This document shows positions 1 through 64,000 of a stretch of 64,000 nucleotides of DNA, in pieces. Within the stretch, counting starts at the first letter, position 1, and each line of letters opens with the position of its first letter. This DNA is from Hypanus sabinus (Eukaryota): the NCBI RefSeq assembly GCF_030144855.1, contig NC_082707.1, positions 84,754,001-84,818,000 on the forward strand. The letters are read 5' to 3'. Both the position numbers and the translations under genes were made by a program. The notes beneath the pieces are model-generated. The model did not search any database. It was not told the DNA's origin and worked only from the letters and a program-made list of their open reading frames with translations.

Positions 1-164
1 TGGTATCATTTATGTGGACAAATAGGGATTTAATGAGCATTGATAATTGTCTGACCTTTGCTGGCAAGGCTAAGATTTAGTGAGAAAAAGCAAGCATCCT
101 CCATTGTGAGAGTATTCCAATGCTGTTTGGCAATAAGTTTCACCCCAGATTTTGTCAAAGAATT

Positions 165-1690
165 ATAGAATAATAGAAAAGTACAGCACAGGAACAGGCC
201 ATTCAGCCCTCAATGTTGTGCCAAACCGGATAAAAAGCAAATCAAATGTCACCTTCACTGCATGCCCTTGGGTATTAGACGCATCAACCCTGGGAAACAG
301 ATACTGTCTGTCCACTTTATCTATGCCTCACATAATCTTATAAACCTCTACCAGATTTCCTCTCAGCCTCTGACGCTCCAAAGAAAACAGCCCAAGTTTA
401 TCCAGCCTCTCATGATAGCACATGCCCTCTAAACCAGGCGGCATCCTGGTAAACCTCTTCTGCACCCTCACAAAGCTTCAACATCCTTCCTACAAGTGTT
501 CTAACCAAAATTTCATAAGGTTGCAACAAACTTTCTGACTTTTGAACTCAATAACTCAACTAATAAAAGCAAGTATTCCATTAGTTTAACTACCTTATCG
601 AATTGCACGGCCACTTTCAAGGAGCTATGAACATGGATCTTGGATCTCTCTACTCAGCAACACTGTTAAGGCCCCTGCCCTAACAGTGTACTGTCTCTTT
701 GCATTGCAACACCTCACTTTTACTGTGCTGTATTCTTTGCCAGTCTTCTGCACTATCCACAACTCCACCAATCTTGGTATCATCTGCAAATTTACCAACC
801 TATCCATCTACATTTTTATCCAGGTCATTTATATACATTAAAACCCTGGGAAACAGATACACTCTGTCCACTCTTATCTATACCCCTCATAATCTTATAA
901 AGCTCCTTCAGGTCCCAGTGCAGAACTCCACTAATTATAGACCAAGTCTCCTCAACCACTATCCTCTCTCTTCTATGTACAAGAGAGCTCTGAATACAAA
1001 CAGCCAATTCACCGTGAATCACAAGCATCTTAATTTTCTGGATTAGCCTCCATGAGGGACTTTATAAACTCCTAACTAAAATCCATGTAGATAACATCCA
1101 CTGCCCTACCCTCATCAATCTCTCTCCTCACCTGGTCAAATAAAACTGAATCAAGTTGGTAAGGCACAACTTACCACACACAAAGCTCTACTGGCTCTCC
1201 ATGGGTTTCCAAACACTCATATATCCCATTGCAGCAACTTCCCTTCAACTGATGCAAGACTCACTGGTCTATAGCTCCCAGGACTTTCCCTTATCCCCTT
1301 TTTAAATAGAGGTAAAACATTAGCTACTTGCCAGATCTCCAGGAGCTTGACCGTGGCTGGAAAGGACACAAAGATACTGGTTGAGGGCCCTGCAATCTCA
1401 TCTCTTGTCTCTTTCAATAACCTGCATTAAATACCATCAGGCTCTGAGGACTTATCCATCTTAATACTCCCTAGGAGGCCCAATGCTTCCTCCTCCTTGA
1501 CCTCTAAATGCCCTAACCTATTTATACACTCAGTAATGATCTGATCTCCTGGTCCTTCATATCCTTTTCCTCGGTAAAAACTGAAGTAAAGTACTCACTA
1601 AGTACCTCACTTACATTCCTTGAATGGTACCACCCTCTCCCTAGTTATCCTTTTACTCTTCATGTATAGAATCACTTGGAATTCACCTAT
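165..1690 (-). mobile_element. Old, fragmented CR1-type LINE (ORF2 RT and 3' end)
   Basis: Minus ORF 1217-1417 has WQVANVLPLFKKG...PGSYRPVSLASVEGKLL, typical of CR1/L2 RT. The reversed 3' tail lies near 165. Boundaries approximate. Confidence 0.75.
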
Positions 1691-1699
1691 ATCTTACCT

Positions 1700-2292
1700 G
1701 TGCCAGAGTCAGGGACGCATCGGATCTTGTCTACAGCATTTTGGAGGGGAAGAGAGAGCAGCCAGATATCTTGGTACATATTGGTACCAGAGACATAGGA
1801 AGGAAAAGCAAAGAGGTCCTGAAGAAAGAATTCAGAGAGCTAGGCAGAAAGATGATAAGTGGGGCCTCCAGGGTAGTAATTTATGGATTGCTACCTGTGT
1901 CATGCACCAGTGAGGCTACAAACAGGATGATTTGGCAGATAAATGTGCGGCTGAGGAGCTGGTGCAGGGGACAGGGTTTCAGGTTCTCGGATCATTGGGA
2001 TCTTTTCTAGGGGACATATCACCTGTACAAAAGGGACAGGTTACACCTGAACCCAAGAGGGACCAAAATTCTTGCAGGCATTTTGTTAGAGCTGTTGGAG
2101 AGGAGTTAAACTAATCTGGCGGGAGATGGGAACCAGAGTGAAGGGACTCAGGTTAGGATGTACGGTAAAAAAGCAAAGATACCATGCAGTCAGACAGTCA
2201 GGAAGGGCAGCAGATAACAGGACAAAATTACAGCCAAGAGGTTGAGTATCAATGCATTTGGGATGCAGAATCAAAAATAGTAGCAAATACAG
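1700..2292 (+). mobile_element. CR1 LINE ORF1 fragment (SGNH/GDSL esterase domain)
   Basis: EQPDILVHIGTRDIG...LLPV...WCRGQGFRFSDHWDLF matches the esterase domain of fish/shark CR1 ORF1 (VHIGTNDIG motif). Confidence 0.8.
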
Positions 2293-5200
2293 TAGAAACA
2301 TAGAAAACCTGCGGCACAATACAGACCCTTCAACGCACAAAGCTGTGCCGAACATGTCCTTACCCTAGAACAGGGGTGGGCAAACTTTTTGACTTGTGGG
2401 CCACAAAGGGTTCTAAAATTTGACAGGGGGGCCAGACCAGGAGCAGATGGACGGAGTGTTTTGGTAATACACCTCATAAGAGAAAATAAAATATCATGGG
2501 ATATGTAAAAAACATGTGCTTTAATTTCAATTGAAAATGAACAAATGCATTACAACAAAATATCTGTCTTTGAAGTCCCACGGTATTCAGCTATTTATTG
2601 AAATGTCTTTTAAAACACTGAAAATTAAATGAATAAAATATTTTTTAATAGTAACAGTTATTATTTTAAAGCACTGAAAATTCTGTTATCCTTCAAGATA
2701 TTATCATCATCACTCTCCTCCTGACTGTCTTTATTTCAAAAACGGTAGGAGATGCAGGTCTACTTGTCCTGCTCCTTCTTATTCAATTGTCCCCTGTGCC
2801 AAAACTCAACAACAACCAGCACAAGGACAGAACAGTGACAGCGCGCCAGTATGCGGAGCGCTTTATTTGATCTGGAGCGCATTTTTTATTTTGAGAACGT
2901 ACGTGCACCTGCGCACTACTCATGTCCATCACTTAACAGAAATGACATGTAACATGTAAGGCTTATTGAAAAAAAATATTTTCAAATGCATTTTTTACAT
3001 AACACAACGAAGAAACTTATTTTTAATTTCAGTGGGAACAGTGTTGTTGGTCTCCCTTTTTAGCCAGCGCATCAAAGTCTGGATTTAGTTTTGTTGTAGC
3101 GATTCTCAGGATGGATCTGAGGTGTTGGTCAGTTAACTTGGATCTGTGGCTGGCTTTGTTGATGTTCATGACGCTGAACACCTGTTCACACAAACAGGTC
3201 GAGCCGAACAAAGAGTAAAGCGCAAATGTGGAGTAATACGCTGCACCTCAACAAAGGTCAATGTATATAGAGTGCGTCATCTATTGGGAAAACGCCAGAA
3301 TTGCGGGGAAAAAACGTTAACAAGGTTTATTAATATAATTTCATCAAGTTCTGCAGGCCGGATTAAAAAGCTTAACGGGCCGCATATGGCCCCCGGGCCG
3401 TAGTTTGCCCATGCCTGCCCTAGAACTACCCAGATTTACCCATAGCCCCCTATTTTTCTAAGCTCCATGTACCTATCCAGGAGTCTCTTAAAAGACCCTA
3501 TCGTATCTGCCTCTACCGCCGCCGCTGGCAGCCCATTCCAGGCACTCACCCTCTCTGCGTAAAACACTTACCCCGACATCTCCTCTGTACCTACTTCCAA
3601 GTACCTTAAAACTATGCCCTCTCGTGCTAGCCATTTCAGCCCTGGGAAAAAGCCTCTGATAATCCACAAATCATTTACAACATCATTGTAAATCTCCACT
3701 GCACCGTTTCTATGGTTTCCATATCCTTCCTGTAGTGACGAGACCAGAATTGAGCTGCAACATTACCGCTCGGCTCTTAAACTCAATCCCACAGTTGACG
3801 AAGGCCAATGCACCGTAACCCTTCTTAACCACAGAGTCAACCTGCGTAGCAGCTTCGCGTGTCCTATGGACTCCGACCCCAAGATCCTTCTGATCCTCCA
3901 CACTGCCAAGAGTCTTACCATTAATGCTATATTCTGCCATCATATTTGACCTACCAAAATGAACCATCTCACACTTATCTGGGTTGAACTCCATCTGCCA
4001 CTTATCAGCCCAGTTTTGCATCCTATCAATGTCCTGCTATAACCTCTGACAGCCCTCCACACTATCCACAACACCTCCAATCTTTGCGTCATCAGGAAAT
4101 TTACTTCCACTTAGTCATCCAGGTAATTTATATAAATTATGAAGAGTAGGGGCCCCAAAACAGATCCCCGAGGCACACCACTGGTCACTGACCTCCATGC
4201 AGAATATAACCCGTCTACAACCACTCTTTGCCTTCTGTGGGCAAGCCAGTTCTGGATCCACAAAGCAATGTTCCCTTGGATCCCATGCCTCCTTACTTTC
4301 CTCAATAAGCCTCGCATGGGGTACCTTATCAAATGCCTTGCTGAAATCTACATACACTACATCTAATGCTCTACCTTCATCAATGTGTTTAGTCACATCC
4401 TCAAAAATTTCAATCGGACTTGTAAGGCATGACTTGCCTTTGACAAAGCAATGCTGACTATTCCTAATCATATTATGCCTCTCCAAATGTTCAGAAATCC
4501 TGCCTCTCAGGATTTTCTCCATCAACTTACCAACCACTGAAGTAAGACTCACTGGCCCATAATTTCCTGGGCTATCCCTACTCCCTTTCTTGAATAAGGG
4601 AACAACATCCACAGCCCTCCAATCCTCCAAAAGCTCTCCCATTCTCATTGATGATGCATAGATCATTGCCAGAGGCTCAGTAATCTCTTTCCTCACTTCC
4701 CACAGTAGCCAGGGGTACACCCCATCCAGTCCCAGAGACTTATCCAACTTGATGGTTTCCAAAAGCTCCAGCACATTCTCTTCCTTAATATCTACATGCG
4801 CAAGCTTTTCAGTCTGCTGTAAATCATCCCTACAATCACCAAGATCCTTTTCTGCAGTGAATATTGAAGGAAAGTATTCATTAAGTACCTCTGCTATTTC
4901 CTCCAGTTCCATACACACTTTTCCACTGTCACACTTGATTGGTCCTATTTTCTCACGTCTTATCCTCTTGCTCTTCACATTCTTGTAGAATGCCTTGGGG
5001 TTTTCCTTAATCCTGTCTGCCAAGGCCTTCTCGTGGCCCCTTCTGGCTTTCCTAATTTCATTCTTAAGCTCCTTCCTGCTAGACTTATAACCTTCTAGAT
5101 CTCTATCATTATCTAGCTTTTTGAACTTTTCATAAGCTCTTCTTTTCCTCTTGACTAGATTTACAACACCCTTTGTACACCACGGTTCCTGTACCCTCCC

Positions 5201-6249
5201 ATCCTTTGTCTCACTGGAACGTACCTAAGCAGAACTGCACACAAATATCCCCTGAACATTTGCCACATTTCTCCCGTATGTTTCCCTGAGAACATCTGTT
5301 TCCAATTTATGCTTCCAAGTTGCTGCCTGATAGCCTTATATTTCCCCTTACTCCAATTAAATGTTTCCCTATCTTGTCTGTTCCTATCCCTCTCCAATGC
5401 TATGGTAAAGGAGATAGAATTGTGATCACTATCTCCAAAAATACTCACCCACTGAGAGACCTGACAACTGACCAGGTTCATTTCCCAATACCAGATCAAG
5501 TACAGCCTCTCCTCTTGTAGGCTTATCTATATATTGTGTCAAGAGACCTTCCTGAACACACCTAACAACTCCACTCCATCTAAAACCCTCACTCTAGGGA
5601 GATGCCAATCAATATTTGGGAAATTAAAATCTCCCACCACAGTAACCCTGTTATTATTACACCTTTGCAGAATCTGTCTCCCTATCTGCTCCTCGATGTC
5701 CATGTTACTAATGGGTGGTCGATAAGAACACCCAGCAGAGTTACTGACCCCTTTCTATTCCTAATTTGCACACACAGAGACTCTGTAGAGAACCCCTCCA
5801 TGACTTCCTCCTTTTCTGCAGCCATGACACTCTTTTGCCTCCTTTCCTGTCCATTCTGAAACATCTAAAGCTTGGCACTTGAAGTAGCCATTCCTGCCCC
5901 TGCACCATCCAAGTCTCTGTGATGGCTCCAAGTGTTGATTCACACTCTAAGCTCATCTGCTTTCTTCATAATACTCCTCGCATCAAAATCGACACATCTC
6001 AAACCATCGGTCTGAGCGCGTACCTTCTCTATAACCTGCATATCCTCCCTTTCCTCCATCACATCAGTTTGGTTCCCACCCCCCAGCAATTCTAGTTTAA
6101 ACTCTGCCCAACAGCCTTAGCAAACCTCCCCGCTAGGATATTGGTTCCCCGGAATTGACATGCAACTCATTCTTTTTGTACAGGTCACACCTGCCCCAAA
6201 AGAGGTCCCAATGATCTAGAAATCTGAATCCCTGCCCCCTGCTCCAATC
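2293..6249 (-). mobile_element. Long CR1 LINE (end of ORF1, endonuclease, RT, 3' tail), frameshifted, interrupted by a hAT MITE
   Basis: 302-aa ORF 4115-5023 (ENPKAFY...PVSLTSVVGKLME...[13 protein letters not shown]), [28 protein letters not shown] and endonuclease SDHNSI. Tail TAGAAACATAGAAAAC at 2293. Confidence 0.92.
2371..3417 (-). mobile_element. Non-autonomous hAT element (internal deletion derivative of the family at 46720-49621)
   Basis: TIRs CAGGGGTGGGCAAACT / AGTTTGCCCATGCCTG. Perfect 8-bp TSD CCCTAGAA (2363-2370, 3418-3425). Retains the transposase C-terminus FGSTCLCEQVFS...QQHCSH. Confidence 0.96.
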
Positions 6250-6399
6250 AGGGACAATATCACAGCTGCACTCAGAGGTGTCATAATGGAGAGATCAGAC
6301 ACCAAATCCATTTGGCTGGAACTCAAGTCTAGGGAAGGGTACAATCATACTGGTGGAATTGTACAGATCTCTTAATGCCCACTGTGATCAGATTAAGGA

Positions 6400-6526
6400 A
6401 ATATGTAAACATAATAGTCTGTACATGCTCAAACAACGAGGGCTGGAGAGAGAACTTCCGGGTTTTCCCAATCTGCGGTTGGTTGAATCCACGCATGCGG
6501 AATCCGCAGATAAGGAGGGCCGACTG
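6400..6526. mobile_element. One end of a Tigger/pogo-type (MER2-like) DNA transposon
   Basis: Ends GGTTGGTTGAATCCACGCATGCGGAATCCGCAGATAAGGAGGGCCGACTG followed by TA, resembling the terminus of MER2-type TcMar-Tigger elements. The opposite TIR was not found. Confidence 0.6.
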
Positions 6527-6529
6527 TAC

Positions 6530-7110
6530 TCATTGCACAAGACCTCTTCCCTCTAGGTCTTTGGTGCCGATGTATAGCAGGACCTCTAGCTGTTCTCTTT
6601 CCCCGTCGAGAATATCCTACAGGTGCTTCGATAGGTTGTGCACCTTAGCACGAGGGAGGCAACACACCATCCTGGTGTCTTCTTTGCTGTCACAAAATTT
6701 CCTTTCCACCCCCCTAACTACAGAGTCCCCTATAACTACCACATTGTCTGACTTTACCCTTCCTTGTCAAGTCTCAGAGCCAGACACAGTGTCACCAGCC
6801 TGGCAACTGCTGCCGTGATCTGATGAGTCATTTCCACCCTCCCCCCCACCCCCCCCAGAGGCAAAGGGGTATGTATACCTGTTGCTGAGGGAAATAGCCA
6901 CAGGGAAACCCTGCACTGACTTCTTAATCCCTTTACCTTTCCTGACAGTCACCATTTACTGTGGGTGTGACCGTCTCTTCATAATGCTCGGTTATAGGAT
7001 CTTTGGCCTCCTGAATGATCCTGAAGTTGGGTGCACTTCCCACAGATGTAGTCATCAGGGAAATAGTTAGGTATCCCAAATTCCCACATCTAACAGGAAG
7101 AACATTCCAT
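6530..7110 (-). mobile_element. CR1 ORF1 5' fragment
   Basis: VTVRKGKGIKKSVQGFPVAISLSNRY and VVIGDSVVRG-type sequence of CR1 ORF1. Confidence 0.7.
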
Positions 7111-7849
7111 CTTTAACAACTTTATACCAAAAAAGGAAAAGGCTTGCCTTTTCTTGACTGTTCACGCCAAGGCTTGTTAAGTCAAAGCCTCCACACTATC
7201 ACTGGCACACACTGACAATGGCCACTCCGCTTGAGGCTTCCCTTCTATGACTTACAGCTGAGGTTAGGCCTCTGACACCCACACTTCCCGCACTTGTGCT
7301 GTCCAAAAAGGCTGGACTTTCCCAAATCTGCTCCTTTTATCTTTTCTCCTGTCTTCTGTAGGGCTACGACCTAATACACACTCCTCTCCTGTGAGCCGCC
7401 AAAAAAGACCAGCTTTTAACAGAGTCTGTTCCATTTATACTTGTACTCCTACTTTCAGTAGGCCTCTGATGCCGACAATCGGCCTTGAACAATTTACTAC
7501 AGGCAATATATCTATTTACAAATCAGAACACAAGAAATAGAAGCAGGAATAGAATCCATTTAGCTACTCAATAAAAATAATGCTTCATCCAAACTTGGGC
7601 CTCGACTTTATTTTTCTGCATGATTGCCGAAAACATTAATTGTCAGACTTGGATAGACTTAAGCACCTTAGCATCCACAAACCTCTCAGGACAAAAATTT
7701 TAGTTTCACAAAATTCATGGAAGACCTTTTTTCTCAACTCGGTTTTAAACTGCTTACCTCCTACTCTGAGCCTCTGCATCTGATTCAATACTCCATATAC
7801 CTATCTTCACAGCATACCTCACGTCAAGCCACTTCAGAGTTTTCTGTTT

Positions 7850-8548
7850 CATAGAACATCACAGCACAGAAACAGGCCTTTTGGCCCCTCTTGGCTGTGC
7901 CAAACCATTTTTCTGCCTAGTTCCTCCGACCTGCACCTGGGCCATAACCCTCCAAACCCCTCTCAGCCACAGACCTGTCCAAGCTTTTCTTAAATGTCAA
8001 AAGTGAGCCCGCATTCACTTCATCTGGCAGCTCGTTCCACACCACACTCCCACCACTCTCTGCGTGAAGAAGCACCCCCTAATGTTCCCTTTAAACTTTT
8101 CCCCCTTCACCCTTAATGCATGACCTCTGGTTTTTTTCTTCCCTAGCCTCAGTGAAAAAATCCTGCTTGCATTCACTCTATCTATACCCATCATAATTTT
8201 ATACACCTCTATCAAATCTCCCCTCATTCTCCCACGTTCCAGAGAATAAAGTCCTAACCTATTTCTCTGTTACTCAGTTTCTCAAGTCCTGGCAACATCC
8301 TTGTAAACCTTCTCTGCACTCTTTCAACCTTATTAATATCCTTCCTGTAATTAGGTGACCAAAACTGCACACAGTATTCCAAATTCGGGCTCACCAATGC
8401 CTTATACAACCTCACCATAACATTCCAGCCCTTATACTCAATACTTTGATTTATAAAGGCCAATGTACTAAAAGCTCTCTTTACGACCCTATCTACTTGT
8501 GACGCCACTTTTAGGGAATTATGTATCTGTACTCCCAGATCCCTCTGT
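7850..8548 (-). mobile_element. 5'-truncated CR1 LINE 3' end
   Basis: LYKALVSPNLEYCVQFWSPNYRKDI...RGDLIEVYKIM...FFTQRVV. Confidence 0.9.
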
Positions 8549-9692
8549 GAGATTTTATTTTCATTCTTTTAAAATCCAGTCAATAGTGCAAATCTCTACA
8601 ATCATGAGAAAAATCAAAAACAATTTAGTAAACCTCTGCTGTATTGCCTTCAAGGCAAATAAGATTTTCACTAAATTATGTAGCCCTAAACTACAGATAA
8701 TTCTCGAAGTGTGACCTCACCAAAATCCTATTGATATTTTCATATTAATGTACTCAATTCTCTCTCTCTTACTTTGCGACGTTGTTCATGCGACAGTACT
8801 CATTATAATCTATCTGGTTTACTTTTGCTCACTCACTTAACCTCTTTCCTCCCTTTGGAAACTTGGTGCCCTTCTTACAACTTTCCACCTATGTTATGTT
8901 GAAGCTGTGTTAAATCAATATTCTAGCAGGATTGGAATCAAATAAATCATGGGAAATTTACCATTCAGTAGTGTCTGTGCCAAACAATCTCATTTATCAG
9001 CCCAATGTGTATAAATTGCTTGTCACAGCTTTTCAGATACACAGCCACGTACCAATAAAAGATGATAAGGGTTTTGACCGCTACTATAGCTTCAGATAGT
9101 GGATTTCATATCCCTACTACCCATATTCCATAAAAGACAGAAATAAACCACTCAATCTATCAAATTTATCCCAGTTCTACTCTCTTTGATGCAACCTATT
9201 CTACCCAACATTGACTGTCCCCTATGATACCACCCATCTCCACTCAAGACAGGCAGCAGACTGGCAAAGGGGAATGGTGTGCTTCTATGGTAAAATATGA
9301 AACTATGAAAATATGAGTTAAGAAACTGCAAGTATTAAAAGATCCTGTTGGGATTTATGCAGAAGCCCATTGGCCATATCAAAGTGGCAGAGAGCAAGGA
9401 ACAACATGAGGTTTGGACAACTCATACGCCAGGCCAGATTGAAATGGTCAGGTTGTCAGTGTCGGAGGTGATGGCCAGTCCGGCTCGGCTCGCTGCTCCA
9501 CAGGATTTGCTCATCTTTGTGCTGGCTCTGTTCTCATTACTACCATCAGAAAGGAGGTGTAGGAGCCTGAAGACACACATTCAATGATTTAGGAACATCT
9601 TCTTTTCCTTTGCCATCTGATTTCTGAATGGACATTGTTCACTAACTCCCTACTTTTTTTATTTTTATTTTGCACTAGTTATTTAACTTATT

Positions 9693-11220
9693 TACAAGAA
9701 AAAAGTCTCTGAACTGGTTTTCTGCACTAATTACTCATAAAATGTGTTCTGATCTTCATAAGTCACAATAATAGGCACAATCTGCCTGAACTAATAACAC
9801 ATAAGCAATTATACTTTTCATATCCTTATTGAACACCTTCACAATCCAGGCTGGAAAAAGTACGTGACCCTTTTACTTACTAACTAGAGCCTCCTTCAGC
9901 AGCAATAACCACCACCAAACATTTCTTGTAGCTGTTGATCAGACGTGCACAACAGAAGGGAATTTTAGACCATTCCCTCATATAAATTTGTTTCAGTTCA
10001 TCAGTATTTCTGGGATACCTTGCATGAACAACCCTCTTCAGATCATGCCACAGCATCTCAATTGGGTTAAGGTCCACTCTGTCTGGGCCATTCCAAAGCT
10101 TGCATTTTCTTCCTTTTAAACCATTCTGTTGTTGACTTACTCTTGTGTTTCAGATCATTGTCTTGTTGCATCACCCAAATTCTATTAAGCTTCAGGTGAC
10201 AGACCACTACCCTGACATTATCCTGTAAAAATGTCTTGATATAATTTTGAATTCATTGTTCCCTTAATGATTGCAAGCTGTCCAGGCTCTGAGGTAGAAA
10301 AGCAGCCCCAAACCCTGATGCTCCTTCCACCATGCTTCACAGTTGGGATGAGGTTCTGGTATTGGAGTGCAGTGCCCTTTTCCCTCCAAACATAGCACTG
10401 TGCATTTCTGTCAAAAAGTCTAACTTTTGTCTCACCTGTCCATAGAATGTTGCCCCAGAAGTATTGTGATACGTCCAGGTGGACTTTTAAAAACTTAAGA
10501 AGTGTAGCAATTTTTCTGGGAGAGCAGTGGTTTCCTCTGGGGTGTCCCTCCATGAACACCATTCTTTTTCAGTGTTTTTCTTATAGTGGACACAAAAACG
10601 GAGACTTCAGTGGGTCTTTTGCTGTTACCCTTGGGTTCTTTTTCACCTCATTCAATATTACACATTATGCTCTTGGTGTAATCTTTGCAGGATGCCCACT
10701 CCTAGGGAGAGTAGCAATAGCACTGAATTTCCTCCATTTGTAGACAATTTCTCTTACTGTGGACTGATTAACACTCAGGTCCTTAGAAATGCTTTTATAG
10801 CCTCTTCCAGCTTCACACATCTCTACAATTCTTCTCCTAAGGTTCTCTGAAAGTTGTTTTGATAAAGGCATGGTGCACATAAACAGATCTTTCTTGAGGA
10901 GAGCAGGCACTGTCAAAAACCTGGCTCTGTGGGTCCTTTTTATAGGGCAGAGCGCCTCTACAACCCACACTTTCATCTCATCGATTGGAGCTCCTGACTT
11001 GTAGAAGGCTTTACCCTAGAGGTTCACATACTGCTTTTGAAACTAAACTGATTGTTTAAATGGTGCACTCAGTATTGACGAGATGTACAATTGTTTGTGT
11101 TATTATTTAGACAGATTCAATTTGTCTATTAACGTGACAAATAAAGACCAGACCACATTTTATAAGTAATTAATGCAGAAAACCAGGTAATTGCAAAGGG
11201 TTCATGAACTTTTTCTTGCA
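9693..11220 (-). mobile_element. Tc1 (DD34E-type) DNA transposon, full-length but decayed, with long imperfect inverted termini
   Basis: Transposase pieces 10871-9880: MPLSKQLSENLRRRIV...GYKSISK...LPRSGHPAKIT, WTGETK (catalytic D to G), QQDNDLKH, DLNPIEMLW. The left end TGGTTTTCTGCACTAATTACTCATAAAATGTG is the reverse complement of the right end CACATTTTATAAGTAATTAATGCAGAAAACCA. Confidence 0.9.
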
Positions 11221-11234
11221 AATTTACTTTGAAC

Positions 11235-13950
11235 TTTGAATAGTAGCCAGGATGTGAGATACAACTTACAATAGGAAAAAGGAAAGGTATACTGGGAAAA
11301 TCAGGTTGGTTCTTGACTCCAAGAGAAAGAATTTATAGAATAAGTACAAGATGACTTTTTAGGGCAGCTTGGGTCATGCCCACCTGGTAAAAAACAATTC
11401 TGGATTTGATCAGGGAGCTTAAGGTAAAGAAAGCTTGAAGAGACAGAGATCATAATAGGAGAGAATTCACCCTACATTTCAGAGGGAAGAGGATATATTA
11501 GTATAGTAAAGCAAAGCTAACTACAGGGGCAAGAACGATCAGCCGACCAAAGTTGATTACAAGGGGGGTCCCAGCAAAGATGATAGTAGAGCAGCAATAG
11601 CAGGCGTAATTCAGAAGATGTAGAATTATTTCATCCCAAAGAATCAGCAGTAGCAGCATTCTAAATAGAGTAAAAGGAAACAGTGGCCAACAAGAGAAGG
11701 CAAAGATAGCATAAAATCTAGAGAAGACACACAACATTTCAAAACTGAACAGGAAACTAAAGGATTGGGAAGCTTTTTAAAAACAACAGAAGGAAACTAA
11801 AACAAAGCAAAAAGGGAGAAAGGATGAAAATGAAAATAAGCTGGCCAATAATATAAAGCATACCAAAAGTATCTTTTTCAGATATATAAAGAGCACTGGA
11901 AAATGACACTGAAGTAGAAATGGGGGAAAACAGAGAAACAGAAAAACTGATAATATTGCGAGAGACCACATTGTGGAAGACACCAGAAAAAGTGCCAGCT
12001 GTTCCAGAGGATCAGGTGGAGAAGTGAGTGCAGTTACCATTACTAAAGAGAAGCTGAAATGTGAAAATGGATCAGTCACCTGGACTGAATGGACTCCATC
12101 TTAAGGTTCTGAAAGAAAATCTGAAGAGATTGTGGAGGCATTAGTAGTGATCTTTCTAAAAATCACTATAATCTCCAGGAGTTGTTTCAGAGGAATGCAA
12201 AATTGCTAAGTGTCACTCCACTCTTTTAAGGGATGGAGGCAGAAGTTGTAGACCAGTTAGCCTGACCTCAGTGGTTGGCAAGGGTAAGAGTCTATTACTT
12301 AGAATAAAGCTTTGAGATACTTGAAAACACATGATAAAATAGGCCAAAGTCAGCATGGTTTTGTGTTGGGGAAATCTTGCCTAACAAATCTGTTGGAATT
12401 CTTTGAGGAAATAACAGGCAGGTTAAATAAAGGAGTCAGCTAATGTTTGCCGGGATTTTCAGAAAGCCTTTGATGAGGTGACACACAAGTGATAAACAAG
12501 GAAAGCTGCTAGGATGGATAGAAGATTAGGTGACAGGCAGTGGGAATAAAGGTGGCCTTTTCTTGCTGGTTGTCAGTGACTAGTAGTTTTACCCAGGGGT
12601 CTTTGCTAGGTCCATTACTTTTCATATTATATGCCAGTGATCTAGATGACGAAGTTCACAGTTTGCAGATGATACAAAGATAGGTGAAGGGGCAGGTTTT
12701 GTTGTGAAAGCAGGGAGTCTGCAGAAGGACCTGGACAGATTAACAGAATTGGCAAAGTGGCAGATGGAATACAACATAGGGAACCATACACTTTGGTCAA
12801 AGGAGTAAAAGCAATAGACAATTTTCTAAATGGGGAAAGCATTCAGAAATCAGAGGCGAAATGGAACTTCGGAATCCTAACACAAACGAGAGTATCTGCA
12901 GATGCTGGAAATCCGTGCAACAAACAGAAAATGCAGGAGGAAATCAGCAGTTCTTGTGCAAGATTTTCTAAAGGTTAACTTACAGACTGAATCAATAGTA
13001 TGGAAGGGAAATAAATGTTAGCATTCATTTAAAGAGGATGAAGATATAAAAGCACTGATATAATTCTATAAAGCCTATCCTTATATGACACTAGCCAGAT
13101 CACATTTGGAGTACTATGAGAAGTTTAAGGCTCCATGTCTAAGAAAGGATATGCTGGCACTAGACAGGGCCCAGAGGAGGTCTACAAGAATGATCCTAGG
13201 GTTGTAAGGGTTAATGCATGAAGAATGTTTGATGGCTCTAGTTCTGTACTAAAGTACTCTGAAGGATGAGGGGGTTCTCACTGAAACCTACTGACTATTG
13301 AAGGGCCTGGATACAATGGATGGGGAGAGGATGTTTCACGTAGTGGGGAGGTCTAGCACCATAGAGCAGAGTTTGTCTCCCATCCATTCCATAATGTACT
13401 GGTTAGGCACAGGAGTACGTTCAGCCAGAGACTCATTCCACCGAGGTGTAACACTGAGCATCATAGGAAGTCATTCCTGCCTGTGGCATTCAAACTTTAC
13501 AACTCCTCCCCCAGAGTCAGACACCCTGAGCCAATAAGCTGGTCTTATTTCCATTTGGAATAATTTACTTATTATTATTTAATTATTTATGGTTTTATAT
13601 TGCTATATTTCTGCACTATTCTTGGTTGGTGCGACTGTAACAAAACCCAGTTTCCCTTGGGATCAATAAAGTATGTCTGTCAGTTTCAGAATAAAAGGGC
13701 ATCCCTTTGAATAGAGATGAGGAGGAATTTCTTTAGTCAGAGGGTAGTGAATTTATGGAATTCATTGGCATAGACAGCTGTGGAGTTAAGTCATTGGGTA
13801 TATTTAAAACAGAGGTCAATAAGTTCTTGATTAGCAAGGGTGTCAAAGGTTTCAAGAAGGCAAGAGAATGGAATTGAGAGTGAAAATATATCAGCCATAA
13901 GATAGTGAATCACTCAATGGGCCAAATGGTCTCCTATGCCTTATGTCACT
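11235..13950 (+). mobile_element. Old CR1 LINE ORF2, heavily decayed, with nested Penelope-end and Rex1 fragments
   Basis: Recognisable CR1 pieces (SQHGF..GKSCLTNLLEFFEE, FADDTKIG, RRNFFSQRVVNLWNSL) among many stops. Confidence 0.8.
13372..13681 (+). mobile_element. Rex1/Babar LINE 3' fragment (same young family as 23361-24060)
   Basis: Closely matches 23745-24055 and ends CAATAAAGTATGTCTGTC. Confidence 0.85.
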
Positions 13951-15279
13951 AGGGATAATTTACTGTTTACAATTCAACTAACGACCAATACAACTTCAGA
14001 ATGTAGAGGAAACCTGGGCACCTACATCATGGGGAGACAGCACTGGAGGTCAGAATCAAACCCAGGTAGCTGACCACATCTACAGCTGGACTGTCATCAA
14101 GGTCAAAAGTTTTTTTCCACATCTTTCTTCTTACTCTTTCATAATTTAAATGTATGTTCTTTAGTTTAGGCTCTTCTATCAAGGAAAAGGTCCTCTTATC
14201 TACACTGATTGAAGGTCCTTTTATCTAGACATCTCAAGATCTTCTATATGCAATTCAGCCTCTCCTCACCCACCACTTTCACAACGCTATCAACTTTGGC
14301 TTAACCAGTCTTTTCCAACTAGCAGAATTTTCCAACCCGGGTACTTGTAAACCTAGCCTTGCCAAGAGAACTACATATTTCTTACATGGCGAATAGAACT
14401 GTGTGTCATCACCCTACCAGTCTTATCTACATTTCCAGCATAACTCCTGTTTTCAGATTCTTTGCTTTGCATAAATAAAGCAACCTGTGTGTCTTTTTAA
14501 TGATTTTAATCTATACTAGAATCTTTGAGCCCACAAAGAACAATTTTCATCTGTTTAAGAAAATTCCATCACTTAAAGAGGCTGGGTGGCCAACTTTACA
14601 GGATTATCCAGTTACCTCCACAATATCAGTAAGGATTCAGAGAAGAACTTGTCAGATTTTTTTTAGTAACAAATACAGTTTTTGATTCAAGACCTAAGTA
14701 AAAAAGTCATTAATTGATGGAAAACTCAAACTGTGGCTGAGTTTACTAGTGTATCCAAGCTTATAAAACAGTCTGATTATCAACTAAAGAAGCTAGAAAG
14801 CAAGGCTCCTCACAGGAGAGGGCACTTCAATTCAAACCCAACTAATATTTAGACTCACAAGGCATTTTTTAAGCAGAAGTTAAAGTACTTGCATAAAAAC
14901 TTTCAAGAATTTAGCACATCCTAAAACACCCGAGTGCCAATTACATACTTTTCTAAAGGAAGATAAAAAAAAACAGTAGCCAATCTGGATAAAGGAAAGA
15001 TCTAGCAAACAGTAATCAGGTGGTCAGGATAAAACAAAAATCCTGTACTCATCTTTGAACAGTACCATACAGGTAGTTTTACAATTGCTTTTGCATTGAA
15101 GTGGGCATTGGTTGGTTATCAGCTTGGTAAAGGAATTGCTCTGCCTGAGACTGCAAGAAACTATAGAAGACCTCAAGAAATCTCCTGTCAATTTTACTCT
15201 CCAATGTTCATTCCCTGGAAAACAAACTTAATTACTTTCATCTGTAGCTGACCCAGTGGTGTGCCATCAATCTTTAGGC

Positions 15280-15625
15280 CATAGGTGTCAAACTCAAGGC
15301 CTGCGGGCCATATCCGGCCCGGCGTACAATTATATCCGGCCCGCGAGATCATTTTAGATAGATCTATTATTTTAATTATTAATGGCCCGGCGATATGAAG
15401 CCTATGATTGAAAGTTAATACCAATCATAAAAATAATGCTTGCTCAGCAGTCTTCTTCATAAGAAACTGAATTTGTAGTTATAGCAGAGACTGAGACACA
15501 TGAGAACAGGCTGAAAAAACAGAGGCAATGAAAGCTGCGCTCGCACGCGCCCGACTGATCCTGCCCGCATGAAGCTGCATTTTGCCCAATCCGGCCCGTG
15601 ACCTAAAATGAGTTTGACACCCCTG
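15280..15625. mobile_element. hAT MITE (346 bp)
   Basis: TIRs CATAGGTGTCAAACTCA / TGAGTTTGACACCCCTG. Perfect 8-bp TSD CTTTAGGC (15272-15279, 15626-15633). Subterminal GGCCCG repeats. Confidence 0.93.
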
Positions 15626-16079
15626 CTTTAGGCCATACCAATCAGGGTCTTGAGCTAATATTTTGTGACTATACTGTGCTGTAATGTAATTATGTTTTGC
15701 ACCCTGGCCCCAAAGGAACAATGTTTCATTTAGCTGTTAATACGTGTATGGTTGAATGACAATAGACTGAACTTGAAACTACAGAAGACCCCCCCCAAGA
15801 AACTACAAAGGGTCAGGGACACAACTCAACACCTCGTGGAAACCGAACTCTTCTTCATGGACTGTCTATATTTCTCAATACCTCAGGAAAGCAGCCAACA
15901 TATTCAACCATCCTGGTCATTCTTTTCTTCTCCCACAAACCCCCCCCCGACATTCAGCAGAAAGTATGTACTACCAGGATCAAGATCAGCCCTATCCTAC
16001 TGCAATAAAACTGTTGAACAAATCTCCTGACAGTTAATTTTATCATAACTCTTGACCTCAAGTTGTGGCATTTCACCTT

Positions 16080-16800
16080 AACTCAATACTATTATCCCCT
16101 CAACACTAATAACTAAGCTCCAAGATCTCGGCCTCAATGCCTCCTTGTGCAACTGGAGGCTTGATTTTCTCACTTGCAAACCCCAGTGAGTACGGATTGG
16201 CACTAACATCTCCTCTACAATCGCCATCAGCATACGCGCATCACAAGGCTGCGTACTTGTTCCCCATTCTACTCGATTTATATTCACGACTGTGAGGCTA
16301 ACTACAGCTCCAATGCCATATTTAATTTGCTGATAGCACCATTTGCTGTCATAGGCCAAATCAAAGATGGTGACAAATGGCACATAGGAGGGAGACTGAA
16401 AATCTGGTTGAATGGTGCCACAATAACCTCTCACTCAACATCAGCAACACCAAAGGCCTGATTTTTGGCCTTTATTAGAGCTGTACAGTGGACAGTACCC
16501 TGACTGGTTGCCCCATCTGGAAACACCAGAGTTCCGGAATGGAAAAAACTACAAATAAAAGTAGTGGATAGAGCCCAGTCCATCACAGGAAAGGCCCTTC
16601 CCACCTACAAGGAACCCTGCCACAAGAAAGCAGCATCCATCAAGGGCCCTGTCACACTCTATTCTCAATGCTGCCATCAGGAAGGAGGCACAGGAGACCT
16701 TAGGTCCCACACCCCCAGGTTCAGGAACAATTATTACCTTTCAACCACCAGGTTCCTGAACCAACATGGGTAACTTCACCTACCACAACACACAACTGAT
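16080..16800 (+). mobile_element. Rex1/Babar LINE RT and 3' fragment, decayed
   Basis: [26 protein letters not shown] and AQSITGKALP...FRNNYY motifs. Confidence 0.7.
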
Positions 16801-17419
16801 TCTCATGCATTAACATACCACCTTTAAACAAGAATGCAACACTATACATACACATCATCCCCAATGTAGTTTCACTATTGCCCTATTCTGAATTTACATA
16901 TTCTTCTATCACTTTTCAATCAACAGATCTCCATCCTTTCAGTAGTCTGAACATTGTGACTTACAATGCATCCCCTGAATATCTTCCTTTTTAAACTCAT
17001 CTTAAACCGAGGTACTCAAATCATGCTTCCAATCATTTGTCCTGATATTCATTTATATGGCTTGACTAACCACTTATGACTGAGTTGTAATGTTAAAAAT
17101 GCACACTACGAATGATTGAAACAAAATTCAAACAAACTACTCGGGGAACTCAGCGGGTTAAGTGGCAGCTGCGGAGGCAAAGGCCCGGTCAACGTTTAGG
17201 ACCGAACTCCTCTAAGTTTGAGTGTAATACCAGCACCTGCACTCGAATGTGTCTCCTTTGCCGATAAGGGATGTCAGCCATCAGGCCAGTATAACTTGTG
17301 ACTGCGGGGATCTTGGAGCAGAAGACTCAGAAACAAGCACGGGGGAAGGGGGGCTGAAACTATGGTTCCGCAATCTCCCGTGGCCCAGCACCCAATGATA
17401 TAGCCCACACAGCTCTTAC

Positions 17420-17456
17420 CCTCTCCATCTGGAAAGTACTCATCCTCCAAATCCAT
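17420..17456 (-). CDS. Probable first coding exon of an unidentified host gene (MDLEDEYFPDGE, phase-1 donor)
   Basis: Minus strand GGC-ATG-G (good Kozak context) GAT TTG GAG GAT GAG TAC TTT CCA GAT GGA GAG G|GTAAGA with a canonical donor, about 120 bp from a CpG-rich promoter. No downstream exon was found in 1-17400. Confidence 0.65.
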
Positions 17457-17519
17457 GCCTACGGACAAGTATCAGCCCGCTTTAATTCAATCTCAACCCT
17501 ACACACCCTTAATCCGATG

Positions 17520-17720
17520 TGTATTTGCAAAATGGTAACCGACCCTCCGGCCTACATACTCCAACATACTGCGCGTGCGCACAGGTTCGGGGGTCACTGG
17601 TCATGTGACCAGAGATGATAGGTCAAGCGGGCGCATGCGCAGACTTATCGCGGGCCGGGGACGTGGATGCGGGGTGAATGTACGTTCTTTAAATGCGGTT
17701 GCAGTCATATCTTTCCTTTC
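17520..17720. promoter_or_regulatory. CpG-rich promoter with two NRF1 motifs and a palindromic E-box (USF/MiT-TFE type)
   Basis: Unique, locally CpG-dense DNA. TGCGCGTGCGCA at 17570-17581, GCGCATGCGCA at 17631-17641, CTGGTCATGTGACCAG at 17597-17612, and an X-box-like GTTACCAT..GCAAAT on the minus strand near 17523-17539. Confidence 0.75.
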
Positions 17721-17974
17721 ATCTTTTGGCCTATCGTTTAGGGTATCAAATTTTCTGTGAAGTAAACCAGAATGTTTTTTTTAAACTTTTACTGTATTTG
17801 CAGTTTCTTAGGGGAATTGTCAGCATTCTGGGTTCATAGAAATAAAACGTTGGGCGTGCTGGAAGAGAGAGATAGCAACTGATAAAGTTGGAAATGTTCG
17901 GCATATCGGTAATATCCGTAGAGAGAGAAGTAATGTGTACACGAAAGAGATTAATCAGAAACTAATCAAAACCA

Positions 17975-18625
17975 ATACGCACAGCAGGCAATGAAGAAAG
18001 CTAATGGCATGTTGGCCTTCATAACAAGGGGAGTTGAGTGCAGGAGCAAAGAGGTCCTTCTGCATTTGTACAGGGCCCTGTTGAGACCACACCTGGAGTA
18101 TTGTGTTCAGTTTTGGTCTCCAAATTTGAGGAAGGACATTCTTGCTATTGAGGGAGTGCATCGCGAGGTTAATTCCCGGGATGGCGGGACTGTCATATGT
18201 TGAAAGATTGGAGCGACTGGGCTTGTTTACACTGGAATTTAAAAGGATGAGGGGGATTTGATTGAAACATGTAAGATTATTCAGGGATTGGGCATCCTAG
18301 AGACAGGAAACATGTTCCCGATGTTGGGGGAGTCCAGAACCAGAGGCCACAGTTTAAGAATAAGGGGTAGGCCATTTAGAACAGAGTTGAGGAAAAACTT
18401 TTTAACCCAGAGAGTTGTGGATCTATGGAATGCTCTGCCTCAGAAGGCAGTGGAGGCCAATTCTCTGGATGCTTTCAAGAAGGAGTTAGATAGAGCTCTT
18501 AAAGATAGCGGAGTCAAGGGATATGGGGAGAAGGCAGGAACGGGGTACTGATTGTGGATGATCAGCCATGATCACATTGAATGGCAGTGCTGGCTCGAAG
18601 GGCCTACTCCTGCTCCTATTGTCTA
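17975..18625 (+). mobile_element. 5'-truncated young CR1 LINE
   Basis: KKANGMLAFITRGVE...LEYCVQFWSPNLRKDI...GYGEKAGTGY*. Tail CTATTGTCTA. Confidence 0.92.
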
Positions 18626-18999
18626 TAAAATGCAGGTTTGCATTTTGAACTCAGCAGGTCAGGCAGCATCTATAAAAAAGAGTGAACAGTCAACGCTTTA
18701 GGCTGAGACCTGTCTTCAGGACTGAGCAAGAAGGGGGGAGATGCCAGAATATAATGGTGGAGGGGGATAGGTGAAGCCAGGTGGGTGGGAAAAGTCAAAG
18801 GCTGAAGAAGAGGGAATTACAGTCAATAGCTTTCATCGGAACTGGAGGATATAACAGGTTTTAACTATTTTATACCATTGACATTCATTGAATCCCATTA
18901 ACTTTTCCTTTGCTAAAACAGTTCAGATAGGTTGCTTCTGTATAATGACAATTTTACGGATCATATCTCATAGAGGTCATTGAAGCTTAAGGAATTAAG

Positions 19000-20110
19000 G
19001 GAATGACTAGTGACTTATTGGACCATACCTAAATGAAGATAGAGGAGATACAAAAGGTCTTAAGACATATTAAAGTGGATAAATTCATGGGGCCTTTTCA
19101 ACTACATCCTAGGACCCTGGGAGGCTAGGGGAGAAATTGCAGAGATCTTTGCATCACCTTTAGCTATGAATGAGATACTGGAAGGTTGGAAGGTGACTAG
19201 TGTTCTGCTTTTATTTAAAAAGGGTTGCAAGAAAAGCGAAGGAACTTATCAAAGTGGTGAGAATGTTATTGGAAGAACTTGTGAGAACGCAGGTCTACCA
19301 ATAATATGCATGGCTATATGTAAGGTAAATTGTACCAATTTTTAAAAATTCAGGTAACAAAGAAGATGGACAAGAATAGGTGGTAAATATTGTCAAAATG
19401 GACTTTAGCAAGGTCTTTAAGAAGTTCCTGCATGCTAGGCAATTCTGGATGGAGAGCTCACATAGGATTCAGGAAGAGCTAATCAACTGGGTACAAAACT
19501 GGCTGGATAGGAGACAGGGTGGTAGTTGGAGAGTTATTCAGGTTAGAGACCTGTGACCAGTGATATGCCACAGGAGTTGATGCTAAGTCCACTTCCTCAG
19601 CCTCCATGCTAAATACAGATGAAAAATATTAACACCTGGAAAATGAGTTGTGGGCCGGACATGAGGAAGGTTAGAACAAAGAAACAAATATCTCCATCGT
19701 ACTTGAGATTTTCCTTAGCAATGCCTAATGTTTGTAATCTTATTAACTGTTTGGATGAGCATGTTGTTAACATGATTAGCAAGTTTGCAGTTGACACCAA
19801 ACTTGGAGGTGTAGTGGACAGTGAAGAAGGTTATTTAAGATTATAGTGGGATCAATGTGAACTAGAGAAGCAGGTTAGAGAATGACAGATGAAGTTTAAC
19901 TTGGACAAGTGCACAATGTTGTTTTTTGACAAGTTAAACTACAGCAGGATTTACACAGTGAATGGTAAGACCATTGTTATAGCTCAGAGATACAGTATGA
20001 TGACCGTACATGTGAATAGAGTGGTAAAGAAGGTGTTCGGCACACTTGTCTTCACAGACTGCCAAAGAACCAAGTGTAGGAATGGGAACATTATGTTGCA
20101 ACTGTACAAG
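19000..20110 (+). mobile_element. Old CR1 RT fragments
   Basis: MDFSKVF, ISKFAVDTKLGGVVDSEEG and MKFNLDKC motifs. Confidence 0.7.
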
Positions 20111-20294
20111 TTGTTGATGTTTTACCATAGCTGTGTACGTGGCCCAAAGCAACACACACTGCATGCTGGAGGAACCCAGCAGGCCAGGCATTCTGGGCTG
20201 AGATTCTTCATCAGGACACAATGGAAGCAGTTTACCTCTGTGTGTTCTCCATCCGGTAGTTGACCAAATGAGAAGATCTCTTACTACCATACCA

Positions 20295-20530
20295 TAGTGA
20301 TAGGAACAATGCTTAACAGTACCAGCGATCCAGGTACAGTTCCCACTGCTGCCTGTAAGGAGTTTGTACGTTCTCCTCGTGACAGTATAAGTTTCTTCTG
20401 GGTGCTCTGGTTTTCCTCCACAGTCCAAAGACGTACTGATCGGTAGGTTACTTGGTCATTGTAAATTGACCCATGATTAGGCTAGGGTTAAATTACAGGC
20501 CCATCCATGCTGTATCTCAATAAATAAATA
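20295..20530 (+). mobile_element. tRNA-derived SINE (V-SINE/HE1-like core)
   Basis: Core GGGTGCTCTGGTTTTCCTCCACAGTCCAAAGACGTAC and A-rich tail. Related copies at about 27140-27450 (-), 34640-34800 (-), 46130-46390 (-) and 56110-56380 (+). Confidence 0.7.
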
Positions 20531-20677
20531 ATTAGAGTCAGTACCTATCAAAACTGGTCCTGTTGTATTTACTTGTTTTAGACATACATAATTATACTTG
20601 AGTGGATCTACCTTTCTGGATTTTAATTATTGATCTATCACAGTACAGTATTTGAGAATAGTGCTCTGAAGGATGTC

Positions 20678-21860
20678 CATAAGACTGTAAAATATAGGGT
20701 CAGAATTTGGCCATTTGGTCCATCGAATCTGCTCTGCCATTCCATGAAGGCTGATTTATAACCCCTCTCAATCCCATTCTCCTGCCTTTTCCCTGTAACC
20801 TTTGACACCCTGACTAGTAAGCAACTTACCAATCTCCACTTTAAATGACTTGGCAATGAATGCCACAGATTCACCATCCCCGGCTAAAGGGATTCCTCTG
20901 TTCTTAATGGACATCCCTCTATTCTGAGACTGGGCCCTCTGATCCTAGACTCGCCCACTATAGGAAACACTCCCAACACATCCATTCTACCTAGGCCTTT
21001 CAATATTCGATAGCTGTCAATGAGATCACCCCTCATTCTTCTGAACTCCTTTGAGTACAGGTCCAGAACCGTGAAACATTCCTCTTATATTAATTCTTTC
21101 ATTCCCAGAATTATTCTCGTGAACATCCTCTGGATCCTCACCAATGCCAGCATATCTTTCCTTCGATAAGGGACCCAACCCCAAACTGGTCAAAATGCCC
21201 CCAGTGTGGTCCGACCAATGCCTTATGAAGCCTCAGTATGACATCCTTGCTCCTATATTTTAGTCACCTCGAAATGAATGCTACTATTTCATTTGCCTTC
21301 CTTACCTACAAGATAACCTTTAGGGAATTCTGCACAAGGACTCCCAAATCCCTTTGCAACTTTGTGTTTTGAATTTTCATCCCACTTAGAACATAGTCTA
21401 TGCTTTTATTCCTTCAACCAAAGTGCATGACCATATATTTCCCGACACCATATTCCATCTGCCACTTCTTTGGCCGTTTCTCCAAGGAGTCTTAAGTCCT
21501 TCTGCAGACTCCCTACTTCCTCAATACTCCCTGCACCTCCACTGATCTTCAAATCTGATCACAAAGTCATCAATTCCATCATACAAATCACTGACAATGT
21601 GTAAAGAAATGGTCCCACCACTAATCTCTGAAATACTGTACCACTAGTCACCAGCAGCCAATCAGAAAAGGCCCCCTTTATTCTCACTTTTTGCCTCTTT
21701 CTGGTCAGCCAATCTTCTGTCCATGCTAGTATATTTTCTGTAATGTCTTGTTAAGTAGCCTAATGTGTGGCACCTTGTCAAGGCCTTCTGAAAATCAAGT
21801 AAACAACTTCCACTGACTCTCCTTTGTCCATCCTTCCTCTTATTTCCTCAACAGATTTGC
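20678..21860 (-). mobile_element. CR1 LINE RT 3' portion, decayed
   Basis: Reversed CR1 tail at 20678. The minus strand carries DFQKALDKVPH and WQMEY motifs. Confidence 0.8.
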
Positions 21861-21861
21861 C

Positions 21862-21985
21862 GGAAGGAAACTAGAGAAGTTAATGAATGGCATTCAGCTA
21901 GCAATGAAGCCCTGGACCTCAGACCTAACAAAATCTCTTGTTCTGCAAACTCGTGTTTCTCCAGAAATTGCTCTGTCATGCTAGA
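21862..21985 (+). mobile_element. Inverted, diverged second copy of a foamy-like pol connection segment
   Basis: Plus translation LEKLMNGIQLAMKPWTSDLTKSLVLQTRVSPEIAL aligns with minus LDKLMDAGQQAIDLQTKDLTKSLVLRIQVSPQTAV (22325-22435). GACCTAACAAAATCTCTTGTTCTGC is identical in both. Confidence 0.85.
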
Positions 21986-21991
21986 TTCGGT

Positions 21992-24200
21992 CATAGAGAA
22001 GATATATCTTCGATGACAGGTAAAGATTGTAAGTCGTAGCGCTCAGGAACATATTCCCACTTCAAGGTGTCGTCTTGTAAAAGTGTTTGCCATTTCCCAT
22101 ATCTAATTATGGTAGCTCTAAATATTGGTAATTTGCTAACATTTTTCAAAGCCCCATACACTGTATAATAATTGCTTTGTTCCCATGCAGTGGTCTGACT
22201 GCAATAAATGTATGGAATACCTTAGGGAGACATCATTCTGAGGCAGTACATTTCTGTTCTGTTGGGGTGAAATTATTTGAGGCATAGTGTGTAGGGGCTT
22301 TTGTTTCTTCTCCCTCATTATAACAGGTGGCACAGCAGTTTGTGGAGAAACTTGAATTCGCAGAACAAGAGATTTTGTTAGGTCTTTTGTCTGGAGGTCT
22401 ATTGCTTGCTGACCTGCATCCATCAATTTATCTAGTGCCTCACGATTATCTGAGGTAAAAACAAAATGTTTTTTGTTTCTTGGTGTACATCTGACAGATA
22501 CTAGTTTTGATAATTGAGCATAGTCAGGTATGAAAGCTCTAACATAATTCAATAGGCCCAGGGCTTTAAGGCCTTTGGATATCCTACTTGAGCAACTTTT
22601 GTCTAAACTTAGGGGTCCTTGATTGACATTTGTCATGCCTGGGAAATCTACTTCTGTACAAAGGAATTGAGATTTTTTATTGGTCATTCATAGCCTCTCT
22701 CTATCAAACTTTCAACCTTGACAGTACTGTACTGATATGTGTTAAGTGCTTATCCAGTGTGTCTGTCGACTGTGAAGTATACATCATCAGCTTACTCATA
22801 GATGTCTGGCATTCCTTGTAGAGTCTGAATGTCTCCTGTAAAAAATACCTGTTGACTATTCCAGAAACTCTTGTGAGTCTGACCCACTGTGAGTCGCAGC
22901 TGTTAAGGCTGAATAATGCCTGTCACTTTCTAAAAGTGGCTGTAACCACAAGCCATTGGCCAGATCTGTGCAAGATTTATACTATTTATGAGTCAATCCT
23001 GCTGCATATTTTGTAATATTTGTTGCTGGGCTGACTTTGGTTGTGTGTGTTTATTCAGGACCGTGCAGTCGATGACCAATCACCATCATCTAGTCAGCCT
23101 TTGCTACATTGAACATTGACAAGTTAAATCAAGAAGGTTCTTTTATCAAAGCACCTTGTCTACAGTTTCCTTTTTGGGATTGCTTTCCTCTATGGTCAGA
23201 AATATGCCATTATTTCTGACAAATCCAACAAGAAGCATCCGATGTTCCTATTAGAAGCGCTAGTCTACTACAGTCTGGGGCAAGCTAGTGTAAAAACTTT
23301 ACAGCTACTTCTTTTGTTTATTTAATCCCATATATTTGTACAAGAACTTTATAAGGTAGGCACCCCTGTTTCCATCCAAGGAGTAAGTGTGGACATGGTG
23401 GAGGATTACAAATACCTGGGGATACGAATGGACAATAAACTGGACTGGTCAAAGAACACTGAGGCTGTCTACAAGAAGGGTCAGAGCCGTCTCTATTTCC
23501 TGAGGAGACTGGGGTCCTTTAACATCTGCCGGACGATGCTGAGGATGTTCTACAAGGCTGTGGTGGCCAGTGCTATCATGTTTGCTGTTGTGTGCTGGGG
23601 CAGCAGGCTGAGGGTAGCAGACACCAACAGAATCAACAAACTCATTCGTAAGGCCAGTGATGTTGTGGGGGTGGAACTGGACTCTCTGATGGTGGTGTCT
23701 GAAAAGAGGATGCCGTCCAAGTTGCATGCCATCTTGGACAATGACTCCCATCCACTTCATAATGTATTGGTTAGGCACAGGAGTGCATTCAGCCAGAGAC
23801 ATTCCACCGAGATGTAACACTGAGCGTCATAGCAAGTCATTCCTGCCTGTGACCATCGAACTTTACAACTCCTCCCTCGGAATGTCAGACACCCTGAGCC
23901 AATAGGCTGGTACTGGACTTATTTCCACTTGGCATGATTAACTTATTATTATTTAATTATTTATGGTTTTATATTGCTATAGCTCTTCACCATTCTTGGT
24001 TGGTGCGGCTGTAATGAAACCCAATTTCCCTCGGGATCAATAAAGTATGTCTGTCTGTCTCTACTGTGTTTCAATATATGGCTACAGTTTTAATTCTCCC
24101 TATCATCTCTCCTAGTTTACTACCTTGAATAATAACAGGATTTAACACTGAAATGTCTGCACCTGTATCAAAGTGTTAAGGTCGGTCAGTGGAGTTTGGT
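21992..24200 (-). mobile_element. pol: Endogenous foamy-virus-like retrovirus pol relic (protease-RT-connection/tether), multiply disrupted
   Basis: FDTGADISVL (DTGA at 24169-24158); YKVLVQIYGIK..LLIGTSDASCW; RQGALIKEPS; LVIDCTVLNK; YKSCTDLANGLWLQPL; FTGDIQTLQGMPDIYE*ADDVYF (22794-22783); KKSQFLCTEVDFPG; LGLLNYVRAFIPDYAQL; YNEGEETKAPTHYASNNFTPTEQK; RYGKWQTLLQDDTLKWEY..DLQSLP. All are colinear with foamy virus Pol. Confidence 0.85.
23361..24060 (+). mobile_element. Young 5'-truncated Rex1/Babar LINE inserted in the retroviral protease
   Basis: VEDYKYLGIRMDNKLDW...KKGQSRLYFLRRL..FNIC..ML.MFY. Tail AATAAAGTA(TGTC)n. Confidence 0.92.
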
Positions 24201-25202
24201 CTGTCTAATCTGCACCCAGCCTCTGACTTGAAGAATAAAATATTCGTCATGTTCAACCTGAGGAGCAGTCAGGGTATCCCATATTTCTGCTACATTACTA
24301 ATACATTCATAATATTGACTAGCGTTTGCCTGTGCAACTGCTAGAAACCAGGATGTTTTTCCGCCTTATAGTACTAGGTAGAGTGTTGCAGCACTTGTCA
24401 AATTGGACTACTACTACATAGTAATTCTTTTGAAAATAATACATTTGGTCTAACATGACCTCAGGGTTTGCTGACTGCTAAATTCTAAACTCAAAAAATA
24501 AGACCTTAAGCCCTATAGCTATAGATTCCTTCACTAAAGAGAGGCCATTACCCAATCTTCAAGGACTCGTCCATTTCCCTGGTGCAGATGCAGGACTTCA
24601 GCCTGAAATGTCCACTGTTTATTCCTTTTCATAGATGCTGCCTGCCTTGCTGAGTTTTACTCTGGATTTCCAGCATCTGCAGAACCTCTTGTGTTTATAT
24701 ATAGTGAAATTAGTGCAAAAAATTGATTACACTAAAACTTCATTAATTGAGCACTTGGTAATGCTGAATGACAGATTTTCTGAACTATAGGATTCTGTAT
24801 TAATATCCAATTCATTTTCTTCAGATATTGTTATATTCTTTCTATCTGCAAGAAGTCTTCCTGGTAAGTTTAATGGGACTGTGGAAAATGAGACCCTGGT
24901 GAGTTTACAGGAAGCACTAAAATCTGGACTTTGGTGATTTTAAAGGATGGGTGGGATGGGAATCACTGAATATAAAAGGAGTGTGGATAGAAAGGCCTTG
25001 GTGGAATGAATGGTGGACATCAGGATATTTGAACAATGACAAGGTGGATTTTTTTCTGTAATCATTCATTTCAAACTATATCATTACATTTTGCTCTACA
25101 GGCTTGGATCTTCCAACCAGAACATTATTTCAGACCCTTCCTTCTATGCATGTTTGTTTCTTCATGGAAACAAACTTTGGAAGTATAAAGCAAAGTGTCT
25201 GT

Positions 25203-26300
25203 CACTGTTCCCTCTAAGCAGCATGGGTGTGTGGCCTGCACTAAATGAACTGCTCCTGCGCAAGTAGTCTTTGTTGTCACACAACTGCAATGTTCTTTTA
25301 TATAATGATGATATTTCAAAATCTATGTTAATATAATAGTGAAATACCACATAATTAGTTTTGTCTTAATGAACATAATCCATACATTTTCTAAATAAAC
25401 GTATCACAACCTTTACTTGGAAATGTTTAAGGGCTTTAATGTTTTTATATTGTCAATGTTTCAAGTTATAACAGTGTTATAAATTGTAACAATAAACACA
25501 GAATGGAAGTCGATAGCTCATTATTAATAAAGCAGCAGCCTACTGAATGGTGATGCCATCTAGTCAAAACATTTTACTTTTGTCATTGTGCCTGTCAGTT
25601 GGTTTGACTATCTGCTAATATTTACTTGTGGTGTGCGTTGTGGTTTGTGTTTGGTTGATGTGAAAAATTCCAAGTCATCTTTCAAAAAAATCATAACCTA
25701 ATATGAACTTTTAAAATAAAAATTGCTAGAACAAGGTAAAAATTCATTTATATAAAATTGTTTGCATAGTTGTAATTTTATTAAAATTATAAAAGAAAAG
25801 ACAGATTCAATTAAGGCATATGTTGAACTACATGCTTAGAAATGAAGAATTTGAAGAACTGTTAATTCTTACTGACATTATTGGAACATTTCAAGCTTCT
25901 AGTGCTGATTGCAAATATGGATTGAATTTTATGAATTCAATCAAATGTCAATCCACAAACAAATTAGAAGTGTAACATTTGGATAATCTAATGAGGATTA
26001 AGAGGTATCTTTCATCTGGACGTGAAATTAATCTGAATTACAGAAAATGAATTTATGATAAAGCCAAATGACAAAAAGTTTACAAAATGAGATTTTTTTT
26101 GTTGTACTGTATTTTATTATACTCTTTAATTAATAAAATCAAAAGTATGTGATTTTAAAATTTTCATTCTAAATATTCATAGTATGCATTTTACAAAAAA
26201 AAATCACCTGAAGTGCTGAGCAGTTTTCAGGCTATGTAAAAATTTCCTGCTCAGAGCAATGGTTGGTCCGCACAGCTGTAAAAAAAAGGAGGGAACATAG
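25203..26300 (+). mobile_element. Internally deleted old hAT element (ZNF862/C17orf113-like transposase C-terminus)
   Basis: Termini CACTGTTCCCTCTAAG / GAGGGAACATAG. Degenerate 8-bp TSD GTGTCTGT/ATGTCTGC. Relic IGTFQASSADC..GLNFMNSIK..NKLE..HLDNLMRIK (hAT dimerisation region) near 25880-26010. Confidence 0.7.
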
Positions 26301-28365
26301 ATGTCTGCTATACATGCCACTTCCTTGGCTCTGTCTCCATTTTTCATCCTGTTCAGTCTGAGCTTGACAAGGAACAACTTGCTGAGCTTTGATTTCAACA
26401 TTCTGTCATTCTACAAGATGACTTCCTGCATCACAACCCATCACTGTATCTCACTGGTGGTAACACAAATGCAAGCCCATTGTTTGTACTGGGGTTTTGT
26501 ATCTTCATCACCTGGGTGAGGTTCAGGTCATAGGTGAGCCAGCAGAGACCCCTCCCTGAGTTAATAATTAATTAAGGAAGCTTAACTCTCATTTTCATTG
26601 TGAGAAATTCCTTGAAATCTATCTCTATGTTAGAACCAACACTGCATTAATAAAGGAAGAATTTTCTTTTATACATTAACAAGTTAGACAACAACATTAA
26701 TGGAGCAAAGATTAATGATGTAACTGAGTACTATATGTCTATGTGTTCTTAGCATTCCTCTAACCAATGTATTTCAGAATTGGCAGGCACGGCGATGCTT
26801 CAGATGTCAATACAGTATAGTTCCCTTTAAAGGACTGTGTACAGGATGGATAATTAAATACTAAGTACAAAGCAATCATGGTCTGTCTTTGATCAAGAGC
26901 TGTAGTTTTTCCCCACATCAGTCAAAAAATGTTTGGTCTTTTAATTCTTTTCAATATAGATGCACCTATGCCAGGACAAAAAAAAGGGTAAAAGTTAGAC
27001 TGTAACATTCTCAGTTTTCAATTGTAACCACAATTTTGTCTGATTAAGGAAATAAGTGAAACTAAAACTGTCTGATCTATGCACTTTAAATATCTTCTAT
27101 TGTGTACAATATTTTCAGAATCTCTGCAGTATTTTCTTCGGTGTGTATATATTTATTTTTCTTGAAATTCAGCGCAGAACAGCCCCATCTGACACCATGA
27201 GCCGCATCATCCAGCAACCCAGCTTTTTAGCCCTAACCTAGTCTCAGGACAAGTTACAATGACCAATTAACCTACTAACAGGTATGTCTTTGGACTGTGG
27301 TGCGGAGAGGGGTTAACTGGAGCACCCAGAGGAAACCCACACACTTATGAGGAGAACGTACAAACTCATTACAGACAAAATTAAACTCCAAACCCCAGAA
27401 TGCCCCGAGCTGTAGTAGCATCACTCTGACTGCTACACTACTGTGACACCATTAGTAAATTAGACACTATCCTTTCACATGTTGAGATTGGATGGTATAA
27501 GGCATCAGGCTCAAAACTATAACAGTCTAAGTCCAGGTATGACAGAAATTTATTTTCCAAGGATGGCTGGAAAAATCGGACAGATCACTGTTCTATCCAG
27601 GAAGATTGCTAGAGATATTTGGATTACAGTACATACAAAAGAAATGCTGTTAATCTCAATCTGGTTGAATCTGGCTCTCTTTAGTTTCTTACCCATGCTT
27701 TTGCACCAGTTAGCCCTGCGCTTTTCCCTTGTGATATTGCTTAAAACCTATTGTTTATTCACATTTATGATAATCTTCCTCATGTAATTTAGGATCAGAG
27801 TACATTTGATAACAACATCTAAATAAATCTTTCTATGTAAAACAAATTACACTATTTATATCTTCAATTATTTCTTCAATTTTCTCTGAAATGATGCTGT
27901 TACCAATGCCTGAAAAGTTACTTGAGGTAGAGCATCCAGTATTCAATAATTTTATGCATGACATAAATTATTTATCTTCACTTTTCTTCTTTTACTGATA
28001 ATTCACAGACCATTCAAATCCTTTTGAAATTTTGGAAATCTCCATGCGAGCAATTTCATCTTTCTCTGCCATAGACAATAACTTCCAAAATATCTGGCCC
28101 TTTCTCCAATATTCATTTTCCACTTCCTCAGAATTTTGCTTCCTGCTGGATATGTAACCGTTTTGACCATTATACAACTTGCAGTCTTCTCCAGAAACTT
28201 TTTGAAATCTAACTAATAGGTTCCATTCTGCTAGTTTGATGCCAACATGTTGTCTTTCTTTTCCATTAGTTACTGAATAAGGTAATATTGATACCAATCA
28301 CCAAAGGCATTTGATCATAGAATTAACCTGTGTGTCTGGGCAATTAAAGTGAGCAACACTGCTTC

Positions 28366-28970
28366 TGATGTTGTGGTGTTTGCCGAGTTTGGCAATTTGG
28401 CAATTAGCATCACCATTTGAGGTGACATCCTCAGTGTGCAGTTGTTGGCATTTCTCCCAGGGAGTGCTCACATGTACATAGCCCCTGTTCGCTTGCCTTG
28501 GTCCTGATTGGCCACCCCTTCAATTGACCTTTGATTTCTATTGACTCAGGTTTCTATGGCTCTTAGGGGTTTGTAGATTACGTCTATTTGAATATGTTTG
28601 TTTACAGAGTTATCAGAAGAGAACCACGCTTCTACTGGGACATCATGGAGGTACTGGCACAGGTAAACACAAAGCAAGGATGAGAATTTTTAGAAGAATG
28701 GTTCTCTTCTGCTAACTCCGTAAACAGACATATCAAAATAGATGCCATCTATGTACCCCTAAGAGCCAAAGAAAAGTTAGCCAATAGAATTCAAGGGTCA
28801 ACTGAAGGGGTAGCCCTGGGGGCTTGTATAAATGTGAACACTCCTAGAGAGAAACAGCAACAACAGTGCACTGAGGATGTCACTGGGCTGGTGATGAAAT
28901 GTCTGCAAGCTAATTGCCAAGCTCGCCAAACACCACAACATCAAGCCCCTCAACCCGAGCTACCACCCTA
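28366..28970 (+). mobile_element. Penelope-like element 3' end with an inverted 5' duplication
   Basis: Inverted arms of about 270 bp. GIY-YIG C-terminus EFLEEWFSSANSVNRHIKIDAIYVPLR. 13-bp flanking direct repeat AACACTGCT(T/A)CTG at 28355-28367 and 28971-28983. Confidence 0.8.
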
Positions 28971-29990
28971 AACACTGCTACTGTTCTGGTAAGATCCAGG
29001 GTCCAAGCACGCACAAGCTTATGTCTCTTTGCTATGCTGCCCTCAATGTTTTTACGGTAGGGTTAGGATGAAAGTGGAAACCCACAACTGTCTTATTGGG
29101 TACCATCAGAATTGTTTTTCTCATCAGCCCTTAACTCGGGAACATAGCTGTCTGATCTGTTTGTTCTTCTCCCTTGAATGATGATAAGAAAGAAAGAAAG
29201 ACGGACTTCCAGACAGTTTGTACTATCATCCATTACACTTTTTTTCAGTGGCCCATTCAATATTGGTGTTCAGAATTTTGGGAAGCTGATGTTGATTTGT
29301 TTTCCCTAGTATGCGACACATTGTCAAACCAGTTAACTGGCATGATTCACTATCAATTATTGATAAACCTACAAGATTTTGCACACCACACCTTTCTGAT
29401 CAGATTAGGTCAGCTTCTCTACAGAAGAAGGCCTCCTTAATGAATAAGGCCAGGGCTGTCAGACAAGGGCCTGGGGATATTTTGCAGAGCCCACTGCAAG
29501 ATGCCGTCAATCGAGCCCTGTGACAAAATCAAAGAACAAAGTTACAAGTGTCTGTTTGGATGTGGTGCACCTCACCATATGGTCATACTGGGTCAGCATT
29601 AGCCCAGTGTCTCAGTGAGGAAAATGTTGAGAAAGGAAGGGGCAGGAGAACACGCACAAGATAACTCTCCACAGACTACGCTGAGTACAATTGATAAGCT
29701 TGTCAAAATATAATGTCTGTCTTGTGCTAGGTGGGCTGACATCTCTGTCCCAAGTGTGAGGTGTATGCTCTGTTATGATTGTTTTAGAGACAATATATTT
29801 CACTTTGCACAAACCATGATGATAGTTATAAATAGAATCCAAGCCGGGAGGTACTGTATATCACTGTAAATGTATTTGTGTTGAAAAGTCCATGGTAGAA
29901 TCAGAGGAGCCCCATGAAAGAGAATAGTAAATGCAAAATAAAAAAAGAACCTCAGAATGAAGGAGATTTTTTTCTCTCTATATATCTCTC

Positions 29991-30647
29991 CAAGAAAGCT
30001 AATGGCATGCTGGCTTTTATAACAAGGGGAATTGAGTATAGGAGTAAAGAGGTCCTTCTGCAGCTGTACAGGGCCCCGGTGAGACCCCACCTTGAGGATT
30101 GTGTGCAGTTTTGGTCTCCAAATTTGAGGAAGGACATTCTTGCTATTGAGAGAGTGCAGCGTAGGTTCACAAGGTTAATTCCCGGAATGGCGGGACTGTC
30201 ATGTGTTGAAAGATTGGAGCGACTGGGCTTGTATACGCTGGAATTTAGAAGGATGAGAAGGGATCTGATTGAAACATATAAGATTATTAAGGGATTGGAT
30301 ACACTGGAGGCAGGAAGCATGTTCCCGCTGATAGGTGAGTCCAGAACTAGAGGCCACAGTTTAAGAATAAGGGTTAGGCCATTTAGAACAGAGATGCGGA
30401 AAAACTTTTTCACCCAGAGAGTGGTGGATATGTGAAATGCTCTGCCCCAGAGGGCAGTGGAGGCCAAGTCTCTGGATGCATTCAAGAGAGAGTTAGAGCT
30501 CTTATAGATAGCGGGGTCAAGGGATATGGGGAGAGGGCAGGAACTGGGTACTGATTGTGTATGATCAGCCATGATCACAGTGAATGGTGGTGCTGGCTAG
30601 GGCCGAATGGCCTACTCCTGCACCTACTGTCTATTGTCTATTGTCTA
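29991..30647 (+). mobile_element. 5'-truncated young CR1 LINE (same family as 17975-18625)
   Basis: KKANGMLAFITRGIEYRSKEVLLQLY...FFTQRVV. Tail (CTATTGT)n. Confidence 0.93.
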
Positions 30648-31507
30648 ATGAGGATTAGCATTACTCACAGATAAAATCTTATTGTCCCTGTCATTTATCT
30701 AAGCATCTGTGGCACCAATCATAGTACCTCATTCCCACATTGTCTATCCTCTCTACAAGTTACTGTCTAATGAGATACTCATTGTACTGTTGTTAACTTT
30801 ACGTAGAGAATAGAATTCACAATACATTTACGGGCATATTATAAACCTGTGCAAATCTCAGAATGTGAAAGGACAGTGTTTGACCAATTCAGTCCTGCGA
30901 TGTGAAAAAGCAGTTTGATACACTATTGTTTAGTCCTGAGGTGTGAAAGAGCAATGCCTTGGTTCATCATACAAGTTGTGAAGAATTGTTACACCCTCCA
31001 CCTCTCTTACATTCATTTTGTTATTTTTATTTTACTTTTGGAGTTGTTTCTAAGCTTACCTCTCTGAGAATTGAGTCCAATTCTTCCTTGTTGAGGAGAT
31101 GATCATTAACAAATGAATCTATTTCTGGTTCATGATCAACAGCCATCTAAAGTAAAGGCAGAAAAATCAGGAGACTGAATATTAAACTTAGTGGCCAAAA
31201 AATATAGCAATGCTGATCCAGGTGGTCAAGATTACTCTATGTCCAATTTATTTTGATTTCACCAAATGTGAAACTTTCCAAGAACCAATGTAATTACATG
31301 GTAATTTAGATTCTGTTTAATTTTATATAACATTTGAATAACAGGTATGGAAATGGTACCATTAACGTAACAGAAGGTGAGCTCATCAGAAGAACCCTTT
31401 TAATCATCTTTCACATTGGCTTGGCTGATTTTAGGTGAATTTTGTTGTGGAAAGGACAGTGCAACTGAATTGAAATATTGAATTAATAGTTTGGTAATAC
31501 TCGCAGA

Positions 31508-34450
31508 GTTCAAAGTAAATTTATTAACAAGGTACAGATATGTCACTGTATAATTTTCTGGGCATACCCAATAAACCCATAATAGAATAATACCCATAAT
31601 AGAATCAATGAAAGACCACACCAAATTGAGCATTCAACCGATGTGCAAAAGACACACACTGCAATAGAAAAAGAACAAAATAATAGTTATAAATAAATAA
31701 GAGATAAATATTGAGAGCATGAGATGACGAGTCCTTGAAGGTGAGTCCAAGACTTGTGGGAATATTTCAATGATGAAGAGAAGTTGAATGCAGTAATCCC
31801 TTTTGGTTCAAGAGCCTGATGGTTGAGGGATAATAACTATTCCTGAACCTGGTGATGAGACACCTGAGGCTCCAGTACTTTCTTCCTGATGGCAGCAGCA
31901 AGATGAGAGCATGTCCTGGATGGTGGTGGGGGTCCCTGATGATGGATGCTGTTTTCCTGCAACAACATTTCATGCAGATGTGTTCAATGGTGGGGAGGGT
32001 TTCACTCATGATGGACTGGGCCGTATCCACTACTTTTTGTAGAATTTTATGTTCAAGGGCATTGGTGTTTCCAGAACAGGTTATGATGCAATATACTTTT
32101 GAATACACACCTATGGAAGCTTGTCAAAGTTTTAGATATCATGCTGAATCTTCAAAAACCCCTAAGGAAGTAGAGGTACTGCCACAGTTTCTTCATAATT
32201 GCACTTATCTGCTAGGCTCAGGACAGGTCCTCTGAAATAACAGCACTGAGGAATAAAAAGTTGCTGACCCTCTCCACCTCTGATCCTCCAATGAGGACTG
32301 CCCTACGGACCTCTGATTTCCTCCTCCTGAAGTCAATTATCAGCTCCTTGGTCTTGCTGACGCTGAGTAAGAGGTTGTTGTTATGGCACCACTCAGCAAG
32401 TTTTTCAATCTCCCTCCGATGTGCTGATTGGTCACCACCTTCGGCCTATGACAGTGGTGTTGTCAGCAAACTGGAAAATGGCACTGGAGCTGTGCTTAGC
32501 CACACAGTCATAAGTGTAACAGGAGTACAGCAGGAAGCTAAGCACACATCCTTGTGTGCAACTGATGGAAACCATGGTGGCAATATCGTTACCAATCCAA
32601 ACTGACTAGGATCAGCAAGTAAGAAGTCAAGGATCCAATTGCACAAGGAGGTATTGAGGCCAAGGTGTTCTAGCTTATTGATTAGTGTCGAGGTGATGAT
32701 GGTATTGAAAGATGAACTGTCGTCAATAGTGTCCTGACATATGCAACTTTGCTGTGTAGATGTTCCCGGGTTGATGACATCAGAAGAAGCCTTAAAATCA
32801 GAATGTGGATTTTATCTGTTTCATTGATGCCAGGGTAGATGCCAGTGAGATGGCATCTGCTGTGAACATGTTGCTCTGGAAGACAAATTGGAGCAGAGCT
32901 AAGCTGGCTCTCAAGCTGGAGCCGATATCTTTCATTACCATCCTCTCAAAACACTTCATCACAGTGGATGTAAATGCTACTAGACGACAGACATTGAGGC
33001 AGCTTTTCACTGGTACAAATGAAGCCTGTTTGAAACAGCTGGGTACCTCAGACTACTGAAGCAAACAGTTAAAGATCTCAGTGAGTACTCCAGCCAGTTG
33101 ATCAGCTCAGGTTTTTAGTACAGCCAGGTACCCTGTGTGGGCCGGATGCTTTTCATGGGTTCACCCTCCTGAGGGATGTTCACATGTCAGCATCAGAGAC
33201 TCAAATTATAGGATCGTCGGGGGCTCTGGGAGTTCGTGATGGTTCCTCAAAGTAAACATAGAAGTCATTGCACTCAGCTGGAAGTGAAGCCCTGCTGTTA
33301 CTTATGTTGCTCGATTTAACTTTCTAAGCCCTACTACTATTGTCAAGCATCCTTTGTTGATTCAGGTTTAGTCCAGAATTGTCACTTCACCTGTGAGATG
33401 GCTTTCCGGAGGTCGTACCTGGACCTCCTGTAACTTCCCTGGTCACCAGACTTGAATGCCTCCGATATGGCCCTCAGCAGATTATGGATCATTGAGGGCT
33501 TCTGGTTTGAGAAGACTGAATGATTCAGTGGGGAGACACACGTCTATGGTTGTTTTAATAGAGCCTGCGACAACCATGGTGTATTTATTCAGATCCACAA
33601 ACAAGTCCTTGAACACGGCCCAATCCACCAACACGACGTAATCCCCTAGCTGCTCCTTTGCCTCCCATGACCATCTCTTTGTTGTTCTAATCTTTGGAGC
33701 TTTGCTCTTCAGCCTCTGCCTGTATGCAGGTTGGAGAAGGACAGCCAAGTGATCGAATTTATCGAAATGTGAACTGGGCATGGCATGGTATGCATTCCTT
33801 ATTTTAGTATAACAATATTCTAATGTGTTGCGACCTCTGATGCTACAGGTTATATGCTGATGGTAATTGGGCAGGGTTTTCTTCAAACGACTGGTTGAAG
33901 TGCTCAACTATAATTTGAAATGTGTCGAAATGGACTTGTTTGGAAATGGCATCATGCAGTATTTCAAGCACTTGATTATAATCGGCCGTTGGTGGTATGT
34001 AAACTGTTAAGATTATGGAGGAGAATGCTCTAGGAAAATAGAATGGACAGCATTTGACCTTTAGGTTTTCAAAGTTGGGGGATCATGAGTTCGACAAAAC
34101 TACTGCATCAGAGCACCCCTAACAGTTTATCATAAAACACACACTTCCACCTTTTGCCTTTTCCGAATCAGCAGTTCAATCCACTCTGTAAACTTTAATG
34201 CCTTCTGGTTTGATCACTGCATCTGGTGTGCTGGGAGAAAGCCTTGTCTCACTCAGACATAGAACACAACAATCCCTCATTTCCCTTGAAACAGCAATCT
34301 TGCCCTCAGGTCCTCTATTTTAATCTCCAACAACTTCACTCATTTGCTAACAAGATGCTGGGTAGAGGGGACCTCATCTATGTTTCAGCCTGGTTTGGAG
34401 TTTCCCCCTCCTGCCTCAGAATGTCACTGTGCTTCACCAGCACCACCATC
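31508..34450 (-). mobile_element. Long decayed Rex1/Babar LINE (endonuclease and RT)
   Basis: LPNYHQHITCSIRGRNTLEYCY...FDHLAVLLQPAYRQRLK; VAFTSTVMKCFERMV; CNWILDFL; RFRNSYYPSTIRLLN. Confidence 0.88.
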
Positions 34451-35489
34451 ATTGAAATACTGAATTGCTGATGGGGTTCTTACTCCTTGTGTGAGTGAGG
34501 GTCAGTCCACAAGCTTGATTCACCTAGTCCAAGTTTTCGATATCAGAGAGCTGTCAGTGAAATTGGTGCATCCCTAACACACTAGGTCCACACTGTCCAT
34601 TTATTGCCTTGAAATGAACCTATCTCCCAGACATGTAGACATTATTTATTTTTTATATTGAAGGATACCATGCAGAACAGACCCTCTGGTTCACCGATCT
34701 GTGCCACCCAGCATCCCACCAAAATAACCCAAATCACAGGACAATATACAATGAGCAAATAACCTTTTAATTGGTACATCTTTGGACTGTGAGAGGAAAC
34801 TCCCACAGTAAGATCTTTGAAGTTGTTAATTGCTAGTAATATAGTTAAGGTTCTGTATCCATCTAGTTCTTATATTTTCGCTAATTAGCTGACTTTTCCA
34901 TTTTAAAAAATTCTACTGTTTTCTTTCTCTCTCTTAACGATGTTGCTGAACTCTTGCTAAAAAGAAATCTACAGATGCAGGCTGCTACATCATTCAACTG
35001 TTCATTCTCAAGCATGGATGCAGTCAGTGAATATTAGTAGAATATGTAATAGTGGGATTGGTCACAGCTGCTCCTATCCCATCAAACTCATTCCAGTATC
35101 CTTCATTGGACAGGTCAGAGAACAAAAATATTTTCTCTCCTTATTGCTGACACCAATTACAGCATCTTGCCTTTGCGCAAACTGACTTAACAAATTCAAC
35201 AAACCTTCCAAGAAGAGTTCTGGCGCAGCTTGTTGAACAGCTGATATGTGTAGATGTGTAATGCCAGCACCTGGTTTGAGAATGGTTGCATCCCTGTTTT
35301 CTGTTGGCATATAGTTGTCTTGTGAAGAAGGAAGACTGTTGTAGAGCAATTTAAAAATGTCTATCACAAATGTCATTGCACTGAAACATGGCCCAGATCA
35401 AGTGCCTTAGGTCACTAGAGTAAGACTTAAGCTCATGACTACAATAGGGATTCATTAGAAAGGACAAATAAAAATTAGGCAGGGGCAAG

Positions 35490-36925
35490 CGGAGTGGCCA
35501 TTGTGTGAGTGGGCCAGTGGAGTGGCTTTGGTTCATCGGGCTTGGGTGAGGTAAGTATCTGGTAGGCTTCTTCTTCTTCTTCTTTCCTCATTTGTTAGGG
35601 CACAGTTAGTGAAGTGAGAATGGTTCCAGGAGCTGTGTTGTGTTCTTTGTGTGAGCTGTGGGAATTCTGGGAGACCTCCAGCCTTCCAGATAACTTCATC
35701 TGCACCAGGTCCACCGAACTGCAGCTCCTCAGAGAACTTGTTAAGGAACTTGAGCTGCAACTCGATGACCTTCGGCTCTTACAGCTGACTGAGGAAGTGA
35801 TAGATAGGAGCTGCAGGTAGTAGTCACCTTTGGGTTTCAGGAGGCAGGCAACTGGATGACTGACAGGAGAAGGAAGGGATGTGGGCAGCCGGTGCAGGGT
35901 ACACTGTGGCCATTCTGCTCAATAATAAGTAAACTACTTTGGATACTATTGAGGGGGAGACCTAATGGGGGGAACTGCTGTGACCGGGATGCTGGCACTG
36001 AGTATGGAGCTGTGGCTCAGAAGAGGAGAGGAATGATGAGGACTGCAGTAGTGGTAGGAGATTTCCAATAGTTAGTGGAACAGAGGCAAGATTCTGCAGA
36101 CGCGGCGGAGACAACGAGATGGTTTGTTGCCTCTCAGGTGCCGCGGTCAGGGTTGTCTTGGATTGAGTCCATGGTATTCTAAAGGTGGGGGGGGGGGCAG
36201 GGTGAGCAGCCAGAATTCTTGGTACATATCGACACCACTGACATAGGTAGGAAAGGCAAGGAGGTCCTGAAGAGAGATTTTAGGGAGCTAGGTAAAAAGC
36301 TGGAAAGCAGGACCTCCAGGGTAGTAACCTTTGGATTGCTGCCTGTGCCATGCGCCACTGGAAGATGAATGCGTCGCTGAGGAAATGGTGCAGGAGGCAA
36401 GGGTTCAGAATTTTGGATCATCAGGATTTCTTCTGGGGAAGGTGTGACCTGTACAAAAGGAATGGTTCCATCTAAATCTGAGGGGGCCAATATCCTTGAG
36501 ACAGGTTTGCTAGAGCTGTTCAGGAGAGTTGAAGTTAATTTAGCAGGGGATGGGAATTGGAGTGATAAGGCTGAGGATGGGGTAGTTGTTTTATAAAAGA
36601 AGTAGTATGTGGTGAAACTGCTAGTAAGGAAAGGCTGACAACAGAGTAGAATTGCAGTCAATGGCAAGAGTTAACAGTATAAAAGGGGGACAGAATCAAA
36701 AAGGGTGATGAATTCAGAAATGATGATTTTATATTTGAATGTCCACTGTATATGGAATAAGGTGGATGAACTTATAACACAGTTACAGACTGGCACATGT
36801 GATGTTGTGGGTATCACTGAATTGTGGCTGAAAGAAGATTATAGCTGGGAGCTTACTGTCCAAGGATACAGATTGCATTGAAAGGACAGGAGGTAGGCAG
36901 AAGGGGTAGGGTGGCTCTATTGGCA
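35490..36925 (+). mobile_element. CR1 5' half (ORF1 zinc finger/leucine zipper/esterase and start of the ORF2 endonuclease)
   Basis: AVLCSLCELWE...FICTRSTELQLL...LELQLDDLRL; LVHIDTTDIGRK; DVVGITELWL. Confidence 0.85.
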
Positions 36926-37759
36926 AGTGAGTGTAGTTCTTTGTTAAAGAGCCTCATGGTTACAGGTACTAAGTGTTCTTGAACCTGGTGGTGCAAGTCC
37001 AGAGGCTCTTGTACCTTTTACCTGATGGCAGCAGCGAGAAAAGAGCATGACCAGGGTGGCAAGGACCTCGGAGACTAACTTTTCCATCCATTGAGATGTT
37101 CCAACAACCAGTGATCTCACTTAAAGGACTCTTTATCTCATTATTTCTTGTTCTACTTATTTATTGCTATTTACTTATAATTGCATTTGCACAGTTTGTT
37201 GTCTTCTGCACTCTGGTTGATCTTTCATAGATCCTGTTACAGTTACTATTCTATAGATTTGCTGAGTATGCCCACAAGAAAATGAATCTCAGGGTTGTAT
37301 ATGGTGACATATATGTACTTCAATAATAAAACTTACTTTGAGCTTTGAGTTACCTGTAACATTGCTTCATGAAGTAATATTAACTCACCAAGGATATTTG
37401 TGTGGCTGGAGGTTTCTGTTGCACTTCAGGCTCAGTTGTTATATTCAGCATCGCCCCGTTTGCACACGAGTTACATCTGCCTGACCTATGGCACAGTTAA
37501 TGTAATGAATTCAGTAAAGGTCTGAAAACCGAATAAAGGTTTTATATTTCTCTTCGAGTGTCAGATAACATAGTGCATCTAATGGCTGACCTTCCATTAG
37601 ACTTGGAGACACAAGAGTCTGTAGGTGCTAGAATATGAAGCAAAAAGCTGGAGGAACTCAGCAGGTTGAGCATCATCTGCAGAGAGAAAGGACAATTCTT
37701 TTCTCTGACAAATGCGTTCTTTGCCTCTGTGAGTTTGTCTGTTTTCTTTTGCTTCCATT

Positions 37760-38170
37760 AAACTGGACAGCACCACTGTCGTTGTCACCCCCTTTCACCA
37801 TTTCCACTCCCATTTCCCTCTCTCACCTTATCTCTGCCTGCCCGTCACTTTCCAGTGCTGTCCCTCCTTCTACCCTCCCCCTATAGGTTCTCCCTTCTCC
37901 AGTACTTTATCTCTTTCACTAATCAACTTCCCCACTCTTTTCCTCTCTCCTCTCCCAGTTTCGCCTATCACCAATCACTTTGTACTTTTTCCTCCCCTCC
38001 CCTCACCTTCTTACTCCGACTTCTCTTCTGTTTTTCCAGTTCTGATGAAGGGTCTCAGCCTGAAATGTCACTGTTTACTTTTTTTCTGAAGGTTCTGCCT
38101 GGCCCGTTGAGTTCCTTTAGCATTTTGTGTGTGTTGTTTTGGTTTTCCAGTGTCTGCAGATTTTCTTTTT
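37760..38170 (+). mobile_element. Penelope-like terminal repeat, decayed
   Basis: Pyrimidine-rich tract followed by CTGATGAAGGGTCTCAGCCTGAAATGTC and ...TCTGCAGA, as in 54190-54850. Confidence 0.7.
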
Positions 38171-39130
38171 TTTGTGATACCTCTGTTGTTGAGTGTGCTA
38201 TCATCTACATGCTGGGTTCAACACCGACCAGGCACAAACATATAAAATGCTACCGCAGAATCAGAATGAGGCCACGAGTAACACATCTTCCGACCCAGAG
38301 GGTTTAGCCACCTAAAGGACAAGGGTGCGATAGCAGATGCTCCAGTTTCCTGCATAAGTACACTGAAGCATACCAGCACAAGCCAAAAACAAAACTGCCA
38401 GTATGGTTTGTATCCTTAAATAATAACACCAATATTTGAATACCATGCTTGCAGTGAATACTTCCTCTCAATCTGCCAAGACTCTTTTGCCACCAATTCC
38501 CAAAGCACACAATCTGTTTCAACCAGTCCATTGTTGGAGTGGGGACGCTGGCAATTTCCCACGGGCAGGATGAGAGTGGGAAAGGGAGCATGAATCACAC
38601 CGCATGGGAAATTAACAAGATTTCCAACGTGTTGAAAACAGTGTCAGATCTGTGGAAGTAAGTGTGACTCCATGTGCTGTTAGATCACTCAGTTGTGCTC
38701 TTCCATTTTTATTGAAGTTAATAATGTGCCAGCAAAGGATATTACGCTCTACCATTACAGCCAGTAATTCCAAGTATTGGGATAACAATTAAAAGCAGTG
38801 TCAAACATAACAGGTTCCTCACTCTCACTTTACTCACTCGGCACCATTTTTGTCGTCACTGGCAATGTGCAGCCAGTGGCAGCCGGTCAGGCTAAACCCA
38901 CAAAAAATTTAAGAACTTCCTCCTTTTCATGAGTGAATGTTGTCGGCAGGATGCCATGCAGGTAAAAGCAGCATCTTCACTCATCAAGGCTCTGGAGTGG
39001 AAGTCCTCACTTCATTAGCCATCATTTCACTGAGCTAAGCAGTCTGCATTGAGTATTATTTTCTTTTGTATGGAGTAATTTTAGTTAACATTGGTGGTAT
39101 TTTATAGAAGATGCACACTCCAGTTATAGT

Positions 39131-40158
39131 CAGAATCAGAATCAGGTTTAATACCACTGACATATGTCGTGAATTTAATTAACTTTACAGCAGCAGTTTA
39201 ATGAAATACATGATAAATATAGGAAAAAAACTTGAATTACATTTAGTATATATATGTCTATTAAAAAGTTAAAGTAAGTAGTGCAAAAAAAACTAAATTA
39301 AAAAAACGTAGTGAGGTAGTATTCATGGATTGAATGTCCATTTAGAAATCGAATGGCAGAGGGGAAAACATTGTTCCTGAATCATTGAATGTGTGACTTC
39401 AGGCTTCTGTACCTCCTTCCTGATGGTAACAGTGTGAAGAGAGCACGTTCAGGGTGGTGGGATCCTTAATGATGGATGCCACCTTCCCAAGAAACCATTC
39501 CTTGAAGATGTCTTGGATACTGCAGAGGCTGACTAATTTTACAAGTTTCTGCAGCTGACTTCGATCTCGTGCAGTACCACCCCCCCCCCCCCCCATACCA
39601 GATGGTGATGCAGCCAGCCAGAATTTTCTCTTCTGCGGAAGTTTTGAGTGTTTTAGTTAACAAACCAAATCTCCTTAAACTCTGAATGAAATATATGAAA
39701 TATAGAACTATAAATTATATGAAGTATAATTTAGATATGTGAAATCTCATTCTCTCTATAGCTGCATCAATATGTTACGTCCAGGTTAGGTCCTCAGAGA
39801 TATTGACACCCAGGAACTTGAAATTGCTCACTCTCTCCATTTCTCTTCCCTCTATAAGGTTTGGTTTGTGTTCCCTCATCTTACCCTTTCTGAAGTCCAC
39901 AGTCAGCTCTTTGGTCTCGCTGACATTGAGTGCAAGTTTGTTACTGCAACACCACTCAACTATCTGGTATATCTATGCCCTCTCATCACCATCTGAGATT
40001 CTGCCAACAACATTTGAGCTGTGCCAAGCCACACAGTCATGGGTGTAGAGAGAGTAGAGCAGTGGGCTAAGCGCACACCTCTGTGGTGCACCATTGTCGA
40101 TTGTCAGCGAGGTAGAGATGTTATTTCTAATCCGCACAGATTGTGGCCTTCTGGTTCA
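39131..40158 (-). mobile_element. Rex1/Babar LINE 3' portion
   Basis: (AGAATC)n reversed tail at 39131; ILAGCITIWYG; FKFLGVNISEDL. Confidence 0.8.
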
Positions 40159-40849
40159 GAAATCCATTGTGCTAATGGTGGAGTTTAAGGTGGTGGATAG
40201 ATGCCAGTCAAGCAAGCTGCTCCGTTCAGAGAGGTGTCAAGCTGCTTTAGTGTCTTTGGAACCGTGCTGCTCCTGGCCAGCAAATAGGTTGCATCAAGCT
40301 TCTGAATTGCGCCTTATTTATGGTGGAAAGGCAATGGGATATCAGGAGATGATTTGTTTGCCACATGAAATCAAGACTCTGATCTACACATAACCTCAGT
40401 ATTTATGTGATTAGTGCAGTGGAATTTCTAATTATTTGTAACGCCTCTCCCTATCCCTCGCCCAAGATACATTTGGCGGGACACTTGGCGATAGTAATGT
40501 TATTGATTAGCATGGATAAATAGTAGAACCCTCTCTTGTCGGACATGGTTATTACCTCCAAATTTAGCAACGCAACTATTACCTACCACCTGTATCCTTG
40601 GACATTAAGCTCCCAGCTGTTGCCTGTCAATGCCTGAAAATTATGTTGATGGTGCTGCTGAGCTGTGAAGCAGCAAACGTTCCCACTTCTACCCCTGTCT
40701 GCAAAGGAACATCATTGTTGAGGAAGCAGCTAAAGATGGGCCCCATCTGTGTCTGTCTTTTCATTGGCTACGCAGAATGTCCATGCTCCTAGCCTTCCCT
40801 GGTAAGGCTCTCCACGCTTCCTTTGCTACATTGACAAATGCATTTGTGT

Positions 40850-41860
40850 TGCTTCATGCTCCCATGAAAAGCTTGTCAATTTCATCAACTTTGCCTCCAA
40901 CTTCCACCCCATCCTTAAATTCACTTGGTCAATTTCTGACACCTCCCTTCCCTTTCTCGATCTCTCTGTCTCCATCTCTGGAGACAAACTGCCTACTGAC
41001 ATATTTTATAAACCTACCAATCCCTGCAGCCATCTTGACAATCTCTTCTCTTTCCTCTCTGTCTCCTGTAAAAATGCTGTTCCCTTTTTTCAGTTCCTTC
41101 ATCTCCAATGCATCTGTTCCCAAGAGGAACCTTCCTTTCCAGCACATCAGAGATGTCCTCCTTCTTCAAAGAATAGTGTTTCCCTTCCTCCACCATTGAT
41201 GCTGTCCTACCTGCATCTCCTCTATTTCCCAGGCATTTGCACTCACCCCATCTTCCTACCACTTTAACAGGGATTGAGTTCCTTTTGTCCTAACCTACCA
41301 CCCAGCCTCCTCTACATTGGTGAGACCCGAGGTAAATTATGGGACTGCTTTGTCAAGCACCTCCACTTCATCTGCCAAAAGGGGAATTTCCTGGTGGCCA
41401 ACCATTTTAATTCCTTTTCCCATTTCCATTCCAACATGTTGATCTATGGCTTCCTCTTCTGTTATGATGAGGCCACTTCAAGGGCGGAGAAGCAACACCT
41501 CACATTTATTTCTCCTTCCAGGATTCCCCCTTTCCCTTCCTCTTCTTGTATTCCCCACTGTGGCCTCTTACCTCATCTCACCTGCCTATCATCTCTCCCT
41601 GGCGCTCTCCCTTCTTCCCTTTCTCCTATGGTCGCTCTCCTCTCCTATCAGATTTCTTCATCTCCAGCCCTTTGCCTTCCTCACCCTCTTGCTTCACCTA
41701 TCTCCTTCTAGCTATCTTCCTTCCCCTCCCCGCACCTTTTTACTGTGGTGTCTCCCCCCTTTCTTTCCAGTCCTGAAGATGGGTCTTATTCTGAAATGTT
41801 GATTGATTGTTTATTTCCATAGATTCTCTCTGAGTTTCCCAGCATTTTGTGTGTTGCTAA
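40850..41860 (+). mobile_element. Penelope-like retroelement fragment (RT thumb, GIY-YIG, terminal repeat)
   Basis: FINFASNFHPSLKFTWSISDTSLPFLDLSVSI...DIFYKPTN; LYIGETRGKL..FVKHL...VANHFNS. Confidence 0.85.
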
Positions 41861-43426
41861 AGATGGCTGGCCCTAGGAAACTGCCCTGAAGAATTTCTGC
41901 ATTGATATCCTGGGACTGAGATAACTGATCTCAACCACAGCATCCTCCTTAATATAAGGTATTGCTTCAACCCTTGAGTACTTTCCTTTGCCCATTAACC
42001 TGTTTAATCAGGACTCCTTGATGTCACAGTTAGTAATACTGTCATGATATGAAAAGCATTGACCCTAATCTCTGCAATTCAGCTCCTTGGCCCATGATGG
42101 CACCAAGACTCTGGTTGGGTCTAGAGGTGAATACTCCCAATGAATCCCAGTCTGGGAACAATGAACAAATGAGTAGGTGCTGCTTGATGTTGCCATTGAT
42201 TACATCGCTTTTCTGATGATTGAGAATAGCTTGATTGGCTGTATTTAGCTGTCAGATTTGTCCTGCTTTTGTGAAGGGGACCTCCCTGAGCAGATTTTCA
42301 CATTCTTTGGTGGGTATCAATGTTGTATTTATACTGGAATAGCTTGGTTAAAGATTTACTACAGGTTTTTGTACCCTTTGCAGTACTCACTGCTCCGGTG
42401 AGAGCTCAGGAGCAAGCCAAGGTCGATCATCTACCCAGCATGTCCGGCTAGCCATGCTTATGAACACATCTCTTTTGTCATGTTTTTTTTGTCACGAGAC
42501 ATACCAGAGGACTATTGGGCCTATCAGGCTTATGCTGCCTTGAAGAGAAAACTGTTTTCTTACACATGACCATTAAAACCCCCAACTTTCCAGTTGCCTG
42601 CACATGGGACAGCTTGCAGTCAACAGTTAGATTAAATAATGTCTTTGGAATGTGAAAGGAAACCAGGGCACCTAGGGAAAGCCCAGAAGGTCACAAAGAG
42701 ATAGTAAAACTTCCATTCAGATAGCATCGGAGGTCAGAAATGAACCCAGCTTACAACTTTGAAATATCTGTCTTCCTTTCGTGATCTTGTGCCACACTTG
42801 AAATTCATCCTTTTGTTTAATTGTCATGGTTATGCAAGGTGAAACTGCAGGGCTATAATCTGGTTGTTGATTATGAAATCATATTCTGTCTATCGAGTGC
42901 TGTTTTTATTGTTTGGCAATCATTGTTTTGTGCTATAACTTCTCTAGGCTAGCACCTCATTTTTTAGTGCCTCTTCAGCATCTCCTACTGCACTCCTCAT
43001 TGACCAGGGTTGATCTCCTGCTTTGACAGTAATAGTAAGATCATGGAGATGCTGGGCCAAAGGACGACAGGTTATGGTAGTGTATATTGCTACTGCTACT
43101 GGTCCACTGAGCCTTATGGATTTTGAGCTACTTGAACAGTAATGCATTTAGATGGGATTCTGACTGAAAGGTTTTCAGTCATAAGCCCACTGATGATAGC
43201 TTTTCACCATTGGCACATCAGACACACACGTACATCAAAAGTACAAACCTGCATGAGTCCTTAACTCAATAAAGTCTCGTAGCATCAGGTCAACCATTGC
43301 AAGGAAATGTCTGAATTACTACCTCCCATCTTTATCCAGCTGATGAATTCTCTATGTTGAAGAATATTGGCAAGGGGCACTATGCATTCTGGCTGAGGAT
43401 TTCAATGTGCATCACCAAATGTGCCT

Positions 43427-44808
43427 TGGAGGCACCATCACCAGTCTCTGAGTTAGATGATGGAGGCACCATCACCAGTCTCTGAGTTAGATGATGGAGG
43501 CATCATCACCAGTCTCTGAGTTAGATGATGGAGGCATCATCACCAATTCTGAGTTAGATGATGGAGGCACCATCACCAGTCTCTGAGTTAGATGATGGAG
43601 GCATCATCACCAGTCTCTGAGTTAGATGATGGAGGCATCATCACCAGTCTCTGAGTTAGATGATGGAGGCATCATCACCAATTCTGAGTTAGATGATGGA
43701 GGCACCATCACCAGTCTCTGAGTTAGATGATGGAGGCATCATCACCAGTCTCTGAGTTAGATGATGGAGGCACCATCACCAATTCTGAGTTAGATGATGG
43801 AGGCATCATCACCAGTCTCTGAGTTAGATGATGGAGGCATCATCACCAGTCTCTGAGTTAGATGATGGAGGCATCATCACCAGTCTCTGAGTTAGATGAT
43901 GGAGGCATCATCACCAGTCTCTGAGTTAGATGATGGAGGCATCATCACCAATTCTGAATTAGATGATGGAGGCATCATCACCAATTCTGAGTTAGATGAT
44001 GGAGGCACCATCACCAGTCTCTGAGTTAGATGATGGAGGCACCATCACCAGTCTCTGAGTTAGATGATGGAGGCACCATCATCAATTCTGAGTTAGATGA
44101 TGGAGGCATCATCACCAGTCTCTGAGTTAGATGATGGAGGCACCATCACCAATTCTGAGTTAGATGATGGAGGCATCATCACCAGTCTCTGAGTTAGATG
44201 ATGGAGGCATCATCACCAGTCTCTGAGTTAGATGATGGAGGCATCATCACCAGTCTCTGAGTTAGATGATGGAGGCATCATCACCAGTCTCTGAGTTAGA
44301 TGATGGAGGCATCATCACCAATTCTGAATTAGATGATGGAGGCATCATCACCAATTCTGAGTTAGATGATGGAGGCACCATCACCAGTCTCTGAGTTAGA
44401 TGATGGAGGCACCATCACCAGTCTCTGAGTTAGATGATGGAGGCACCATCATCAATTCTGAGTTAGATGATGGAGGCATCATCACCAGTCTCTGAGTTAG
44501 ATGATGGAGGCACCATCACCAATTCTGAGTTAGATGATGGAGGCATCATCACCAGTCTCTGAGTTAGATGATGGAGGCATCATCACCAATCTCTGAGTTA
44601 GATGATGGAGGCATCATCACCAGTCTCTGAGTTAGATGATGGAGGCATCATCAACAGTCTCTGAGTTAGATGATGGAGGCACCATCACCAGTCTCTGAGT
44701 TAGATGATGGAGGCATCATCACCAATCTCTGAGTTAGATGATGGAGGCATCATCACCAGTCTCTGAGTTAGATGATGGAGGCATCATCACCAATTCTGAG
44801 TTAGATGA
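43427..44808. repeat. Minisatellite, 41 units of 33/34 bp (TGGAGGCAYCATCACCAGTCTCTGAGTTAGATGA)
   Basis: Units counted by hand, head-to-tail with no spacers. Units 10-20 are repeated as units 21-31 (370-bp period). Confidence 0.97.
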
Positions 44809-46932
44809 ATCTCGAGGAATATGGACAGCAGACTGGGTCTGCAGCAGAGTGAATCATACAAGGGTTAAATCCACCTGACTTCTTAGTCAGTAATCTACCC
44901 AAGGGAGATGTCTGGGTGCTTGAAGGCACGGGTAGAAATGCTGATAAAAATTCCATCTTCACATTAAGGAAAGCCTCCATAATTTATGGTATGATAATTA
45001 TGCTAAATGATATAATATGTGTTTCTTTCCCTCCTGTGTGACTCCTTTGGGTAGGTCTGTCCTGCTGGTGCGATAAGTCACACTGAAGGATTGTGTTGGA
45101 GTGGGACAGATATGTTCCATGAGTATGACAATAACAAATGGTTCAATTTAATAACAGAGAATGTATACATTATGAAACCTGAAATGCTTAGTCTTCACAG
45201 ACATCCACAAAACAAGAAACCACAAAGAATAAATGACAGAAACCGCAGAACCCCAAAGGCCCCCAGTTGTTCGACCAGTTGAAGGGAATGCCTTTGCTAA
45301 TTTAGGCACCCGTTGCCAAATATTAACGATATGGACTTACCTCATATTATCAGGGGTGGGGGAGAAGTTGCAGTGGGAGTGAAAGGTTCCCTGGCACTGA
45401 GTACAGTCTTTTAGATCTCCACTGGTTTTGCACACTCCACATCTGGGGTTGAGTATCTCATTTTCACTGGTCTGCAGCAACATCTGGAGCGAAACATTAA
45501 AAAAAGTGTACTCTCTTACTTGAAGGGTTGTTCAGAAGTGGGTGGCCTTGGCCAATCTGTGTTTTCTTCAGTTAGTAATTCCTTTTTCAATACAAAGCAT
45601 ACTTTTTATCTTGACACCCAAGCAATAATTGCTATTTACTTATTTTAAAACTTCATAGTATAAAACAGAATGGGCTGATGACAGCAATCAGCCAGATAAC
45701 TTACTTGGACTCCAGCTGTGCTTTGTGATTGTTGACTCTTCTCAGGCCCTGCAGATAATGCGATTCGAGTGTCACCATCTTTTTTTGCACAGGAGAAACA
45801 TCTCCAGGTACCTCTGGGCAGACAAAGAAGCCAAAATCAATAGGTGACAAACCAAAGCTATCTGAACTAAGAAGATCCAGCTCTATTCAAAATGCATTGT
45901 TTTTAATCTATTACATTTTTAAAGATTAAATATGAGAATCTTCAAGAAATTATTTAAATTGGCTCATTGCCTGTTCTGGCAGATGTGAATGAGACAGAAC
46001 GAGGCCTTGTCTGCCCTTACAGGTTGATGTAAATAATCTCAGTGTTCAGATTAAACTAATGTCTCCTGATAAACTAGTCATTATTTATCTTTTGTATTCA
46101 GCCCAATTAAACTGATCCTTTGTTTCATTTTATTTATTTGTTTGTTTATTAGTTTCTATGTTTATTTATTTAGATTTACAGGATGGAATAGGCCCTTCTG
46201 GCCCTCCGAGCTGCACCAACAACAACCCACCAACTTAACCTTACTAACCGGTACATGTTTTGACTGTGGGAGGAAACTGGAGCACCCAAAGGAAACTCAG
46301 CATTCCACGGTGGGGGGGGGGTGTGGAGGGGGAGGGGGGGGCATGTGGGGAGGGAGACACACAAATCCCTTACAGAGGTCTCTGGGATTCAACCAGATTG
46401 AACATTTTCTTCAAGAACTGCGATGATTCCATTTGGGGAATTATCCTTTGGTTCTGTACCGGAACTTAAGTGACGCTATCAGCAACTTAAATAGCATACA
46501 CTGTTATAAACAGTGAATGCATTGAAAAATTCATTGTGAAGTCCCACCAAAGACTTTTCAATGGTTGTAAGGTAACAAAGCAATCTCACATCTTCCTTCG
46601 ATTACCTCTACCCTTTTTCTGAAATCACACTTTCCTAGTACAGCTACGTACTATTCTGGCACCCTACTGTGTGGCCATTCCTTGTATGTGGTAACTGCAT
46701 GGTATTGAACAGTATAGCCCAGGCATGGGCAAACTACGGCCCGCGAGCCATATGCGGCCCGTTAAACTTTTTAATCCGGCCCGCAGAACTTGATGAAATA
46801 ATATTAATAAACCTTGTTAACGTTTTTTCCCCGCAATTCTGGCGTTTTCCCAATAGATGACGCACTCTATATACATTGACCTCTGTTGAGGTGCAGCGTA
46901 TTACTCCACATTTGCGCTTTGCTTTGTGACCT

Positions 46933-47169
46933 TGTGGCAACCCATTTCCTGGCACATCCGAACCGGCTCACAATTAGCCAGCGTTCCGGCTAAGGGAAAT
47001 AGCCTGCGGGGATTTGCGAGCACAGAGCTTTGGAGCCTCTGCGCCACGGGGGGCAGGTTGAGGGATGCTTAAAAGTGAGGCTGGGGATTTCGAATAAAGT
47101 TTTTTTCCTTTGACTGCAGTTACTGACTCCGTGTCATAATTTTAGCGCTGCGTGTAGCACACCGCTACA
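46933..47169 (+). mobile_element. Solo LTR (237 bp, probably Gypsy-type) nested in the hAT 5' region
   Basis: TGTGGC...GCTACA termini, 4-bp TSD ACCT (46929-46932, 47170-47173), TATA-like CTTAAAAG near 47068 and AATAAA near 47093. Confidence 0.8.
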
Positions 47170-47191
47170 ACCTCTCACCCCTTCTGTAAAG

Positions 47192-48997
47192 ATGAGTGGA
47201 GCTAAGAAAAGAAAAGTGGATAGAAAATGTCGGGTGTTTAATAAGCAGTGGACAACTAAATATCTTTTTACCGAACACAGATCAACTGCTGTATGCCTGA
47301 TATGCCAAGAGACTGTGGCGGTTTTTAAAGAATATAATATCAGCCGTCACTTTGCCACAAAACATGCCAACTACGCTAGCAACCAGTCAACGAAAGAACG
47401 GGAAGCTAATGCTCAGAGGTTGGCAGCTAATTTACAGGCTCAACAAAATTTTTTTCACCGTCAAACTGCCATTCATGAGTCAAGTACCAAGGCGAGTTTT
47501 ATGCTGTCATTCAAATTAGCAAAGGCCAGCAAGCCTCTGTCTGAAGGCGAGTTTTTAAAAGAATGTATGGTGGAGACAGCAGGTGTATTGTGTCCGGAGA
47601 GCAAAGACAAATTTGAAAAAATCAGTTTATCACGCAGAACAGTGACTCGCGGTGTGGAACTGATAGATGAAGATATAACCAGTGACTTAAATAAAAAGGC
47701 AGAGTCGTTCACGTTATATTCATTAGCACTGGATGAAAGCAACGATGTAAAAGACACTGCTCAGCTCCTCATTTTTATCAGAGGAATTAACAATACTTTT
47801 AAAATAACGGAGGAGTTTTTGACAATGGAGTCTCTGAAAGGAAAAACACCGGGAGAGGACTTGTATGACCGGGTGTCTGCTGTCATCGAAAATATGAAGC
47901 TCCCTTGGAGTAAACTTATCAACGTCACCACAGATGGATCTCCTAATTTGACGGGGGGAAAATGTCGGCCTGCTGAGGAGAATACAGAATAAAGTGAAAG
48001 ATGAAAATCCTGACCAGGATGTTATTTTCCTTCACTGCATCATCCACCAGGAATCTCTATGTCAATCGGTATTACAGCTGAATCATGTTGTGAATCCTGT
48101 AGTAAAACTTGTCAACTTTATACGTGCAAGGGGACTTCAGCACCGTCCGTTCATCACGTTCCTGGAGGAAACTGATGCGGATCACCAGGACCTACTTTAT
48201 CACTCCGGTGGCCGCTGGTTAAGTTTGGGCAAAGTGTTTCAACGAGTATGGGAGCTCAAAGAGGAGATCGGTGCATTTTTGGAGTTACTGAGGAAGGCCG
48301 GCGAATTTCCTGAGCTGAGCAACAAGAGCTGGCTTTGTGACTTTGCGTTTGCTGTAGATATATTTTCACACATGAATGAACTGAACGTGAAGCTACAGGG
48401 GAAGGATCCGTTTGTGCATGACATGTGCACAAACGTGAAAGCCTTTAAATCCAAGCTGGCTTTTTTTCTCCAGGCAAATTTCGAATAAGTTATTCACTCA
48501 TTTTCCCACACTAGCCACGCTGGAAGAGGCCGGCGCAAATGTGAAAAAATACAGCGAGTCACTGGATGCACAGAGAATTCTGCCGTCGCTTTTCTGATTT
48601 TGAAAAAATTGACAAGTCACTTCAGTTGGTGGCCTGTCCCCTGTCACAAGATCCTGAAACAGCACCAGAGGAGCTACGGCTGGAACTGATCGACTTTCAG
48701 TCTGACCCCGTCTTAAAAGAGAAGTTCAACTCTCTTAAACTGAATGACTTTTATGCTTCACTTGGTAAAGAGGTGTTTCCAAACCTCCGGAGGACGGCAC
48801 AGAAAATGCTGGCGTTGTTCGGCTCGACCTATTTGTGTGAACAGGCGTTCAGCGTCATGAACATCAACAAAGCCAGCCACAGATCCAAGTTAACTGACCA
48901 ACACCTCAGATCCATCCTGAGAATCGCCACAACAAAACTAAATCCAGACTTTGATGCGCTGGCTAAAAAGGGAGACCAACAACACTGTTCCCACTGA
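47192..48997 (+). pseudogene. hAT transposase, about 600 codons, broken by about three frameshifts
   Basis: BED-type zinc finger CLIC..RHFATKH; LALDESND; TTDGSPNL; HCIIH; RWLSLG; FGSTYLCEQAFS. Breaks near 47955, 48465 and 48565. Confidence 0.95.
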
Positions 48998-50207
48998 AAT
49001 TAAAAATAAGTTTGTGGAATGTAAAAAATGCATTTGAAAATATTTTTTTCAATAAGCCTTACATGTTACATGTCATTTCTGTTAAGTGATGGACATGAGT
49101 AGTGTGCAGGTGCACGTACGTTCTCAAAATAAAAAACGCGCTCCGTATACTGGCGCGCTCTCATTGTGCGGGTCGTTGTTGAGTTTTGGCACAGGGGACA
49201 ATTGAATAAGAAGGAGCAGGACAAGTAGACCTGCATCTCCTACCGTTTTCGAAATAAAGACAGTCAGGAGGAGAGTAATGATGATAATATCTTGAAGGAT
49301 AACAGAATTTTCAGTTCTTTAAAATAATAACTGTTACTATTTTAAAAAAGCTGTATTTTATTCATTTAATTTTCAGTGTTTTAAAAGTCATTTCAATAAA
49401 TAGCTAAATACCATGGGACTTAAAAGAGATATTTTGTTGTAATGCATTTGTTCATTGTCAATTGAAATTAAAGCACATGTTTTCTACATATCCCATGATA
49501 TTTTATTTTCTCTTATGAGGTGTATTACCAAAACACTCCGTCCATCTGCTCCTGGTCCGGCCCCCCTGTCAAATTTTAGAACCCTTTGTGGCCCTCAAGT
49601 CAAAAAGTTTGCCCACCCCTGGTATAGCCTAATCCTAGGCTAGTACAGTGTCTATCAATACATTTTTAGAAGTCACAATTAATTTTCAACCAATGATATA
49701 CTTCTGAAATACAGCAACAGATGCATGCCTAGCAAAATCCCACGAAGAAAACCTATATATATTAGCAAGATAGCCATGTTCTGAACATTGGACAAGAATT
49801 AGGCAGCATATGAGGAAGAAATTAACTGCTTTGAACTGCAGTAGTTAGATCTTTTCAATTCACCTCAGGGAATGGACATGACCTTTATTTATCTAAAGGA
49901 TAACATCTCTGACAATGAAACACATGTGCTGCATTGCACTGAAGTCAAATTTATGTGCTTAAGTTCCTGTGGTAGGCTTTGTAGCTTATGCTCCAGAGAT
50001 GCTGATCAACAAAGCCCTGGTTAGATATGAAAATCAGTTGAAGCCACATCTTCTCGTTCTATCAGATGTAGGATTCCTGAATCAGCAAGTGATGTAGAAA
50101 TTAATTTGTTTCTGTTGCCTGGAACAAGTACTGTATGGCCTTGTCTGATCATTTATTATTTAATGATTCTATGAGGTGATGTGCTGGTTCTACAATCCTT
50201 ATACTTA

Positions 50208-50393
<186 letters not shown>

Positions 50394-50764
50394 CTAACTC
50401 AAGAGTTTCACTCATACCAAACGTGTGCTCATCATCTTTTAATCTAGTATTGAACTATTCAACCATAACTTGATCTCCAAGTTGTTTTGATTAACTCTGC
50501 ACTAAATCAAACTTAATGAAGTATTGGAGACACAAGAGACCACAGTTGCTTGAATCTGGCCCAACTAACAATCTGCTGGATGAACTCAATGGGTTGAGTA
50601 GCACCTGAGTTAATGCAGATGCTGTTCGACCTACTGAATTCCTCCAACAGTACATTGTTGCTGGTGAACTCTCTGGTGCTCTGACATGAACGTTGGAAAT
50701 TTGGTACTGCAGGGTCCGTCCCTGCCTTTGGTTTTGTTGGAAAAGTATGATAGTTTTCTCTTCT

Positions 50765-51380
50765 CATCCCGTCCTGTTTAATGATCATACAACTATCTCC
50801 GTTTGTTGGAGTGGTCCATGGATGCTGCTTCCCAGTTGTCTATGTGATACGCCATCTAGTATACCAGTCAGAGCAGTACTATGTGGAGAGCAAGCTGTTG
50901 CCAATGCAACAGGCTCCCCTTCTCCACACAGCTGATGAATCTAAAGGAACGGTAGAGCCTGATACAATTTGGCACCAGCTGCATCACAAGAGCTGCAATT
51001 CAACGTTGAATTCAACCTTAGACTGTCTTAGGGACTCTAGTTCTGGATTTTTCCATGGAGTTTACTCCTGAAGACTACCCATGAGTGGGTGTAGCCCCAA
51101 GGCAGTGGAGGTCTGAGATCAGAGTTTTCCTTCTCCTCGATGATCTGCCAACCACGGCTGATGAGCCCCATCTGCTCGAAGCTGCTGGTTTTAAGGTGCC
51201 AGTAATCCCCCTTTGCCCCTTCTCCTGCCAGTAGAAATGGTTCTGCCAGGCTAAGCCACATGTGAAGGCCAGGAGCTGGACTTGGTTGTCAGAGGCTATC
51301 TGAGATGCGTGCCATTGGAAGCATTTAGTAGAAAGTGGAAGCTTATATCCACCTCCTCCCCCGGCTGTGACGGTCTTAAG
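50765..51380. repeat. Dispersed repeat, probably RTE-derived; second copy at 63715-64000
   Basis: GGAGAGCAAGCTGTTGCC...GCTGAT..ATC.AAAGGAAC...TTTGG.ACCAGC is shared by both loci. The RTE origin is inferred from recall only. Confidence 0.5.
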
Positions 51381-53051
51381 TTGATAGCATCATCCATTAC
51401 CAGTTATGATTGGTTTAGAATTCAAATGTCTTGACAATGAAAGGCTGGACTTGTTGAACCAATGATTCCTTGGTAATATGATTCTTTTAAGTCATAATTC
51501 TATGGATTATTGTGGCATTGCTACATCTTAGAAATATTCAGTGCAATGCAGCATCAAGCCCCTGTGTACCCTCTGTTGATGACAGAGATTTGTAGGCTCA
51601 GTATAATCACAAATAATATTGTCAATGACTGACTACATCTGTAGTATGGTTTCACTCCCCCCCCCCCAGCTCTACATCCAGATCATCTTCCTCCATTGTC
51701 CAACTTATTGAGACTTCACTCATATGATTCCATTCTTAACTACCTAAGTATCTCAGCAATGGCTTTTCTTCTGCAACTGCTTTGTTCTTTCTAATATCCT
51801 GAGATTGGTCCTTGCCCTTCTCTATTCAACCCCATCTGAGAAAATGAGATCAGCTTTGAACATTATTTTCTACCTCTTCACTCTTTCTCCTTCTGCATCT
51901 GCTGCCTTTGTGCCATCAAACTTCTTATTCAACGTGCCATCTTGATATCTAGTTGTAAACAAATAACTCACTTTGGTCCTCCCAACTGATTCTGTCTTTC
52001 TCCAAGACCATTGTCTCAGATTATATCAGTTTGTTCACATCCTCCATGTTTTTCCTTATCAAAAGCTGGAATGACAATCCCATTGCTTTCTCTACATGGC
52101 ATTGGTCTCTTACTTCTACCTCAGCACTGTCATCTCCTTTGTTATAATATAGTCCCAGTTATTTCCTTTTGAGACTGTCACCCAAACCTTTCTCATCTCC
52201 AGACTTAAATATCTGAATGCTCTTCAAAGTAGCGTGTCATGCTTAAATTCTCCAAAGGGAGGTCACCCAGAGTCCTACAACCCATCCAGTTGTGTTAACC
52301 ACCATCCTTATCAATCTCCTTTAACTCATGTTCTTCTCACCATATGTTTAAACTCTCATAGTCTCATTCCTTATTACCTTTAAATTTCTTTAGCTTTACC
52401 CCTCCACCTATTCCTCTGACTCATGTTTGGTGTCCCACCTTTTATAGCTGTACCTATCCCCTTACCCTCCCCATTTCTGTCTCTTTAAAGTTATTTCTGA
52501 CTTAGTTCATATTCACTGTAACCTCTTCTTTTGATGTAGGCCATCACTGATTCTCCTTCTCTCTTCGTAGTTGCAGTGGCCCTGCTGAATGTTTCCAGTA
52601 TTCTCTGTTGTTATTTACAATGTCTTTTTTGTTCAGTGTCCACCTTTCTGTGACCTATAGTTCTGTTTCATGCCTTGTATTGTTTTGAATATTAAAGATG
52701 ATTTAAATATACCGAATTGTCACTATCCTTCTGTAATACCTGACTCACCCCTATAAGTTGTCCCAGTGTTATTCCTCTATAGCGTGCAGCCATCTTCCAA
52801 GATTTGCTTTTACTCTTTCCTCCAAGTTCCTCGGGCTTGTTAAGTATTTGTGCATCTCCAACAACCTTGATACCTTTTTTTGAAATTCCTGAATGGAATG
52901 TAACATATCACATTAATTTCAAAGGTATTTTGGTTCATTGTGCCCGTGCAGCTCTTTAAGTTAGCTACTCCAGTAATATAGGCAGTGGTGCAACTGTTAT
53001 TGCTGCTGACTGACAAGATTAGTGACCCGTGTTTGACTCTGACCTTAGGTG

Positions 53052-53398
53052 CAATGTTCCCTCCAAGGTGTGTGCACATGCACGTGCACACATCTTTTAC
53101 TACTAGTGCCCAAAAAAATTTAAATTGCGCACAAAAGGTTGTCACCCTCCACCTCATTGACATTTAAAGTACATTTCATGATCATACTCAATCACATTTC
53201 CTTTTCTGGTTTCTGATGCGGACGGTGTTGACAATATGGAGTTTGCAATGACTTATCTGCAGATTTTAGTTTTTGCTAGCTGTTAAAATTAATACCTCTA
53301 TATATAAGATTCAGTGCGCACATGTTGCAACTGGGCAATAAAAAGGAAAGCAAAAGATTTTTGCATATACTGGTCATTACAAGTTAGAGAGAAGATTG
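53052..53398. mobile_element. hAT MITE related to the element at 25203-26300
   Basis: Termini CAATGTTCCCTCCAAG / TTAGAGAGAAGATTG. TSD CTTAGGTG / CTTAGGCA. Confidence 0.72.
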
Positions 53399-54189
53399 CT
53401 TAGGCACTATCTATATGAAGTTGATACATTCTTCTGTCACGATATATATGCTGTCCCCTAGAGCTCCCATTTTATCACGCATTTCAAAGTTGTGCTGGTA
53501 GATTAATCTGCTACTGTAAATAATTCAGTGCAGGTAAGTAGCAAAAAAGATTTAATGGAAGTTGATGGTATATCAAAGAGAATATATTAAAGGATTAAAG
53601 AAATAAATCCATTAATAGAGCTAATAGTTTTGCTGTGCAGGCAGCAGCATGGACCAAATGGGCTGAATGGCCTCTTTCTGTGTCATAATATGTAAGTAAC
53701 CCATAACATGTCCTGCCAAGTAGTCTTGGAAATGTTTTCCCCTCAATCTGTTACCTGAGAATCTTATAAACTTTGCTAAAGAATCCTTTTCTATCATAAG
53801 GCTTGTTCTTGTCTCTGGTTCCTTCGCTGGTCACCTTATATTTGTGTCTCCTGGTTACCAATTGCACCTGTAAACTATTTTGCCCTATTCTTAATCTTCA
53901 CTGTTATAAGGGAGAGCAAGTCCTGCTTCTCAGTTAACTCCACATGACTGCATGGGCAACAGTCATGATAATATCAGTTTATTAAGGCCTTGAAATCTTT
54001 CTTACAGCCCAGGAACTGGCAGAACATAACCGCTGAGATTTAAATATTGGTATAGGTATATTAATGTTCTGTATTATATTCTTGCTTTTCTAAATAATGC
54101 CTTTAATAACAAAACCAAGAATTCCATATTTTTTCCAGTTTTCTTAACTTGTCCTGCCATTTTCAAACAGTCTGAAAATTGTACTCGCA

Positions 54190-54850
54190 AACCTGAGGAA
54201 ATCTGCAGATGCTGGAAATTCAAGCAACACACACAAAATGCTGGTGGAACACAGCAGGCCAGGCAGCAGCTATAGGAAGAAGTGCAGTCGACGTTTCGGG
54301 CCGAGACCCTTCGTCAGGACTAACTGAAAGAAAAGATAGTAAGAGATTTGAAAGCAGGAGGGGGAGGGGGAAATCTGAAATGATAGGAGAAGACCGGAGG
54401 GGGAGGGGTGAAGCTAAGAGCTGGAAAAGTGATTGGCGAAAGGGATGCAGAGCTGGAGGAGGGAAAGGATCATGGGACGGGAAGCTTAGGGAGAAAGAAA
54501 GGGGGAGGGAAGCACCAGAGGGATGGAGAATAGGCAAGGAGTGATTGTGAGAGGGGCAGAGAGAAGGAAAAAAGGAGGGGAGAGAAAGGGGGGGGGAATA
54601 AATAAATAAGGGATGGGGTAAGAAGGGGAGGAGGGACATTAATGGAGTTAGAGAAATCAATGTTCATGCCATCAGGTTGGAGGCTACCCAGACGGAATAT
54701 AAGGTGTTGTTCCTCCAACCTGAGTGTGGCTTCATCTTGACTGTAGAGGAGGCCATGGATAGACAAATCAGAATGGGAATGGGAATGGGACGTGGTAATA
54801 AAATGTGTGGCCGCTGGGAGATCCTGCTTTCTCTGGCGGACCAAGCGTAG
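54190..54850 (-). mobile_element. Young Penelope-like element 3' fragment (GIY-YIG C-terminus and terminal repeat)
   Basis: DLPAATHF...LRLEEQHLIFRLGSLQPDGMNIDFSN followed by a pyrimidine tract and a hammerhead-bearing terminus. Confidence 0.88.
54285..54321 (-). ncRNA. Minimal type I hammerhead ribozyme motif
   Basis: AGUC-CUGACGA-A-GGG(UCUCGG)CCC-GAAAC-GUC-GACU. Intact CUGAnGA and GAAA cores, stems I and II, palindromic ACGU stem III and a GUC cleavage triplet. Confidence 0.75.
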
Positions 54851-55646
54851 ATACTGAAAATTGTACCGTTTATATAAGTTAATATATTTTATTAACTCAT
54901 GTCATCTTTCCTACCGAAATGCAAATTTGGACACTTCTTATGTTCAATTTTGTCTTCTAATTTACAAATCTATCTTTATGTCCCTGAAATCTTTTATTCT
55001 TGTCCTCTACTGCATCTCTGAGCATTTGTTTTGTTTGCAAACTCATGGAGGCCTGTATAATGTGGAATACAGGATGTAACATGACTGTCTTAGTTTCATA
55101 TTCTATGCCTTCAATTATGAATCCAGAGTTTTTGCCTTTTTAACAGCTTCCTTCACCTGTTCTGTCACATTCAACTCGCAGAACGCTTGAAATCTATGTC
55201 ACCTTCTTCCTACACGCCACTTAAATTCTACCTCGCTTCACTGAACATTTTGCACATTGAATTCTTTGTGTTATGTTTTTGTACATGCTATCTATATATG
55301 ACAGAAGTTTCTTACCATCCTTTGCACTAGTTGCTACATTTTCCAAGATTCATATGATCATAAAGCTTTCAAATTATATACTTTATACTCTGATCCAAGC
55401 CATTAACACACAACACAAGAGAAGAGGTCCATTTTCCTAACCCACATGACTGATCTTTGATCACTCATTTAGATTATCTATATTAAGTACTAGCTTCCTT
55501 ACGTCCTGTTTACAACTTATCTTGCATCAAATGTAGTGATCACGGTACTTTGCCTATCCATATTTATAACATCTGAATTGATTTAAAACCTGTCACTCTT
55601 CCTTCAGCAAATCCCTTTGTCTTAAGATAATTCACTTCCTTATCCT

Positions 55647-55742
55647 CTATGCAAACCAGCCTGGTATATTTGAAGCAGAGTCCAAGTGGCCAGCAGATGC
55701 CCTGGGCACCCCACTTCCATATCCTCTTTCTAATTTGTTTAC
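55647..55742 (-). CDS. Probable terminal coding exon of an unidentified gene (VNKLERGYGSGVPRASAGHLDSASNIPGWFA*)
   Basis: Strong acceptor TTCTTTTTCTGCTTTAAG|. Phase 0 matches the upstream exon. Open to TAG at 55649-55647. AATAAA candidates on the minus strand at 54998-54993 and 54893-54888. Confidence 0.62.
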   Translation of the reverse strand, partial: VNKLERGYGSGVPRASAGHLDSASNIPGWFA

Positions 55743-57190
55743 CTTAAAGCAGAAAAAGAAAGCTGCATCAAGTTTGCTGGTTAGGACTGTTTCTTTACTG
55801 AGGAGAATATAAAATAAATTGATAGCTCCTCTTAATTCTCAGGAAGCTGCAAGTTGGAGTTGGAAAGTTTTACCATTCTGGTGCCAAACACTGATGAGAT
55901 CAAGATGTATATTTTGACAGCAAACTGTTCCTTGAGGCCAGCATTTTCACAAATAGTTCCCAGGTAATTTTTCTCTCTCTTACATTATAAAAAAAGATTG
56001 AAGTGCTACATCCCAATCCTTGCCAGATATCATTTGCTGCTTGTTGCCAAAAAGATGGATTTATTCTGTTTCCAGTTGGCTGGCCAATCTTCTATTGCAG
56101 CAAAATCAGGCACCACGGTAGCGTAGAGCTTAGCTTGATATAATTACAGCTCGGCGCGTTCCAGAATTTGGAATTCAATTCCGGCACAATTCTGTAAGAA
56201 GTCTCTGTACATGGAATGTGTGAGCTTCCCCCAGGTTCTCCAGGTTTCTCCCACAGTCCAAAGACGTACCGGCTAGGTTAATTGGTAATTGTAAATTGTC
56301 CCATGTTTAGGTTAGGGTTAGTTCGGGTTGTGGGACAATGTGGCTTGAACCCGAGAGGCCTGCTCTGCCCTTACATCTATACCTTTCATAATCTTATCAG
56401 CCTCTGTCACTGCAGAGAATTAGCCTAAGTTCACCCAAACTCTCCTTATCGAACATGCCCTTTAATCCTGGCAACATTCTCATCTGCAACCTTTCCAAAA
56501 CCTCTATATACATCCTTGAATTTTACTAGGTGCTCCAAATGATAGTTTCCAACCAATTTCCAATAGCAGATGTTGAGCTAACTGGCCTATAGTTTTCTGC
56601 TTTCTGTCTGCATTCCTTCTTGAATAAAGGTGTTAAATTCATTGTTTTCCAATCGTGTCATGAGGACATGGAAAGGTGCAGCATAGAACAGACCCTTTAG
56701 CCCACCAAATCTGTACCGACCATCATACGCTCAGTTACTCAGGACTGCTATTACAGTGAAGCACTAAAGATGCTGTTTTTAGAGCAGGATGGGTTAAATG
56801 GAGTTATGTTAGCATTGTTAAAGATATTGAAAAAAATGATTGGAGTTAATAACCAGAAGCTATTTCAATAGTTGGAGTGCTGGGAACAAGATAATATACT
56901 GAAAAAAGAAACAGAGGCAAAAGAAATTATAATTTTTTTACCTAACAAGTTCTTATAATCTGAATTCCTGTGGGGTGTGAGATATTAATTTGCAAAAGAA
57001 AATTGGTAATTATAGAAAACAAAGGAGAAAACTTTGGAGGGCTATGAGGAAGTAGCAGGGAAAAGGAGTTAATCGTGGAGCTCATGGAGATGAACCAAAT
57101 GTTTTCGTTCTCTGCTGGGTCATTCTTACATTTCATGAATAAATGGCTTTTAGCTTCTCCTTGTCCCAACTTAGGTTTCTTTTAACATAC

Positions 57191-57339
57191 TACTAAATGT
57201 GCAAATTTGTCAAATTTGATTGGCTTGTAACCTGATTCAAAAACTTGCTTGATGAAAATTCCTTTTGCACTGGAGACAGGAGGATCATTCGCTGAATGGT
57301 TGTTTTCTTTCTGAACTGAGGCAGTGGTTGATTGTGCCC
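57191..57339 (-). CDS. Internal coding exon (149 nt, phase 1 to 0) of the same gene
   Basis: Acceptor TTTTCCCTTCTCATAAG|, donor |GTATGT. Reads GAQSTTASVQKENNHSANDPPVSSAKGIFIKQVFESGYKPIKFDKFAHLV without stops in the frame set by the upstream exon. Confidence 0.68.
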
Positions 57340-57974
57340 CTTATGAGAAGGGAAAATACAAGTATAATTATATGTAAAAAGACATCTTTCATAATTCACA
57401 GTAAAAAGTTAGAGCAATATTACATATCAAAATAACATGTCATTGATGTTCAGATTTATATCTCAGTAACACACTAAGTAATACCTCGCTAATGTTGACT
57501 AATATCTTGCTGAGCTAGACTAACAATTTTCTACCATAACAGCAAATAAGTTAAGAAACAAGATCCAGAGTAACTGAAATAGCTCAATAAGCCTACTCCA
57601 GCTTTGAAAGCAGCTCAAATGCCATCCATAAGTTCGCCAATGGCACAAATGTTGGCAAAAGCTCTGATAACACTCAACATATTAAGAACAGCTTCTTCTC
57701 CTCTGTCATTAAATTTCTGAACATTCCACGAGTCATTGAACATTAGTTTTGCACTATTTATTTTGTAGCTTATAGTTATTTTAATGTCTTGCACTATATT
57801 GCTGCCACAAAACAACAAATTGCATGACATATGTCAATGATAATAAACCTGATTCTGATTCTTATTCTGAGCATTTCATCTATATATATATATATATATG
57901 TTTTAGCAATATATTTTTTGGAAGTTCAATGTAGCATCTGACTGACACAATAATATTTTTGGACTTTTTTTAAT

Positions 57975-58500
57975 ACGGTGCATTCCTGGTAATTGGACCG
58001 TTGGTTAATCCGGACAGCTGGTTATTTGGGACAACTCTTAAAGAACAAAAGATTAATCAAGAAAATAGCTGGGATTCCCATCATTTATTTGGAACACTAT
58101 GCTGCTTTCATGGGGCAGGACATTGTGTTTAGAGCATATAGATTTCAATAGTGTCAGTTGTGTGTGTTTGTTTTTAAAAAGCAGTGATTTTTGTCACAGA
58201 TTTTTGGTGAGAAATAAGTAGTAAGACAATTCAGAACCACTTTACTCACTGTGGTTCAAGCATTTAGTCTTGGAGATGCCAGAAACAGCCGAGAGTAAAA
58301 ATGAGGTGATTTCACAACTTTAACAAGTTAGGAACTATGAAGAATTTGAAGTTATCTCCTTGAATGTTCCAATGAAAATGAAGATTTGGATGATGCAATC
58401 GTCGATCACATTGTCTGACGGCAGTCAATTATCTACACTAGGTGTCTACGCTGATTTTGTTCAATTACAGTCAATCAAAAGAACACCCCTGTGTCCACTG
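57975..58500. mobile_element. Probable Tigger/pogo-like non-autonomous element, decayed
   Basis: TA-flanked start with repeated GGTTAATTGG-like subterminal motifs and a pogo-like relic. The right end is not clearly resolved. Confidence 0.4.
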
Positions 58501-59036
58501 GGTGAATTCCTCCTTTGGTTTTATAGCAGCACACAGAAAATGCTGGAGGAAGTCAGCAGGTTAGGCAGCATCTATGGAAAAGAGTATTGTCGACTTTTCA
58601 GGCCAAAACCCTTCATCAGGACTAAAGGTTCTTATGAGCATGTGAATAGTTGGGGGCTCAATAAATTCTAATAATCCTATTTCCCACGGTGTCTCTGTAT
58701 ACCTGTCTGGTAGTTTTGGAAAACTAGTTCACATACCGCTTCTTGGAGGCAACCTGGGAATGTTCGTGTTCTCCATTTTTCTTGCTATTCTTCCTTTTGC
58801 TGGCATCACTGAAAAACAGCAAGGTTAATGTGATATCACTTGAAAGGGCCAAGTACATTCTGCATCTGTATTACGACAAGATGACTCACCTGATATCCAC
58901 TAGAGTCTCTGATTAAAAGGTTTATATGCTTCAGTAATTTTGTATGCTTCAGTAATCTTCAGCTCAATGATGAGTTGATGGTGCAGTGCTGGTGCATGTC
59001 AGACAAGACATTACATTTACTGACTTTCTACTACTT

Positions 59037-61600
59037 CATAAGATCATACGACATAGGAACAGAATTAGGCAACTTATCCCACCGAGTCTGCTCCACTATT
59101 TCATCATGGCTGATTTATTATCCCTCTCAGCCCCATTCTCCTGACATCTCCCAAAATCTTTGACACCCTGAATCTCTCAGCCTGTGCTTTAAATGTACTC
59201 AATGACTTTGCCTCCACAGCCATCCATTGGCAATGAGTTCAACATAGAACCATAGAACATTACAGCACAGAAAGAGCTGTGCTTTGACCCTTCTTGGCTG
59301 AGCCAAATCATTTTTCTGCCTCGTCCCACTGACCTACTCCTGGACCATATCCCTCCATACAACTCTCATCCATGTATCTGTCCAAGTTTTTCTTACATGT
59401 TGAAAGTAAGCCCGCATTTACCACTTCATCTGGCAGTTCATTCCACATTCCTACCACTCTTTCACCAACATATTCACCTCCTTCTGGCTAAAGAAATTTC
59501 TTCTCATTTCTTTTCTATATGGATGTCCCTCTATTCTGAGATAAGACCCTCTGGTCCTAGATTATAGGAAACATTCTCTCCACATCCACTCTGTTTAGGC
59601 CATTCAATATTGGATAGGCTTCAATGAGATCCCCCCTCATTCTTCTAAATTCCAGCGAGTACAGACCCAGAACCATCATAAGCTCCTCATACGTTAACCC
59701 GTTCATTCCCTGAATTATTCTCGCGAACCTCCTCGGAACCCTCTCCAACACTCAATCCAGAATTGCCTTTCCCCTAGTGGGCTCAACTACAAGCTGCTCA
59801 AGAAAGCCAACTCATAGCCATGCTACAAATTCCGTCTCTTGGTATCCAGCACTAACCTGATTTTCCCAAACTACCTGCGTATTGAAATCTCCCATGGCTA
59901 TTATAACATTGCCCCTATTATATGCCTTTTATATTTCCTGTTGAAATTTATATCCCAAATACTGGCTACTTTTGGGAGCCTGTATATAACTCCCACCAGG
60001 GTCTTTACCCACGAAGATTCAACAGCTTCCGATCCATGTCACCTCTTTCTAAAATTAGATTTCAGTTTTTACAACACAGCCACCCCAGCACCAGTGGCTA
60101 TCTCTCTGTCCTTTCAATGTAATATGTATCCTTCGATGTTAAGCTTCATATTAACCACAACTATCTGATGCCCACAATGTCATATCTGCCAGTTTCTTAC
60201 TACGCTACAAGATCATCTACCTTATTCTGTATACAGTGTGCATTCAAATATAACACCTTCAGTCCTGTATTTATCATCCTTTTTGATTTGGCCCATTACT
60301 TTTTAACTCATCCCACTGACTGCAATCTTGCTCTATCATCTGCCTCACAGTCTCACTATACACTTGTATACCAACTGCCCCCTCCTCAGTCCTATCACTC
60401 TCATTCCCATCCCTCCTGCCAACTTAGATTAAAACCTCCCCAGCACCTCTCGAAAATCTACTTGCAAGGATATTGTTCCCCTTCTGGTTCAGGTGTAGCC
60501 CGTCCTTTTTGTACAACTTATACCTTCCCCAGAAGAGATCCCAGTGATCCAGAAATCTGAAACCACTTCCTCAGCCACTCATTTATCTAATCTATTATCA
60601 TATTCCTGCCCTGACTAGCATGTGGTACCAGGAGTAATCTAGAGATCCAGCTCTTCAGCATCTCCCCAATTCCCTACATTCACTGTGCAGGACCTCCTCT
60701 CCCCCTTCTACCTATGGTTTTGACACCACTGTGCACTGTGACCTCTGCCTCGCACCCTCCCCCTTGACAATCTTCTACAACTGTTCTGCGACATCCTGGA
60801 CCTTAACACCTGGGTTGGAACACACCATCCTGGCTTTTTTATCACGGCCATAGAATCTCCTAACTACTGAGTCTCCTATCACTATCTCTCTGCCTGACAT
60901 TAGCCTTCCCTGCTGAGCCTCAGAGCCGGCCACAGTGCCACTGGCCTGGCTGCTGCTGCTGTGCTCGGATAGGTCATCCCCCTCGGCCATATCCAAAGGG
61001 TTGTTCTTGTTGTTGAGGGGAATGGCACAGGGAAACCTTGCACTGACTACTTACTCCCCTTACCCCTCCTGGTGGTCACCCTTCTACTGTCTGAAGTCTG
61101 CATTCTGTGGGTGACCACCTCAGTAAAAGTTTCATCAATGAGGTTTTCAGTCTCTTGCATGGTCCTGAGTACATCCAGCTCCAGCTGCAGTCCCTTGACC
61201 TCATCAGTCAGGAGCTGTTCTTCCTGCAGATGTAGTCATCAGGGAAACTGATAGGTACCTTGAAATCCCACCCCTCACTAGAGGGGCATTCTACTGCCTG
61301 AACTACCATCCAGCCTACATTGGATACACCTCTAACTTCTCAAACTTAAGTTCTAGCCTGCACCTGTTCTTGCCTAAGCTTTCGAGCCAAAGCCTGACTA
61401 CGCTATCACTGTCCACTCCTACAATAGCCACTCCAACAATGGTCATTCTATTTTAACCCTGCTTCTTTATTAGCCCTTGCTAACCCAAGCAATCTCTTGC
61501 TCCACAGAAAAGTCCTGACAAGCCTCACTTGCTTTTTAAAACTGGCATGTGAAGTCCACAAGGAACTGTCTCCAACTCACTCCATGATCTTCAGCTCCAT
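59037..61600 (-). mobile_element. CR1 fragments (3' end with a nested CR1 tail, endonuclease, ORF1, 5' region)
   Basis: LERVPRRFARII...RGDLIEAY; IVIGDSVVRRFYGRDKKARMVC..PGVKVQDVAEQL. Confidence 0.8.
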
Positions 61601-61883
61601 AGAGAGTTAAAAAAAATGGCATTCTTCAAACACCAGCATAATAATATTTGCAATCATCACGTCCATGCTGGGAATTTAGACTATACACTCATTTGCAGTT
61701 TGAGCACTTGGTGTAGTACAACGGTAACCTTCAGGCCCGTTATTGGGGATCAGGTGTCTTGGCACATCCAGAGGTGGGGCTGAGTAATGGGGGAAGTGAG
61801 GATGGAGGATGGAGGGAGTGAAATTAAGCAATTTATAAATGCAGCATAAAGTGCTGGAGAACTCAAAGGCCAGGTAGCATCTA

Positions 61884-62357
61884 CGAGGGGTGATTGATAT
61901 ATTTGTGGCCTAAGGTAGGAGTCAATTTTAGAAAACCTAGCACATTTATTTTTCAACATAGTCCCCTCCTGCATTTATACAATTAGTCCAGTGGTCATGG
62001 AACATACGGATCTTGGACCTCCAGAAAGTGTCCACAGCAGGGGTGATTGATAAGTTTGTGGCCCAAGGTTAGAGGGAGATGAGTTATTAACTTCAAACTT
62101 ACTGCATAATCACTTAAAGAGTTGACCTGCATGTCCATACAGCAAGAGCTGTATAACTCATCTCCTTCTACCTTAGGTCATGAATTTATCAATCACCCAT
62201 CTGTGGACACTTTCTGGAGGTCCAAGATCTGTATGCCCCACGACCGCTGGACTAAGTGTGTAAATGTAGGAGGGGACTATGTTGAAAAATAAATGCGCTA
62301 GCTTTTCTAAACTTGACCCCGTCTACCTTAGGCCACAAACTTATCAATCACCCCTCG
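61884..62357. mobile_element. Mariner-type MITE (474 bp, near-palindromic)
   Basis: TA-flanked TIRs CGAGGGGTGATTGATA...TATCAATCACCCCTCG. Long inverted arms with a second, internal TIR-like pair near 62040 and 62200. Confidence 0.92.
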
Positions 62358-62680
62358 TATTAAGGATCTTGCCTGGCCTGCTGAGTTCCTCCAGCATTTC
62401 ATGTGTGTTGCTTGAATTTCCAGCAGCAGCAGATTTTCTCTTGTTTATAAATGCAGCTTTGTTGTCATAGAATATGCATATAACCCCCACTCAGCAAGTG
62501 ACTGGTCTTCGTATGAAACCTTAGGGGATGGCATGACCAATATCGCAGTTGTGTGGCTAGACCTTAGGGAATGAGTTCAATACTTGGATTATGAAGTTTG
62601 TACTTGTGGACTGAGTAGAGCTGATGTGACTCAGAGAAAGACACAGTTCGTTTCTCCCCTAACATTGCACGTTCTCTTAC

Positions 62681-62839
62681 CTGCTGTCATCTTACTGCTG
62701 GCACACTTTCCATGTGTAATGGGTGCACTCTCTGCGAGCTCCTCAGGAGATTTTCGTTTCAACAGCGGTTTTGCTGCTACTTGATCGGGAGACACTTTGA
62801 GAGTCTTCTTTCCCCGTCTCAATTTGCTCAGCTCTAGAT
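62681..62839 (-). CDS. Internal coding exon (159 nt, phase 1 to 1) of an unidentified gene
   Basis: Acceptor TTGAATTTACAG|, strong donor CAG|GTAAGA. Open frame DLELSKLRRGKKTLKVSPDQVAAKPLLKRKSPEELAESAPITHGKCASSKMTA in unique DNA. Confidence 0.72.
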
Positions 62840-62894
62840 CTGTAAATTCAATGCAGAGTTTATTTTTTATTTTTGTCCTCCCGAGTTTCCCTTC

Positions 62895-63600
62895 GAATTG
62901 GAATTGGTTTATTATGGTCACATGTACAAGACACAGTGCAAAGCTTATTTTGCAGACTGTCTGTACAGAGCAATACGTTACACAGTACGTCAGGGTGGTG
63001 CGAAACAGAATGCAGAATAAAGTGAGAGCGTGCAGTGTCTGAATCAGAATCAGGTTCATTATCACCGACATGTGACGTGAAATTTGTTAACTTAGCAGCA
63101 GCAGTTCAATGCAATACATAATCTAGCAGGAAAAAAATAATAAATAAAATAAAACATAATAATAAATAAACAAGTAAATCAATTATGTAAACAAGTAAGT
63201 CAACAATAATGTGCAAGATCATAATCAGGTGGATTATGAGGTCAAGTGACCATCTTATTGTACTAAGGAATCATTCAATAGTTTTATAACAGCTGTACTG
63301 TGTGCTTTTAGGCTGTTGTATTTTCTGTCCAATGGAAGTGGGGAGAAGAGAGAATGTACGGAGAGGGTGGGTCCTTTCATCAAGCTGGCTGCTTTACTAA
63401 GGCAGCAAGAAGTATAGGCAGGGTCCATGGAGGGGTGGCTGGTTCGATGATGTCCTGGGCTGTGCACACAACTCTGTAGTCATGAGAAGAGCAATTTCCA
63501 TTCTAAGCCACAATATATCCCAACAGGCCTCTTTCTATCGTGCATTGATAAAAATTGGGAAAGGTCAGCAGGGACATGCCACATTCAATTTGCCAACTTA
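62895..63600 (-). mobile_element. Rex1/Babar 3' fragments
   Basis: (GAATCA)n reversed tail near 63040; CCLSKAASLMK.P.....FSPLP..RKY.SLK. Confidence 0.7.
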
Positions 63601-64000
63601 CCTTGGATTCCAGGAACTCTAACCTTATGAATTTATTTTCCACATGGCACCTTAGCAGAAGCCATGTACGCTACATCAATATATTTATCTACTCTTCAGA
63701 AAACTCAATTTGAGTCCTTCCATTAGTCAGGGTTGACCATGGATGTTGCATCCCAGCTGTCTACATGAAATGCAGGACAGGGCAATATGATATGGAGAGC
63801 AAGCTGTTGCCTACGCAGCAGGCTCACCTTCTCATGAAGCTGATCAATCCAAAGGAACAGCAGAGACCAATACAGTTTGGTACCAGCAGTGTCACAGGAC
63901 ATGCCAGTCAGCGTTGGACTCAAGCTCCGGATTTTTTCCAAGGTTTACTCCCAAAGCCTTTGTCATGAGTGGGTACAATTGCAAGACAGCAGAGGTTTGA

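What the first reader, a model, noticed from the sequence alone, without database searches (positions are those of the whole stretch)
21992..24200. Endogenous foamy-virus-like retrovirus hidden across frameshifts
Seen: stitched minus frames give, in order, protease (FDTGADISVL...LLIGTSDASCW), RT (RQGALIKEPS, LVIDCTVLNK..SAQQQ, YKSCTDLANGLWLQPL, FTGDIQTLQGMPDIYE*ADDVYF), thumb (LGLLNYVRAFIPDYAQL) and connection (YNEGEETKAPTHYASNNFTPTEQK, RATIIRYGKWQTLLQDDTLKWEYVPERYDLQSLP). Knowledge: simian/prototype foamy Pol reads YKTTLDLxNGFWAHPI, FTADVVDLLKEIPNVQxYVDDIY, LGLLNFARNFIPN, YYNEGSKRPIMY and RWITWMTYLEDPRIQFHYDKxLPEL, with near-identical spacing. The degenerate tether fits a retrovirus rather than a Gypsy element. 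Foamy-like ERVs are described from few cartilaginous fishes, so this may be an undescribed deep lineage. The ORF track shows only one 183-aa piece.
Basis: partly seen in the sequence, partly recalled or inferred. Interest (0 to 1): 0.85.

Follow-up and report, generated by a model that had tools for sequence, protein, structure and literature searches.

The report
Ancient ray foamy virus, gag-deleted copy
This is a broken fossil copy of a foamy virus in what is likely a ray genome, one of dozens of old copies, many of which share the same internal deletions and so likely spread by borrowing missing proteins from other copies; the virus lineage itself is probably already described.

Summary
Confirmed. 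All 11 motifs lie on the minus strand, and the pieces map in order onto feline foamy virus (FFV) Pol. The locus is one decayed copy of a family of at least 65 loci in a 4.04-Gb genome, likely of a ray. The family has ~1.1-kb TG..CA LTRs, a tRNA-Lys primer site, 4-bp target duplications, a gag-length region, PR-RT-tether-RNase H-integrase and an env-length region. Its RT groups with tetrapod-type foamy viruses, apart from teleost and chimaera foamy-like ERVs, the probable lokiretroviruses and Gypsy. LTR pairs differ by 18-28%, roughly 100-250 Myr; four related organisms hold the same locus. New here: the window copy and about 14 others share one gag deletion that joins the Gag start in frame to protease (10 of 13 keep the frame), while 16 other copies share a 215-nt deletion of the RT core; none has both. 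These non-autonomous classes likely spread in trans. The window copy is dead and lacks integrase, env and the 3' LTR. A 2023 paper on cartilaginous-fish endogenous foamy virus exists but could not be read, so 'undescribed deep lineage' is doubtful.

The parts
24466..24560 (-). last ~95 nt of the 5' LTR; the LTR's terminal CA and the first part of the primer site are lost in this copy (24-nt gap)
   Evidence: alignment with 7 other 5' and 4 3' LTR ends; 84% match to a 3' LTR
24190..24465 (-). leader and first ~90 codons of the gag-position reading frame
   Evidence: matches the stretch that follows the primer site in gag-long copies; no significant match to a known Gag
24176..24192 (-). gag/protease deletion junction at a short direct repeat; ~1.5-1.7 kb of gag missing; frame kept
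24061..24175 (-). protease N-terminal part with DTG motif
   Evidence: homologous to the protease start of gag-long copies; no Pfam match
23361..24060 (+). later LINE-fragment insertion splitting the protease
   Evidence: PF09004 hit E 5e-11; 87% copy at 13374-13687; very high contig depth
22690..23360 (-). protease C-terminal part and RT palm/fingers, broken by frameshifts and stops, one stop inside the catalytic motif
22331..22687 (-). RT thumb and start of connection (in-frame part of the 183-aa ORF)
   Evidence: PDB foamy Pol E 3.6e-6
21980..22340 (-). connection/tether (degenerate RNase H-like) domain, frameshifted
   Evidence: weak PF17919/PF17917 hits; FFV Pol 471 and 540
21870..21978 (+). 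inverted 109-nt copy of 22328-22436 at the edge of the insert
   Evidence: (I12, 76%)
20677..21869 (-). later CR1-type LINE insertion between tether and RNase H
   Evidence: matches dispersed repeats in other loci; CR1 label recalled from its translation
20203..20676 (-). RNase H remnants (20590-20676, 20526-20586, 20203-20287), interrupted by a deletion and a short repeat; the element ends here
   Evidence: 78-85% matches to the RNase H region of two other copies, nothing further 3' in the window; that region hits FFV Pol 634-717 in other copies

Best explanation
The locus is a dead, 3'-truncated copy of an old endogenous foamy virus family of what is likely a ray, belonging to a gag-deleted class that likely arose by template switching at a short direct repeat and likely spread by being packaged with Gag made by other copies. 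SHOWN: foamy-type pol, LTR/PBS/target-duplication anatomy of the family, a shared gag junction with the frame kept, a second shared 215-nt RT-core deletion in gag-bearing copies, a star-like copy tree, presence in four related organisms. INFERRED: a foamy virus entered the germ line roughly 100-250 Myr ago and amplified in one burst; reverse transcriptase jumped between 9-nt repeats to make the deletions; the deleted RNAs kept the 5' leader/gag start and the 3' half of pol, where prototype foamy virus keeps its packaging signals, so they could be mobilised in trans; the gag-deleted RNA would have made Pol as a short Gag-Pol fusion from the gag start; co-packaging and recombination would explain why the classes are enriched on, but not confined to, two branches. 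After insertion the copy decayed neutrally and took two LINE insertions.
For: RT: a natural single-frame stretch of another copy hits foamy Pol at E 5e-45 against 9e-8 (8r0s, 'enzymatic polyprotein'), 5e-7 (Ty3) and 2e-4 (MLV); best of 1.84 billion representatives is FFV Pol, 35%. IQ-TREE, 42 rows: inside the foamy/foamy-like clade (99/98), in a 6-row branch with FFV, an unnamed Gag-Pol, an S. torazame protein and two Pleurodeles proteins (96/85). Integrase stretch: the 8 significant PDB hits are foamy integrase entries, E 7.6e-7 to 3e-6. Window copy is 70-81% identical to 39 other loci. LTRs TG..CA with purine tract; primer site matches the host tRNA-Lys(CTT) end over 15 nt in 18 loci; 4-bp flanks match 3 of 4 bases in 3 of 3 loci with both edges readable. 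Gag junction: 8 of 41 long loci, 10 of 40 hits to the junction query, frame kept in 10 of 13 aligned. RT-core deletion: 16 of 40 loci at one junction, 14 intact there, 2 other, 8 not scorable; 0 of 8 gag-deleted copies carry it; a 9-nt repeat lies at both ends. Copy tree star-like, median end branch 0.14. PFV packaging signals lie in the 5' UTR and 3' pol (PMC3705302 passages); in-frame PFV Gag-Pol fusions work if processed (PMC3196705 abstract); IAP 1-delta-1 is a precedent (PMC6466679 passage).
Against: Neither deletion class is one clade on the thumb-RNase H tree: gag-deleted needs 7 changes (243 of 500 shuffles as low), RT-deleted 10 (34 of 500); only 1 of 36 inner branches is well supported. 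The class-by-branch skew (13/16 against 2/8, Fisher p 0.021) rests on non-independent copies. Gag and Env were not confirmed by homology: no PDB hit, no genome hit for PF03539 or PF03408, one PF03408 hit at E 0.038 that was lost when the piece was extended and in 12 other copies. The primer site matches 15 of 18 nt, never the last three, and the 18 loci were picked by a 9-of-15 filter. The junction lies only ~5 codons before the protease DTG, so the fused protease may not have worked; PFV fusions with truncated Gag lose infectivity. Copies were found with the window's own RT-connection or gag-start DNA, so retention of those parts is partly selected. Placement within the tetrapod-type branch rests on one long-branched row and one mammalian virus.
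Confidence: 0.75

Rival explanations
1. The shared deletions arose many times independently, during reverse transcription of full-length helper genomes or after insertion, because the short repeats are hot spots; the deleted classes never replicated as lineages.
For: Both junctions sit on short direct repeats; classes are not monophyletic.
Against: Same junction to within a few bases in 13-15 and in 16 loci, while env-region deletions have scattered ends; about 12 RT-deleted copies also share a second, protease deletion, and one copy has only the first, as a stepwise lineage would give; no copy has both gag and RT-core deletions.
Confidence: 0.15
2. The gag-deleted and pol-dead classes were an obligate complementing pair: one supplied Pol as a Gag-Pol fusion, the other Gag, and they spread together without full-length helper.
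For: Mutually exclusive, reciprocal losses; frame kept at the gag junction in 10 of 13, whereas the RT-core deletion of 215 nt breaks the pol frame; same apparent age; crossing of classes over the one supported branch suggests co-packaging.
Against: Copies with both gag and RT core exist at the same depth (C1, C18, C33b, L045) and could have served both classes; one deletion in three is in frame by chance; three weakly shared frameshift bins (3 of 8 copies each) appear in the RT of gag-deleted copies.
Confidence: 0.2
3. The element is a lokiretrovirus, a fish-type foamy-like ERV or a Gypsy element with convergent similarity.
For: Gag, protease and Env do not reach foamy Pfam models; fish foamy-like ERVs also use tRNA-Lys (PMC5512871 passage); the RT-c piece scores alike against several lineages.
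Against: RT tree separates it from the teleost/Callorhinchus branch, from the clade sister to all retroviruses (probable loki, label inferred) and from Gypsy outgroups; integrase best matches PFV, and tetrapod/coelacanth foamy integrases form their own group (PMC7947760 passage).
Confidence: 0.04
4. The locus was co-opted by the host and is kept by selection.
For: Held at ~97-98% identity in four other organisms.
Against: Differences in the element (27 in 1118 nt) are like those in the flank (17 plus 11 gaps in 836 nt) in run X6; stops, frameshifts and two LINE insertions disrupt pol.
Confidence: 0.02

Closest known systems
Cartilaginous fish endogenous foamy virus (Wang, Chen, Cui 2023, J Virol 97:e0181622)
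   Same: By title (reference entries): a true foamy virus lineage in cartilaginous fish at the root of vertebrate foamy viruses, which is where this RT falls. That it covers sharks and rays is recalled.
   Different: Not testable: text and sequences not held. Whether this host, this family or its deletion classes were covered is unknown.
Mammalian foamy viruses (FFV Pol QER92069; PFV and marmoset FV Pol structures 7ksf, 7o0h; PFV integrase)
   Same: Pol order PR-RT-tether-RNase H-IN, colinear spacing, 35% RT identity, tRNA-Lys primer site after a 2-nt spacer, 4-bp target duplication (the foamy value of 4 bp and the virus names for the PDB codes are recalled).
   Different: Gag, protease and Env too diverged or decayed for the foamy Pfam models; 15-nt primer match; dozens of germ-line copies; a natural Gag-start/Pol fusion class, whereas foamy Pol comes from a spliced mRNA.
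CmiFLERV and teleost foamy-like ERVs (PMC5512871); ERV-Spuma.0-Sca (PMC10699275)
   Same: Foamy-like ERVs of fishes; complementation in trans was suggested for AciFLERV/AliFLERV from copy number.
   Different: Different branch: the Callorhinchus protein XP_007889123, S. torazame GCB70404 and teleost proteins group apart; ERV-Spuma.0-Sca is reported to group with the teleost elements.
Mouse IAP 1-delta-1
   Same: Internal deletion making an in-frame Gag-Pol fusion, non-autonomous, spread in trans (PMC6466679 passage).
   Different: Betaretrovirus-like and still active; loses part of gag and pol, while this class loses most of gag and keeps pol from the protease motif on.

Membership tests
Foamy viruses (Spumaretrovirinae-like ERV) | RT groups with foamy viruses | tested here: met
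   (99/98 for the foamy clade; 96/85 for the branch with FFV); tested on a sister copy, window tied to it by 71% DNA identity over 1260 nt
Foamy viruses (Spumaretrovirinae-like ERV) | Degenerate tether followed by a second RNase H, then integrase | tested here: met
   integrase in other copies, absent from the window copy
Foamy viruses (Spumaretrovirinae-like ERV) | Foamy-type integrase | tested here: met
   8 of 8 significant PDB hits are foamy integrase entries
Foamy viruses (Spumaretrovirinae-like ERV) | Paired LTRs, tRNA-Lys primer site, 4-bp target duplication | tested here: met
   10 loci with both LTRs; 15-of-18-nt primer match in 18 loci; 3 of 3 readable flanks; window copy keeps only an LTR remnant
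Foamy viruses (Spumaretrovirinae-like ERV) | A9-type protease | tested here: inconclusive
   DTG motif at the pol start; PF03539 no match
Foamy viruses (Spumaretrovirinae-like ERV) | Foamy Gag (no Cys-His box, GR-rich end) | tested here: inconclusive
   gag-length region of ~1.9 kb in gag-long copies; no Pfam or PDB hit; E 0.37-0.40 to the Gag part of P0002
Foamy viruses (Spumaretrovirinae-like ERV) | Foamy Env with leader peptide; accessory genes before the 3' LTR | tested here: inconclusive
   ~3.7 kb shared region between integrase and 3' LTR with an early and a late hydrophobic stretch seen by eye; PF03408 E 0.038 once, not repeated; PDB negative
Foamy viruses (Spumaretrovirinae-like ERV) | Pol made from a spliced mRNA; internal promoter; late reverse transcription | not testable with these tools
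   fossil copies only
Cartilaginous fish endogenous foamy virus (Wang 2023) | Sequence grouping with the published elements | not testable with these tools
   paper and sequences not held
Fish-type foamy-like ERVs (teleost FLERV, CmiFLERV) | RT in the teleost/Callorhinchus branch | tested here: not met
Lokiretrovirus | RT sister to all other retroviruses | tested here: not met
   a separate 100/100 clade holds that place; its loki label is inferred, no named loki sequence was in the tree
Ty3/Gypsy (Metaviridae) | RT in Metaviridae; single RNase H | tested here: not met

The most novel reading that the evidence does not exclude
A tetrapod-type foamy virus amplified in the ray germ line as two reciprocal defective classes, one making Pol as a natural Gag-Pol fusion and one making only Gag, which complemented and recombined with each other over 100 Myr ago: a natural split foamy vector system, and the first fossil case of foamy Pol escaping its spliced-mRNA rule.
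Probability: 0.2. Interest if true: 0.65.

Novelty: new member of a known kind. Interest (0 to 1): 0.4.

Why it matters
It adds a dated, multi-copy ray family to the branch that carries the deep history of true foamy viruses, with orthologous loci that can calibrate it against host phylogeny. The shared deletions show which parts of a Mesozoic foamy genome could be lost while the RNA still spread, and they spare the same regions that hold the packaging signals of modern foamy viruses. A natural in-frame Gag-start/Pol join bears on why foamy viruses express Pol separately. The window copy itself has no sign of function.

Tried and rejected
Word-index protein searches with the 183-aa ORF and with the RT stretch found nothing among longer proteins (weak). 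Genome searches with PF03539 and PF03408 gave no match (controls silent, so no proof of absence). Pfam on whole frames of env, pol and gag regions gave only RVT_1. PDB searches for Env and Gag were negative; the atlas search for Env gave no result, so Env identity stays open. A tight LTR-end/primer-site pattern found only 2 loci, both decayed. The mixture-model tree of 137 rows did not finish; FastTree and a 42-row LG+G4 tree were used; 14 of 150 hits were dropped for short RT cover and 96 more for size. Splicing as the cause of the gag junction was rejected: the join lies in a direct repeat, not at GT..AG ends. Papers: Wang 2023 and Chen 2021 (PMC8223930) not held. Ten literature searches showed no account of ray foamy ERV deletion classes, but the library lacks the key paper and its supplements. 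No earlier scan finding matched.

Full report
OBSERVATION. Ten natural single-frame pieces were aligned one by one to six reference proteins: against FFV Pol 5 of 10 beat all 100 shuffles and 7 fall in colinear order; the gag and protease pieces do not score. The element is longer than reported: an LTR remnant at ~24560-24466, leader and gag start, protease split by a LINE fragment (23361-24060), RT, thumb, tether, a CR1-type insert (20677-21978), and RNase H remnants ending at ~20203. No integrase, env or 3' LTR sequence was found further on in the window.

HOST. The window is G000:C16:84754001-84818000 of a 4.04-Gb genome. A LINE ORF in the window has Hypanus sabinus as best named hit (88%), so the host is likely a ray; this is inference.

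FAMILY. The RT-connection DNA finds 40 scored loci of 278 candidates at 70-81% identity; the gag-start DNA finds 40 of 197. I examined 41 loci with long flanks (one, L101, looks like an assembly duplicate of L085) and 25 further short ones, 65 distinct in all. LTRs are ~1.1 kb, begin TG, end CA and follow a purine tract. After a 2-nt spacer comes a site matching the first 15 of 18 nt expected from the host's tRNA-Lys(CTT), with most mismatches at CpG positions and 0 of 18 loci matching positions 16-18; loci were picked by a 9-of-15 filter. Four-base flanks agree in 3 of 4 letters in the 3 loci where both edges were readable. FFV Pol aligns along RT, tether, RNase H and integrase across copies; an integrase stretch has only foamy integrase entries as significant PDB hits. 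About 1.9 kb before pol and 3.7 kb after it are shared between copies, the places of gag and env; homology to foamy Gag or Env was not shown. Every copy whose frames I printed or aligned is broken.

PLACEMENT. A natural single-frame RT stretch of a sister copy (L025:6237-7148, stops as X) hits foamy Pol at E 5e-45, Ty3 at 5e-7, MLV at 2e-4. Among 1.84 billion representatives the best hit is FFV Pol (35%); the highest identity among the 150 listed is 36%, so no close intact relative showed up there. FastTree on 137 rows and IQ-TREE on 42 rows agree: the family is inside the foamy/foamy-like clade (99/98) and in a branch with FFV, an unnamed 1687-aa Gag-Pol, S. torazame GCB66461 and two Pleurodeles proteins (96/85), apart from the branch of Callorhinchus XP_007889123, S. 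torazame GCB70404 and teleost proteins, from the epsilon-containing group (WEHV1), from a clade sister to all retroviruses (probably loki; label inferred) and from Gypsy-type outgroups. The row has a long end branch (1.06) and only one mammalian virus was present.

AGE. Ten LTR pairs differ by K2P 0.18-0.28 (0.15-0.25 without CpG; BLAST segments of 223-860 nt, biased low). With the 0.5e-9 rate assumed for catshark in PMC10699275 (passage) this is 180-280 Myr; at twice the rate 90-140 Myr. The copy tree is star-like, median end branch 0.14, window 0.11. Contigs of four other coded organisms lie on the locus at ~97-98% and bridge the element/insert edges (e.g. X6: 22297-23413, 27 differences; 21799-22102 in X5, X6, X8), though none spans the whole stretch. 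Divergence in element and flank is alike, so no constraint is seen.

DELETION CLASSES. In 8 of 41 long loci, the window among them, the gag start joins the protease directly, where four other copies have 1.5-2.2 kb between; 10 of 40 hits to the junction query run through it, 7 of them new. Of 13 copies aligned across the join, 10 keep the frame. The join lies in a short repeat present at both ends in gag-long copies, not at splice ends. A second class keeps gag but lacks 215 nt of the RT core between two 9-nt repeats: 16 of 40 loci, against 14 intact, 2 other, 8 unscorable; none of the 8 gag-deleted copies has it. Seven copies by anchor test, about 12 by mapping, also lack the protease and RT start at a shared point, and one has only the RT-core loss. 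Env-region deletions have scattered ends. On the thumb-RNase H tree one branch is supported (96/98): 13 of 16 RT-deleted but 2 of 8 gag-deleted copies lie on one side (Fisher p 0.021); neither class is a clade.

MECHANISM. Best reading (0.75): germ-line invasion, one burst of amplification, template-switch deletions in a few progenitors, spread of the deleted RNAs in trans, then neutral decay. Both classes keep the 5' leader and 3' pol, where PFV packaging signals lie (PMC3705302 passages). The gag-deleted RNA would make Pol from the gag start; PFV tolerates processed in-frame fusions but loses infectivity with truncated Gag (PMC3196705 abstract and outline); IAP 1-delta-1 is the precedent (PMC6466679 passages). 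Rivals: repeated hot-spot deletion (0.15); an obligate complementing pair, a stronger form of the best reading (0.2); non-foamy element (0.04); co-option (0.02).

KNOWN OR NEW. Foamy-like ERVs of cartilaginous fish are in print: CmiFLERV (PMC5512871 passages), ERV-Spuma.0-Sca (PMC10699275, first quarter and passages), and a 2023 J Virol paper on a cartilaginous-fish endogenous foamy virus at the root of vertebrate foamy viruses, seen only as a reference entry in PMC10581153, PMC11468914 and PMC12386078. I put the odds that this family belongs to that lineage at about 70%; it could not be tested. PMC7947760 was read as passages. Ten searches showed no description of the deletion classes, but the key paper and its supplements are outside the library. 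Verdict: real feature, new member of a known kind, interest 0.4; the reciprocal deletion classes are the part worth following.

Noticed in passing
window 21870-21978 and 22328-22436: A 109-nt inverted copy of part of the connection region sits at the edge of the CR1 insert (76% complementary); contigs of three other organisms run across it, so it is old.
   Followed up: partly
P0002: Unnamed 1687-aa protein on a 10,956-nt public contig: a single Gag-Pol reading frame with foamy-type RT that groups with FFV; a foamy-like element with an uninterrupted Gag-Pol frame, source unknown.
   Followed up: partly
P0007, Scyliorhinus torazame GCB66461: Gene model annotated as PR-domain protein 11 that begins with foamy-type RT-connection sequence and groups with FFV (98/85); a chimeric model or an exonised foamy ERV; best summed match to the window copy.
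   Followed up: partly
primer sites of 18 loci: Complementarity to tRNA-Lys stops after 15 nt in every copy; the next three letters are shared and differ from the tRNA.
   Followed up: no
L085 and L101 (C17:102.18 Mb, C1823): Identical copy structure on a chromosome and a small contig; likely an assembly duplicate.
   Followed up: no
L071, L045, L073, C18: Rearranged copies: inverted gag block in L071, shuffled gag/RT order in L045, repeated PR-RT piece in L073, inverted RT and LTR pieces behind C18.
   Followed up: no
window 43380-44859: Tandem array of ~34-nt units with higher-order 67- and 370-nt repeats.
   Followed up: no
window 2360-3422 and 46715-49632: Inverted pair of segments at 91-98% identity about 45 kb apart; likely two young copies of one repeat.
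   Followed up: no
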